Virus record (IMG/VR): IMGVR_UViG_3300030376_000661
Coordinates: 1 to 39,521 of that record
DNA: 39,521 nt
Source of the DNA: a virus
Taxonomy: Duplodnaviria; Caudoviricetes
Reading direction: 5' to 3' (one strand)
The notes beneath the pieces are model-generated. The model was not told the DNA's origin and ran no database searches. It saw nothing but the letters and a program-made list of their open reading frames with translations. Shown piece after piece: positions 1 through 39,521 of this stretch. The position numbers were made by a program, and so were the translations under genes. Each line of letters begins with the position of its first letter. The stretch's first letter is position 1.

Positions 1-1
1 T

Positions 2-622
2 GGTCTACAAAGATTACCTGCAGGTACAGCAAATCAGGTACTTCAAACTGGTGGCTCTGGTGCTAACCCATCTTGGGGAACAGTATCATCTGATTGGGTT
101 AAACTTGCAAGAACGACTATTACATCATCAACTGCTTATGTAATTTTCGAACATGGCTCAAATGGAGTTGTTATCGACAGTACATACAACACATACAAAG
201 TAATTCTTCATAATGCTCAACCAGTAAATCAAGGAGAAAATGTATTACTTCGTATTGGAGTTGGTGGAACATTTAGAACTTCTGGATATTTATGTGAAAC
301 TAACAGAACTTATTATTCTGGCGGCACAGATAGAGGAAGTTCAACTTCAAGATTACTACAAGCTAGAGGTGGTGCTGAACATAGTACAAATGGAGAATTA
401 TTCATGGAAGCAACACTTAACAGAATGTCTGATGCAGCTTTTCAAACTTCTGGTGTAGCAGTAGTTATGGCTGTTGATGGAGATGCTAATAATAGTAATC
501 AAATTAATATTGGTACAAGTGGTGGAACTTATGATGTCGCTGAAGCTAATAACTCTATTAGACTTGAATGTGGAGCTGGAAACTTTTTAAAAGCAACTGC
601 AACACTTTATGGAATTAAATAG
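2..622 (+). CDS. Tail fibre / receptor-binding protein, C-terminal part (5' truncated by the window edge)
   Basis: Frame 2 is open from base 2 (GLQRLPAGTANQVLQTGGSGANPSWGTVSSDWVKLA...) into the tracked ORF 404-622 ending ATLYGIK. Gly/Ser/Thr-rich, fibre-like, next to another fibre gene. Confidence 0.75.
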   Translation, partial: GLQRLPAGTANQVLQTGGSGANPSWGTVSSDWVKLARTTITSSTAYVIFEHGSNGVVIDSTYNTYKVILHNAQPVNQGENVLLRIGVGGTFRTSGYLCETNRTYYSGGTDRGSSTSRLLQARGGAEHSTNGELFMEATLNRMSDAAFQTSGVAVVMAVDGDANNSNQINIGTSGGTYDVAEANNSIRLECGAGNFLKATATLYGIK

Positions 623-635
623 GAGATAATTAAAT

Positions 636-842
636 ATGAAAAAAAATGTAAATGGTATTGATGTTGAAATGACTGCTGAAGAAATTAGTGCAAGAGAAGC
701 TGAAGAAGCATTAAATGCAACTGAAAAACAAGCAGACATAGATGCACAAACTGAAAAAGATAATCTTAAAGCTAGTGCTAAAGCTAAACTTATAGCAGGT
801 GAAGCTCTTACAGAAGACGAAGCGAATACAATCGTTTTATAA
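636..842 (+). CDS. Small tail-fibre-associated protein (possible assembly chaperone)
   Basis: AGGAG Shine-Dalgarno (SD) upstream. 68-aa acidic helical protein between two fibre genes. Function inferred from position. Confidence 0.55.
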   Translation: MKKNVNGIDVEMTAEEISAREAEEALNATEKQADIDAQTEKDNLKASAKAKLIAGEALTEDEANTIVL

Positions 843-868
843 TAATTAAATAATAAAGGAAACAGTAG

Positions 869-2164
869 ATGGCGATAATTAAAGTAGCAAATAGAGCTAT
901 AGACCTAGATGCGGCAGAAATACCAAATTTAGATGCAGGTAAAATTACATCTGGTACGTTTGCAGACGCAAGAATAGCGGCATCTAATGTATCTCAACAC
1001 GCAACATCATTTGATGATAATAAAATTGTTAATGATATTTCTACTTTAGCTATTAGACAAGCATCTAACGAAAACAAAAGTGCTTACAATACTAACTCAA
1101 TGTATGTTGATGTATTCCAAGATGATACTGGAATAGGAACAGAAACTAATACTGACAGAGATGCTAATGAATTTGTTTCTTCAGTTATTGAAACAACACA
1201 AACAGCAACAGCCGATAGTGGTGGAACTTTAACTAGCTTAACTGCTTCAAACACAAATTTCTATGCTAACCAAGAAAGAAAAGATTATGGTACTGGAGAT
1301 GATTTAGGATATAGTGGAACGAGTTATAATTATAACCACCAATCATCTAGTGCTTTCTTAACTGGAAATTTTGTTGTTGGTTTTACTGGCGTAAATAATG
1401 ATTTTGGTTCTACAAGTTCTTCATCAGCTCAAATGTATGAATGGGGTGTTGCAGACAATTCAGCATCAATACTTGGTAATGGTGGTGACATATTTACTTA
1501 TAGTAAAACTGCAGGTAATGTTTATTTTATGGGATTTGGTGGAAACAATGCAACAACAACACCAGTACGAAAAAACAATACAAGTTTAACAAGTAATATT
1601 TCTGGTGGTTCAGCAGGTTCAAGTGTTCAAACAAGATTTGCTAGAATGAATGGCAGATTATACATTCAATATGATGGTGTAAATAAATACACTTTTTCAC
1701 AAAGTGATTTTAATGATACTTCTGCTTTATGGTTTATTTGTGGATTTGGTCAAACTACTGGTCAAAGACAATTTAATAATTGTTTTTATAGAAGTGGAAT
1801 GACTGCTATAAAAGGATTAGAAGAAACTGTTAATAGTGTTAATGCAACTGGAAACTTTATATCCAATGTAATTACAGCACCATCATCAACTAACAAGATG
1901 GGTGCTATTATTACTTACCAAGACAACGCAGGTACTAACGCATTAAACACAGATATAGTTTTACAATTATCAGCAGACAATGGTAGCAATTTCACTACTG
2001 CTACAATGACAGCTATGCCAGACTTTGCTTCTGGTATTAAGATGGCTAAAGTAAATGACTTATCTGTAACAGCAGGAACACAATTAAAATATAAAATATC
2101 TTTTGCTAATCAAGCTAGTGGAAGTAAAGAAGCTAGAATAAGAGGCGTTAGCTTACAATACTAA
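869..2164 (+). CDS. Tail fibre / virion structural protein
   Basis: 431 aa, Ser/Thr/Gly/Asn-rich. N-terminal LDAGKITSGTFADARI motif is typical of phage fibre shafts. AAGGA SD. Confidence 0.7.
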   Translation: MAIIKVANRAIDLDAAEIPNLDAGKITSGTFADARIAASNVSQHATSFDDNKIVNDISTLAIRQASNENKSAYNTNSMYVDVFQDDTGIGTETNTDRDANEFVSSVIETTQTATADSGGTLTSLTASNTNFYANQERKDYGTGDDLGYSGTSYNYNHQSSSAFLTGNFVVGFTGVNNDFGSTSSSSAQMYEWGVADNSASILGNGGDIFTYSKTAGNVYFMGFGGNNATTTPVRKNNTSLTSNISGGSAGSSVQTRFARMNGRLYIQYDGVNKYTFSQSDFNDTSALWFICGFGQTTGQRQFNNCFYRSGMTAIKGLEETVNSVNATGNFISNVITAPSSTNKMGAIITYQDNAGTNALNTDIVLQLSADNGSNFTTATMTAMPDFASGIKMAKVNDLSVTAGTQLKYKISFANQASGSKEARIRGVSLQY

Positions 2165-2403
2165 TGGCTAGAAAAAAGCTAACTCCAAAAGAATTTAGCG
2201 AAATTTCAGCAGGAATAAGATTATCAAGCCACGAAAAAATATGTGCAGAACGTATGAAGTTATTGCATGAAAGTATTACTGAATTAAAAAAAGAAGTTAA
2301 AAGTTTAAGACAAGATGTTTCTACTGGAAAAGGAATGGTTAAAGTTCTTGTTTTCTTAGGAACAATAATAGCAACAATAATTGGTGTTTTTCAATTTAAG
2401 TAA
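2164..2403 (+). CDS. Small coiled-coil protein with C-terminal transmembrane helix (lysis-module, holin-like candidate)
   Basis: TAATG-coupled to the previous gene. Coiled coil followed by hydrophobic VLVFLGTIIATIIGVF. Confidence 0.5.
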   Translation: MARKKLTPKEFSEISAGIRLSSHEKICAERMKLLHESITELKKEVKSLRQDVSTGKGMVKVLVFLGTIIATIIGVFQFK

Positions 2404-2404
2404 T

Positions 2405-2509
2405 ATGATTGATAGACTAATTTTAAGATTTTGTGGATTTCTTGACACAATTATAGCTAACATAGAAAATTTAGTTATACGAAAAGAGAAAAAGAAAAGG
2501 AAAAAATAA
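2405..2509 (+). CDS. Hypothetical 34-aa protein with basic tail
   Basis: Read manually: MIDRLILRFCGFLDTIIANIENLVIRKEKKKRKK*. Fills the gap exactly; its stop overlaps the next ATG (TAATG). Confidence 0.55.
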   Translation: MIDRLILRFCGFLDTIIANIENLVIRKEKKKRKK

Positions 2510-2718
2510 TGTTTAAGATAACTGCAATACTTTGTATACTTGCAGTCAATGGTCAAAACTTGTGTTTACAAGGGGATTTGCCTTTAACAATGGAACTAAC
2601 AAATGAAGAACAGTGTATAAATACTGTGTCTTCTATTGGTATGTCAGTCCATGAAGAATTTTTAAGAAGACAAATAATAATATCAATGGAATGTGAAAGA
2701 ATAGGAGAAAAAGTATGA
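2509..2718 (+). CDS. Hypothetical small secreted/membrane protein, Cys-containing
   Basis: Hydrophobic N-terminus, several Cys, translationally coupled on both sides. Confidence 0.55.
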   Translation: MFKITAILCILAVNGQNLCLQGDLPLTMELTNEEQCINTVSSIGMSVHEEFLRRQIIISMECERIGEKV

Positions 2719-2837
2719 TGATATTTGGAGATACGCCTACGTTTTGGAAGAACAAGGCTAAGATATATTTAATGAACACAGACAGAAGAGTATTAGCGGC
2801 ATTTATTGCTTGGTCTGTAATTTTATGGTGGTTATAA
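2715..2837 (+). CDS. Hypothetical 40-aa membrane protein
   Basis: Read manually: MMIFGDTPTFWKNKAKIYLMNTDRRVLAAFIAWSVILWWL*. AGGAG SD at ~2703; ATGA overlap with the upstream stop. Confidence 0.6.
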   Translation: MMIFGDTPTFWKNKAKIYLMNTDRRVLAAFIAWSVILWWL

Positions 2838-2840
2838 GAT

Positions 2841-3272
2841 ATGCCATTTGAAATGATAACAATGTTAGGCTCTACTGTATTAGGTGGAGTTATGAGTATT
2901 TGGTCACAAAGTATTAAAGCCAAACAAGCAGAACAAAAAATGCTTATTCAAAGAGCTGAAGTTCAACAACAAGGTTTCAAGGAAGCTAGAGAATATGACA
3001 ATAAAGGCTTTCAATGGACTAGAAGAATTATAGCTTTAATGGCTGTCTTTGCAATAGTATTATTACCAAAATTAATGCCATTAATATCACCTGATGTAAG
3101 TGTAATTGTAGGATATTTAGAATTTAAACCTGCATTTTTCTTTATACCAGAAAAAGAAGTGATGAAATGGATAACACTATCCTCTAATAGTTTAGTAATT
3201 ACACCGTTAGATACTAACTTAGTGTCAGCTATTATAGGTTTATACTTTGGTGGCTCATTAGTTAAGAAGTAA
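2841..3272 (+). CDS. Multi-pass membrane protein, holin candidate
   Basis: 143 aa with 2-3 hydrophobic segments and basic C-terminus (GLYFGGSLVKK), between fibres and terminase. Confidence 0.5.
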   Translation: MPFEMITMLGSTVLGGVMSIWSQSIKAKQAEQKMLIQRAEVQQQGFKEAREYDNKGFQWTRRIIALMAVFAIVLLPKLMPLISPDVSVIVGYLEFKPAFFFIPEKEVMKWITLSSNSLVITPLDTNLVSAIIGLYFGGSLVKK

Positions 3273-3317
3273 CGTGATAACACTAGCAGTATTAGGACTA
3301 TTAATAGGATTATTATA

Positions 3318-3680
3318 ATGAAAGTAAGCGAAAAAACAAACGTAACTATGCCAATTAAAAATATGATTGGTATTGTAGCGATAATAATTTCTGGTGTAAT
3401 AGGATACACAGAAGTAACTGCTAGACTAACCTCACTGGAAACATCAAGAGAACTATTCCAAGCTGATTTACTCAAAAAATCAGAACAATTACCCACAGAC
3501 CAAGAGCAATATATGTTGCTAGAAGATTTATACAAAACAGTGGAAAAAATTGAAAAAAGAATAGAAGATATGATGCACAATAAAGTTAATATACAATTTT
3601 TAACAAAACAAATGGAAAAAGCATTGGAAGATATAGAAATTTTAAAAGATAAAGTTAGAGCCAATGGAACGAGTCATTAG
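3318..3680 (+). CDS. Membrane-anchored coiled-coil protein (spanin-like candidate)
   Basis: N-terminal TM helix (IGIVAIIISGVIGY) then long coiled coil. TAGGA SD. Function inferred. Confidence 0.5.
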   Translation: MKVSEKTNVTMPIKNMIGIVAIIISGVIGYTEVTARLTSLETSRELFQADLLKKSEQLPTDQEQYMLLEDLYKTVEKIEKRIEDMMHNKVNIQFLTKQMEKALEDIEILKDKVRANGTSH

Positions 3681-3828
3681 AAAAGTTGTTGAACATTTGA
3701 AAAATACTGAAAAGAAAAATAAACAAATGCAATTAACTAAAGATTTAAAAAAAGAAGTAGAAACTGGTAAACATGGTACTCAAAAATATGTTATTAAAGA
3801 AGGAGAAAACAAAGGTAAGATTTTATGA
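3664..3828 (+). CDS. Hypothetical 54-aa basic protein
   Basis: Read manually: MERVIRKVVEHLKNTEKKNKQMQLTKDLKKEVETGKHGTQKYVIKEGENKGKIL*. Fills the gap; ATGA overlap with the next gene. Confidence 0.6.
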   Translation: MERVIRKVVEHLKNTEKKNKQMQLTKDLKKEVETGKHGTQKYVIKEGENKGKIL

Positions 3829-4037
3829 CAGAAATGGTAATAGCCCTACTTATGATTATCAACGGAGAGATTAAGGAACATAGAATACAAAACACTATGT
3901 CTGAATGTCTTAAAGGTAAACGTATAGCAATGCGTAGCAATAATTCAAAAAGTGTTGAATACCAGTGCATAAAGTCAATGGCAGAGACAGAAATTTACAT
4001 GGAACAAAAAAGTATTAAAAAATTAATATTGGAGTAA
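3825..4037 (+). CDS. Hypothetical protein
   Basis: 70-aa ORF coupled to the upstream ORF; two Cys. Confidence 0.6.
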   Translation: MTEMVIALLMIINGEIKEHRIQNTMSECLKGKRIAMRSNNSKSVEYQCIKSMAETEIYMEQKSIKKLILE

Positions 4038-4038
4038 T

Positions 4039-4197
4039 ATGGATAAAAGTCTTGAAGACTTAATACAACCGAGCAAAGACGACATTATAAATAAATTAAA
4101 AGAAGAAAAAAGAGAATTAGAAAAACAAAACGAGAAACTACAGAGAGAAGTAAAAGATAAACATGAGTCTCGGCTTATGGAATATCATACACCTTAA
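4039..4197 (+). CDS. Hypothetical 52-aa coiled-coil protein
   Basis: Read manually: MDKSLEDLIQPSKDDIINKLKEEKRELEKQNEKLQREVKDKHESRLMEYHTP*. GGAG SD. Confidence 0.6.
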   Translation: MDKSLEDLIQPSKDDIINKLKEEKRELEKQNEKLQREVKDKHESRLMEYHTP

Positions 4198-4199
4198 TT

Positions 4200-4322
4200 A
4201 TGGCTAGAGTAAATTTTAAACTTATAGAAGTAAGAGAGAAACCTAAGAAGAGAAAAGGAAGACATGCAAAAAGACCAAACAAAAGAAGTACCTTCAAAAA
4301 GTACAACGGACAAGGTCGTTAG
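4200..4322 (+). CDS. Small highly basic 40-aa protein (KKYNGQGR C-terminus)
   Basis: Read manually: MARVNFKLIEVREKPKKRKGRHAKRPNKRSTFKKYNGQGR*. Starts 2 nt after the previous stop and overlaps the next ORF. Confidence 0.6.
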   Translation: MARVNFKLIEVREKPKKRKGRHAKRPNKRSTFKKYNGQGR

Positions 4323-4515
4323 TATTGATGATATTGTTAAAGAACTACCAGAATTATTAGTAAAACACGCATATACAAAATTAAAATCAGGAGAAGAGCT
4401 AACCGCTTCAGAAATGAAGGTATGTTTAGAAGTCTGTAAAACTTATAGTACAGATAATCTTAATAAAAAACCTGATAACATTTTAGATAGTGTACCATTT
4501 GATACAGATGGATAA
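4264..4515 (+). CDS. Terminase small subunit (T7 gp18-like)
   Basis: 83 aa directly upstream of TerL. KLKSGEELTASEMKV...LDSVPF pattern resembles T7-like small terminases. AAGGA SD. Confidence 0.65.
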   Translation: MQKDQTKEVPSKSTTDKVVSIDDIVKELPELLVKHAYTKLKSGEELTASEMKVCLEVCKTYSTDNLNKKPDNILDSVPFDTDG

Positions 4516-6139
4516 ACGAATTAAGAATTTTAAAAATTTTTTGTATTTGTGTTGGAAACACTTAAACTTACCAGAACCAACACCTATACAGTACGATATT
4601 GCAGATTATTTGCAATCATCTAACAAAAGAATAGTAATAGAAGCCTTTAGAGGTGTAGGTAAATCATGGATTACTTCAGCATTTGTCTGTCACCAACTTC
4701 TATTAAACCCACAACGTAACATATTAGTTGTATCTGCATCTAAAAGTAGGGCTGATGATTTCAGTACATTTACACAAAGATTAATAGGTGAGATGCCTAT
4801 ACTGTCTCATTTAATACCAAGAGACAACCAAAGACATTCAAAAATTAGTTTTGATGTAGCACCTGCGTTAGCATCACATGCACCAAGTGTTAAATCAATG
4901 GGTATTACAGGACAACTTACAGGTTCACGTGCAGATTTAATTATTGCTGATGACGTAGAGTCAGCTAATAACTCACAAACACAACTTATGCGTGATAGAC
5001 TTGGTGAGACTGTAAAAGAGTTTGATGCAATCATAAAACCTGAAGTAGGACGTATTATATTCTTAGGAACACCTCAAACAGAGATGTCATTATACAATGA
5101 CCTAGAAGAAAGAGGTTTTAAGACTAAAATATGGACTGCATTAGTACCTACTAAGACTCAAAGAATAGGATATGGTAGCAAACTTGCAGATATAATTGAT
5201 GGGGACGAAGGTAAACCCACAGACCCTAAAAGATTTGATGAAGTAGACTTATTGGAAAGACTATCAAGTTATGGTAAAAGTGGATTCAACCTACAGTTTA
5301 TGTTAGATACTACAATGTCTGACGCAAACAGATACCCTTTAAAGTTGAATGACTTAATTGTAGCTTCAGGTTCATCTACATGGAAAGATGCTCCTGCTAA
5401 AATACAATGGGCTAGTTCTCCTGAACAAATTAAAGCAGTAGACCCTGAGTTGCCTAATGTAGGCTTAAAAGGTGACTATTATGTAGCACCATTGTTTATG
5501 TCTAAAGAATACACGAAATTTGAGGGTACTATTATGTCAATTGACCCTAGTGGTCGTGGAGAAGACAAAACAGCGTATGCGGTGCTTAAAATGCTTCATG
5601 GAGTGCTTTATTTGACTGCCGTAGGTTCATTAGATGGTGGATACTCAGAGGATACTCTGTATAGATTGTCTAATATAGCTAAGAAGAATGATGTAAACTA
5701 TGTAGTCATAGAGTCTAACTTTGGTGATGGTATGGCAACACAATTACTTAAACCTATCATGGCTAAGATACACCCATGTGAAGTAGAGGAAGTAAGACAC
5801 AATATTCAAAAAGAGAAACGTATCATTGATACTTTAGAGCCAATTATGAATAGTCATAGGCTCGTAGTAGATGATTTATTAATTAAGGAAGATTTTAAAT
5901 TAGAACCTGACCACCAGTTGTTTAGACAAATGACTAGATTAACAAGGGACAAAGGAGCTCTAAGACATGATGACCAAATTGATGCAGTGGCTATTGCCGC
6001 TAATGCTTGGGTTGAGCGTATGGACAGAGACCAGTTACTCTCATATAACCAACACAAATCAGAGTTATTGGACAGAGACTTGGAGAAATTTATGGAAAAC
6101 ACAGTCGGAAGACGTATACAAAAGGATAGATTTATATAA
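4508..6139 (+). CDS. Terminase large subunit (T7 gp19-like)
   Basis: Walker A AFRGVGKS, Walker B LIIADDVE, GTPQ, nuclease SIDPSGRG and HDDQIDA. Start probably ATG 4508. Confidence 0.97.
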   Translation: MDKRIKNFKNFLYLCWKHLNLPEPTPIQYDIADYLQSSNKRIVIEAFRGVGKSWITSAFVCHQLLLNPQRNILVVSASKSRADDFSTFTQRLIGEMPILSHLIPRDNQRHSKISFDVAPALASHAPSVKSMGITGQLTGSRADLIIADDVESANNSQTQLMRDRLGETVKEFDAIIKPEVGRIIFLGTPQTEMSLYNDLEERGFKTKIWTALVPTKTQRIGYGSKLADIIDGDEGKPTDPKRFDEVDLLERLSSYGKSGFNLQFMLDTTMSDANRYPLKLNDLIVASGSSTWKDAPAKIQWASSPEQIKAVDPELPNVGLKGDYYVAPLFMSKEYTKFEGTIMSIDPSGRGEDKTAYAVLKMLHGVLYLTAVGSLDGGYSEDTLYRLSNIAKKNDVNYVVIESNFGDGMATQLLKPIMAKIHPCEVEEVRHNIQKEKRIIDTLEPIMNSHRLVVDDLLIKEDFKLEPDHQLFRQMTRLTRDKGALRHDDQIDAVAIAANAWVERMDRDQLLSYNQHKSELLDRDLEKFMENTVGRRIQKDRFI

Positions 6140-6140
6140 C

Positions 6141-6746
6141 ATGAGTGAGAATAAAGAATTTAACATTGATTGGAACTTCATTGCAAAAAAAGAAGGCGGT
6201 CAATGGACTAATGGCTATGTACCTAGTGAAAACTCAGGTGTGACTATAGCTACTGGTTTTGATTTAAAAATGAAAACTGCTGATGATTTAAAAGCAATGG
6301 GAATACCAGAACCTTTAATTAATAAACTTATTATATTCACAGGAATCTCAGGTTCAGAAGCAAAAGAAAAAGCTAAAGATTTACAAATAACTTCTGAAGA
6401 AGCCAATCTTATAGATAAAAATTCTAAAAGATGGTATGCAAATAAGATAGCTGAAAAGTATTTTGAAGTGTCTAATGGCAAGAATTTTAAAGATTTGACT
6501 ATGGCACAACAGACTGTAATAACTTCTGTAGGCTTCAATCATGGGGTTAGTTTTACACGTAAAGATGGTAAGCAAATGGACTTTATAAAACAGGCGGCAG
6601 AGGGTGATTGGACAGCTATGATTGCCAATTTAAGAAACTTTGGTGATAATCCTATACTTAAACCTAGAAGATTAGACGAAGCTAACTATTTAGAAGACTC
6701 GTTAAAAAAGAAACCAATAGCTCCTGCTTTTGATGTGTCTCCCTAA
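6141..6746 (+). CDS. Pesticin-C/T4-lysozyme-like muramidase (endolysin or virion hydrolase)
   Basis: FIAKKEGG...GYVP...NSGVTIATGFDL...QQTVITSVGFNHG...RRLDEANYL matches the pesticin lysozyme-like domain. ATG 6141 lies just after the TerL stop. Confidence 0.8.
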   Translation: MSENKEFNIDWNFIAKKEGGQWTNGYVPSENSGVTIATGFDLKMKTADDLKAMGIPEPLINKLIIFTGISGSEAKEKAKDLQITSEEANLIDKNSKRWYANKIAEKYFEVSNGKNFKDLTMAQQTVITSVGFNHGVSFTRKDGKQMDFIKQAAEGDWTAMIANLRNFGDNPILKPRRLDEANYLEDSLKKKPIAPAFDVSP

Positions 6747-6749
6747 TAT

Positions 6750-6960
6750 TTAATAAAAAAATATGAAGGGGTATATCGCAGTAGCGTCGGCGGAATTTCC
6801 CCTATGGGTTGCAAATTACATGCCCTGTGGGAAACAAAAAGCCTTTTTTCTGGGAAAAATAACGGACATTATATCCGTTTAATTCTTTTTTTGGTGGGCT
6901 CGTGGTTCTTTTTTGTTTTGGCTTGTCTTTGTGCTTGTCTGTTTTTTTCAATTCAATAAG
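6750..6960. other. Probable genome-end / terminal-repeat junction region
   Basis: Non-coding, after the last late gene and before the early region. GAAGGGG...TTTCCCC inverted segment, AACGGA-N7-TCCGTT palindrome (6861-6879), T-tracts. Position matches T7-like genome termini. Confidence 0.45.
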
Positions 6961-6965
6961 TTATA

Positions 6966-6985
6966 GAGTAAAGTTCCCATATTAG
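6966..6985 (+). promoter_or_regulatory. Phage RNA polymerase promoter copy 1 (left end, origin-like)
   Basis: GAGTAAAGTTCCCATATTAG; same core as 10959, 13467, 23945, 38434. Confidence 0.7.
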
Positions 6986-7299
6986 TGAAGAGCCAGAGTT
7001 TACACTATAGTTATAGTACTCACTCACTCATTACTAATAACATTAACCAACTAACAAGATAAGAAGATAAGAAGTGAAATATATTAAGTTGTTTACTTGG
7101 GCGGCTCTGTGCTGTCTATGGTTTACTCTAATTACATTAACAACAATTAATTATTTATGATTAAATTTTAATTCATAATATTAAGTAAGTACAACAATTC
7201 CAATTAAGGCAGTTCTGCCACAATCTCAATAACTCACAATCCACAATTTACACGCTATAAGCTATGCAATTCACACATATCTGTTATGCAATAATAACA

Positions 7300-7328
7300 T
7301 TACTAAATATATCCGTTTCTGCTATTGT
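7300..7328 (+). promoter_or_regulatory. Possible host sigma70 early promoter (extended -10 TG-n-TATTGT)
   Basis: TTACTA-N17-TATTGT with TG extension, just upstream of the structured RNA and early ORFs. Weak -35 match. Confidence 0.3.
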
Positions 7329-7354
7329 GTTTTTATGTTCAATTTTTTAATTTC

Positions 7355-7539
7355 TTACCAAGTGCTAACAGCAGTGACAGAAGGCTTGAGCTTAAGTTTT
7401 AAAAAGTTTCTGACACCCTCGGAAGCATAGAGGTCACAGCCTTGGGAAACCTTGGCAACAAAGAGTCGGACACCGCAACAGTGAGCCAACAGGTGAGCGA
7501 GTCGGTCTAGTGCTTCAGCGTCATTGCTTGAGCCAGTAA
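7355..7539 (+). ncRNA. Putative multi-stem structured ncRNA, family unassigned
   Basis: GC-rich island without a credible ORF. Closing helix AGCAGTGAC(7370-78)/GTCATTGCT(7520-28), GAAGCA(7422-27)/TGCTTC(7511-16), and a GCCttGG-GAAA-CCttGGC hairpin (7439-56). Confidence 0.55.
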
Positions 7540-7550
7540 CAATCAAACTA

Positions 7551-7608
7551 TGTTTGTCTCATATTATTAAATATGACTGAAGAGCTATCAGTAATAGCGA
7601 AACAAACA
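7551..7608 (+). ncRNA. Hammerhead ribozyme, type III (HHR1)
   Basis: Stem III TGTTTGT/ACAAACA, cleavage triplet GUC (C7558), stem I TCATATT/AATATGA, core CTGAAGA (7577-83), stem II GCTAT/ATAGC, GAAA (7599-7602). Confidence 0.9.
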
Positions 7609-7623
7609 GGAGTCTTTTATATA

Positions 7624-7788
7624 ATGAAGATATCTAAAAAAGTCTCTAAAATGCAGAACGCTGAAAGTCTGGCAAAGTTTAAAGACAGCCAAGCCAAGGC
7701 AGAACATTTTAGACTTTATAATAAAGAGACTGACAAAGCCAAAAAGATTAAAATGTTGGCTGAAGCAGTTAAAGAGGGTTGGCTGTAA
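7624..7788 (+). CDS. Early hypothetical protein, 54 aa, basic
   Basis: AGGAG SD at 7608-12 favours ATG 7624 (MKISKKVSK...) over 7573, which lies inside the ribozyme. Confidence 0.65.
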   Translation: MKISKKVSKMQNAESLAKFKDSQAKAEHFRLYNKETDKAKKIKMLAEAVKEGWL

Positions 7789-7826
7789 CATTTATAATTT
7801 GTTACGGTTGCCAAACATTAGAGCAC

Positions 7827-7985
7827 ATGTTCAACGAGATACAAATTAATAAAATTGGTTTTGTATCTGGTGGGCGTGAGCTGTTAGACTCGCAAGAGTC
7901 TATTTTTGTTGAGTCTTTAGAAGATGAGCTCACACTAGAGCAGAAACTAGAGCTTCACAAAAAGAAATATTTTGCGAGATATTAA
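7827..7985 (+). CDS. Early hypothetical protein
   Basis: In-frame ATG 7827 of tracked ORF 7779-7985; weak SD. Confidence 0.45.
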   Translation: MFNEIQINKIGFVSGGRELLDSQESIFVESLEDELTLEQKLELHKKKYFARY

Positions 7986-7998
7986 ACTTAACATGTAT

Positions 7999-8021
7999 AG
8001 GCGGTTGATTTTTAGCCGCCT
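7999..8021 (+). terminator. GC-rich hairpin (terminator or processing/stability element)
   Basis: AGGCGGTTGA-TTT-TTAGCCGCCT 10-bp stem in an intergenic gap; poor U-tract. Confidence 0.45.
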
Positions 8022-8067
8022 TGCATTTAAACTAAAATAAACAAACTAACAAATAGGAGTCTATAAC

Positions 8068-8148
8068 ATGTCAATTAAATTAGCTTTTTTCAATATAGCT
8101 GTTTTATTATATGGTTATATAATGCTATCAATATTAGGAGTTTTATAA
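8068..8148 (+). CDS. 26-aa hydrophobic peptide
   Basis: MSIKLAFFNIAVLLYGYIMLSILGVL*; strong TAGGAG SD. Confidence 0.6.
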   Translation: MSIKLAFFNIAVLLYGYIMLSILGVL

Positions 8149-8149
8149 T

Positions 8150-8233
8150 ATGATTGGTATATTTTTAACAATTGGAATACTTATTATAGGAATTATTGCT
8201 ATAATGGGTATGAAGTCAACAGGAGCTTTATAA
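8150..8233 (+). CDS. 27-aa hydrophobic peptide
   Basis: MIGIFLTIGILIIGIIAIMGMKSTGAL*; TAGGAG SD inside the previous ORF end. Confidence 0.6.
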   Translation: MIGIFLTIGILIIGIIAIMGMKSTGAL

Positions 8234-8234
8234 T

Positions 8235-8387
8235 ATGAATATGAGCGAAGCAATAGACAGAATAAGAGAAGCTGTTGAATATTATGATATGGTGCATGAT
8301 ACAGGAAACCCAAAACAGACATTAAAAAACAAGGATTATGTTTGGAAGGGTTATGATAAATTAATTGAATTATGCAACAATAAATAG
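8235..8387 (+). CDS. Early hypothetical 50-aa protein
   Basis: MNMSEAIDRIREAVEYYDMVHDTGNPKQTLKNKDYVWKGYDKLIELCNNK*. AGGAG SD. Its TAG stop supplies the first base of HHR2. Confidence 0.65.
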   Translation: MNMSEAIDRIREAVEYYDMVHDTGNPKQTLKNKDYVWKGYDKLIELCNNK

Positions 8388-8445
8388 AGCGAAACAGGGC
8401 GGAGCTTTTGCCCTGTCTTAAGGTTAAGCCTTAACTGATGAGCTC
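8387..8445 (+). ncRNA. Hammerhead ribozyme, type II (HHR2)
   Basis: GAGC-GAAA-stem III ACAGGGC/GCCCTGT-C8417-stem I TTAAGG/CCTTAA-CTGATGA-GCTC. All core nucleotides canonical. Confidence 0.93.
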
Positions 8446-8483
8446 AAAGCAATTCAGAAATTAAACAAATAGGAGTCTAAAAA

Positions 8484-8870
8484 ATGAGAAGTTATCCAAT
8501 ATGGGTTGATACTCATAACAACGCTTATAGTAATTCGGCGGCAAAGTCTCAAGGTATTAGAGACTATTCACAAAGTCGGATTTATGTTGGCACAAGTGCC
8601 GCCAATTCTTATCAATTCGGTGATTATAGTATAAGTCATAATGACAACGGCAAAGAAAAAAACTATAATTTCTATGTTGACGGTGAGCTAGTTAAGACTG
8701 CAACATATAACAAGTATAAGAAAAAAATGGAGTCTAAAAACTATATGAGCGAAGAGTCATTAAAAGAAAAATACTTTAAAAAGTGGAAAAAAGAAGAGGA
8801 AGCCAAAGAGGAAGCGTTCAGGAATGAGCGATACGCTGAACGATTAAGAGTCAACGGCTATCGTGATTAA
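8484..8870 (+). CDS. Early hypothetical protein (128 aa) flanked by two hammerheads
   Basis: TAGGAG SD. Beta-rich N-terminal part, charged helical C-terminal part. No family recognised. Confidence 0.8.
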   Translation: MRSYPIWVDTHNNAYSNSAAKSQGIRDYSQSRIYVGTSAANSYQFGDYSISHNDNGKEKNYNFYVDGELVKTATYNKYKKKMESKNYMSEESLKEKYFKKWKKEEEAKEEAFRNERYAERLRVNGYRD

Positions 8871-8886
8871 TAATAATAAACACAAA

Positions 8887-8945
8887 GAGCGAAACAGGGC
8901 GGAGCTTCCGCCTTGTCTGAAGGTCATGCCTTCACTGATGAGCTC
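8887..8945 (+). ncRNA. Hammerhead ribozyme, type II (HHR3)
   Basis: GAGC-GAAA-stem III ACAGGGCGG/CCGCCTTGT-C8917-stem I TGAAGG/CCTTCA-CTGATGA-GCTC. Compensatory changes relative to HHR2. Confidence 0.93.
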
Positions 8946-8980
8946 AATATTTTTGGGTCATGCTTTGCATTTTAATCAGC

Positions 8981-9143
8981 TTATGTTGTATTGTTGCCTA
9001 GTAAGGTAGATACGAGAACGGCTTACAACATAATTAATAGAGCTAATGACTCTATCGGAGATAGGCGGCTATAATTAGCCTTGGACACTATGCGAGTTAT
9101 TCGTTAATCAATCAGGTGTTGGCTTCCTGATACCGCCTACTCC
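8981..9143 (+). ncRNA. Putative structured RNA elements downstream of HHR3
   Basis: 10-bp stem TTATGTTGTA/TACAACATAA (8981-9033); ATAGAG/CTCTAT hairpin; GGAG-A-TAGGCGG/CCGCCTA-CTCC (9057-9143) closing a multi-branch junction. Confidence 0.5.
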
Positions 9144-9248
9144 ATTAAATGAGCTGAGCTTAGCTTCTAGCGTGATTATCAAACTTTTATAGTATTGACT
9201 GGAGCGTGGAGCTGAGCTTAGCTCTTAACAAACTAACAAAAAGGATAT

Positions 9249-9335
9249 ATGTCTTGGTTAGTATATAAAGCAAAAGTGGTTGGCACTTATACTTTTATCT
9301 ATGCACAAAAAGTATGGGGATTGCTACCATTTTAA
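9249..9335 (+). CDS. 28-aa hypothetical peptide
   Basis: MSWLVYKAKVVGTYTFIYAQKVWGLLPF*; AAGGA SD after an A/C-rich leader. Confidence 0.55.
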   Translation: MSWLVYKAKVVGTYTFIYAQKVWGLLPF

Positions 9336-9402
9336 TCAACAAAGAGATGGAGCTGAGCTTAGCTTGGCTCTGTCTTTACAAACAAACAAAGGAGTAAAAA
9401 AT

Positions 9403-9621
9403 ATGTCAATATATATTGATAGTTATAATATTAGAGTTGATGGTTATGATTATAACTCTAAAACAAAAAAAGACGTACCTGTTGAAAAAGCAAATATGTC
9501 TTCTAAAGACGGCATGAATAGTAAAGCATTTATAGATATGGTTGAACAGATAAGTGATAGCCATGACGCTAGATGTGATATTCATTTTAAAGTAATATTA
9601 AAACAACATAGGTATGAATAA
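9403..9621 (+). CDS. Early hypothetical protein (72 aa)
   Basis: AAGGAG SD favours ATG 9403 (MSIYIDSY...) within tracked ORF 9280-9621. Confidence 0.7.
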   Translation: MSIYIDSYNIRVDGYDYNSKTKKDVPVEKANMSSKDGMNSKAFIDMVEQISDSHDARCDIHFKVILKQHRYE

Positions 9622-9853
9622 TATGATAGACTATAATTTTGTAAGTAAGCAAAGACTAAACGGCGTACTTACTAAGTTAGACGCTGAGCCTGTAGTAGTT
9701 AAGGCTTTGAGTCTTAAAAAAGCAATAGCCAAATTTACACCACCAACAAAGTGTGTAGAGGCGGACATCTATTGGACGAGCAGAAAACATAACTATTCTA
9801 AAAAAGTTATTGCAATTCCACACGTGACAAGGAAACAAAGGAAGGGTAAATGA
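9614..9853 (+). CDS. Early hypothetical basic protein
   Basis: 79-aa ORF overlapping both neighbours. Confidence 0.65.
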   Translation: MNNMIDYNFVSKQRLNGVLTKLDAEPVVVKALSLKKAIAKFTPPTKCVEADIYWTSRKHNYSKKVIAIPHVTRKQRKGK

Positions 9854-9957
9854 TAGAAATATTTTTAGATGCACCAATGGAGCTCAAGGTTTTAATCTTG
9901 GGCTTCTTTGTCTTATTAATAAAAGAAATGTTAAAGGAAGGTAAAAATGGCAGATAG
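9850..9957 (+). CDS. 35-aa membrane peptide
   Basis: MIEIFLDAPMELKVLILGFFVLLIKEMLKEGKNGR*; ATGA overlap, fills the gap. Confidence 0.55.
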   Translation: MIEIFLDAPMELKVLILGFFVLLIKEMLKEGKNGR

Positions 9958-10156
9958 AGTAATATATAAACTGACAGAGTATAATTCATCAACAGGCGAA
10001 GAAAAGATTGTTTATGGACATATAAAAAAGCATTTAGAAAATGAAATGCCAACTGTTAGTGAAGACCAAGAAATAAAAGAAATCAACTTTAACGCAAACG
10101 ATATGGAAAGTTTATGTAATGCGTTAAATAATAATGAAATAGAAGAGTGGGATTAA
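9947..10156 (+). CDS. Early hypothetical acidic protein
   Basis: 69 aa, AAGGAAGG SD, directly upstream of the integrase. Confidence 0.65.
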   Translation: MADRVIYKLTEYNSSTGEEKIVYGHIKKHLENEMPTVSEDQEIKEINFNANDMESLCNALNNNEIEEWD

Positions 10157-10157
10157 A

Positions 10158-10964
10158 ATGAAAACAATAAAAGAAATAAAAGACTCACTATCTTGGGAAA
10201 CTTCTCAGGATAGTAGAGCTGAGCTTTGCTTAAATTTTTTTGGAGCTGAGCTTAGTCCAAAAGATATACACGAAGAGAATATTGAAGACTTAACTGCACA
10301 TTTAAAGAAGCGTGGAATTAAGGGTTCAACAATTAACAGGTATCTTGCGAGTGTAAGTAAGATATTAAAATATGCTTATCAAAGACCTAATGTCTACCAG
10401 ATGAATAGAGTTCCGCACATAGTATGGCAGGAAGAGTCTAAAGCTAGACTAAGATTTATGACACCAGAAGAAGAGCAGACAATGATTAAGATTCTAAGCA
10501 AGAGTCCATATCTGAGTCTATTTTTATTTCTGTTGGATACAGGCGTTAGACTTGGTGAAGCGTTGTCATTTAAAAAAGATGCAATTCAAAAATTAGATGG
10601 TAAATACTTTATTGTATTATATGCAGATGAGACTAAAAATAGTACAACGAGGAGTGTACCTTTGACTAGACGTTGTGTATCTTTATTAAAAAAATCAGGT
10701 GATTTTAGTCATTTAGATTATAGCATGGCTGAGCGTGTATGGACTAAATTACGTTTAGACATGGGCTTAGCTAGTGATAAACAATTTGTTATTCACTGCT
10801 TACGTCATACTTGTGCTTCAAGATTAGCTCAATCAGGTAAAGTAGAATTACACTTTATTAAAGAATGGTTGGGTCATAAGTCTTACAATATGACGCTTAG
10901 GTATGCCCATTTAATGCCTAAAAATCTACTAAAAGCTGTCTCAATATTGGAAGACTACGAGTAA
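10158..10964 (+). CDS. int: Tyrosine recombinase / integrase
   Basis: Catalytic set: DTGVRLGE (R), ETKN (K), HCLRH (HxxR), WLGH, LRYAH (Y). 268 aa, no obvious arm-binding domain. Confidence 0.95.
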   Translation: MKTIKEIKDSLSWETSQDSRAELCLNFFGAELSPKDIHEENIEDLTAHLKKRGIKGSTINRYLASVSKILKYAYQRPNVYQMNRVPHIVWQEESKARLRFMTPEEEQTMIKILSKSPYLSLFLFLLDTGVRLGEALSFKKDAIQKLDGKYFIVLYADETKNSTTRSVPLTRRCVSLLKKSGDFSHLDYSMAERVWTKLRLDMGLASDKQFVIHCLRHTCASRLAQSGKVELHFIKEWLGHKSYNMTLRYAHLMPKNLLKAVSILEDYE

Positions 10965-10979
10965 AGTTCCCATAGTAGA
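10959..10979 (+). promoter_or_regulatory. Phage RNAP promoter copy 2 (upstream of the RNAP gene)
   Basis: GAGTAAAGTTCCCATAGTAGA overlapping the integrase stop codon. Confidence 0.75.
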
Positions 10980-11015
10980 TAGCACAAATTAACACATAAA
11001 CTTATAGGAGTTAAA

Positions 11016-13463
11016 TTGACCAAGATATTAGAAATAATGCCTACTTTCCCAGACCAAGAGGCTAACGAAAAAGACATGGCTTTGTCAGGGACAGTAAGAA
11101 CGAATAAAAGACTCAATAGTCATATTGACCGAGAAGAAGAGAGTGTTACCAGTTACGGTAAAGTAATGGTAGCCAACACAATCAGACCTTTAGCAATGCA
11201 CATAGGTGACTGGATAAAACGTACATCTGAACGTACTGTATGTAAACCACCTATTGCTTTCACTAAATTATGTGAAGTTGAACCTGAGATATTGGCTTTG
11301 ATAACTGGTAAACATATAATCAATACAATCACACAATATAAACCATTAACTGCTACATGTATTAGTCTAGGTGGTAAAGTTGAGACTGAAATAGCTTTAA
11401 AGAATTTCAGATATTTAAACCCAGAGTTATACGACACAGTTAAAAAAGATTTAGACAAAAGGTCTTGGAATTATACTTATAAGCGTAGAAAACTTAGAGA
11501 GAGTGCTAAAAGAGACACTATTATGTCTTGGGAAGAATGGACTACTCCAACTAAACTACACGTAGGTTTAAGACTCGTAGAGCTTATGATTGAGTCTACT
11601 GGTATGATTGAGTTGGGTGTAGAAACTATTAAACACAAAAAAGCTAAGATTATTAAACAGACTCAGAAGACTAGAGAATGGATTAAAAATAGAAATGCTT
11701 TTAATGAATTACTTAATCCTGATTACATGATGACTGTAATGCCCCCTAAAATGTGGTCAACAGTTCATGGTGGCGGTTATTGGACTAAGGAATTACCAGA
11801 GTTAGATTTAGTTAAACAAAAGAATAAATTGTTTGCTAGAGAATTAGCTAACTTTGAAATGCCTAAAGTATACAGGGCGGTAAACGCAATGCAGTCAACC
11901 GCATATAAAATAAATAATTATATTTTAGGTGTTATGGCTGAGGCTTGGGACAGAGGACTGGCTATCGGTGGTATGCCACCAATTAAAAATCTTACAGTTC
12001 CTAACAAGCCTCACGACATTAAAGAAAATAAAGAGTCAAGACGTAAGTGGAAAAAAGAAGCAGTTATAGTCCACACAGAAAATGCTCGTATGTTCTCTAA
12101 AAGAATGTTGTATGCAAAGATATTGTATCTTGGTGATAAATTTAAAACTTATGCCACAGTATACTTTCCATTACAATTTGATTTCAGAGGAAGAGCGTAT
12201 GCCGTTCCTGCCTTTTTAAATTATCAATCTATTAATGGTGCTAAAGCATTGTTGTCGTTTGCACATGGTAAACCTATCACTGAAGAGAACAAAGGTGATT
12301 TTTGGTTAGCAGTTCATGGTGCGAATATGTATGGCAATGATAAAGTCTCATTAGAAGATAGAGTTAAATGGGTTGAAGATAATGAAGACTGGATACTTAA
12401 ATGTGTTGAAGACCCATTCACAAATAGACAATGGGAAGACGCAAGTAATGCTTTTCAATTCTTAGCGTGGGCTGAGGAGTGGAAAAGATTTAAAGCTGAA
12501 GGTTATGGCTTTGTATCTAACATTGTTATTAATGTTGATGGCTCTTGTAATGGATTACAAATTTATTCATTAATGTTAAGAGACAAAAAAGCAGGTGAGT
12601 TAGTCAATTTATTACCTAGTGATAAACCTAAAGACATTTATCAATTAGTTGCAAATTCTGTAATAGAGAAACTAAAAGAACATGCGGTTGAAGGAAGACC
12701 GTATGCACAACAATGGCTTGATTATGGAGTGAAGCGTTCAACGACTAAAAGAAGTATTATGACTATCTGTTATGGAAGTACCAGATATTCTTGTACGGAC
12801 TTTGTTGTTGAAGACTTAACAAAACGTAAAGATAAGGGAGAAGAACACCCTTTTATTAATGATATGTTTAAACCATGTTCATACTTAGCAAGTATAATAT
12901 GGGATAGCATTGGTGACAATTTACAATCAGCACGTACTGGAATGAAATTTTTACAGGACATTGCTCGTATTGTTGCTAAAGAACAGTTGCCTATACACTG
13001 GGTTACGCCTGTTGGCTTTCCAGTATATCAGTCATACCCTGAGATGAAGTCTAAAAGAGTTAAGGCTATGTTAATGGGTGAAGTTATAAAGCCTCGTATA
13101 AATACTGAGACTGACTTAACTGACAAATTGCGAATGAGTAACGGAGTAGCACCTAATCTGGTTCACTCGGTAGACTCCGCCGCAATGATTGAGACTGTGA
13201 ATGTTGCATTAGATAATGGTATTACCAATTTCTGTAACGTACACGACTCATTCGGAACTACTGCGGCTGACGTAGAAGTTCTAAACACAAGTCTAAGAGA
13301 AGCGTTTATAAAACTATTTACTGAAAATGATATATTAGAGAATTTCAGAAATGACGTTTTAAAACAATTACCTGAAAACTTGAAAGCTAAATTACCTGAA
13401 GTTCCTCAAAAAGGTGATTTAGATATAAATGAATTGAGGAAAAGCAGGTTCTTCTTTGCATAA
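11016..13463 (+). CDS. T7-like single-subunit DNA-directed RNA polymerase (gp1)
   Basis: DFRGRAY, DGSCNGLQ, RSTTKRSIMTICYG, APNLVHSVD, VHDSFGT, C-terminal FFFA. TTG start with TAGGAG SD. Confidence 0.98.
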   Translation: MTKILEIMPTFPDQEANEKDMALSGTVRTNKRLNSHIDREEESVTSYGKVMVANTIRPLAMHIGDWIKRTSERTVCKPPIAFTKLCEVEPEILALITGKHIINTITQYKPLTATCISLGGKVETEIALKNFRYLNPELYDTVKKDLDKRSWNYTYKRRKLRESAKRDTIMSWEEWTTPTKLHVGLRLVELMIESTGMIELGVETIKHKKAKIIKQTQKTREWIKNRNAFNELLNPDYMMTVMPPKMWSTVHGGGYWTKELPELDLVKQKNKLFARELANFEMPKVYRAVNAMQSTAYKINNYILGVMAEAWDRGLAIGGMPPIKNLTVPNKPHDIKENKESRRKWKKEAVIVHTENARMFSKRMLYAKILYLGDKFKTYATVYFPLQFDFRGRAYAVPAFLNYQSINGAKALLSFAHGKPITEENKGDFWLAVHGANMYGNDKVSLEDRVKWVEDNEDWILKCVEDPFTNRQWEDASNAFQFLAWAEEWKRFKAEGYGFVSNIVINVDGSCNGLQIYSLMLRDKKAGELVNLLPSDKPKDIYQLVANSVIEKLKEHAVEGRPYAQQWLDYGVKRSTTKRSIMTICYGSTRYSCTDFVVEDLTKRKDKGEEHPFINDMFKPCSYLASIIWDSIGDNLQSARTGMKFLQDIARIVAKEQLPIHWVTPVGFPVYQSYPEMKSKRVKAMLMGEVIKPRINTETDLTDKLRMSNGVAPNLVHSVDSAAMIETVNVALDNGITNFCNVHDSFGTTAADVEVLNTSLREAFIKLFTENDILENFRNDVLKQLPENLKAKLPEVPQKGDLDINELRKSRFFFA

Positions 13464-13466
13464 GCA

Positions 13467-13487
13467 GAGTAAAGTTCCCCTAGTAGA
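13467..13487 (+). promoter_or_regulatory. Phage RNAP promoter copy 3 (replication module)
   Basis: GAGTAAAGTTCCCCTAGTAGA between the RNAP and SSB genes. Confidence 0.8.
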
Positions 13488-13507
13488 CAATAAAAAAGGA
13501 AATATAT

Positions 13508-14128
13508 ATGTCAAAAAACAATAATGTAAGGATTGTAACACCAGTTGGCGTTAGTCAATATGCGTGGCTTACAACCCCTGATACACAATTTGATGCAGAT
13601 GGTCATTACAAGACTAATCTTATTGTTAAATCAGATGAGTCTCAGTCAGTTGTTAAAGCAATTGATAATGAGATGAAGAAAAGTGTTACTCTTGCTAAAG
13701 AGAAGACTAAAGGAAAAGAGCCTAAGATGGCTAACCTTCCTTATGAAGATGAGAGAGATGATGAAGGTAAAGCTACTGGCAATATTATCTTTAAGTTTAA
13801 AACTAAAGCAAAGATAATCACTAGAGATGGTAAAGTTATTCCAAATAAAGTTGCTATCTTTGACAGTGCAGGTAAACCTATGGTTGACGCTAATGTTTGG
13901 TCAGGTAGTGAAATGAAAGTATCAGCAGAATTGATACCTTATTACACTGCAATGGCAGGTGCAGGAGTTAGCCTTAGATTAAGAGCAGTGCAAATAACTA
14001 AACTTGTTGAAGGCGGAGCAGGTAACTCAAAAGGTTATGGCTTTGATGAAATTAAAGATGGTTATAGAGCACCAGAAGATAAGACATTTGAAAATGAAGT
14101 GGAACAATCGCAAAACACTGACTTCTAA
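13508..14128 (+). CDS. ssDNA-binding protein (T7 gp2.5-like)
   Basis: TPVG..YAWL..PD, GVSLRLRAVQ, acidic tail ending DF. Confidence 0.92.
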   Translation: MSKNNNVRIVTPVGVSQYAWLTTPDTQFDADGHYKTNLIVKSDESQSVVKAIDNEMKKSVTLAKEKTKGKEPKMANLPYEDERDDEGKATGNIIFKFKTKAKIITRDGKVIPNKVAIFDSAGKPMVDANVWSGSEMKVSAELIPYYTAMAGAGVSLRLRAVQITKLVEGGAGNSKGYGFDEIKDGYRAPEDKTFENEVEQSQNTDF

Positions 14129-14504
14129 TCAAGTAGGTCTTAGATACGGATTTAGGTCAGGCTTGGAGATAGCAATATCAAAAGAGCTTGACTTAAATAA
14201 AGTAAAATACGAATTTGAAACAATTAAATTAAAGTATACTGTCCCTGAAAAAATACATACGTATACACCTGATTTTTATTTAAAAGAAAAAGATTTCTTT
14301 ATAGAAACAAAAGGCTTGTTCACATCTCAAGACAGAAAAAAGATGAGATTTATAAAAGAACAACACCCAAAACTAGATATTAGATTTATATTTAGTAATA
14401 GTAAACAAAGGATTAGTAAAAAAAGTAAAACAACTTATGGAATGTGGTGTGAGAAATACGGATTTAAGTATTCTGACAAACATATTCCTATTGAATGGTT
14501 ATGA
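14094..14504 (+). CDS. Endonuclease I / Holliday junction resolvase (T7 gp3-like)
   Basis: FRSGLE, YTPDF, IETKG, DRKK, KTTYGMWC, IPIEWL. Start uncertain. Confidence 0.95.
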   Translation: MKWNNRKTLTSNQVGLRYGFRSGLEIAISKELDLNKVKYEFETIKLKYTVPEKIHTYTPDFYLKEKDFFIETKGLFTSQDRKKMRFIKEQHPKLDIRFIFSNSKQRISKKSKTTYGMWCEKYGFKYSDKHIPIEWL

Positions 14505-14983
14505 TGACTGATAAAGATATAAAAGAATTTCATAATACAATAAACAAGTTAGAGAAAATGAATAATGTTAGAAAAGAAACAAAGTATATTGTAATACATA
14601 GTAGCGAGTCTTCACCAAAAGAAGACTTTGATGTAAAAGATATTGACACACAACACCGTAAAGACGGCTTGTTCTCATGTGCATTTCATAAAATAATAAA
14701 AAGAGATGGCACAATCCAAGATGGTAGAGATATACAAGTTGCAGGTGCACATATAGCAGATGGTTCTCTTAAACTGTCTAATAAAAATTCTATTGGTATC
14801 TGCCTAGTAGGCGGAAAATCATTAGACAATCAACCTGATTGTAACTTCACGTTCAAACAGTATACCGCTTTGGTTAAACTTATAAAAGAGTTGAAACAGG
14901 AGTATCAGGCTGATGTAGTAGGTCACAGAGATGTGACTGACTCCGTATCTCCACACTTTGATGTATCAGAGTTGTTGAGATAG
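14501..14983 (+). CDS. T7 lysozyme (gp3.5)-like N-acetylmuramoyl-L-alanine amidase homolog, catalytic residues altered
   Basis: IVIHSS, IIKRDGTIQDGRD, NSIGICLVGG, NFTFKQ and GHRD align with T7 gp3.5. Start uncertain. Confidence 0.9.
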   Translation: MMTDKDIKEFHNTINKLEKMNNVRKETKYIVIHSSESSPKEDFDVKDIDTQHRKDGLFSCAFHKIIKRDGTIQDGRDIQVAGAHIADGSLKLSNKNSIGICLVGGKSLDNQPDCNFTFKQYTALVKLIKELKQEYQADVVGHRDVTDSVSPHFDVSELLR

Positions 14984-14990
14984 TTTGTTT

Positions 14991-15025
14991 GTGTGGTAGA
15001 GAAGCGAGAGTGGAAACTACCACAC
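14991..15025 (+). other. Intergenic hairpin upstream of primase (possible processing/regulatory element)
   Basis: Perfect 9-bp stem GTGTGGTAG/CTACCACAC. Confidence 0.5.
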
Positions 15026-15057
15026 CCAATTTCCCAAATAATTAATCAAAAAATTTT

Positions 15058-16656
15058 ATGCAAAAAACTGAAAGTGAATTTTTATATCACACGTCTTGTG
15101 ACAATTGCAATTCTAGTGATGCAAACTCTGTCTATTCAGATGGACATGCTTTTTGCTTTTCTTGTAACACAACAACAAAAGGAAACGATTTGAATAACCC
15201 AGTATCAACAGAAACCAGTAAAGAATTTATAGAAGGTAGTATTACGGAATTAACAAAACGTAAAATTAATTACAACACAGTTCAAAAATTCAATTACCAA
15301 TCTGGTGCGTGGTTTGGCAGACCTTGTCAAATAGCAAATTACTATAATAAAAATAAAGAATTAGTTGCACAAAAACTAAGATACCCTGACAAAACTTTTC
15401 AATGGTTAGGTGATGCAAGAGAAGCAGGTTTATTTGGTCAGCATTTATGGAGAGACAAAGGAAAAATGTTGATTGTTACAGAAGGCGAGATAGATGCAAT
15501 GAGTATCTCCGCTATTAATCAAAATAAATTTCCTGTTGTAAGTATTAAATCAGGAGCTCAAGGAGCTAAGAGAGATATACAAAGAGAGCTTGAGTGGGTT
15601 GAAGGATTTGATTCTGTTTATTTTTGTTTTGACCAAGATGAACAGGGTAAAAAAGGTGCAATAGAATGTGCTAAATTACTTACACCTAACAAAGCTAAGA
15701 TATGTACGTTACCTTTAAAAGATGCAAATGAAATGATACTTGCAAATAAAGTAAAAGAATTAACAGATTGTATATGGTCTAGTAAAGCCTACAGACCTGA
15801 TGGAATTATTTTAGGTGCTGACATTTGGAATGATATACAAAAAGAAGATACTTATGTAACAGCACAATATCCATTTGAATGTTTAAACACAAAGACTCAT
15901 GGATTACGTAAAGGTGAATTAGTTACAGTAACAGCAGGTAGTGGAGTTGGTAAGTCTAGCTTTTGTAGACATGTAGCTTTAAGTTTATTAGAACAAAAAT
16001 ATTCTGTTGGATACATAGCATTAGAAGAAAGTATTAAAAGAAGTGCACTTGGAATTATGGGTGTTCACTTAAAGAAACCATTACATTTAACAAGAGAAGG
16101 AATAGATGAAGAACAATTACGTACCACCTTTGCCTCTACTATTGGTAATGGCAATTTTTATTTATATAATCACTTCGGAGCAAGTGCCGCAGATAACTTA
16201 CTTTCTAAAATAAGATATTTAGCTAAGGCTTGTAACGTAGACTGGGTTATACTTGACCATTTACACATGGCATTGTCTGCATTAGGTGACGAACATACTA
16301 ATGATGAAAGAAAACTTATTGATTATTTTATAAGTAAATTAAGAACCTTAGTAGAAGAGACAGGTATAGGATTAATATTAGTTAGTCATTTACGTAGGTC
16401 AACAGAAGGTGACAAAGGTTTTGAAGATGGTAAGCAAGTAACTTTAAGTAGTCTTAGAGGAAGCCAATCCATAGCTCAATTATCTGACATGGTGCTTTCC
16501 ATGAGTCGTGACTTAAAAGCAGAAAACAATATTGCAAAATTACAAATACTAAAAAATAGATTTTCAGGTGAGACTGGCAATGCTTGTAGTTTACATTATG
16601 ATTTACAAACAGGTTGTCTAGCTGAAGTAAAAGCAGAAGTTTTAGATGACTTCTGA
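15058..16656 (+). CDS. DNA primase-helicase (T7 gp4-like)
   Basis: Zn finger CDNC..SD..CFSC, TOPRIM TEGEIDA / FDQD, Walker A AGSGVGKS, ILDHL, LRGSQSIAQLSD, KNRFSG. Confidence 0.97.
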   Translation: MQKTESEFLYHTSCDNCNSSDANSVYSDGHAFCFSCNTTTKGNDLNNPVSTETSKEFIEGSITELTKRKINYNTVQKFNYQSGAWFGRPCQIANYYNKNKELVAQKLRYPDKTFQWLGDAREAGLFGQHLWRDKGKMLIVTEGEIDAMSISAINQNKFPVVSIKSGAQGAKRDIQRELEWVEGFDSVYFCFDQDEQGKKGAIECAKLLTPNKAKICTLPLKDANEMILANKVKELTDCIWSSKAYRPDGIILGADIWNDIQKEDTYVTAQYPFECLNTKTHGLRKGELVTVTAGSGVGKSSFCRHVALSLLEQKYSVGYIALEESIKRSALGIMGVHLKKPLHLTREGIDEEQLRTTFASTIGNGNFYLYNHFGASAADNLLSKIRYLAKACNVDWVILDHLHMALSALGDEHTNDERKLIDYFISKLRTLVEETGIGLILVSHLRRSTEGDKGFEDGKQVTLSSLRGSQSIAQLSDMVLSMSRDLKAENNIAKLQILKNRFSGETGNACSLHYDLQTGCLAEVKAEVLDDF

Positions 16657-16864
16657 GGAAATAAAAAAAAAGAAAAGAGCAGTGAGATGGTCAATGTATG
16701 TCATGGACGCTGTGGCAAGAGCCAAAAAATCAAAACAAACAGTAACAATTCATGTGGGTAAAGAAAGTTCCGCAATGATTCTACAAGATGCTTTATTGTC
16801 TTTAGCTTTTAGTGGAGAAGATGCCGCTTGGAATGTTATGATAGAAACACACACTTTACATTAA
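16646..16864 (+). CDS. Hypothetical protein
   Basis: 72 aa, overlaps the helicase stop. Confidence 0.6.
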   Translation: MTSEEIKKKKRAVRWSMYVMDAVARAKKSKQTVTIHVGKESSAMILQDALLSLAFSGEDAAWNVMIETHTLH

Positions 16865-16866
16865 TT

Positions 16867-17148
16867 ATGAAATTACCAGAAATAAATAAACAAATATTAA
16901 ATGCACCTTTTGTAAAAGTATATTGGAAAGATATTAATTCCAACAGTGCTTGGTTAAATTTAAAGGACGCATTAAAAAGCAAAGTTACAATTTGCATTAC
17001 AGCAGGTTGGTTAATTAAAGCAGATAAAGATGTTCATATAATTGTTGGAGATGTAAATTTTGAAGATAATGGAACACTGGGTGATGTTGGAAACATAACA
17101 ACAATGCCTTCAGTAAACGTAATAAAGATAAAGAAGATTAAATTATGA
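16867..17148 (+). CDS. Hypothetical protein
   Basis: ATG 16867 just after the previous stop; VKVYWKDI...ITAGWL motif. Confidence 0.65.
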   Translation: MKLPEINKQILNAPFVKVYWKDINSNSAWLNLKDALKSKVTICITAGWLIKADKDVHIIVGDVNFEDNGTLGDVGNITTMPSVNVIKIKKIKL

Positions 17149-18842
17149 GATACTGCTTTGATATAGAAACAGATGGATTTTTAGATACAGCTACTAAAGT
17201 TCATTGCATTATCTTAAAAGATATAGACAAAAATAAAATACTTCATCTTAATAATGAAGAAGCTGTAAAGAAATTAGAAGAAGCTCAATTAATAATTGGT
17301 CACAACATAATCAAGTTTGACATACCAGTTTTAGAAAAGTTTTATAATTTTAAATCAAAAGCAAAAGTTTTTGATACCATAGTAGCAACTAGATTACTAT
17401 TCCCTGATATTAAAGACCAAGATTTTAAATATAAGAATTTTCCAAGAGACTGTATTGGCAGACACAGCTTGAAAGCGTGGGGTAACAGGGTGGGCGAGTA
17501 CAAAGAACAGTTTGATACAGATTGGAAAGAATTTAGTGTGGGTATGCTAGAGTATTGTATCCAAGATGTTCAAGTGACTCACACTTTATTCAATATGATT
17601 GAGAAAAAAGGTTACTCTCAACAAGCTATGGACTTAGAGCACACTGTAGCTGACATAATATATAAACAAGAACAATATGGTTTTACTTTTAATAAAGAGA
17701 AAGCCGAACAATTATATACTAGATTAAATACTAGAAGAATAGAATTAGAAGAACAGTTACAAAAAATATTCTTACCTATAACTGAGAAAAGAATTTCAGA
17801 AAAAACTGGTAAACAATTGAAAGATAAGGTTATTATCTTCAATCCTAGTTCACGTCAACACATAGCAGATAGACTTAAAACAAAATACAATTGGGAAGCC
17901 AAAGAGTTTACTAATGATGGTAAACCAAAACTAGATGATACTGTATTAAGTAGACTAGAATATCCTGAAGCAAAAATTTTATGTGAACATTTTTTATTAG
18001 ATAAAAGAATTGCACAACTAGCGACTGGTACACAAGCATGGTTAAAACGTGAGAACAACGGTAAAATACATGGCACTTGTAATACTAATTCTACAGTAAC
18101 AGCACGTGCAAGTCATTCGTATCCAAACATGGCACAAGTTCCAAGTGTGTCTGTACCTTTTGGTAAAGAATGTAGAGAATTATTTACTGTACCTACTGGA
18201 AAAAAATTAGTTGGTATAGATATATCAGGACTTGAAGTTAGAATGTTAGCTCACTTTATGTCTAAGTATGACAATGGAGATTACACTAAAGTAGTATTAG
18301 ATGGTGATATACACACAGAGACTCAGAAACTTGCAGGGTTAGAGTCAAGAGATATTGCAAAGCGTTACTACTATTGCTTTTTATATGGTGGTGGCGTTAA
18401 ACGTATCGCTGAAGTTATAGGTAAAAAAGTTGGTGAAGCCTCAAAGATTAAAAAAAGATTCTTAAATAATTTACCTGCTCTAAGTAAGTTAATAGAGCAA
18501 GTACAATTAGCATCAGAAAGAGGACATTTAGTTGGTCTTGATAAAAGAAAAATTAAAGTACGTTCTTCTCATGCCGCACTCAATACACTTTTACAGAGCT
18601 CAGGAGCTTTAGTTTGTAAGCAGTGGTTAGTTGAGTTTAATAAATTAATTAAGGATATTCCTGACACTCAACAAGTTGTTTGGGTGCATGATGAGATACA
18701 GGTTGAGTGTCTTGAAAAAGATGCAGAAACCGTTGGTAGGTTAGCTGTCAAAGCCATTGAATGTACTGGCAAACACTTCCAATTACGACTCCCTTTAACA
18801 GGAGAATTTAAAATCGGTAACAATTGGAGTGAAACACATTAA
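17145..18842 (+). CDS. Family A DNA polymerase (T7 gp5-like)
   Basis: ExoI FDIETDG, GHNIIKFD, ExoIII YCIQDV, motif A DISGLEVR, motif B RDIAKRYYYCFLYG, motif C VHDEIQ. Confidence 0.97.
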   Translation: MRYCFDIETDGFLDTATKVHCIILKDIDKNKILHLNNEEAVKKLEEAQLIIGHNIIKFDIPVLEKFYNFKSKAKVFDTIVATRLLFPDIKDQDFKYKNFPRDCIGRHSLKAWGNRVGEYKEQFDTDWKEFSVGMLEYCIQDVQVTHTLFNMIEKKGYSQQAMDLEHTVADIIYKQEQYGFTFNKEKAEQLYTRLNTRRIELEEQLQKIFLPITEKRISEKTGKQLKDKVIIFNPSSRQHIADRLKTKYNWEAKEFTNDGKPKLDDTVLSRLEYPEAKILCEHFLLDKRIAQLATGTQAWLKRENNGKIHGTCNTNSTVTARASHSYPNMAQVPSVSVPFGKECRELFTVPTGKKLVGIDISGLEVRMLAHFMSKYDNGDYTKVVLDGDIHTETQKLAGLESRDIAKRYYYCFLYGGGVKRIAEVIGKKVGEASKIKKRFLNNLPALSKLIEQVQLASERGHLVGLDKRKIKVRSSHAALNTLLQSSGALVCKQWLVEFNKLIKDIPDTQQVVWVHDEIQVECLEKDAETVGRLAVKAIECTGKHFQLRLPLTGEFKIGNNWSETH

Positions 18843-19261
18843 TGCCAAATACAAAGAAAAAGTTTTCGGACTTTGATAAAGATTTGAAGTACGGACAAGA
18901 CAGAGAAAATAGAGTTGTGTCTATTTTAGATAAAGATAAAACAAAAGTAGAAGTTAAAACTGAAAGAGACTGGTGGTTTAAAACTGGTAACATAGCTATA
19001 GAAGTAGAATGTTATGGTAAGCCTTCAGGAATAATGGCTACTAAAGCTGACTACTGGATACACATACTAGCTGATGGACAGAAAGATTATTGCAGAATGA
19101 TATTTGATGTTTCTACAGTTAAAAGGTTAGCAAAGAAATATATAAAAAACATTAAGAGTGGTGGAGACGGACACCAAAGTAGGTTTGTCTTAGTACCTTT
19201 GTCTGAAATATTTTTGAAGAAAAATTTAGACACAAAAAACAAAGAGGAAAATAAGAAATGA
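18842..19261 (+). CDS. Hypothetical protein, possible PD-(D/E)xK nuclease fold
   Basis: VEVKTE...TGNIAIE...PSGI..TKADYW pattern; ExK motif. Confidence 0.55.
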   Translation: MPNTKKKFSDFDKDLKYGQDRENRVVSILDKDKTKVEVKTERDWWFKTGNIAIEVECYGKPSGIMATKADYWIHILADGQKDYCRMIFDVSTVKRLAKKYIKNIKSGGDGHQSRFVLVPLSEIFLKKNLDTKNKEENKK

Positions 19262-20025
19262 GTGATAAATATAAAAAGAAAAGAGTATTGTTAATAGATG
19301 GTGATATACTTTTATATAAAATAGCTCTTAACAATGAGATAGATACACATTGGGGTGACGGTTTATGGACTTTACATTGTGATGAGAAGGTTTGCAAAGC
19401 AGATGTAGATGCAGTGATAGATGATTTAGGTTCTAGTTTATCCGCAGATGATTATGTTGTTGCATTAACTGATAAGAATAATTTTCGTAAAGATGTTCTT
19501 CCTTCTTATAAAAACAACAGAAGAGAAAAGCGTAAACCTATGGTGTTAAAAGCATTACGTGATTACGTTATAGAAAAACACAATGGAGTAGTGTGGAAAA
19601 ATTTAGAAGCTGATGATGTCTTAGGCATAATGGCTACTGAACCTACTCTACATGAAGAGCGTGTTATTGTTAGTATAGATAAAGATTTAAGAACAGTACC
19701 TTGTAACTTATCTGCTAATGGTGTTACGATAGAACAAATACCTGAAAGATTAGCTGACTATCAATTCATGGTTCAAACTTTGACAGGAGATAAAGTTGAT
19801 GGCTATGATGGAATAGATGGTGTAGGTATAGTGACTGCTGAAAAGTTAATTAAAAAATATACTAATGTTAAACTAAAAGATTTGTGGAAAGTTGTTAAAG
19901 GAATCTACAAAGATAAAGGTTACTCAGAAAAAGAAGCATTACAACAAGCTAGAGTAGCTCACATTTTGAGACATGGTGAATACAATAAGAAGACTGGTAA
20001 GGTTAAGTTATGGCAGATAAAGTAA
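19258..20025 (+). CDS. 5'-3' exonuclease (T7 gp6-like)
   Basis: LLIDGD, NFRK, YKNNR, LEADD, SIDKD, GDKVDGY. Confidence 0.95.
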   Translation: MSDKYKKKRVLLIDGDILLYKIALNNEIDTHWGDGLWTLHCDEKVCKADVDAVIDDLGSSLSADDYVVALTDKNNFRKDVLPSYKNNRREKRKPMVLKALRDYVIEKHNGVVWKNLEADDVLGIMATEPTLHEERVIVSIDKDLRTVPCNLSANGVTIEQIPERLADYQFMVQTLTGDKVDGYDGIDGVGIVTAEKLIKKYTNVKLKDLWKVVKGIYKDKGYSEKEALQQARVAHILRHGEYNKKTGKVKLWQIK

Positions 20026-20264
20026 AACAACCCCCTCATTATTTTAGATATAAAATAGAACCTGTTACTTTTATTATGCAGAATGATATACCTTATGCAG
20101 AAGGTAACGCTATTAAATATTTATGTCGTTGGAGATTCAAACACAAAACTAAAGAAGCTCAAATAGAAGATTTAAAAAAAGCTAGACAGTACATTGATTT
20201 AATTCTTGAAAAAGAAACTCAATCAGAAATTAAATTAAAACTAGGTAAGGGGGGTGATGCTTGA
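20010..20264 (+). CDS. DUF3310 / T7 gp1.7-like protein
   Basis: VKQPPHY, GNAIKYLCR, EDLKKARQY. Confidence 0.85.
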   Translation: MADKVKQPPHYFRYKIEPVTFIMQNDIPYAEGNAIKYLCRWRFKHKTKEAQIEDLKKARQYIDLILEKETQSEIKLKLGKGGDA

Positions 20265-20652
20265 ACATAAACATATTTTAATTAGGGCAACTGTTAAACG
20301 TCCACCTATACAAGTAGATACAATCAAAGCATGGGTAAGAAATTTAGTAGGTGACTTAGGTATGAAACCTTTAGGTGAAACTGTTGCTGTCTATGTAGAT
20401 AAAAAAGGTAACAGAGGTTTAACTTGTATACAAGCTATTGAAACATCACACATAGCATTACATTCATGGGACGAAGATAGTCCTGCTGTTATTCAATTAG
20501 ATGTCTACACTTGCAGTAAGTTAAATAAAGAAGTTGTATTTAAAGCACTAGATAAGTTTGACCCAATAGAAATTAATTACTTAACACTAGATAGACAAAA
20601 ATATTTAGACATAAAAAACAAAGATGAGATAAACAATGACAATAGATTATAA
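20257..20652 (+). CDS. speD: Pyruvoyl-dependent decarboxylase of the S-adenosylmethionine decarboxylase (SpeD) family
   Basis: HILI...GLT...IETSHIALHSWDE...QLDVYTC; self-cleavage Ser in a TSH context. Confidence 0.85.
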   Translation: MLEHKHILIRATVKRPPIQVDTIKAWVRNLVGDLGMKPLGETVAVYVDKKGNRGLTCIQAIETSHIALHSWDEDSPAVIQLDVYTCSKLNKEVVFKALDKFDPIEINYLTLDRQKYLDIKNKDEINNDNRL

Positions 20653-22393
20653 TAGAGATGAGTTGCTTACTGATTTTGGTAAGACAACATTAAAAGATAG
20701 ATACCTTTTACCACAAGAAGAGTCACCGCAAGATGGATTTATGAGAGCGGCTAAAGCATTTTCTGATAATGAAGAAATGGCTGAACGTATTTATTCTTAT
20801 GCCTCTAAACTTTGGTTTATGTATTCAACACCTATTTTATCTAATGGTGGTACTAAAAGAGGTATGCCTATTTCATGCTTTTTAAATTATGTTGGTGATA
20901 GTAGAGAAGGATTAACAGGACACTACACAGAGAACGCTTGGTTAGCTTCTGTTGGCGGCGGTATCGGTGGCTATTGGGGACATGTTAGAAGTGATGGTAC
21001 TTCAACATCAGGTGGTTCACAATCATCAGGTTCTATTCCATTTTTACACGTAGTAGATTCAGAAGTATTAGCTTTCTCTCAAGGTAAAACAAGACGTGGT
21101 AGTTATGCCGCTTATATGGATATATCTCACCCAGAAATAATTGAGTTTATAGAAATGCGTAAACCTAGTGGTGGTGACATACATAGAAAATGTCTTAACC
21201 TTCATCATGGTGTAAATATTTCTAATGAGTTTATGCAGTTAATTGATAACTGTATTAAAGAACCTACTTATGATGACAGTTGGAATCTTGTAGACCCACA
21301 CACAAAGAAGATTGTAAGAACTGTATCAGCTAGAGATTTGTGGCAAAAAATATTAGAATGTAGAGTTGCTACTGGTGAGCCTTATGTTTCATTTATAGAT
21401 ACAATCAATGAAGCACTGCCTGAATCACAAAAGAAATTAGGTTTAGAAGTACATCATTCAAACTTATGTACTGAAATAACTTTACCTACAAGTGATAATA
21501 GAACAGCAGTATGTTGTCTATCTTCTGTTAATTTAGAAAAGTATGATGAATGGAAAAATGATTCTTTATTTATACCTGACTTAATTAGATTTTTAGATAA
21601 TGTCTTACAACATTTTATTGACAACGCACCTGAAGAATTATTTAGAGCAAGATTTAGTGCTAACAATGAAAGAAGTTTAGGATTAGGAGCTATGGGTTTC
21701 CATGCTTATCTACAATCTAAAGGAATACCTTTTGAATCTGTATTGGCTAAGTCATTAAATTTAAAAATATTTAAAACAATGAAAGCACAAGCAGTAGAAG
21801 AATCTAAAAGACTTGCAGTTAAAAGAGGTGAAGCACCAGACATGGAAGGTACTGGTTTACGTAATGCACACTTACTAGCAATTGCACCTAATGCTTCTTC
21901 TTCAATTATTTGTGGAACAACATCTCCATCAATAGAACCATACAGAGCTAATGCTTATGTGCAGAAAACTATGTCAGGTTCATTTTTAGTTAAGAATAAA
22001 TACTTAGAAAAATTATTAGAGAAGAAAGGAATAAATAATGAAAAGACTTGGACTTCAATACTTGCTAATCGTGGCTCAGTATTACATATCAAAGAGTTAT
22101 CTGATTATGAAAAAGATACTTTTAAAACTGCGATTGAAATTAATCAACAATGGGTAATAGAACATGCCGCAGACAGACAACAATATATTTGTCAAGGTCA
22201 ATCAGTTAATGTATTTGTACCTGCTGATGTAAATGTAAAAGAGCTACATGATATACACATGTTAGCTTGGAAAAGAAAATTAAAAACATTATACTACTGT
22301 CGTTCAGAAGCTATTAAACGTGCAGAGTTAGTGTCTAAAAAAATAGAAAGAACAATCATACCTGAAGCTGATTGTTTGGCATGTGAGGGATAA
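20636..22393 (+). CDS. nrdA: Class I ribonucleotide reductase alpha subunit (no ATP cone)
   Basis: STPILSN, ISCFL, SNLCTEI, AIAPNASSS, KTLYY, C-terminal CLACEG. Confidence 0.97.
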   Translation: MTIDYNRDELLTDFGKTTLKDRYLLPQEESPQDGFMRAAKAFSDNEEMAERIYSYASKLWFMYSTPILSNGGTKRGMPISCFLNYVGDSREGLTGHYTENAWLASVGGGIGGYWGHVRSDGTSTSGGSQSSGSIPFLHVVDSEVLAFSQGKTRRGSYAAYMDISHPEIIEFIEMRKPSGGDIHRKCLNLHHGVNISNEFMQLIDNCIKEPTYDDSWNLVDPHTKKIVRTVSARDLWQKILECRVATGEPYVSFIDTINEALPESQKKLGLEVHHSNLCTEITLPTSDNRTAVCCLSSVNLEKYDEWKNDSLFIPDLIRFLDNVLQHFIDNAPEELFRARFSANNERSLGLGAMGFHAYLQSKGIPFESVLAKSLNLKIFKTMKAQAVEESKRLAVKRGEAPDMEGTGLRNAHLLAIAPNASSSIICGTTSPSIEPYRANAYVQKTMSGSFLVKNKYLEKLLEKKGINNEKTWTSILANRGSVLHIKELSDYEKDTFKTAIEINQQWVIEHAADRQQYICQGQSVNVFVPADVNVKELHDIHMLAWKRKLKTLYYCRSEAIKRAELVSKKIERTIIPEADCLACEG

Positions 22394-22554
22394 TGAAATG
22401 TTTTTATTGTAATGCAGAAGTAAGATGGAACAATGATTATGATACAGAAGATACTTACCCAAACTCAAAACATAATATTGTAAGTATGTATAATTGTGAT
22501 GAGTGCGATACTTGGTATGAGGTATTTCATCAAAAGAAAGAAGAAAAAAAATGA
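22393..22554 (+). CDS. 53-aa Zn-ribbon-like protein
   Basis: Read manually: MKCFYC...YNCDECDTWYEVF...; two CxxC; coupled to the nrdA stop. Confidence 0.7.
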   Translation: MKCFYCNAEVRWNNDYDTEDTYPNSKHNIVSMYNCDECDTWYEVFHQKKEEKK

Positions 22555-22661
22555 AAAAATTAATTAAAGAATTAAGCGTTTTATCTCTTTACTATAGAGA
22601 AGGAATAGTTTGGGGTTGGATAGGATTTTTATTAGGAATACTAATAGGTATGTGGATATGA
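22551..22661 (+). CDS. 36-aa membrane peptide
   Basis: MKKLIKELSVLSLYYREGIVWGWIGFLLGILIGMWI*; ATGA overlaps on both sides. Confidence 0.6.
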   Translation: MKKLIKELSVLSLYYREGIVWGWIGFLLGILIGMWI

Positions 22662-22822
22662 CAGACAGTAGTATATTTGATGGAATGGATAAACCACGTA
22701 GAAAAAGACGTAGAAGAAAGACACCAAAACAAACTGTACTGTGGACTGTCTACCACACTATCTTAGCATTAGAATTATTAGTTATAATTATAATAGAAGG
22801 GTTGGAGTTGTATGGGTTTTAA
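22658..22822 (+). CDS. 54-aa protein with Arg-rich patch and C-terminal TM helix
   Basis: ATG 22658 in tracked ORF; PRRKRRRRK followed by a hydrophobic helix. Confidence 0.6.
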   Translation: MTDSSIFDGMDKPRRKRRRRKTPKQTVLWTVYHTILALELLVIIIIEGLELYGF

Positions 22823-23000
22823 AGATTATAAAATAAGAGATGGTGTTCATATACCAACAGATAAATTTCGTAAAAATTGGAATGATATATTTGGTAAAAA
22901 GAAAAAATGTAAAACACACACAGAAGAAAAAGAAAAGACTGGAGAGTGTTGTCAGTCAGAAGAACAAGAATATTTAGAGGAGTTAAAAAACAAGATATGA
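22812..23000 (+). CDS. Hypothetical protein
   Basis: 62 aa, GGAG SD, KFRKNWNDIFGKK motif. Confidence 0.65.
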   Translation: MGFKDYKIRDGVHIPTDKFRKNWNDIFGKKKKCKTHTEEKEKTGECCQSEEQEYLEELKNKI

Positions 23001-23950
23001 GTTTATTTAAAGAGCGTATACATTACAAACCATTTGATTATGAATGGGCTTTTGAATCTTATGATTCTATGCAAAAAATGCACTGGCTACCTAGTGAAGT
23101 ACCATTACATGAAGATGTTAGAGACTGGAATGAGAGATTAACAGGTGAAGAAAAAAGTCTTATTAGTAATATATTAAAATTCTTTACACAAGGTGATGTA
23201 GATATAGCTCAAGCATACTTAGATAAATACATACCTAAATTTAAACCACCAGAAATAAGAATGATGTTATCTTCCTTTGCAACAAGTGAAGCTAATCATG
23301 CACACGCTTATTCATTACTTAATGATACAATAGGAGAAGTTCAATTATTAGACTTTAAAGCATTTCAAGAATATAAAGAAATGACTGATAAACATAACTA
23401 TCTTTTTCAAAGTAAAGGTAAAGGTTTAGAAGGATTAGCTAGAGAGATAGCTTGTTTCTCTGCATTTGGTGAAGGCTTACAATTGTTTGCTTCATTTGTA
23501 ATGCTACTTAACTTCCAAAGATACGGAAGAATGAAGGGTATGTGCCAAATAGTTACATGGTCTATCAGAGATGAGACTCATCATGTTGAGAGTATGATTA
23601 AATTATTCCATGCTTTAATAAAAGAAAACCCTCATATTTGGACAGAAAAATTTAAGGCAAGTATCTATCAAACAGCTAGAGATATGGTTGAATTAGAAGA
23701 TAAGTTTATTGATTTGGCATTTGCAATGGGTGGTATTAGAGGTTTAAAAGCAGAAGAAGTTAAACAATACATTAGATATATTGCAGATAGAAGACTACTT
23801 CAATTGTCTTTAAAACCTAATTATAATGTCAAACAGAACCCTTTAGGGTGGTTAGATTGGGTGTTAAATGGTGTAGAACATGCTAATTTCTTTGAAAATA
23901 GAGCAACAGAATATAATAAAGGGAGCGTCACAGGTAACTTATGGGAGTAA
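22997..23950 (+). CDS. nrdB: Class I ribonucleotide reductase beta subunit
   Basis: HWLPSEV, FFTQGD, EANHAHAY (radical Tyr), EGLQLF, RDETHH, NFFENRATEY. GAGGAG SD before ATG 22997. Confidence 0.97.
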   Translation: MSLFKERIHYKPFDYEWAFESYDSMQKMHWLPSEVPLHEDVRDWNERLTGEEKSLISNILKFFTQGDVDIAQAYLDKYIPKFKPPEIRMMLSSFATSEANHAHAYSLLNDTIGEVQLLDFKAFQEYKEMTDKHNYLFQSKGKGLEGLAREIACFSAFGEGLQLFASFVMLLNFQRYGRMKGMCQIVTWSIRDETHHVESMIKLFHALIKENPHIWTEKFKASIYQTARDMVELEDKFIDLAFAMGGIRGLKAEEVKQYIRYIADRRLLQLSLKPNYNVKQNPLGWLDWVLNGVEHANFFENRATEYNKGSVTGNLWE

Positions 23951-23965
23951 AGTTCCCTTTTTAGA
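23945..23965 (+). promoter_or_regulatory. Phage RNAP promoter copy 4 (structural module)
   Basis: GAGTAAAGTTCCCTTTTTAGA overlapping the nrdB stop. Confidence 0.8.
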
Positions 23966-23975
23966 CGAATAAACT

Positions 23976-24149
23976 ATGGAAGATTTAACATTACCAAAAA
24001 CTGTAGATGATTTGGTTAAACTTTTAAACAAAGTTTACCCTGAAAAATCACCTGAATTAAAAGATGATAGTAAAACTATTTACTTCAAAGCAGGACAGCG
24101 TGATGTTGTCAATTTCATTAATACTTTAAAAGAGAGGACAGAAAAATAA
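23976..24149 (+). CDS. 57-aa conserved-looking hypothetical protein
   Basis: Read manually: MEDLTLPKTVDDLVKLLNKVYPEKSPELKDDSKTIYFKAGQRDVVNFINTLKERTEK*. Confidence 0.7.
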   Translation: MEDLTLPKTVDDLVKLLNKVYPEKSPELKDDSKTIYFKAGQRDVVNFINTLKERTEK

Positions 24150-24150
24150 T

Positions 24151-24369
24151 ATGTGTTTATCAAAACCAAAAGTACCAGAAGTAAAACCTGCTCCATTACC
24201 AGTTAATATGTCACCTATTGGTGATGACTTAGCTCCTACTTTAGTAGCGGCAAGTGATATTGATGGAGATATTAAGAAAAAAGCAAAGAAAAAATCAGGT
24301 ACAAGCTCACTTAATACTACAGCAGGAGTAAATACTACTACTTCATCAGGTAGCGTTAATATTGCTTAA
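24151..24369 (+). CDS. Small virion protein preceding the portal (gp6.7/7.3-like position)
   Basis: MC start, Pro-rich, KKSGTSSL..., directly before the portal. Confidence 0.6.
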   Translation: MCLSKPKVPEVKPAPLPVNMSPIGDDLAPTLVAASDIDGDIKKKAKKKSGTSSLNTTAGVNTTTSSGSVNIA

Positions 24370-24376
24370 TCAATAA

Positions 24377-25942
24377 ATGGAATACATGGATAACAATTTT
24401 ACGCAAGATACAGCGAAACAGCGTTATTCAAAATTAAAACAACACAGAGAACATTTCTTAGATAGAGCAGAAGAATGTGCTGAAATAACAATTCCCTCTC
24501 TTATTCAGCCTGAAGGCTTTACTGCAACTTCTGATTTATATAACCCCTTCCAATCCGTAGGAGCTAGGGGTGTCAACAATTTAGCTTCTAAACTTTTATT
24601 ATTATTACTTCCCCCTAACTCTCCCTTCTTTAGACTATCAATAGCAGGAAAAGCTAAACAAGAGTTAGACCAAAATAAAGAGATGAAGTCAGACGTTGAA
24701 AAATCTTTATCTATTATTGAAAAAGAAGTATCAAATAAAATAGAACAACTTGCATTAAGAGTATCTGTATTTGAAGCATTAAAACATTTAATTGTTTCAG
24801 GTAACGTACTTACATACTTACCTAAAAAAGGAAGCATGAGAGTATTTCCGTTATCACAATATATTTGTCAAAGAGATAGTTCAGGAAATGTTTGTGAAAT
24901 TATTATTCAAGAAAAATTAAGTATCTTAGCTTTAGGTGATGACATTGCGGCACAAATAATGGCTAACCCTGAATATAAAAAAGATGAAGAAATAGAATTA
25001 TATACTCATATCTATAAATTAGATGACAAGAAATTTTATGTTTGTCAGGAAGTAAATGGTATTAAAATTCCTGAGTCTATAGGAACATTTAATAAAGACC
25101 GTATGCCTTATCAAGCATTAAGAATGGTTAGAGTTGATAATGAAGATTACGGAAGAGGATATGTAGAAGAATTTTTAGGAGATTTAAAATCTTTAGAAGG
25201 ATTGTCTCAATCATTAGTAGAATCTGCGGCGGCTTCAAGTAAAGTTATATTTCTTGTAAGACCTAATGCAGTAACTAGAAAAAAAGATTTATCAATGAGT
25301 AGAAATGGTGACATTATTACTGGAAGTAAAGATGACGTTACTGTTTTACAAGCAGAAAAACAATATGATTTACAAGTTGTAGAAAGAACAATACAAAAAT
25401 TAGAAGAAAGATTATCTTATGCTTTCTTATTACACACAGCAATTCAAAGAGATGCTGAAAGAGTAACAGCACAAGAAATTAGATACATGGCTGAACAATT
25501 AGAAACAGCTATGGGTGGTATATATTCATTATTATCACAAGAATTTCAATTACCATTAGTAACTATTCTTATGAAAAGAATGGAACAAGCTAATGAGATT
25601 CCATCATTACCTGAAAAATCAGTAAGACCTACTATCATTACTGGTATTGAAGCATTAGGTAGAGGAAATGATTTACAAAAATTAAGAGAATTTGTTGCAG
25701 AGATAGGAAATCTTGCACAAATAAATCCGCAAGTTGTTCAGGCTTTAAACCCAGATGATTTAATTAAGCGTATCGCTACTGGTTTAGGAATTGAAACAGA
25801 AGGTTTAATAAAATCACCAGAACAATTAGCACAAGAGCAGGAAGCTCAAGAAGAGCAAATGCAAAACGAGCAGATGATGCAGATGGCTGAGAAAGCTGTA
25901 GCACCAGTTGCTAATAATGCGACTAAACCGCAACCACAATAG
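24377..25942 (+). CDS. Portal / head-tail connector (T7 gp8-like)
   Basis: QSVGARGVNNLASKL, EDYGRGYVEE, AERVTAQEIR, GIEALGRGND. Confidence 0.97.
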   Translation: MEYMDNNFTQDTAKQRYSKLKQHREHFLDRAEECAEITIPSLIQPEGFTATSDLYNPFQSVGARGVNNLASKLLLLLLPPNSPFFRLSIAGKAKQELDQNKEMKSDVEKSLSIIEKEVSNKIEQLALRVSVFEALKHLIVSGNVLTYLPKKGSMRVFPLSQYICQRDSSGNVCEIIIQEKLSILALGDDIAAQIMANPEYKKDEEIELYTHIYKLDDKKFYVCQEVNGIKIPESIGTFNKDRMPYQALRMVRVDNEDYGRGYVEEFLGDLKSLEGLSQSLVESAAASSKVIFLVRPNAVTRKKDLSMSRNGDIITGSKDDVTVLQAEKQYDLQVVERTIQKLEERLSYAFLLHTAIQRDAERVTAQEIRYMAEQLETAMGGIYSLLSQEFQLPLVTILMKRMEQANEIPSLPEKSVRPTIITGIEALGRGNDLQKLREFVAEIGNLAQINPQVVQALNPDDLIKRIATGLGIETEGLIKSPEQLAQEQEAQEEQMQNEQMMQMAEKAVAPVANNATKPQPQ

Positions 25943-25953
25943 AGGAAAAATAA

Positions 25954-26727
25954 ATGGTAGAACAAGTAGAAATAAAACAAGAAGAAACTACTAGCGAAAA
26001 GCCAGTAGAGGAGAAACAGTCTACACAAAGTGTTCAAGGTTTACCAGAAAAATTTAAGTCAGTTGAAGATTTGGCTAAAAGTTATTCTGAACTTGAAAAG
26101 AAACTTGGTGAACAATCTCCAAAAGAAGAAGAAGTAGACCCAGTAAATAAGGCTACTTTAAAAGAAGGAGAAGAAGCTCCAAAACAAGAAGAACAAAAAA
26201 ATGATTTAAACATAGCTGAGAAAGCTGTTGAAAATGCAGGGTTAGACATGGATAGTCTAGCTTCTGAATATGCAGAAAAAGGTCAGTTAGATGAAAAATC
26301 ATACGAAGCATTAGAGAAGTCAGGTATTCCAAAAGAATATGTTGACCAATTTATTGCAGGACAAAAAGCTATAGGCGACCAACAAACTTCTACTATAAAA
26401 AATATGGTAGGTGGTGTTGAGGCTTATGATGAAATGTCAAAATGGGCTTCTGATAATATGACTGACGGTGAAAAGAAAGCATATAATCAAGCAGTAAATA
26501 GTAAAGATATGGATACTGTTAAATTAGCAGTTGACAGTCTTAAAGCTAAATATGAAATAGCTAATGGTTCAGACCCTAAATTAGTACAAGGCAAAGCTAC
26601 ACCTTCAGGAGAACAAGGTTACGAATCTTGGGCTGAAGTAACACAGGCTATGTCTGACCCTAGATATTCTAAAGACCCTGCTTATCAAGCGGCGGTTAAA
26701 ACTAAAATATCTAATTCAAAGTTATAA
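25954..26727 (+). CDS. Capsid scaffolding protein (T7 gp9-like)
   Basis: Acidic; KFKSVEDLAKSYSELEKK, AMSDPRY..DPAY. Confidence 0.92.
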   Translation: MVEQVEIKQEETTSEKPVEEKQSTQSVQGLPEKFKSVEDLAKSYSELEKKLGEQSPKEEEVDPVNKATLKEGEEAPKQEEQKNDLNIAEKAVENAGLDMDSLASEYAEKGQLDEKSYEALEKSGIPKEYVDQFIAGQKAIGDQQTSTIKNMVGGVEAYDEMSKWASDNMTDGEKKAYNQAVNSKDMDTVKLAVDSLKAKYEIANGSDPKLVQGKATPSGEQGYESWAEVTQAMSDPRYSKDPAYQAAVKTKISNSKL

Positions 26728-26729
26728 TT

Positions 26730-26987
26730 ATGTTTTTATACGCTTTGAAAAAACAGTATGAAGCTGAACAAGCTGAACATACAGCAGTGATTGACACCTT
26801 CCTGCAAAAACCAATAGGTGTTGCCGACCACGATAATTTTATGAAAATTTTAAGAGAAAGATTTGATAAATTAACACACGTGGAATGTTCTTTAAAAAGA
26901 ATAAAAGACATAGAGGAGAAAGCTAATGGACAAAAAGAAACCGAAAACAAAACCAAAAACGAAACCAAAGCCGAAACCGAAAAATAA
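26730..26987 (+). CDS. Hypothetical protein
   Basis: 85 aa; PIGVADH motif; starts 2 nt after the scaffold stop. Confidence 0.6.
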   Translation: MFLYALKKQYEAEQAEHTAVIDTFLQKPIGVADHDNFMKILRERFDKLTHVECSLKRIKDIEEKANGQKETENKTKNETKAETEK

Positions 26988-26997
26988 AAAATATTAG
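26926..26997 (+). CDS. Candidate overlapping 23-aa Lys/Pro-repeat peptide
   Basis: MDKKKPKTKPKTKPKPKPKNKKY* with a GAGGAG SD at ~26913. Confidence 0.5.
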   Translation: MDKKKPKTKPKTKPKPKPKNKKY

Positions 26998-27004
26998 TTG
27001 TGCA

Positions 27005-27086
27005 ACGCTTATGCGTGGCAACTGCCATCAACAGTTTAGCCAAATAACTTGACCTACTGCGGTAGACAATCTTGACTAAATAACTG
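27005..27086 (+). promoter_or_regulatory. Structured leader upstream of the major capsid gene
   Basis: Hairpins ACGC/GCGT and TGGCA/TGCCA, plus an imperfect long stem TTTAG-CAA/TTG-CTAAA capped by CTAC-TGCG-GTAG. Confidence 0.5.
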
Positions 27087-27137
27087 AATTGAAGAGGCTT
27101 TTATAAACTAAGTCATACAATCACAAAGGAGAATAAT

Positions 27138-28115
27138 ATGGCAAACGCAAGTCCAGTTTCCGTTGGACGAGTAAATGCAGGTGGTTCAGAAGACGCATTG
27201 TTTTTAAAAGTATTCGCAGGAGAAGTTTTAACTTCTTTTGACAGAGCTTCAAAAACAGCAGGTGCAGATATGGTAAGAAGTATCTCATCTGGTAAATCAG
27301 CAACTTTCCCAGTAATGGGTAGAGTAGCGGCGGCTTACCACACAGCAGGAGCAGAAATCAACGGTTCTGATGTAAATCACAACGAAAAGGTTATTACAAT
27401 TAATGACCTTTTAATATCTTCAGTGTTTTTATCAAACATTGAGGAAGCTAAAAACCATTGGGACGTAAGAAGTGCTTACTCGCAAGAGATAGGAAGAGCA
27501 TTAGCTTTTACTAAAGATAAGCATATCTTACAAACTATTGGTCAAGCATCATTAGCATCAGCTAACGTATCTGACAGTGGATATGGAGCAGGTTCAACTA
27601 TCACTAATACTGGTATCGCATCTGCAACAGACGCTACTGCGGCTAACGCTATGATTGATGCACTATTTGGTGCGGCAAAACAATTAGACGCAAACTACGT
27701 TCCTTCAGAAGGCAGAAAATGCTACATGAGATTGGAAGAATACTACAAATTAGCAAACGCTACAAATGCAGTGAATGTTGATTTCAGTGGTAAAGGTTCA
27801 ATCGCTGAAGGTAAAGTGCTTAAAATTGCAGGTATTGAATTAGTACCTGTGGCACACTTTGTAAGCTCTAATGTAAACTCTGGTGTAGACCAAGGTTCAG
27901 CAACAGCAGGTGGTTCTAACCCTCAAGCGGTTAATCTATCTAACTATGTTGCTCTTGTATCTCACCCTTCAGCAGTAGGAACTGTTAAGCTAATGGATTT
28001 AGCTGTTGAAAAAGAGTACGACATAAGAAGACAAGGTACGTTAATGGTTGCTAAATATGCTATGGGACATGGTGTATTAAGACCAGAAGCGGCTGTAGGT
28101 ATTAAAGAAGCGTAA
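27138..28115 (+). CDS. Major capsid protein (T7 gp10-like)
   Basis: ALFLKVFAGEVLT, SGKSATFPVMG, EKVITIND, KYAMGHGVLRPEAA. Confidence 0.98.
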   Translation: MANASPVSVGRVNAGGSEDALFLKVFAGEVLTSFDRASKTAGADMVRSISSGKSATFPVMGRVAAAYHTAGAEINGSDVNHNEKVITINDLLISSVFLSNIEEAKNHWDVRSAYSQEIGRALAFTKDKHILQTIGQASLASANVSDSGYGAGSTITNTGIASATDATAANAMIDALFGAAKQLDANYVPSEGRKCYMRLEEYYKLANATNAVNVDFSGKGSIAEGKVLKIAGIELVPVAHFVSSNVNSGVDQGSATAGGSNPQAVNLSNYVALVSHPSAVGTVKLMDLAVEKEYDIRRQGTLMVAKYAMGHGVLRPEAAVGIKEA

Positions 28116-28140
28116 TAGTTTCTTTACTATTAATTAGATT

Positions 28141-28165
28141 AGGGGGAGTCAAATCCCCCTTTTCT
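28141..28165 (+). terminator. Intrinsic terminator after the capsid gene (T-phi-like)
   Basis: AGGGGGA-GTCAAA-TCCCCCT followed by TTTCT. Confidence 0.85.
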
Positions 28166-28185
28166 ATATTTTAAACAAAGGAAAA

Positions 28186-28794
28186 ATGACAACACAAATT
28201 ACACCAACTACTGAGTTACAAGCAGTTAATATTATGTTGAGTACAATTGGAGAAGCTCCAGTAAACTCAATTACAGGAACAACAACTGTAGATGTATCTG
28301 TCGCTAAAAATATTCTTGATGAAACATCTATGTCTATTCAATCTCAAGGTTGGAATTTCAATACACATACGAATTATAAATCATTATCTTTAGATAGTGA
28401 TAACAAAGTCCCATTACCTGCAAACTGTGTAAAAGCAGATGCAAACTCACAATACAGACACTTAAACTATACAATTAGAAACGGATTTCTATACGATATG
28501 GAAAATCATACTGATGTATTTACAAGTGCACCTAGTTCAGTTGACATAGTCTTAGTTCAACAATTTGAACATCTCCCAGAATATGCAAGAAGATACGTAG
28601 CAATGAAAGCCGCTAGAAGATTTGCTTCAAGATTTATTGGGGATAAAGAAATTACACAATTAATTGGTCAAGATGAAAATGAAGCATTAATGTCTTTTCA
28701 TCAAGCAGACTCACAAGAATCAGATATTAATATTTTAAATGGAGACTCTAATACTTTCTCAATAATTAACAGAACTACTAGAAGGACATACTAA
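28186..28794 (+). CDS. Tail tubular protein A (T7 gp11-like)
   Basis: TELQAVNIMLSTIGEAPV, QSQGWNFN. Confidence 0.95.
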   Translation: MTTQITPTTELQAVNIMLSTIGEAPVNSITGTTTVDVSVAKNILDETSMSIQSQGWNFNTHTNYKSLSLDSDNKVPLPANCVKADANSQYRHLNYTIRNGFLYDMENHTDVFTSAPSSVDIVLVQQFEHLPEYARRYVAMKAARRFASRFIGDKEITQLIGQDENEALMSFHQADSQESDINILNGDSNTFSIINRTTRRTY

Positions 28795-31283
28795 TGGGCG
28801 GTGTTGTATCGCAGTCTATACCTAATTTTCTCAATGGTATGTCTCAGCAGACACCTACTCAACGAGGAATAAATCAAGGGGAAGACCAAGTTAATTTTGC
28901 AAATAGTATTGTAGAAGGTTTATCTAAAAGACCTTCACTAGACTATGTAGCAACTTTAGACGCAAGTAATGTTTATCCCAACACAACAAAATTTTGGTCA
29001 ATTCAAAGAGATGCTTCTAATCAATACATTGTAGCATTATACAATGGTGGTATTAAAGTATTTGATTTAAATGGTAATGCAAAAACTGTTACTGTAGCAA
29101 GTGGTTCAAGTTATTTAACTTCAACTAATCCTAAAGATAATTTTAAATTAGTTAATATTGCAGATTACACATTTATTGCTAACACAGCAACAACTGTATT
29201 AGCTGATAGTACAAACTCTGCGGCTAAAGTAGAAGAATTTTTAATTAATATTAAATTAACTAACTATGGTAGAGAATATAAGATAGCATTAAAACACCCT
29301 AACATGGCACAAGAGTTAGAAGTACAATTTCAATTACCTTCTGGTAATGACGCTTCTACTGATAGTAAATTTAGAGATACAGATAAAATTAAAGATATAC
29401 TTTTATATGGGACAGGAAGTGCACATTGGAATGGTTCGGCTGACGGTATTGGTTTTAAAACAGTAAGAACAGATACAGGAGCAACAGTTTCTTCAAGTCA
29501 AGGACTAGCAAATTATTCTGGGTTTACATCTCATTTTACTTTTGAAAGTTATGATTCTGTAATTTATGGAAAGCCAACAGATAACAATGCTAATTACACT
29601 GTTTCAACTTCTGACGGTTCTGGTAATACAGGTATGTACTCTATTAGAGATAAGATACAAGATTTTGCTAAGTTACCGTATTATGGAAAAGTTGGTGTTA
29701 TATTAAAAATTACTGGTGATGAAGGTGATTCATTGTCTGACTACTATGTTAAATTTGATGGTAATGGTGTTTGGAATGAAACTCTAGCACCTGCTACTTC
29801 TGTAGGTTTAAATAATTCTACAATGCCACACGCATTGATTAACAACAATAATGGAACATTTACTTTTCAAGAATTAGATTGGACTGATAGGGTTTGTGGA
29901 GATATTGATACAAATGCTAACCCAACTTTTGTAGGGAAGAAAATAAATAATTTAACATTTTACAAAAATAGATTAGGTATATTATCAGGAGAGAATTTAG
30001 TATTTACAGAAAATGCTTCTTTCTTTAATTTCTTTGCAACAACATCTACACAAGTTTTAGACACTGACCCTATTGATATTGCGGCTTCAGGTACACAAGT
30101 TAATACACTTAAAAACTCTGTAGGATTTAATGAAAGTTTATTATTATTTTCTGATACAGCACAATATAAATTAGATAGCTCAGGTGAAACTATATCACCT
30201 ACTTCAGCTAAACTTGATGAAGTGTCTTCATTTGAACATGATGATAAAGTTACACCAGTTTCAGCAGGTAAGTTTGCTTACTTTGCACAAGCAAGAAATA
30301 ATAATACAGCAATAAGAGAATATTTTGCAGATGATGATACATTAACAAATGATGGATTAGACATTACCGTATCAGTACAAAGTTTAATACCAACAAATAC
30401 GTATCAAATTGTAAGTAATACAACAGAAGATACACTTGCAGTGTTGACTTCTGATACAGCAGATTCACAAACTGCACCATATTCAGGTACAGCTTCAGCT
30501 ACAAATGCTAATACAATATTTCTTTATAAATATTTCTTTGACAGAGGTGAAAAAGTGCAAACATCTTGGTCTAAGTGGACATTTTCAGGTGTTAAGATTT
30601 TAGGAATTATGTCATTAGAAAGTTACTTATATGTAATGGGAGCTGAAGGCACAACTACAAAATTATTTAAAATAGATTTAAGAAATTTAAAAGACACAAC
30701 ATTAGGACATGGTGTTTATTTAGATTTAAAAGCGTCAGTTTCAGGAACGTATGATGCCGCAACAGGTTTAACTACGTTCACATCACCTTATGGTGCAAAG
30801 ACAGGATTAATAGCAGTAGATAGAACAAATGGTGCTAACTACACAGCTACCAATACAAGTGGTTCAACATATACAATACAAGGTAATCATACCTCATTAT
30901 ATATTGGTGTTCCATTTTCTTCTCTTTATAGATTATCTACACCATATATAAGAGAAACTACTGGTAGAGGGCTATTATCAATTACCGCAGGTAGGTTTCA
31001 AATTAGAAACATATCTTTAAATTTTGAAAATAGTGGATTCTTCAAAGTAGAAGTAACACCAAATAATAGAGATAAATCTACAACTATAATGAATGGTTAT
31101 GTTATTGGAACAGCAACGTCAGTTATTGGACAACCTGCAATTAACTCAGGAACATTAAGAGTTCCAATACAATGTAGAAACACAGAATTTGTCATGGATA
31201 TAAAAAGTGATTCACACTTACCAGTGTATATTGCTGATGCCGAAATAGAAGGCTACTACCATGCACGTTCAAAAAGGATTTAA
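28794..31283 (+). CDS. Tail tubular protein B (T7 gp12-like)
   Basis: VSQSIPNFLNGMSQQ, TMPHAL, FYKNRLG, DPIDIA, QTSWSKW. Confidence 0.95.
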   Translation: MGGVVSQSIPNFLNGMSQQTPTQRGINQGEDQVNFANSIVEGLSKRPSLDYVATLDASNVYPNTTKFWSIQRDASNQYIVALYNGGIKVFDLNGNAKTVTVASGSSYLTSTNPKDNFKLVNIADYTFIANTATTVLADSTNSAAKVEEFLINIKLTNYGREYKIALKHPNMAQELEVQFQLPSGNDASTDSKFRDTDKIKDILLYGTGSAHWNGSADGIGFKTVRTDTGATVSSSQGLANYSGFTSHFTFESYDSVIYGKPTDNNANYTVSTSDGSGNTGMYSIRDKIQDFAKLPYYGKVGVILKITGDEGDSLSDYYVKFDGNGVWNETLAPATSVGLNNSTMPHALINNNNGTFTFQELDWTDRVCGDIDTNANPTFVGKKINNLTFYKNRLGILSGENLVFTENASFFNFFATTSTQVLDTDPIDIAASGTQVNTLKNSVGFNESLLLFSDTAQYKLDSSGETISPTSAKLDEVSSFEHDDKVTPVSAGKFAYFAQARNNNTAIREYFADDDTLTNDGLDITVSVQSLIPTNTYQIVSNTTEDTLAVLTSDTADSQTAPYSGTASATNANTIFLYKYFFDRGEKVQTSWSKWTFSGVKILGIMSLESYLYVMGAEGTTTKLFKIDLRNLKDTTLGHGVYLDLKASVSGTYDAATGLTTFTSPYGAKTGLIAVDRTNGANYTATNTSGSTYTIQGNHTSLYIGVPFSSLYRLSTPYIRETTGRGLLSITAGRFQIRNISLNFENSGFFKVEVTPNNRDKSTTIMNGYVIGTATSVIGQPAINSGTLRVPIQCRNTEFVMDIKSDSHLPVYIADAEIEGYYHARSKRI

Positions 31284-31774
31284 TGATTAAAGAAAAGTAT
31301 GTACGTCCTGCAATATTAGCAGATGCGTTGGAGTTAGCTCCTAAAATGAAGGCAGAAGACAGAGCAGAAATATTAGCATCAAATAATGCTAGTCCATTGA
31401 AAGCTCTGGTTGAACCTTTTACAATGACAAATAGTAAAATTTATAGTATTATTGGTACAAAAGATGAAGGTGTTATAGGCATGTTTGGAAGTTGTCCTAG
31501 TCAAATACCTGAATATGGTGTTGTCTGGTTATTATCTAGTAATGACTTATACAAACATACAAGACAATTTTTAAAAGAGTGTCCTTACTGGGTTACTCAA
31601 ATGAGTGAAGGATTTGAATACGTTTATAATTTTGTAGATAAACGAAATTGGAAAACTTTAAAATGGTTACAATTTTTAGGATTTGAACCTAAAGAAGAAA
31701 TTAAACAATATGGGCATGGTAAATTACCATTCTTATTAATGATGAAGGAGAAAAGTAAACAAAAAAATGTGTGA
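31283..31774 (+). CDS. Internal virion protein A (T7 gp13-like)
   Basis: Position after gp12; VWLLSS, NFVDKRN...KWLQFLGF. Confidence 0.8.
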   Translation: MIKEKYVRPAILADALELAPKMKAEDRAEILASNNASPLKALVEPFTMTNSKIYSIIGTKDEGVIGMFGSCPSQIPEYGVVWLLSSNDLYKHTRQFLKECPYWVTQMSEGFEYVYNFVDKRNWKTLKWLQFLGFEPKEEIKQYGHGKLPFLLMMKEKSKQKNV

Positions 31775-32300
31775 TGTAGTTACAGCATTAAAAGTAGGAA
31801 CAGCGATATATGACCATCAAAGTAAAAAAGCTGTAGCTAAAGGTAAAATTAAAGCTAACAATGAAACAAGAAAAAATGCTGATGCAAATTATTTAGCTAA
31901 CATTGCTAAAATTGATAATGAAAAGAATGAAGCAGATATGCAAAAATCTAAAGAAATATTTAAAAATACTTTAGCTAAAAAAGCAGAACAAGCTACAGGT
32001 TTAAACTTGGGCTTTGGTAATGCCACAAAAATACTTCAAAGTGTTAGTGGTAAATATGATATGTCTTATGCAGATATACTTGATGGCTACAGGTCAGACC
32101 TGACTGGTCTAAGAGGAGATGAATCTTCTGCTTATGCAAACTTAGTTAAAACTTATAACAGTATTAAACCAGTGACAATGCCTAGTAGAACAGGACTTGC
32201 ACTACAAATAGCTACCTTGAGTGCTGAAGGTGTTATTAAAAAAGATGCTAACACAGCACCAGAAACAGGTAAAGCACCTGAAAATTGGGACGACTTATAA
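31767..32300 (+). CDS. Internal virion protein B (gp14-like)
   Basis: MCD start, Ala-rich, synteny. Confidence 0.7.
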   Translation: MCDVVTALKVGTAIYDHQSKKAVAKGKIKANNETRKNADANYLANIAKIDNEKNEADMQKSKEIFKNTLAKKAEQATGLNLGFGNATKILQSVSGKYDMSYADILDGYRSDLTGLRGDESSAYANLVKTYNSIKPVTMPSRTGLALQIATLSAEGVIKKDANTAPETGKAPENWDDL

Positions 32301-34429
32301 TGGCTTATACAAAACAAAGAACTCAAAAATATTTTGATTCGTTTAATAAAGGATATGTGGCTTCATCTAACGTATCAGACGCTACTGAACTTGTAGATGT
32401 TTTACAAAAAAGCACACTTCCTACCTTAGATAAAATCCAAAATTACAAAATAGATAAATCAAAAAACGAAGCGGCACTGAAAATTCAATCCCTAGAAACA
32501 GCAGGGAAAGATAGTAAAACAATTTTAAATGAAATAAAAGATGGAAAGCACCCTGATTTAGTGGGTACATACGTAGATAAAACAGTTCAATATCATTTAG
32601 GAAGAGTTGAAGCTAATAAACAAATGGATTTAATTACAAAATCTATAGAAGCAGGAGATTATGACTTTAAAACTGATAACTTAAATAATTTCTTTAAACC
32701 TTATTTAGATTCACAAGATTTTGATAATAAAGATGATTCTTATGCTTTAGGATTTGCTTCAGAGTTTACAGCTTTTAAATCTAAATTGATGACAAAAGAT
32801 GCTGAAGATAGAGGTAAATTTAATTATGAAACAAAGATACTAGATGGAATTGCAATGGTTAAAAATATAACTGATGCTGAAATTAAAGATGGTTATTTTG
32901 AAAAATTAAACTCTCTTCAATATGATATGATTGGTGCTGATGGTAAAACTGTTTCAAAAATGTATAGTAATGACATGATAAATCAAATAGCATTAACACA
33001 TGTAGAGAATATAATGAACAATGCAACTCATTCAAGCGAAATTCAAAAAGCATTTTTAATATTAAAAGCTAATAGAGGAAATGATTTACCTTCTTTTTTC
33101 AATAGTAATAAACCTGAACACGCAGAACTTAAAAAGCAATTATTTGCAAAGCAAGTATCTTTAGAAAACATAGAAGCCACTAGAGAAGATAGAGAAAAAA
33201 GTACCGCTATTGCTGATGCTACAAAAGAATACCTTAATGAATCAGACCCAGTTAAAAAAGCTAAACTTAAAGAAGAATTTATTAAAAAGCATGGTGATTC
33301 CGCTTCTGTTTTCTTACAAGATGTTAATGCGGCAGAGTCATTGACTGAAGATACAGACCAAGTAAAAGCAATACAGAAAGATGTAGAATTAGGAAAATAC
33401 AATTATAAAATAGATGAGTTAAATGAAGCTCTGAAAGGTATAAAAATATCTACTGCTAGTAAAGAAAAAATATTAGATAAATTATCTGCGGCAGAACAAA
33501 CACAAAATGCTTATTACACACCACCAAGAGAAAATGAAAAGTATAAACTTAAATTAAAAGAAGTTACTTCATTGTTAGCCGATAAAATTAAACCTAAAAA
33601 CAGTAAATTTGATACAGGTAAAACAGAAGTTCTTGTAGCAGAAATAGTAAAAGATGATTTTGGTGACGCATGGCAAGAATGGAATGAACAATTCCCTAAA
33701 CCGCCTAGAACAGCATCATTTGAAGTTAGAAACCAATGGGAAAAAGATGCACAAGAATTTTTAAATAATGAATTTCTAAATATAATGAAGAAGTATGACA
33801 ACAAAAACTGGACAGATGCTATGGAAATTAAAATGGAAAACATGTCTATGTCAGAGTTCTTTGATGAAGGAGAAGGTTCTCAAGTACAAGACTTCTACCA
33901 AACTGAAATTAGAAAAATAACTGATAACTTTGACTCAGAAGATATTGAAGCATTAAAAGCAGAATCACAAAAAGATTTAATACCTATATCTGAATTATTA
34001 AAATCTGAACCAGTAATACAAAAATTATTAAAAAGAGGTATTAATATATTTTCTGATGATGAAAGTACACCTAATGTTGATGAAGGTGAAACAATAATAG
34101 AACAAATTTTAGATAACTTAGGTATTAACAATGTTGATTATACAGATGACTTAAATGCTATTAGAGATAACATAATTAATTTTAGTGAATCAATTGATTT
34201 ACCTGCACTTCAAGAAGGAATGTTTGATTTCTTTACAGACAAAGATGAGAAAAGTGAAGAGGCTCAAGGTAAAGCATTTATAGAAGGATTGTCTACTATA
34301 CTACAAAGACCTGTATCTTCTCAATTTTTCAACAGTAATATGACTGAATCAGATAAAGAATCAATAGCAAAAATATTTAATATTAACTCTAGTCAACTAG
34401 ATGAATTGGTTGCTAAGTATTTACAGTAA
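32300..34429 (+). CDS. Internal virion protein C (gp15-like)
   Basis: ~709-aa helical protein; synteny; TAATG-coupled start at 32300. Confidence 0.7.
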   Translation: MAYTKQRTQKYFDSFNKGYVASSNVSDATELVDVLQKSTLPTLDKIQNYKIDKSKNEAALKIQSLETAGKDSKTILNEIKDGKHPDLVGTYVDKTVQYHLGRVEANKQMDLITKSIEAGDYDFKTDNLNNFFKPYLDSQDFDNKDDSYALGFASEFTAFKSKLMTKDAEDRGKFNYETKILDGIAMVKNITDAEIKDGYFEKLNSLQYDMIGADGKTVSKMYSNDMINQIALTHVENIMNNATHSSEIQKAFLILKANRGNDLPSFFNSNKPEHAELKKQLFAKQVSLENIEATREDREKSTAIADATKEYLNESDPVKKAKLKEEFIKKHGDSASVFLQDVNAAESLTEDTDQVKAIQKDVELGKYNYKIDELNEALKGIKISTASKEKILDKLSAAEQTQNAYYTPPRENEKYKLKLKEVTSLLADKIKPKNSKFDTGKTEVLVAEIVKDDFGDAWQEWNEQFPKPPRTASFEVRNQWEKDAQEFLNNEFLNIMKKYDNKNWTDAMEIKMENMSMSEFFDEGEGSQVQDFYQTEIRKITDNFDSEDIEALKAESQKDLIPISELLKSEPVIQKLLKRGINIFSDDESTPNVDEGETIIEQILDNLGINNVDYTDDLNAIRDNIINFSESIDLPALQEGMFDFFTDKDEKSEEAQGKAFIEGLSTILQRPVSSQFFNSNMTESDKESIAKIFNINSSQLDELVAKYLQ

Positions 34430-34437
34430 GGAAATAA

Positions 34438-37400
34438 ATGGCTGATTGGCGAAGCAAATTAAAAGATGATGATGAACCTATCATTAGAAAAACAGAATTA
34501 AGAGGACGTAGAACAACAATTGAAGCCGCTAACTATCAATCAATGAAACGTATAGAGCGTCAAAAACTTGCATTAGAAAAACTACAATCAGATGATTTTG
34601 AAAAAGTATTAAGAAGATACTATGAAGGTGGTATCACAGATAAGAACAACGCTGTTACTGGTGGTAAAGATATAAAAGACTTCACTAAAAAAGAATTAAT
34701 AGAAAAATTTTATCAAGACAGAATTTGGAGCGAATACAATACAGGCGGAATTGTTTATGACGTAGGTAATGTCTTAGCTAAAGATAAAAAATACAAACAC
34801 GACTGGGCAGAAATAACACAAGTATACGCAGACTTACCTTATTTTGGTGGACAAACTATAGGTTTTACAAAATGGGCTAAAGACTTTATTCCTGCTCTAA
34901 TTTCAGACCCTCTTAACTTAATCTCATTTGGTACAGCCAGTACCATAGTTAAAACTGCGGCAACAACTCCCCTAAAAGGTGCATTAAAAAAAGAATTTCA
35001 AAAACAAGCGGCTAAAGCGGCGGCTTGGGACGTAGCTAAAAAAGAAGCGGCTTACGGTTTTGCTATTGGTGCAGGTGCAGATATGGCTAGACAGACTGCT
35101 GAAATAGATGCCGAATTAATGACTGATTACAACATAACAAGAACATTACTTGCAGGTGCGGCAGGTGGTGCGGCACAAGGTGTTATTGGTGGAAGCATGG
35201 GTTATTGGACTGGTAAAAGAAAAGCAGGTAAATTTTATGATAAAGGTGAGGGATTTCAAGGTGACTATGATTTAGATTTTGGAGTTGCTACACCTACTAA
35301 ATCAAAAATTAAACAACCAAAAAAAGTAACTATTAAAAAAGACCACACACCTGTAATAGAAAAGAAAGTAAAACAAATAAAAAGAAAAACTCCTATTATT
35401 AATTTAGATAGAATTAGCAGTGATAAGTCTTTAACACCTGCTGTAAAAGAAATAGTTAGAATAGTTAAAAGATTAAAAGACGAAAAGAAAGTTAGAGTAA
35501 ATCAAAGAGTTGGATTATTTGACCAGATAGTAGAAAAAGCTAATATTATGGTTAAAGATAAAAAAGCTAGATTAAAATTACAAACAGAATTAAAGAACTT
35601 AGCAGAAAAAGCTCCTGACTTTGCACCTAAAATATATGCAGGTAGAATTAACATTATTAATAAAAGTCAAGAAATAGTAGAAATTAAAAAGTTAATGAAT
35701 GAAGCTGTAGACATTAATGAAAAACTTGCAGTAGCTAATTCATTAGAAAAAAGTTTAAATGAAAATGCTGTATTAGTACAAAATCATATTAAAACAGTGC
35801 AAGGAGTGTCTGATGCTTTAAACCAACAAAAAATAGTAGTTGGCTTAACAGAAGCAGATAAACTAAGATTTGATGTTGATACAATCATTAGTAAAGATTT
35901 ACCTAGAATACTAGCAGAAACAAAGAAAATGACTCCTGCACAGAAAATAAAAACTATAGAAAATTTAGCTGAATTAACTGGTAATGATGAAGCAATGCGT
36001 AAAGTTATTAGAAAAACAAATAGAAAAACTAAAGATAAAAAAGTTACACTATTTGAAGCATTGAATGAATATACAACAGCTAACTTGTTAGGAGACCCTA
36101 CTACACATGAAGTAAACATTTTATCTACAGCTATTAAATTTCAAGGATTTATTGCAGAAAATTATATAATGGGTTTACAAAGTTTAAGAAGAGGTGACAG
36201 ACAGTTAGCTCTTGACCAAATTAGAATGGCAAATGATTTGTTAATGAGTCAATTTAGATTTTATCAAATTGCTTGGAAGAAAGCACAACTTTCATGGAAA
36301 GCTAATAGAAGTGTAGGTGACACTTTAGAACACAGATTTGACGGTAGACAACAACGAAACATGGAAACATTTTTCAAACAATTACAAGAGTCTGATAGTA
36401 AAATTAAACAAAGTGCGGCATTTATAGGCTCACCTATTGGTAAATTATCTTTCTTAACATTACGTGGATTAGGAGCAGGAGACTCATTTACAAAAAATAT
36501 ATTTAACAGAGCCGCTAGAGTAGCCAATGTAAATCAAAGAATGAGAAAATTTTATCCTGATTTATGGAAACAAAATAAAAAACTTAACAAAGTAAACATA
36601 ATTAAATTACAAGATAAAATTATATCTGCAAAAGAAAACATTAGATTTGAAAAAGCACAAGATAAGATTAATACTAAAAAGTTAGATAAACTAAATAAAT
36701 TACTTTCTGATTTAGAATCACAAAAAGGTAAGCAAACTACGTTTGAAAAGAAATGGTCAGAAATGTATTATCAATACGAAGATGAATTTGGTAACTTTAG
36801 ACCAACATCTCAATTTAATAGTGTTGAAGTTAAATCACTAGATGACTTAACAAAATCAACAGTGTATGACCCTACGTTTGTTTCACAAGTAAACTCATTT
36901 ACACAAAATTTAAGAAGTCCATTACTTGACGCTAATCAATTCTTCCCTGACCAAAAACAAAGCGGAAGTAACTTAGGTCAATTAGTATTAGATTTAGCAA
37001 ACAAGTATCCATTAATGCGTATATTTACAGGATTACATTTTGTTAAAACACCAATGAGTTTATTTAAAACTGCATGGCAAATGACACCTGTTCTTAATAA
37101 ATTAAATTTGGAATTTAGAGGAATGTTAAGTGCGTCTGACCCTATAGTTAGACAAAAAGCAGAAGCTATACAAAATTTAGGAAGAATTGTTTACACTTAT
37201 GCGGCATTGTTAGCTTGGCAAGGTAAGATTACAGGATTTAAAGAAAAAGATAGAAAACATAGATTTGCATATAAATATGAAGATGCAAATGGTGAAACTC
37301 AATATGTTTCATTAAATAGAATGTATCCTTTTTCTGTACCATTTGTAATTGCCGCTTCTATTAGAGATTCAATTGAAGAGATGGGTGATATTTGGAATGA

Positions 37401-38436
37401 TGATGCAAACAGAGCAGTTCAAAATAAAGTAACTGATTTTATGCAACACGTGGCAGGTTCATCATTTGCAATATGGTCTAACGTATTTGCTAGTCAATTA
37501 ATGACACAAGATTTCTTTGAATTTATGGCAATCTTTAGTGAACCAGAAGCAAGTGTAGAAGAAGGTGCTAAAAATATAAGTAAAGTTGATAAACAAATAA
37601 ACAGAACATCAAGTAAATTTGTACCATTAGCAACAACATGGAGATGGACAAATAAAGTATTTGGTGATGCTGAAACAGAGTTAAATACTTTTTCTGACCA
37701 CATAACACAATCACTTCCACATGAATTACTTGATATTATAGATACAAAATACTTAAATAAATCCATGCCTGATATACTGAATGGTGATGCTTTATCTCCA
37801 AGAAGAGACCCATTAAAAAATGTTTATCCAAAACCTCAAGGTATTTTATTAGGTAACGCTCAAGATATACTTCCTGTTACTAAACATTGGAGTTCATCTA
37901 TAACAGACAAAACAGGTAAAAAAATAGTTTTATCTGAAAGAGCTAATGAAATTTTAAACAATAGTAATATACAATGGGAAAGACCATCATTCAGAATTTC
38001 ATTGGGATATGGTGAGTCTTTCAATATGAAAGAGCATACAGTAACAAATATAACTTGGAATAAAGATTTGTTCTATGATGTAGAAAACAATAAACAGCTA
38101 ACATTACCTGTAGGTACATCTTTATATGAAGCTACTAATATTGTGGCTAGTCAAATAATGTTAGGTGGTATGACTCTTAATGAAAGATTTGTTGATGAAT
38201 TAGAAAACCCAGAATCTAGGTATAATACTAGATTTTATAATAATTCAAGATTTGCAGGTAAATATGAGGGAGATAAATATTTATTAGAAATAATAAGAGA
38301 ATATGAGTTAGAAGCAAGAAATTATGTAAAAGAATATGCAGTATTTGAAGTAGATGGTAAGAACACTACTATATCTAAATTTGAAGAAAAATTAGGTAAT
38401 ATGGAGCTTGAAAGGGAGCTCAATCTTTTAAAGTAA
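34438..38436 (+). CDS. Internal virion protein D (gp16-like)
   Basis: 1332 aa, Ala/Gly-rich membrane-like segment near the N-terminus, synteny. Confidence 0.75.
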   Translation: MADWRSKLKDDDEPIIRKTELRGRRTTIEAANYQSMKRIERQKLALEKLQSDDFEKVLRRYYEGGITDKNNAVTGGKDIKDFTKKELIEKFYQDRIWSEYNTGGIVYDVGNVLAKDKKYKHDWAEITQVYADLPYFGGQTIGFTKWAKDFIPALISDPLNLISFGTASTIVKTAATTPLKGALKKEFQKQAAKAAAWDVAKKEAAYGFAIGAGADMARQTAEIDAELMTDYNITRTLLAGAAGGAAQGVIGGSMGYWTGKRKAGKFYDKGEGFQGDYDLDFGVATPTKSKIKQPKKVTIKKDHTPVIEKKVKQIKRKTPIINLDRISSDKSLTPAVKEIVRIVKRLKDEKKVRVNQRVGLFDQIVEKANIMVKDKKARLKLQTELKNLAEKAPDFAPKIYAGRINIINKSQEIVEIKKLMNEAVDINEKLAVANSLEKSLNENAVLVQNHIKTVQGVSDALNQQKIVVGLTEADKLRFDVDTIISKDLPRILAETKKMTPAQKIKTIENLAELTGNDEAMRKVIRKTNRKTKDKKVTLFEALNEYTTANLLGDPTTHEVNILSTAIKFQGFIAENYIMGLQSLRRGDRQLALDQIRMANDLLMSQFRFYQIAWKKAQLSWKANRSVGDTLEHRFDGRQQRNMETFFKQLQESDSKIKQSAAFIGSPIGKLSFLTLRGLGAGDSFTKNIFNRAARVANVNQRMRKFYPDLWKQNKKLNKVNIIKLQDKIISAKENIRFEKAQDKINTKKLDKLNKLLSDLESQKGKQTTFEKKWSEMYYQYEDEFGNFRPTSQFNSVEVKSLDDLTKSTVYDPTFVSQVNSFTQNLRSPLLDANQFFPDQKQSGSNLGQLVLDLANKYPLMRIFTGLHFVKTPMSLFKTAWQMTPVLNKLNLEFRGMLSASDPIVRQKAEAIQNLGRIVYTYAALLAWQGKITGFKEKDRKHRFAYKYEDANGETQYVSLNRMYPFSVPFVIAASIRDSIEEMGDIWNDDANRAVQNKVTDFMQHVAGSSFAIWSNVFASQLMTQDFFEFMAIFSEPEASVEEGAKNISKVDKQINRTSSKFVPLATTWRWTNKVFGDAETELNTFSDHITQSLPHELLDIIDTKYLNKSMPDILNGDALSPRRDPLKNVYPKPQGILLGNAQDILPVTKHWSSSITDKTGKKIVLSERANEILNNSNIQWERPSFRISLGYGESFNMKEHTVTNITWNKDLFYDVENNKQLTLPVGTSLYEATNIVASQIMLGGMTLNERFVDELENPESRYNTRFYNNSRFAGKYEGDKYLLEIIREYELEARNYVKEYAVFEVDGKNTTISKFEEKLGNMELERELNLLK

Positions 38437-38454
38437 TAAAGTACCCCTTTTAGA
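38434..38454 (+). promoter_or_regulatory. Phage RNAP promoter copy 5 (tail fibre; variant)
   Basis: TAATAAAGTACCCCTTTTAGA aligns with the other four copies; analogous to T7 phi17. Confidence 0.65.
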
Positions 38455-38480
38455 TAAAATAATCAAATTTAAGGAATTTA

Positions 38481-39485
38481 ATGGCAAATAGTTTTGTAAG
38501 GTATACTGGTGATAATAACACCACAGCCTATTCTATACCTTTTAGTTATAGAAGTACAGCAGACCTTATTGTAACATTAGCAGGGGTGGCTACTACAGCT
38601 TACGCCTTAAATGCCGCAGGAACTACACTGACATTCAACAGTGCACCTGCTTCAAGTGTGGCTATTGAAATTAGAAGAAAAACGTCACAAGGGACTAAAT
38701 TAGTAGATTATGCTTCTGGTTCTGTACTTACAGAAAATGATTTAGATACAGACTCAGACCAAGCGTTCTTTATGGGTCAAGAAGCTATTGATGATGCTAA
38801 TGACGTTATTAAGATTTCAGCTACAGATTTTCAATGGGACGCACAAAGTAAAAGACTTACTAATGTTGCAGACCCTACTGCCGCACAACATGCGGCTACA
38901 AAGAATTATATAGAAAACACGTGGTTATCAGCTTCAGATAAGACTACTCTTAACAATGTTAATAGCAATATATCAGCAATTAATACTGTTAATAGTAACA
39001 TATCAGCTATTACTACAGCTAACTCAAATTCTACAAACATAAATACTGTAGCAACTAACATTGGTTCAGTTAACACAGTAGCAACTGATATTGCAAAAGT
39101 TATTGCAGTAGCAAATGATTTAGCAGAAGCAGTTTCAGAAATAGAAACAGTTGCAGATGATTTAAATGAAACAAGTTCAGAAATTGATACAGTTGCAGGT
39201 GCAATTACTAATGTAGATTTAGTTGGTGGTTCTATTGCTTCAGTAAACACTGCGGCAACTAACATTGGTGCAATCAATACTGTAAACAGTAACATTACAG
39301 CAATTCAAGGTGCTAGTGGAAATGCCTCAACGGCAACGACAAAAGCGGCAGAGGCGGCTACTTCAGCTACAAATGCGGCAAACTCGGCAACTGCGGCGGC
39401 TAACAGTGCCACTGCGGCGGCAAATAGTGCCTCTTCAGTTAACGTAACAACAGGATTAGTGATTGCAATGTCAATCGCATTATAA
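38481..39485 (+). CDS. Tail fibre protein with T7 gp17 N-terminal adaptor domain
   Basis: [35 protein letters not shown], then INTVxxNI repeats and an Ala/Thr/Ser-rich stalk. Confidence 0.9.
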
Positions 39486-39499
39486 ACAAAGGAAAATAA

Positions 39500-39521
39500 A
39501 TGGCTCAAAACTTTAGAAGAA
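39500..39521 (+). CDS. Start of the next tail-module gene (truncated)
   Basis: AAGGA SD then MAQNFRR at the window edge. Confidence 0.55.

What the first reader, a model, noticed from the sequence alone, without database searches (positions are those of the whole stretch)
7551..8945. Early transcript punctuated by three self-cleaving ribozymes of two topologies
Seen: HHR1 (type III, cut after C7558), HHR2 and HHR3 all sit at gene boundaries on the coding strand. HHR2 begins in the stop codon of ORF 8235-8387 and HHR3 lies 16 nt after the next stop. They would split the early RNA into an upstream ncRNA, an 859-nt piece with five small ORFs, a 500-nt piece and a downstream piece leading to the integrase. 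No complete hammerhead was noticed elsewhere in the 39 kb. Established: T7 cuts its early polycistronic RNA at host RNase III sites, and 5'-OH ends are poor RNase E substrates. Inference: this phage uses host-independent, ribozyme-based processing and stabilisation of early mRNAs, possibly also relevant to prophage-state expression.
Basis: partly seen in the sequence, partly recalled or inferred. Interest (0 to 1): 0.85.

Follow-up and report, generated by a model that had tools for sequence, protein, structure and literature searches.

The report
Hammerheads punctuate pelagiphage early transcript
Three hammerhead motifs (RNAs predicted to cut themselves) sit between the first genes of a T7-like virus that likely infects the ocean bacterium SAR11, and likely chop its early message into hairpin-capped pieces; such clusters have been known since 2011, but close relatives carry a long hairpin, likely cut by a host enzyme, in exactly the same slot, which makes their job testable.

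Summary
A descriptor scan finds exactly three hammerheads in 39.5 kb (type III cut after C7558; type II after C8417 and C8917), all on the coding strand; none this strong in 150 shuffles. The phage is Pelagivirus-like (RNA polymerase 78% to HTVC168P). Relatives hold 86 distinct hammerheads of all three topologies, with invariant cores and covarying stems, wedged between stop codons and ribosome-binding sites; 11 of 12 cultured close relatives have them. Likely job: cut the early message into pieces that start with a hairpin. 'Host-independent' is overstated: the window keeps long stems at other junctions, and some relatives (including cultured Eistla) replace HHR1 with a ~20-bp stem, likely an RNase III site. 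A prophage role is not supported: integrase-less relatives carry the most. 5'-OH alone may not protect, since RNase J occurs in 59 of 61 sampled Alphaproteobacteria. Also found: a covarying leader RNA released by HHR1, and a tRNA-acceptor-like element after HHR3. Clustered prophage hammerheads were published in 2011, and this scan found the arrangement and the swap before on other DNA. No cleavage or expression data were obtained. New member of a known kind.

The parts
7300..7328 (+). Candidate host sigma70 promoter (TTACTA-17-TATTGT); low confidence
   Evidence: Read from the sequence; some relatives show TTGACA near this place in the leader alignment; not reported by the consensus scan. Inferred.
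7335..7558 (+). Structured non-coding leader RNA, predicted 5' product of HHR1; helices 7409-7414/7465-7470 and 7416-7420/7430-7434; start inferred
   Evidence: Conserved at 79% in HTVC142P and HTVC031P; 12 sequences of the window's type: 97.7% of cells paired, 6 of 11 pairs with two-sided changes; no Rfam match.
7551..7608 (+). HHR1, type III hammerhead, predicted cut after C7558
   Evidence: family of 28 distinct type III copies.
7624..7788 (+). First early ORF, 54 aa, no PHROG; ribosome-binding site abuts HHR1 stem III
   Evidence: homologues anchor the junction test.
7827..7985 (+). Early ORF, 52 aa, homologue in HTVC121P
7988..8030 (+). 19-bp bulged hairpin at a gene junction; candidate RNase III site or barrier hairpin
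   Evidence: Fold z -3.6; function inferred.
8068..8387 (+). Three small ORFs (26, 27, 50 aa); with HHR2 they are missing at this place in L009, L004 and L016
8387..8445 (+). HHR2, type II hammerhead, predicted cut after C8417
8484..8870 (+). 128-aa early ORF, no PHROG, alone on the predicted 500-nt piece
8887..8945 (+). HHR3, type II hammerhead, predicted cut after C8917
   Evidence: same junction in L024, L009, L025.
9037..9143 (+). Hairpin 9037-9055 plus tRNA-acceptor-like stem 9057-9143 (GGAG...CTCC; followed by ACCA in most relatives, ATTA here)
   Evidence: not a tRNA by ARAGORN. Function untested.
9151..9224 (+). Long stem (about 30 bp with internal loops) before ORF 9249; its 3' arm can refold into a 7-bp hairpin; candidate RNase III site
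   Evidence: z -4.7 and -4.95; refolding. Inferred.
9343..9377 (+). 16-bp hairpin before ORF 9403; candidate processing or barrier hairpin
   Evidence: z -3.4.
10158..10964 (+). Tyrosine integrase
   Evidence: phrog_1, E 2.4e-44.
11016..13463 (+). T7-like RNA polymerase, 78% to HTVC168P; marks the end of the early cassette

Best explanation
Three intact hammerhead motifs sit at gene junctions of the early operon of a Pelagivirus-like phage and likely cut the long early message as it is made, giving pieces that would each begin with a hairpin set 50-70 nt before a ribosome-binding site, the job that T7 leaves to host RNase III. Shown: motifs, positions, covariation, junction geometry, and the swap with long stems in relatives. 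Inferred: transcription from a host promoter near 7300, cleavage in vivo, RNase III action on the stems, and the benefit, which is likely separate half-lives and translation rates for small, fast-exchanged early genes. In type II and III the downstream piece keeps stem I as a 5' hairpin; in type II and I the upstream piece keeps stem III as a 3' hairpin; many type I downstream pieces can refold into a new 5' hairpin. Cutting HHR1 is also predicted to open the first gene's ribosome-loading region and to release the leader RNA. The ribozyme and the RNase III-type stem are likely interchangeable junction cassettes, and this phage likely uses both.
For: Motif reality. Selection for catalysis: in 86 distinct copies (38 I, 20 II, 28 III) the core is always CUGANGA and the site GUH; pairs the descriptor did not require stay paired with several pair types (type II stem I pairs 5 and 6: 20 of 20; type III pairs 5 and 6: 28 of 28; type I stem III pairs 5-7: 38 of 38); U1.7 is invariant in 48 of 48 type II and III copies, a residue tied to fast cleavage (PMC11875169, passages). 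Placement: cut-to-ATG at most 100 nt in 36 of 38 type I, 24 of 28 type III, 12 of 20 type II; upstream stop within 40 nt in 30 of 38 type I and 15 of 20 type II. Strand: all 61 of 61 multi-hammerhead loci have them on one strand. Prevalence: 12 of 16 IMG/VR loci with a complete early region; 11 of 12 cultured records with polymerase at least 64% identical, 0 of 6 more distant pelagiphages (one weak 4/3/4 coding hit), 0 in T7. Product ends: 5' pairing 0.69/0.92/0.94 against 0.50/0.53/0.46 in controls. Ribosome region more open after cutting in 18 of 22 type III. Swap: L007, L025, L341, Eistla carry a 19-22-bp stem at the HHR1 junction, L007/L025 with the same flanks as hammerhead-bearing L009; the stem's 3' arm refolds into GRTTAAC-N4-GTTAAYC and the same stem type stands before the A2 gene of T5-like phages. 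Precedent: triple clusters cut in vitro and in E. coli (PMC3088659).
Against: No cleavage, RNA-end or expression data for this phage. Hammerheads are not essential at any junction: HTVC105P and L007 have none. The either/or test is only moderate: before the 54-aa gene, 40 of 54 junctions have a hammerhead, and 7 of the other 14 have a stem of 18 bp or more, against 17 of 70 shuffles; after the 128-aa gene 9 of 24 have a hammerhead and 5 of the other 15 a long stem, against 13 of 75 shuffles; several junctions have neither. The 5' hairpin of types II and III follows from topology and is not independent evidence. No predicted gain in ribosome access for type I (9 more open, 9 less, of 34). HHR3 and four close copies lie 277-330 nt from the next start. 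RNase III action on the stems is inferred from length and likeness only; copies are related, so counts are not independent events.
Confidence: 0.62

Rival explanations
1. The ribozymes cut, but in order to shorten the life of early messages: new 5'-OH ends feed RNase J, giving a brief pulse of early (possibly host-toxic) proteins.
For: RNase J-family gene in 59 of 61 sampled Alphaproteobacteria; S. meliloti has one (PMC6121014, passages); decay of the glmS 3' product by RNase J1 is recalled.
Against: Downstream pieces begin with paired ends in all three topologies, including type I where it is not forced by topology (32 of 38 above control); cuts spare the ribosome-binding site. RNase J was not shown in a named Pelagibacter genome.
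Confidence: 0.12
2. The main product is non-coding RNA: HHR1 matures the 3' end of the structured leader and HHR3 the 5' end of the 8918-9240 structured piece, which act in trans or during genome entry; mRNA splitting is secondary.
For: Leader covariation; in the window's leader type the 3' end of the cut leader can refold (pairing 0.66-0.96 in six examples); tRNA-acceptor-like element with ACCA in 13 of 15 contexts after HHR3.
Against: Most hammerheads lie between two protein genes; over all 26 type III copies the 3' refolding is weak (0.63 against 0.54); leader folding energies are not exceptional (z about 0); the window's own copy lacks CCA.
Confidence: 0.12
3. The motifs serve mainly as modular joints: short shared sequences through which small early genes are gained and lost by recombination, with cutting making each module self-contained.
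For: HHR2 and HHR3 are 53 of 60 identical; HHR2 and three small ORFs are missing at this place in L009, L004, L016; flanking genes vary (also noted in PMC3088659).
Against: Compensatory changes keep structure, not sequence; three topologies with unlike stems coexist in one genome. It can add to the main reading rather than replace it.
Confidence: 0.08
4. The ribozymes serve the prophage state (insulating or tuning integrase expression).
For: Integrase follows downstream; attP lies between integrase and polymerase in this group, so the cassette stays joined to integrase in a prophage (bioRxiv 10.1101/410191, passages); prophage clusters near integrases in PMC3088659.
Against: Integrase-less Eistla and HTVC168P carry 3 each and integrase-less IMG/VR loci up to 5; 0 of 12 distant terminase loci from named genomes had any, four of them with an integrase match.
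Confidence: 0.04
5. Inactive relics or chance matches.
For: Below Rfam gathering scores; absent from some relatives.
Against: 0 strong hits in 150 shuffles; invariant cores with covarying stems.
Confidence: 0.02

Closest known systems
Clustered hammerheads flanking prophage genes (Perreault et al. 2011, PMC3088659: triple arrays of Agrobacterium tumefaciens, Azorhizobium caulinodans, Clostridium scindens)
   Same: Several hammerheads of mixed type flank single genes or short blocks near an integrase; the A. tumefaciens array is annotated tail, ardA, marR, integrase; processing into gene-length mRNAs was proposed and cleavage shown in vitro and in E. coli (part 1 of the main section and passages read).
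   Different: Here a marine T7-like clade with cultured members, including integrase-less ones; no clear loop I-tail pseudoknot of four or more pairs was established, and U1.7 is invariant; an alternative long stem fills the same slot. Whether the A. tumefaciens prophage is T7-like was not tested.
T7 early-region RNase III sites (R0.3-R1.3; R1.1 described in PMC6121014, passages; the rest recalled)
   Same: Processing signals at junctions of a host-transcribed early operon that ends in the phage RNA polymerase, the first one ahead of the first gene.
   Different: T7 has no hammerhead; RNase III leaves 5'-phosphate ends and needs a host enzyme, hammerheads leave 5'-OH and cyclic phosphate (established chemistry).
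HHphage of haloviruses HF1/HF2 (PMC3088659, passage)
   Same: Hammerhead just ahead of the first gene of an early polycistronic transcript of a lytic virus; mapped 5' end within 3 nt of the cut.
   Different: Single variant ribozyme in an archaeal virus, 13 nt before the start codon.
Rfam hammerhead clan CL00010 (Hammerhead_3 RF00008, HH9 RF02275, HH10 RF02277)
   Same: Same core and three-stem junction; a relative's HHR1 scores 38.9 bits on RF00008.
   Different: The window's copies stay far below gathering scores; the two type II copies are not matched at all.

Membership tests
Hammerhead ribozyme | Core C3 U4 G5 A6 N7 G8 A9, G12 A13 A14, A15.1-U16.1, H17 | tested here: met
   All three complete; definition as in PMC3088659 methods passage.
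Hammerhead ribozyme | Three paired stems with no mispair next to the core | tested here: met
   7/5/7, 7/4/10, 7/4/10 bp; minimum-energy folds agree; covariation in 86 copies.
Hammerhead ribozyme | Tertiary contact between stems I and II for fast cleavage | tested here: inconclusive
   U1.7 invariant in 48 of 48 type II/III; CAG in loop II of 24 of 28 type III; A after stem II in 18 of 20 type II. The contact itself is inferred.
Hammerhead ribozyme | Site-specific self-cleavage giving 2',3'-cyclic phosphate and 5'-OH | not testable with these tools
   No RNA data for this phage.
Hammerhead ribozyme (Rfam families) | Score above a family's gathering threshold | tested here: not met
   Best 18.7 bits against 52; lowers 'member of that Rfam family', not 'is a hammerhead'.
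Clustered prophage hammerheads (Perreault 2011) | Two or more same-strand hammerheads flanking genes in a phage or prophage operon | tested here: met
Clustered prophage hammerheads (Perreault 2011) | Nearby integrase, prophage context | tested here: inconclusive
   Integrase present here but absent in many hammerhead-rich relatives; no integrated copy found.
T7-type RNase III processing site (the swap stems and window stems) | Long hairpin, about 20 bp with mismatches or an internal loop, at an early gene junction | tested here: met
   19-22 bp in L007, L025, L341, Eistla; 22 bp in HTVC022P, HTVC201P; about 30 bp at window 9151-9224.
T7-type RNase III processing site (the swap stems and window stems) | Cleavage by host RNase III | not testable with these tools
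   An RNase III match below the curated cut-off in one small marine alphaproteobacterial genome, G044; no named host genome reached.
Pelagivirus (HTVC019P-type Autographiviridae) | T7-like polymerase most similar to pelagiphages; integrase directly upstream of it | tested here: met
   Top 17 hits 63.6-78%, 16 cultured on Pelagibacter and one fosmid; gene order as in HTVC019P. Host is inferred; no formal genus assignment was run.
tRNA | Cloverleaf for 9037-9147 | tested here: not met
   ARAGORN 0 genes; only an acceptor-like stem.

The most novel reading that the evidence does not exclude
The early operon of these SAR11 phages is built from interchangeable RNA-processing cassettes (hammerheads of three topologies, RNase III stems with a self-refolding product hairpin, and a CCA-ended acceptor mimic for RNase P), and the first cut releases an undescribed, covarying ~220-nt non-coding RNA that is the very first phage product and acts on the host.
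Probability: 0.2. Interest if true: 0.8.

Novelty: new member of a known kind. Interest (0 to 1): 0.5.

Why it matters
The purpose of phage hammerheads is still open (Weinberg et al. 2019, PMC6765202, passage). Here they sit in cultured phages of the most abundant marine bacteria (HTVC031P 4, HTVC168P 3, HTVC109P 3, Eistla 3), with natural controls: relatives that have a long stem, or nothing, at the same junction. One RNA-end mapping experiment on Eistla, which carries both devices, would show whether a ribozyme and a host nuclease do one job. The leader RNA and the acceptor-like element are further uncatalogued RNAs in the same operon.

Tried and rejected
Expression: no RNA holder listed; the one added metatranscriptome had 0 contigs on the region; uninformative. 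Prophage copies in named genomes: none with the integrase; 14 terminase loci, two of them pelagiphage-like contigs in unrelated bins with hammerheads, the other 12 without. A hammerhead-like text at about 7917-7950 inside the 52-aa ORF (Rfam HH10, E 5.6) was rejected as a fourth ribozyme: it lacks C3-U4, has an extra A, and the HTVC121P homologue codes the same peptide without the likeness. attP between HHR3 and integrase: rejected, attP lies after the integrase in this group. Other ribozyme classes in the early region, the leader or four swap loci: no Rfam match; comparisons by eye with pistol, twister, HDV, RNase P and ZTP consensus (recalled) did not fit. One alignment of all leaders gave no consensus fold; only sub-groups did. 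The 14 sequences of alignment A3 were picked from 79 type III contexts because they showed the helix, so one search is biased; the 12 of A4 were picked by sequence type, a subset of that type. RNase J, E and III in a named Pelagibacter genome: not reached; only RNase E/G SAR11_0731 is documented (PMC5436854 supplement rows). One search timed out and was rerun in compact form. My strict descriptor misses variants (stem III mismatch in L009 and L025, long stem II inserts in HTVC121P), so counts are lower bounds. Paper searches for prior reports in pelagiphages or T7-like early regions found no such paper in the open library; subscription journals and bioRxiv supplements were not searchable, and Dataset S1 of PMC3088659, which may hold marine sequences of this kind, was not read.
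Full report
Observation. A descriptor for types I, II and III, run on both strands of the window, finds three hits: type III cut after C7558 (stems I/II/III 7/5/7 bp) and type II cut after C8417 and C8917 (7/4/10 each). A looser setting adds one 3/3/3 hit inside a gene. In 150 block-wise dinucleotide shuffles the mean was 0.02 loose hits and no strong hit. Each motif's lowest-energy fold is the hammerhead fold. Rfam shows only a weak HH9 match on HHR1. HHR2 starts in the stop codon of ORF 8235-8387, HHR3 16 nt after the stop at 8870, and the pieces are 859 and 500 nt. The first gene starts at 7624, with GGAG directly after HHR1 stem III.

The phage. The RNA polymerase is 63.6-78% identical to its 17 best hits, 16 cultured Pelagibacter phages and one fosmid; integrase precedes it as in HTVC019P. 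The host is therefore likely SAR11 (inferred). The region lies between the terminase/lysin end and the polymerase, the place of T7's host-transcribed early genes (T7 record). The 11 small early ORFs scanned have no PHROG match.

Conservation. Among 80 IMG/VR polymerase loci, 16 reach back to the terminase; 12 of these have strict hits, 2-5 each, and a thirteenth (L025) has a variant with a stem III mismatch. All hits lie upstream of the polymerase on its strand, except two weak 5/3/5 hits. Of 12 cultured records with polymerase at least 64% identical, 11 have hammerheads in the early region (HTVC031P 4; HTVC168P, HTVC109P, Eistla 3; HTVC142P, HTVC019P 2; five with 1; HTVC105P none). Six more distant pelagiphages have none there, nor have T7, LUZ100 or the two parts of TRX32-1 read; roseophage CRP-125 has one type III copy. 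In 86 distinct copies the core and GUH site never vary outside the allowed positions, and pairs that the descriptor did not ask for stay paired through several pair types. U1.7 is present in 48 of 48 type II and III copies; that residue makes a tertiary contact tied to fast cleavage (PMC11875169, passages). The copies are related by descent, so these are counts of sequences, not events. A type II pattern scan gave 84 viral loci; 83 hold a descriptor hit, 61 hold several, and all 61 have them on one strand; some are GC-rich phages with 5-10 or more copies, and 0 of 5 such contigs tested encode a T7-like polymerase.

Anatomy. Cuts lie at most 100 nt before a start codon in 36 of 38 type I, 24 of 28 type III and 12 of 20 type II copies, and the motif begins within 40 nt of an upstream stop in 30 of 38 type I and 15 of 20 type II. 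Between ribozyme and start lies an A/C-rich spacer and a Shine-Dalgarno sequence. The downstream piece is predicted to begin paired: by topology for types II and III, and for type I often through a second hairpin whose arms change together (TGTTAC/GTAAC, TATTGC/GCAATA, TGTTGC/GCAAC; 32 of 38 above control). For type III, cutting is predicted to open the ribosome region in 18 of 22 copies (window 0.41 to 0.52); type I shows no such gain.

The swap. Earlier notes of this scan reported this arrangement on other genomes and proposed that hammerheads alternate with RNase III stems. I tested it at this window's junctions. L007 and L025 (polymerase 92%) keep the flanks of hammerhead-bearing L009 but hold a 19-20-bp stem in place of HHR1; cultured Eistla has the same stem with compensatory changes; L341 has it as a plain 21-bp hairpin after a window-type leader; HTVC105P has the same closing arms. 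The stem's 3' arm overlaps a small hairpin, GRTTAAC-N4-GTTAAYC, which would cap the downstream piece after a cut, the same design as the type I products. Of 14 distinct contexts from a scan for that hairpin, 9 have the long stem, several of them in T5-like phages ahead of gene A2. After the 128-aa gene, L007, L011 and L005 carry a 30-bp stem with an AAGGTC/GACCTT part like T7 hairpins folded from the T7 record (site labels recalled). The systematic count is only moderate: before the 54-aa gene 40 of 54 junctions have a hammerhead and 7 of the other 14 a stem of 18 bp or more (17 of 70 shuffles; 2 of the 40); after the 128-aa gene 9 of 24 have a hammerhead and 5 of the other 15 a long stem (13 of 75 shuffles). 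The window itself keeps long stems at 7988-8030, 9151-9224 and 9343-9377, each followed by the same kind of spacer and ribosome site. So this phage likely uses both devices and is not independent of host processing. RNase III action is inferred.

Stability. P. ubique has a short RNase E/G (PMC5436854, supplement rows). An RNase J-family gene was found in 59 of 61 sampled Alphaproteobacteria (16 over the curated cut-off; the tally includes one unpublished genome, G054, on which the claim does not depend). I could not reach a named Pelagibacter genome. RNase J attacks 5'-OH ends (recalled), so the hairpin, more than the hydroxyl, is the likely protector.

Prophage link. attP lies between integrase and polymerase in this group (bioRxiv 10.1101/410191, passages; the word ribozyme does not occur in it), so the cassette would stay intact in a prophage. 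But Eistla and HTVC168P have no annotated integrase and three ribozymes each, and integrase-less loci carry up to five. A prophage-specific role is unlikely.

Non-coding pieces. The ~220-nt leader before HHR1 is conserved in several variants. In 12 sequences of the window's type two helices are 97.7% paired with 6 of 11 pairs changing on both sides, above 500 shuffles and all slid controls; a related variant has an 8-bp helix with 6 of 8 such pairs, in sequences chosen for showing it. Folding energies are unremarkable and Rfam has no match. After HHR3 lies a covarying hairpin and a GGAG...CTCC stem whose inside varies from about 7 to 70 nt and which ends in ACCA in 13 of 15 distinct contexts, though not in the window; a wider scan gave ACCA in 5 of 8 closed and 0 of 92 unclosed matches. 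An RNase P site or tRNA decoy is a guess; shared descent could explain the ACCA.

What is known. Perreault et al. 2011 (PMC3088659; part 1 of the main section and passages) described natural type II hammerheads, mixed clusters flanking prophage genes near integrases, the idea of processing into gene-length mRNAs, cleavage of triple arrays in vitro and in E. coli, and a haloviral early transcript starting at a hammerhead. Weinberg et al. 2019 (PMC6765202, one passage) call the function unresolved. Six searches found no paper on pelagiphage hammerheads in the open library.

Verdict. Real, conserved, very likely active ribozymes (activity about 0.9, inferred). Best mechanism: T7-style punctuation of the early message by cassettes that are either self-cutting or host-cut (0.62). 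New member of a known kind; interest 0.5, earned by testability in cultured phages with natural swap controls and by the uncatalogued leader RNA.

Noticed in passing
window 7335-7558 and type III leaders in many loci (alignments A3, A4): Uncatalogued structured leader RNA with covarying helices, an invariant GG-N3-4-CC junction and a conserved CATA-ended 9-nt loop in the window's variant; no Rfam match.
   Followed up: partly
window 9037-9147; L312, L314-L318, L094, L099, L114, L275: Hairpin plus tRNA-acceptor-like stem ending in ACCA in 13 of 15 contexts (ATTA in the window); inside varies from about 7 to 70 nt.
   Followed up: partly
window 6969, 10962, 13470, 23948: TAAAGTTCCCATA (0-2 mismatches) before the leader, before and just after the RNA polymerase gene and near the structural genes; candidate phage promoter (6 matches against 2.0 expected, 3 of 100 shuffles reach 6). 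The 6969 copy would let phage polymerase read the ribozyme cassette.
   Followed up: partly
window 9151, 9209, 9350: Three copies of GAGCTGAGCTTAGCT form the arms of two junction stems; could also be DNA operator sites.
   Followed up: partly
L331, L336, L337, L339, L346; T5-like phage records: The same GTGTTAA...TTAACAT stem with overlapping product hairpin stands before gene A2 in T5-like phages of Salmonella and E. coli, where RNase III cutting could be tested easily.
   Followed up: partly
L104/L105, L102/L134, L111-L113, L160, L126: Phages without a T7-like polymerase match, mostly GC-rich, carry arrays of 3 to about 11 same-strand type II hammerheads within a few kb.
   Followed up: no
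L225/L226 (roseophage CRP-125, record 38176): A type III leader hammerhead with the same CAGCA loop II as the pelagiphage copies, although the polymerase is only 37% identical.
   Followed up: no
L205:668 (HTVC121P), L298:6192, L031:3943: Hammerheads with long inserts in stem II, missed by short-loop descriptors.
   Followed up: partly
L050, L060, L071, L165, L166, L168, L314, L318: Recurring motif ACTAGACGGCG near early junctions of relatives, absent from this window's junctions; possibly an operator or promoter.
   Followed up: no
type I copies: Type I copies have A at position 1.7 (35 of 38) and U opening loop II (30 of 38), the reverse of types II and III; possibly a flipped tertiary contact.
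   Followed up: no
L298, L299: Pelagiphage-like contigs with hammerheads sit inside genome bins titled Winogradskyella and Neomarinimicrobiota; probably misbinned.
   Followed up: no
window 7885-7902: Terminator-like hairpin with a T run inside the 52-aa ORF; if used, it would thin the early transcript before HHR2.
   Followed up: no

Follow-up and report, generated by a model that had tools for sequence, protein, structure and literature searches.

The early mRNA of phage T7 is reportedly cut by host RNase III, as Dunn and Studier are said to have described in 1973, and by analogy the early polycistronic RNA of the locus analyzed here would likewise be split at structured sites that lie between genes and precede the RNA polymerase gene. 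Likeness is also found in the prophage clusters of Perreault 2011, in which, according to the available part of that paper (PMC3088659), several hammerheads including type II flank small variable ORFs near an integrase, and processing into gene-length mRNAs was proposed. The same part reports that three tandem phage arrays cleaved in vitro and one in E. coli, with circular or spliced products considered and not detected. All three hammerhead types occur in phages according to the accessible text of PMC7761336, and their role there is called open in the accessible portions of two reviews (PMC6765202, PMC6155905). In retrozymes and viroid-like RNAs, as would be the case here, hammerheads in direct repeat, spaced by a few hundred bases, release unit-length RNA, the retrozyme motifs being of type III in plants or type I in animals and the units mobile and mostly non-coding (PMC7761336, same text). 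The A-U Hoogsteen contact of the sTRSV type (Chi et al. 2008, PMC2553840, in the part available) has an A immediately 5′ of the 3′ strand in stem II, with a U adjacent to residue 1.6, an arrangement shared by the motifs described below.

The window, meaning the whole stretch of DNA analyzed, is an entire virus record of 39.5 kb that carries genes for a T7-like RNA polymerase (RNAP), an integrase, a primase, a DNA polymerase and a capsid protein. Its best named DNA matches are Pelagibacter phages, with up to 76% over the polymerase gene; the window is, by such similarity, a T7-like pelagiphage, and because of these matches the inferred host is SAR11. All features given below lie on the plus strand. 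The integrase and T7-like RNA polymerase genes (10158..13463) place the hammerhead array in the early region.

Two type II hammerheads, HHR1 (8387..8445) and HHR2 (8887..8945), were identified by scan, fold and alignment, with the predicted cuts after C8417 and C8917, the last bases of their GUC triplets, separated by 500 nt around an ORF of 128 aa. The core elements CUGANGA, GAAA and NUH are present around a three-way junction in both, and loops cap stems I and III while stem II is open, which is the type II topology. A strict type II scan returned these two matches in the window against none in 200 dinucleotide shuffles, and the minimum-energy structure of each, folded alone, is the three-helix hammerhead (z of -2.9 and -3.2). 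Between HHR1 and HHR2, one U-A pair of stem I is changed to G-C and G-C/G-U swaps occur in stem III. In an alignment of 13 mutually related copies, 99.6% of cells pair, against 27-45% in slid controls, and 5 of the 18 stem pairs change on both sides, a covariation that supports the helices; stem II was set by the search pattern, so its invariance is uninformative. The initial annotation had placed both motifs, their cut positions, the 500-nt spacing and the ORF (8484-8870) exactly as found here and had described the differences between the two copies correctly, and its proposal of selection on hammerhead structure is backed by the pairing and the two-sided changes among the 13 copies. Related twin type II pairs are spaced 478, 499 and 510 nt apart, and the round figure of 500 nt is best regarded as incidental. 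A scan against Rfam 15, suggested in that annotation as a check, returned no hammerhead family for HHR1 or HHR2 at E up to 1.

Both of the hammerheads first annotated are thus real, but the array is larger than had been claimed, since a type III hammerhead was found by scan and fold at 7551..7608. Its predicted cut falls after C7558, 66 nt 5′ of the first early ORF (7624..7788; 54 aa, with a ribosome-binding site). The array in the window comprises three motifs in the order III, II, II on the coding strand at gene boundaries, and the scanner for all three topologies gave no match in 100 shuffles of the 4.3-kb region. Hammerhead-like words at 7923-7948 were rejected, as they lie within a coding frame and lack a core. 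A type III motif is the first hammerhead in 18 of 24 related loci anchored on RNAP, and the one in the window may determine where the first early mRNA has its 5′ end.

Phages with this layout were already described in 2011, and the window shares the characters of clustered phage hammerheads: the motifs lie close together and flank single genes or short blocks, the flanked genes vary, and the context is that of a phage near an integrase. Unlike the clusters of Perreault 2011, the array lies in the early region of a T7-like pelagiphage, shows no enrichment of the loop I-tail pseudoknot, and has a conserved A and U1.7 as well as a core-complementary tail. In contrast to T7, division of the RNA would proceed by self-cleavage with 5′-OH and cyclic-phosphate ends and no host enzyme, while the host family keeps RNase III. 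HHR1 and HHR2 bound a unit as same-type hammerheads in direct repeat, as in retrozymes, but the bounded unit is not conserved and moving as a unit, the upstream border being absent in all nine distant homologue sequences; the phage gene sits in a fixed operon with borders that vary among relatives, and neither a reverse transcriptase nor a ligase was found in the phage ORFs scanned. The tertiary contact, proposed here from conservation, would differ from that of sTRSV in that stem II is open and the A lies in a single-stranded 5′ leader, not in a GNRA loop. A search of open-access titles and abstracts found no paper on pelagiphage hammerheads, though Dataset S1 of PMC3088659 may already list such marine sequences.

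A total of 81 loci were taken by polymerase similarity regardless of ribozymes, and 24 of them, with at least 3 kb upstream, formed the RNAP-anchored set; many loci are near-duplicates, so the counts among relatives are not independent. Upstream of RNAP, 19 of the 24 carry one to five hammerheads of types I, II and III, including 19 of the 20 loci at 76-92% RNAP identity and none of the four at 59-64%; the five relatives with no scanner-detected hammerhead include one at 92% identity. No hammerhead was detected downstream of the RNAP start in the relatives scanned, and minus-strand matches were limited to two loci with one each. The relatives hold 33 motifs of type I, 23 of type III and 20 of type II (L300 left out). 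Neighbouring hammerheads are of mixed type in 40 of 48 pairs and so cannot simply rebuild a ribozyme; nine of the 48 are type I followed by type II, which would release a piece devoid of any CUGANGA core. Among distinct neighbouring II-II pairs in the loci fetched, stem II is mismatched in 33 of 78, even though two seed patterns with fixed stems favour matches.

At least one hammerhead was found in 11 of 12 cultured pelagiphages, although two of the 12 originally came to notice by a match to a ribozyme, and for 11 the sequence examined was a part of the genome. Hammerheads of types I, II and III occur, with no annotation in the records, among HTVC019P (L302, at about 976 and 3002), EXVC025P (L066), HTVC109P (L067) and HTVC031P (L298). 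These four cultured pelagiphages carry arrays and have cultured hosts, which makes the role of the ribozymes directly testable, and since Rfam misses the motifs, annotations of this very common group of marine phages probably include too few hammerheads. Outside the pelagiphages, the contigs L017 and L039 (whole loci), L172-L173, L186, L203 and L061 have at least four type II hammerheads with mixed stem II, one at nearly every gene boundary. A contig of a Pelagibacteraceae genome (L297) holds a T7-like polymerase gene of 59% identity, probably in a prophage, with no hammerhead within 6 kb upstream.

The gene bracketed by HHR1 and HHR2 (8484..8870) encodes an early protein of 128 aa with 115 homologues and is preceded by a ribosome-binding site, AGGAG (8464..8486 with the start). 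The protein is modelled as a predicted six-stranded beta domain with a long C-terminal helix (pLDDT 81); no match was obtained in Pfam, PHROG or Atlas, and the structure search returned one unnamed viral structure of 92 aa (E 5e-5), with nothing from the PDB at E 0.001 or better. A hammerhead lies directly 5′ of this gene only in three loci of at least 92% identity (L308-L310). Among nine distinct homologue sequences of 55-86% identity, none has a hammerhead within 150 nt upstream, while seven have a type II motif downstream, so that HHR2 corresponds to the copy conserved 3′ of the gene in relatives. Three remote homologues (29-35%) were compared as well, and in one, that of HTVC019P, a type III motif lies 85 nt 5′ of the gene. 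The twin type II layout recurs in L309, L312 and L313, and in the last two the gene between the twins differs in its N-terminal part but shares the C-terminus. An internal repeat of the ribosome-binding site (8721-8740) precedes an in-frame ATG and could give a 41-aa C-terminal product (8745-8870); the C-terminus encoded there is common to genes with a different N-terminal domain (L054, L043, L075). Judged from these comparisons, the early region is a mosaic of modules and the HHR1/HHR2 twin is the arrangement of one lineage.

The hammerheads probably cut the early polycistronic RNA into linear pieces, and we hold this reading with good confidence. Each hammerhead would fold and cut as it is transcribed, and the three motifs would split the early transcript into RNAs of about 859 and 500 nt plus the remaining downstream part, much as RNase III does on T7. 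After a type II cut, the downstream RNA would start on a flush stem-I hairpin with a 5′-OH and the upstream RNA would end on a stem-III hairpin with a cyclic phosphate, the end chemistry given for hammerhead products in the available part of PMC6765202. The predicted released RNA of 500 nt (8418..8917) would therefore begin with a 5′-OH on a flush hairpin of 6-7 bp and end with a 3′ cyclic phosphate one base past a hairpin of 9-10 bp; the precisely excised single-gene RNA of the initial annotation is supported to this extent, as a prediction from the motifs. The cut products would separate because only four base pairs hold them together, and the HHR1 tail would then fold back onto the catalytic core, disfavouring rejoining. 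The likely gain would be that single-gene messages are stabilised or tuned one by one, in a host family that bears the 5′ exonuclease RNase J, of which near-full-length copies were found in 18 of 21 Pelagibacteraceae genomes, and, further, that early-gene modules still work when shuffled. According to data from Bacillus, ribozyme products with a 5′-OH can be attacked by RNase J, and a 5′ hairpin hinders the enzyme (PMC3997798, available part). Loss of host RNase III was also considered as a reason for using ribozymes and was rejected: the enzyme is present in 19 of the 21 genomes, so a missing host enzyme does not explain them. A further point against linear processing is that no ORF with a recognised ribosome-binding site was found closely 3′ of HHR2.

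A hairpin is predicted at 8435..8457, in which the UCAG of the 3′ tail (8454-57) pairs with the CUGA of the HHR1 core after the cut, with a probability of 0.83 at 37 °C and 0.96 at 20 °C (range 0.83-0.98, ViennaRNA). The same tail is seen in L308-L313. Of 169 type II clusters gathered from the phage loci, among which shared ancestry is still included, 34 have UCAG in the tail's first 16 nt, against a mean of 6.6 and a maximum of 16 in 1000 shuffles and against four in the upstream flank. Runs of at least six Watson-Crick pairs between tail and core were found in 21 of the 169 (mean 1.5), and the base before UCAG tracks core position 7, being A in 18 of 25 clusters with U7 and G in 6 of 9 with C7. 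Examples of AUCAG after CUGAUGA and of GUCAG after CUGACGA come from L160, L170, L247, L290 and L032. A broad measure of core-tail pairing is weak, with a mean of 0.50 against 0.45 in shuffles and 0.485-0.488 with tails swapped between ribozymes, and the tails of GAGC-stem ribozymes (n = 29) gave 26 against a mean of 22.3 and a maximum of 26, which is not significant. Core-tail pairing as a general rule was thus rejected on the broad measures and holds by the strict measures alone, under which roughly one in five type II hammerheads of phages has a core-complementary tail. No paper on such tails was found in the open-access literature, judged by titles and abstracts. The loop I-tail pseudoknot, common although not obligatory in the published type II consensus, was not enriched, being possible in 31 of the 169 clusters against 21% of shuffled ones.

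In 164 of the 169 clusters the base just 5′ of stem II's 3′ strand is A, and in 163 the seventh base after the cut is U (U1.7). In HHR1, A8386 and U8424 likely form an A-U Hoogsteen contact, and the conserved A and U1.7 fit the contact described in PMC2553840 and suggest fast ribozymes. The predicted active fold falls once the tail is added at 37 °C, from 0.39 to 0.06 for HHR1 and from 0.15 to 0.0002 for HHR2, with values of 0.0002-0.006 for HHR2 when the tail is 25-60 nt long. Because of this predicted drop, HHR2 may cut in a short co-transcriptional window only, or poorly.

The drop of the active fold is also what would be expected if the cuts were regulatory and destabilising, with partial or conditional cleavage, through competition between fold and tail, lowering or timing early expression, for instance in a lysis-lysogeny choice and in the manner of glmS and RNase J1. 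We consider this unlikely. The enrichment of UCAG tails (34 of 169 against 6.6 in shuffles) and the integrase lying downstream of the array agree with such a role, as does the degradation of 5′-OH ribozyme products by RNase J (PMC3997798, in the part available) in a host family with the enzyme in 18 of 21 genomes. However, the flush 5′ hairpin left by cuts of types II and III is protective, and no element for ligand binding was seen. Relatives with no annotated early-region integrase, among them EXVC025P and HTVC031P, also carry three hammerheads.

Also unlikely is that the ribozymes serve mainly as module borders which insulate early genes and whose 60-bp likeness promotes recombination, the twin being a by-product of module insertion. 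The region is indeed shuffled. Three small ORFs (8068..8387; 26, 27 and 50 aa) form with HHR1 a block of about 415 nt (8075-8486) that is missing in five relatives (L091, L098, L015, L022, L062); the 50-aa ORF directly 5′ of HHR1 is alone missing in two (L309, L310); a 28-aa ORF (9249..9335), which follows HHR2 in the window, is placed ahead of HHR2 in L091 and L098, with the bracketed gene on its other side; and the twins of L312 and L313 bracket the gene with the exchanged N-terminal part. On the other hand, this largest indel of the region ends at repeated ribosome-binding sites, the repeat at 8048..8070, with a 91% match to 8464-8486, marking the left end of the block absent from relatives. 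In no fetched relative is precisely the stretch from one cut to the other missing, and a hybrid copy was seen in none of three metagenome matches. Recombination, moreover, needs neither intact cores nor covarying stems nor three unrelated topologies. The exchangeable cassette of the initial annotation therefore stands as a shuffled mosaic of small modules, though not as the 500-nt unit itself, and a role at module borders does not exclude linear processing. A promoter scan gave 19 sites against 17.4 expected, which is uninformative.

The initial annotation had proposed that the 500-nt piece may be a circular mRNA, its ends rebuilding a hammerhead through stem II and being ligated by the reverse reaction or by RtcB. 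In a fuller form of this reading, the ends would ligate themselves and the tail, refolded onto the core, would trap the circle. The GCUC at 8442-45 is complementary to the GAGC at 8887-90 and can pair with it, as had been noted, and the fragment 8418-8917 holds all parts of the hybrid hammerhead, including U8424 and A8886 for the tertiary contact. Such end-to-end complementarity, however, arises from any two copies of one hammerhead. In the linear fragment the hybrid fold costs 1.8-3.0 kcal/mol, with a probability of 0.058 at 37 °C, 0.014 at 20 °C and 0.005 at 10 °C; it is thus a predicted minority state of 1-6% of molecules, against the 0.83-0.98 of the competing core-tail hairpin. These ViennaRNA estimates are rough, as tertiary contacts and ribosomes are ignored and the 440-nt multiloop is not charged by length. 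The best argument for a circle is that, once closed, it would adopt the hybrid fold still less often (0.001 at 37 °C), so that re-cutting would be slowed. For natural hammerheads, the religated share at equilibrium is about 10% to one third (available parts of PMC3884650 and PMC2553840). Because the hybrid fold reaches a few percent and natural hammerheads religate, a trace of circle in vitro is possible by these predictions.

The twin layout was seen again in three loci (L309, L312, L313), but the comparison with relatives points away from a circle as the purpose, given the mixed topologies in 40 of 48 neighbouring pairs and the lack of an upstream ribozyme in all nine distinct homologue sequences. 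RtcB was detected in none of 21 Pelagibacteraceae genomes, which are incomplete and belong to a host inferred from DNA similarity, whereas 10 of 14 controls were positive, and no RNA ligase or reverse transcriptase family was found among the 52 phage ORFs scanned. Only about 25 nt separate the 4-bp arm from the ribosome-binding site, and Perreault 2011 reported that no circles were detected from such arrays ('data not shown', in the available part of PMC3088659). When metagenomes were scanned with a pattern that would match either copy as well as the hybrid, three loci and no hybrid were returned; these are DNA assemblies and so silent on RNA circles. Three RNA assemblies gave no contig over the cut sites; for the two runs with 5-10% of the words, the contigs left out 8410-8864 and had no 8917-to-8418 joint, which is uninformative. 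If a circle did form, bacteria would have a further, new way to obtain circular mRNA: a DNA phage would make, unaided by any protein, a closed mRNA that is translated, and the core-complementary tail would be a general off-switch for ribozymes. A functional circular mRNA is, however, very improbable here.

Several further features were observed in the window. A 17-nt motif with GAGCTGAGCTT is repeated at 9149-9165, 9207-9223, 9348-9364 and near 10217, between HHR2 and the integrase gene, and these GAGCTGAGCTT repeats are possible repressor, integrase or promoter sites. The piece around 9240-9335 also matches HTVC104P and HTVC203P. A G+C-rich hairpin at 7999-8022, 5′ of the ribosome-binding site for the ORF at 8068, is a possible RNase III site or stabiliser, and in the relatives that lack HHR1 it lies directly 5′ of the 128-aa gene. 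Hydrophobic early-region ORFs of 26-35 aa with ribosome-binding sites (8068-8148, 8150-8233, 9249-9335 and 9850-9957) possibly encode small membrane proteins. Outside the early region, the ORF after the terminase gene (5967-6746) has a pesticin-like lysozyme domain (PF16754, E 3e-27), and an S-adenosylmethionine decarboxylase-like ORF (20254-20652; PHROG 3125, E 1e-13) adjoins the ribonucleotide reductase genes.
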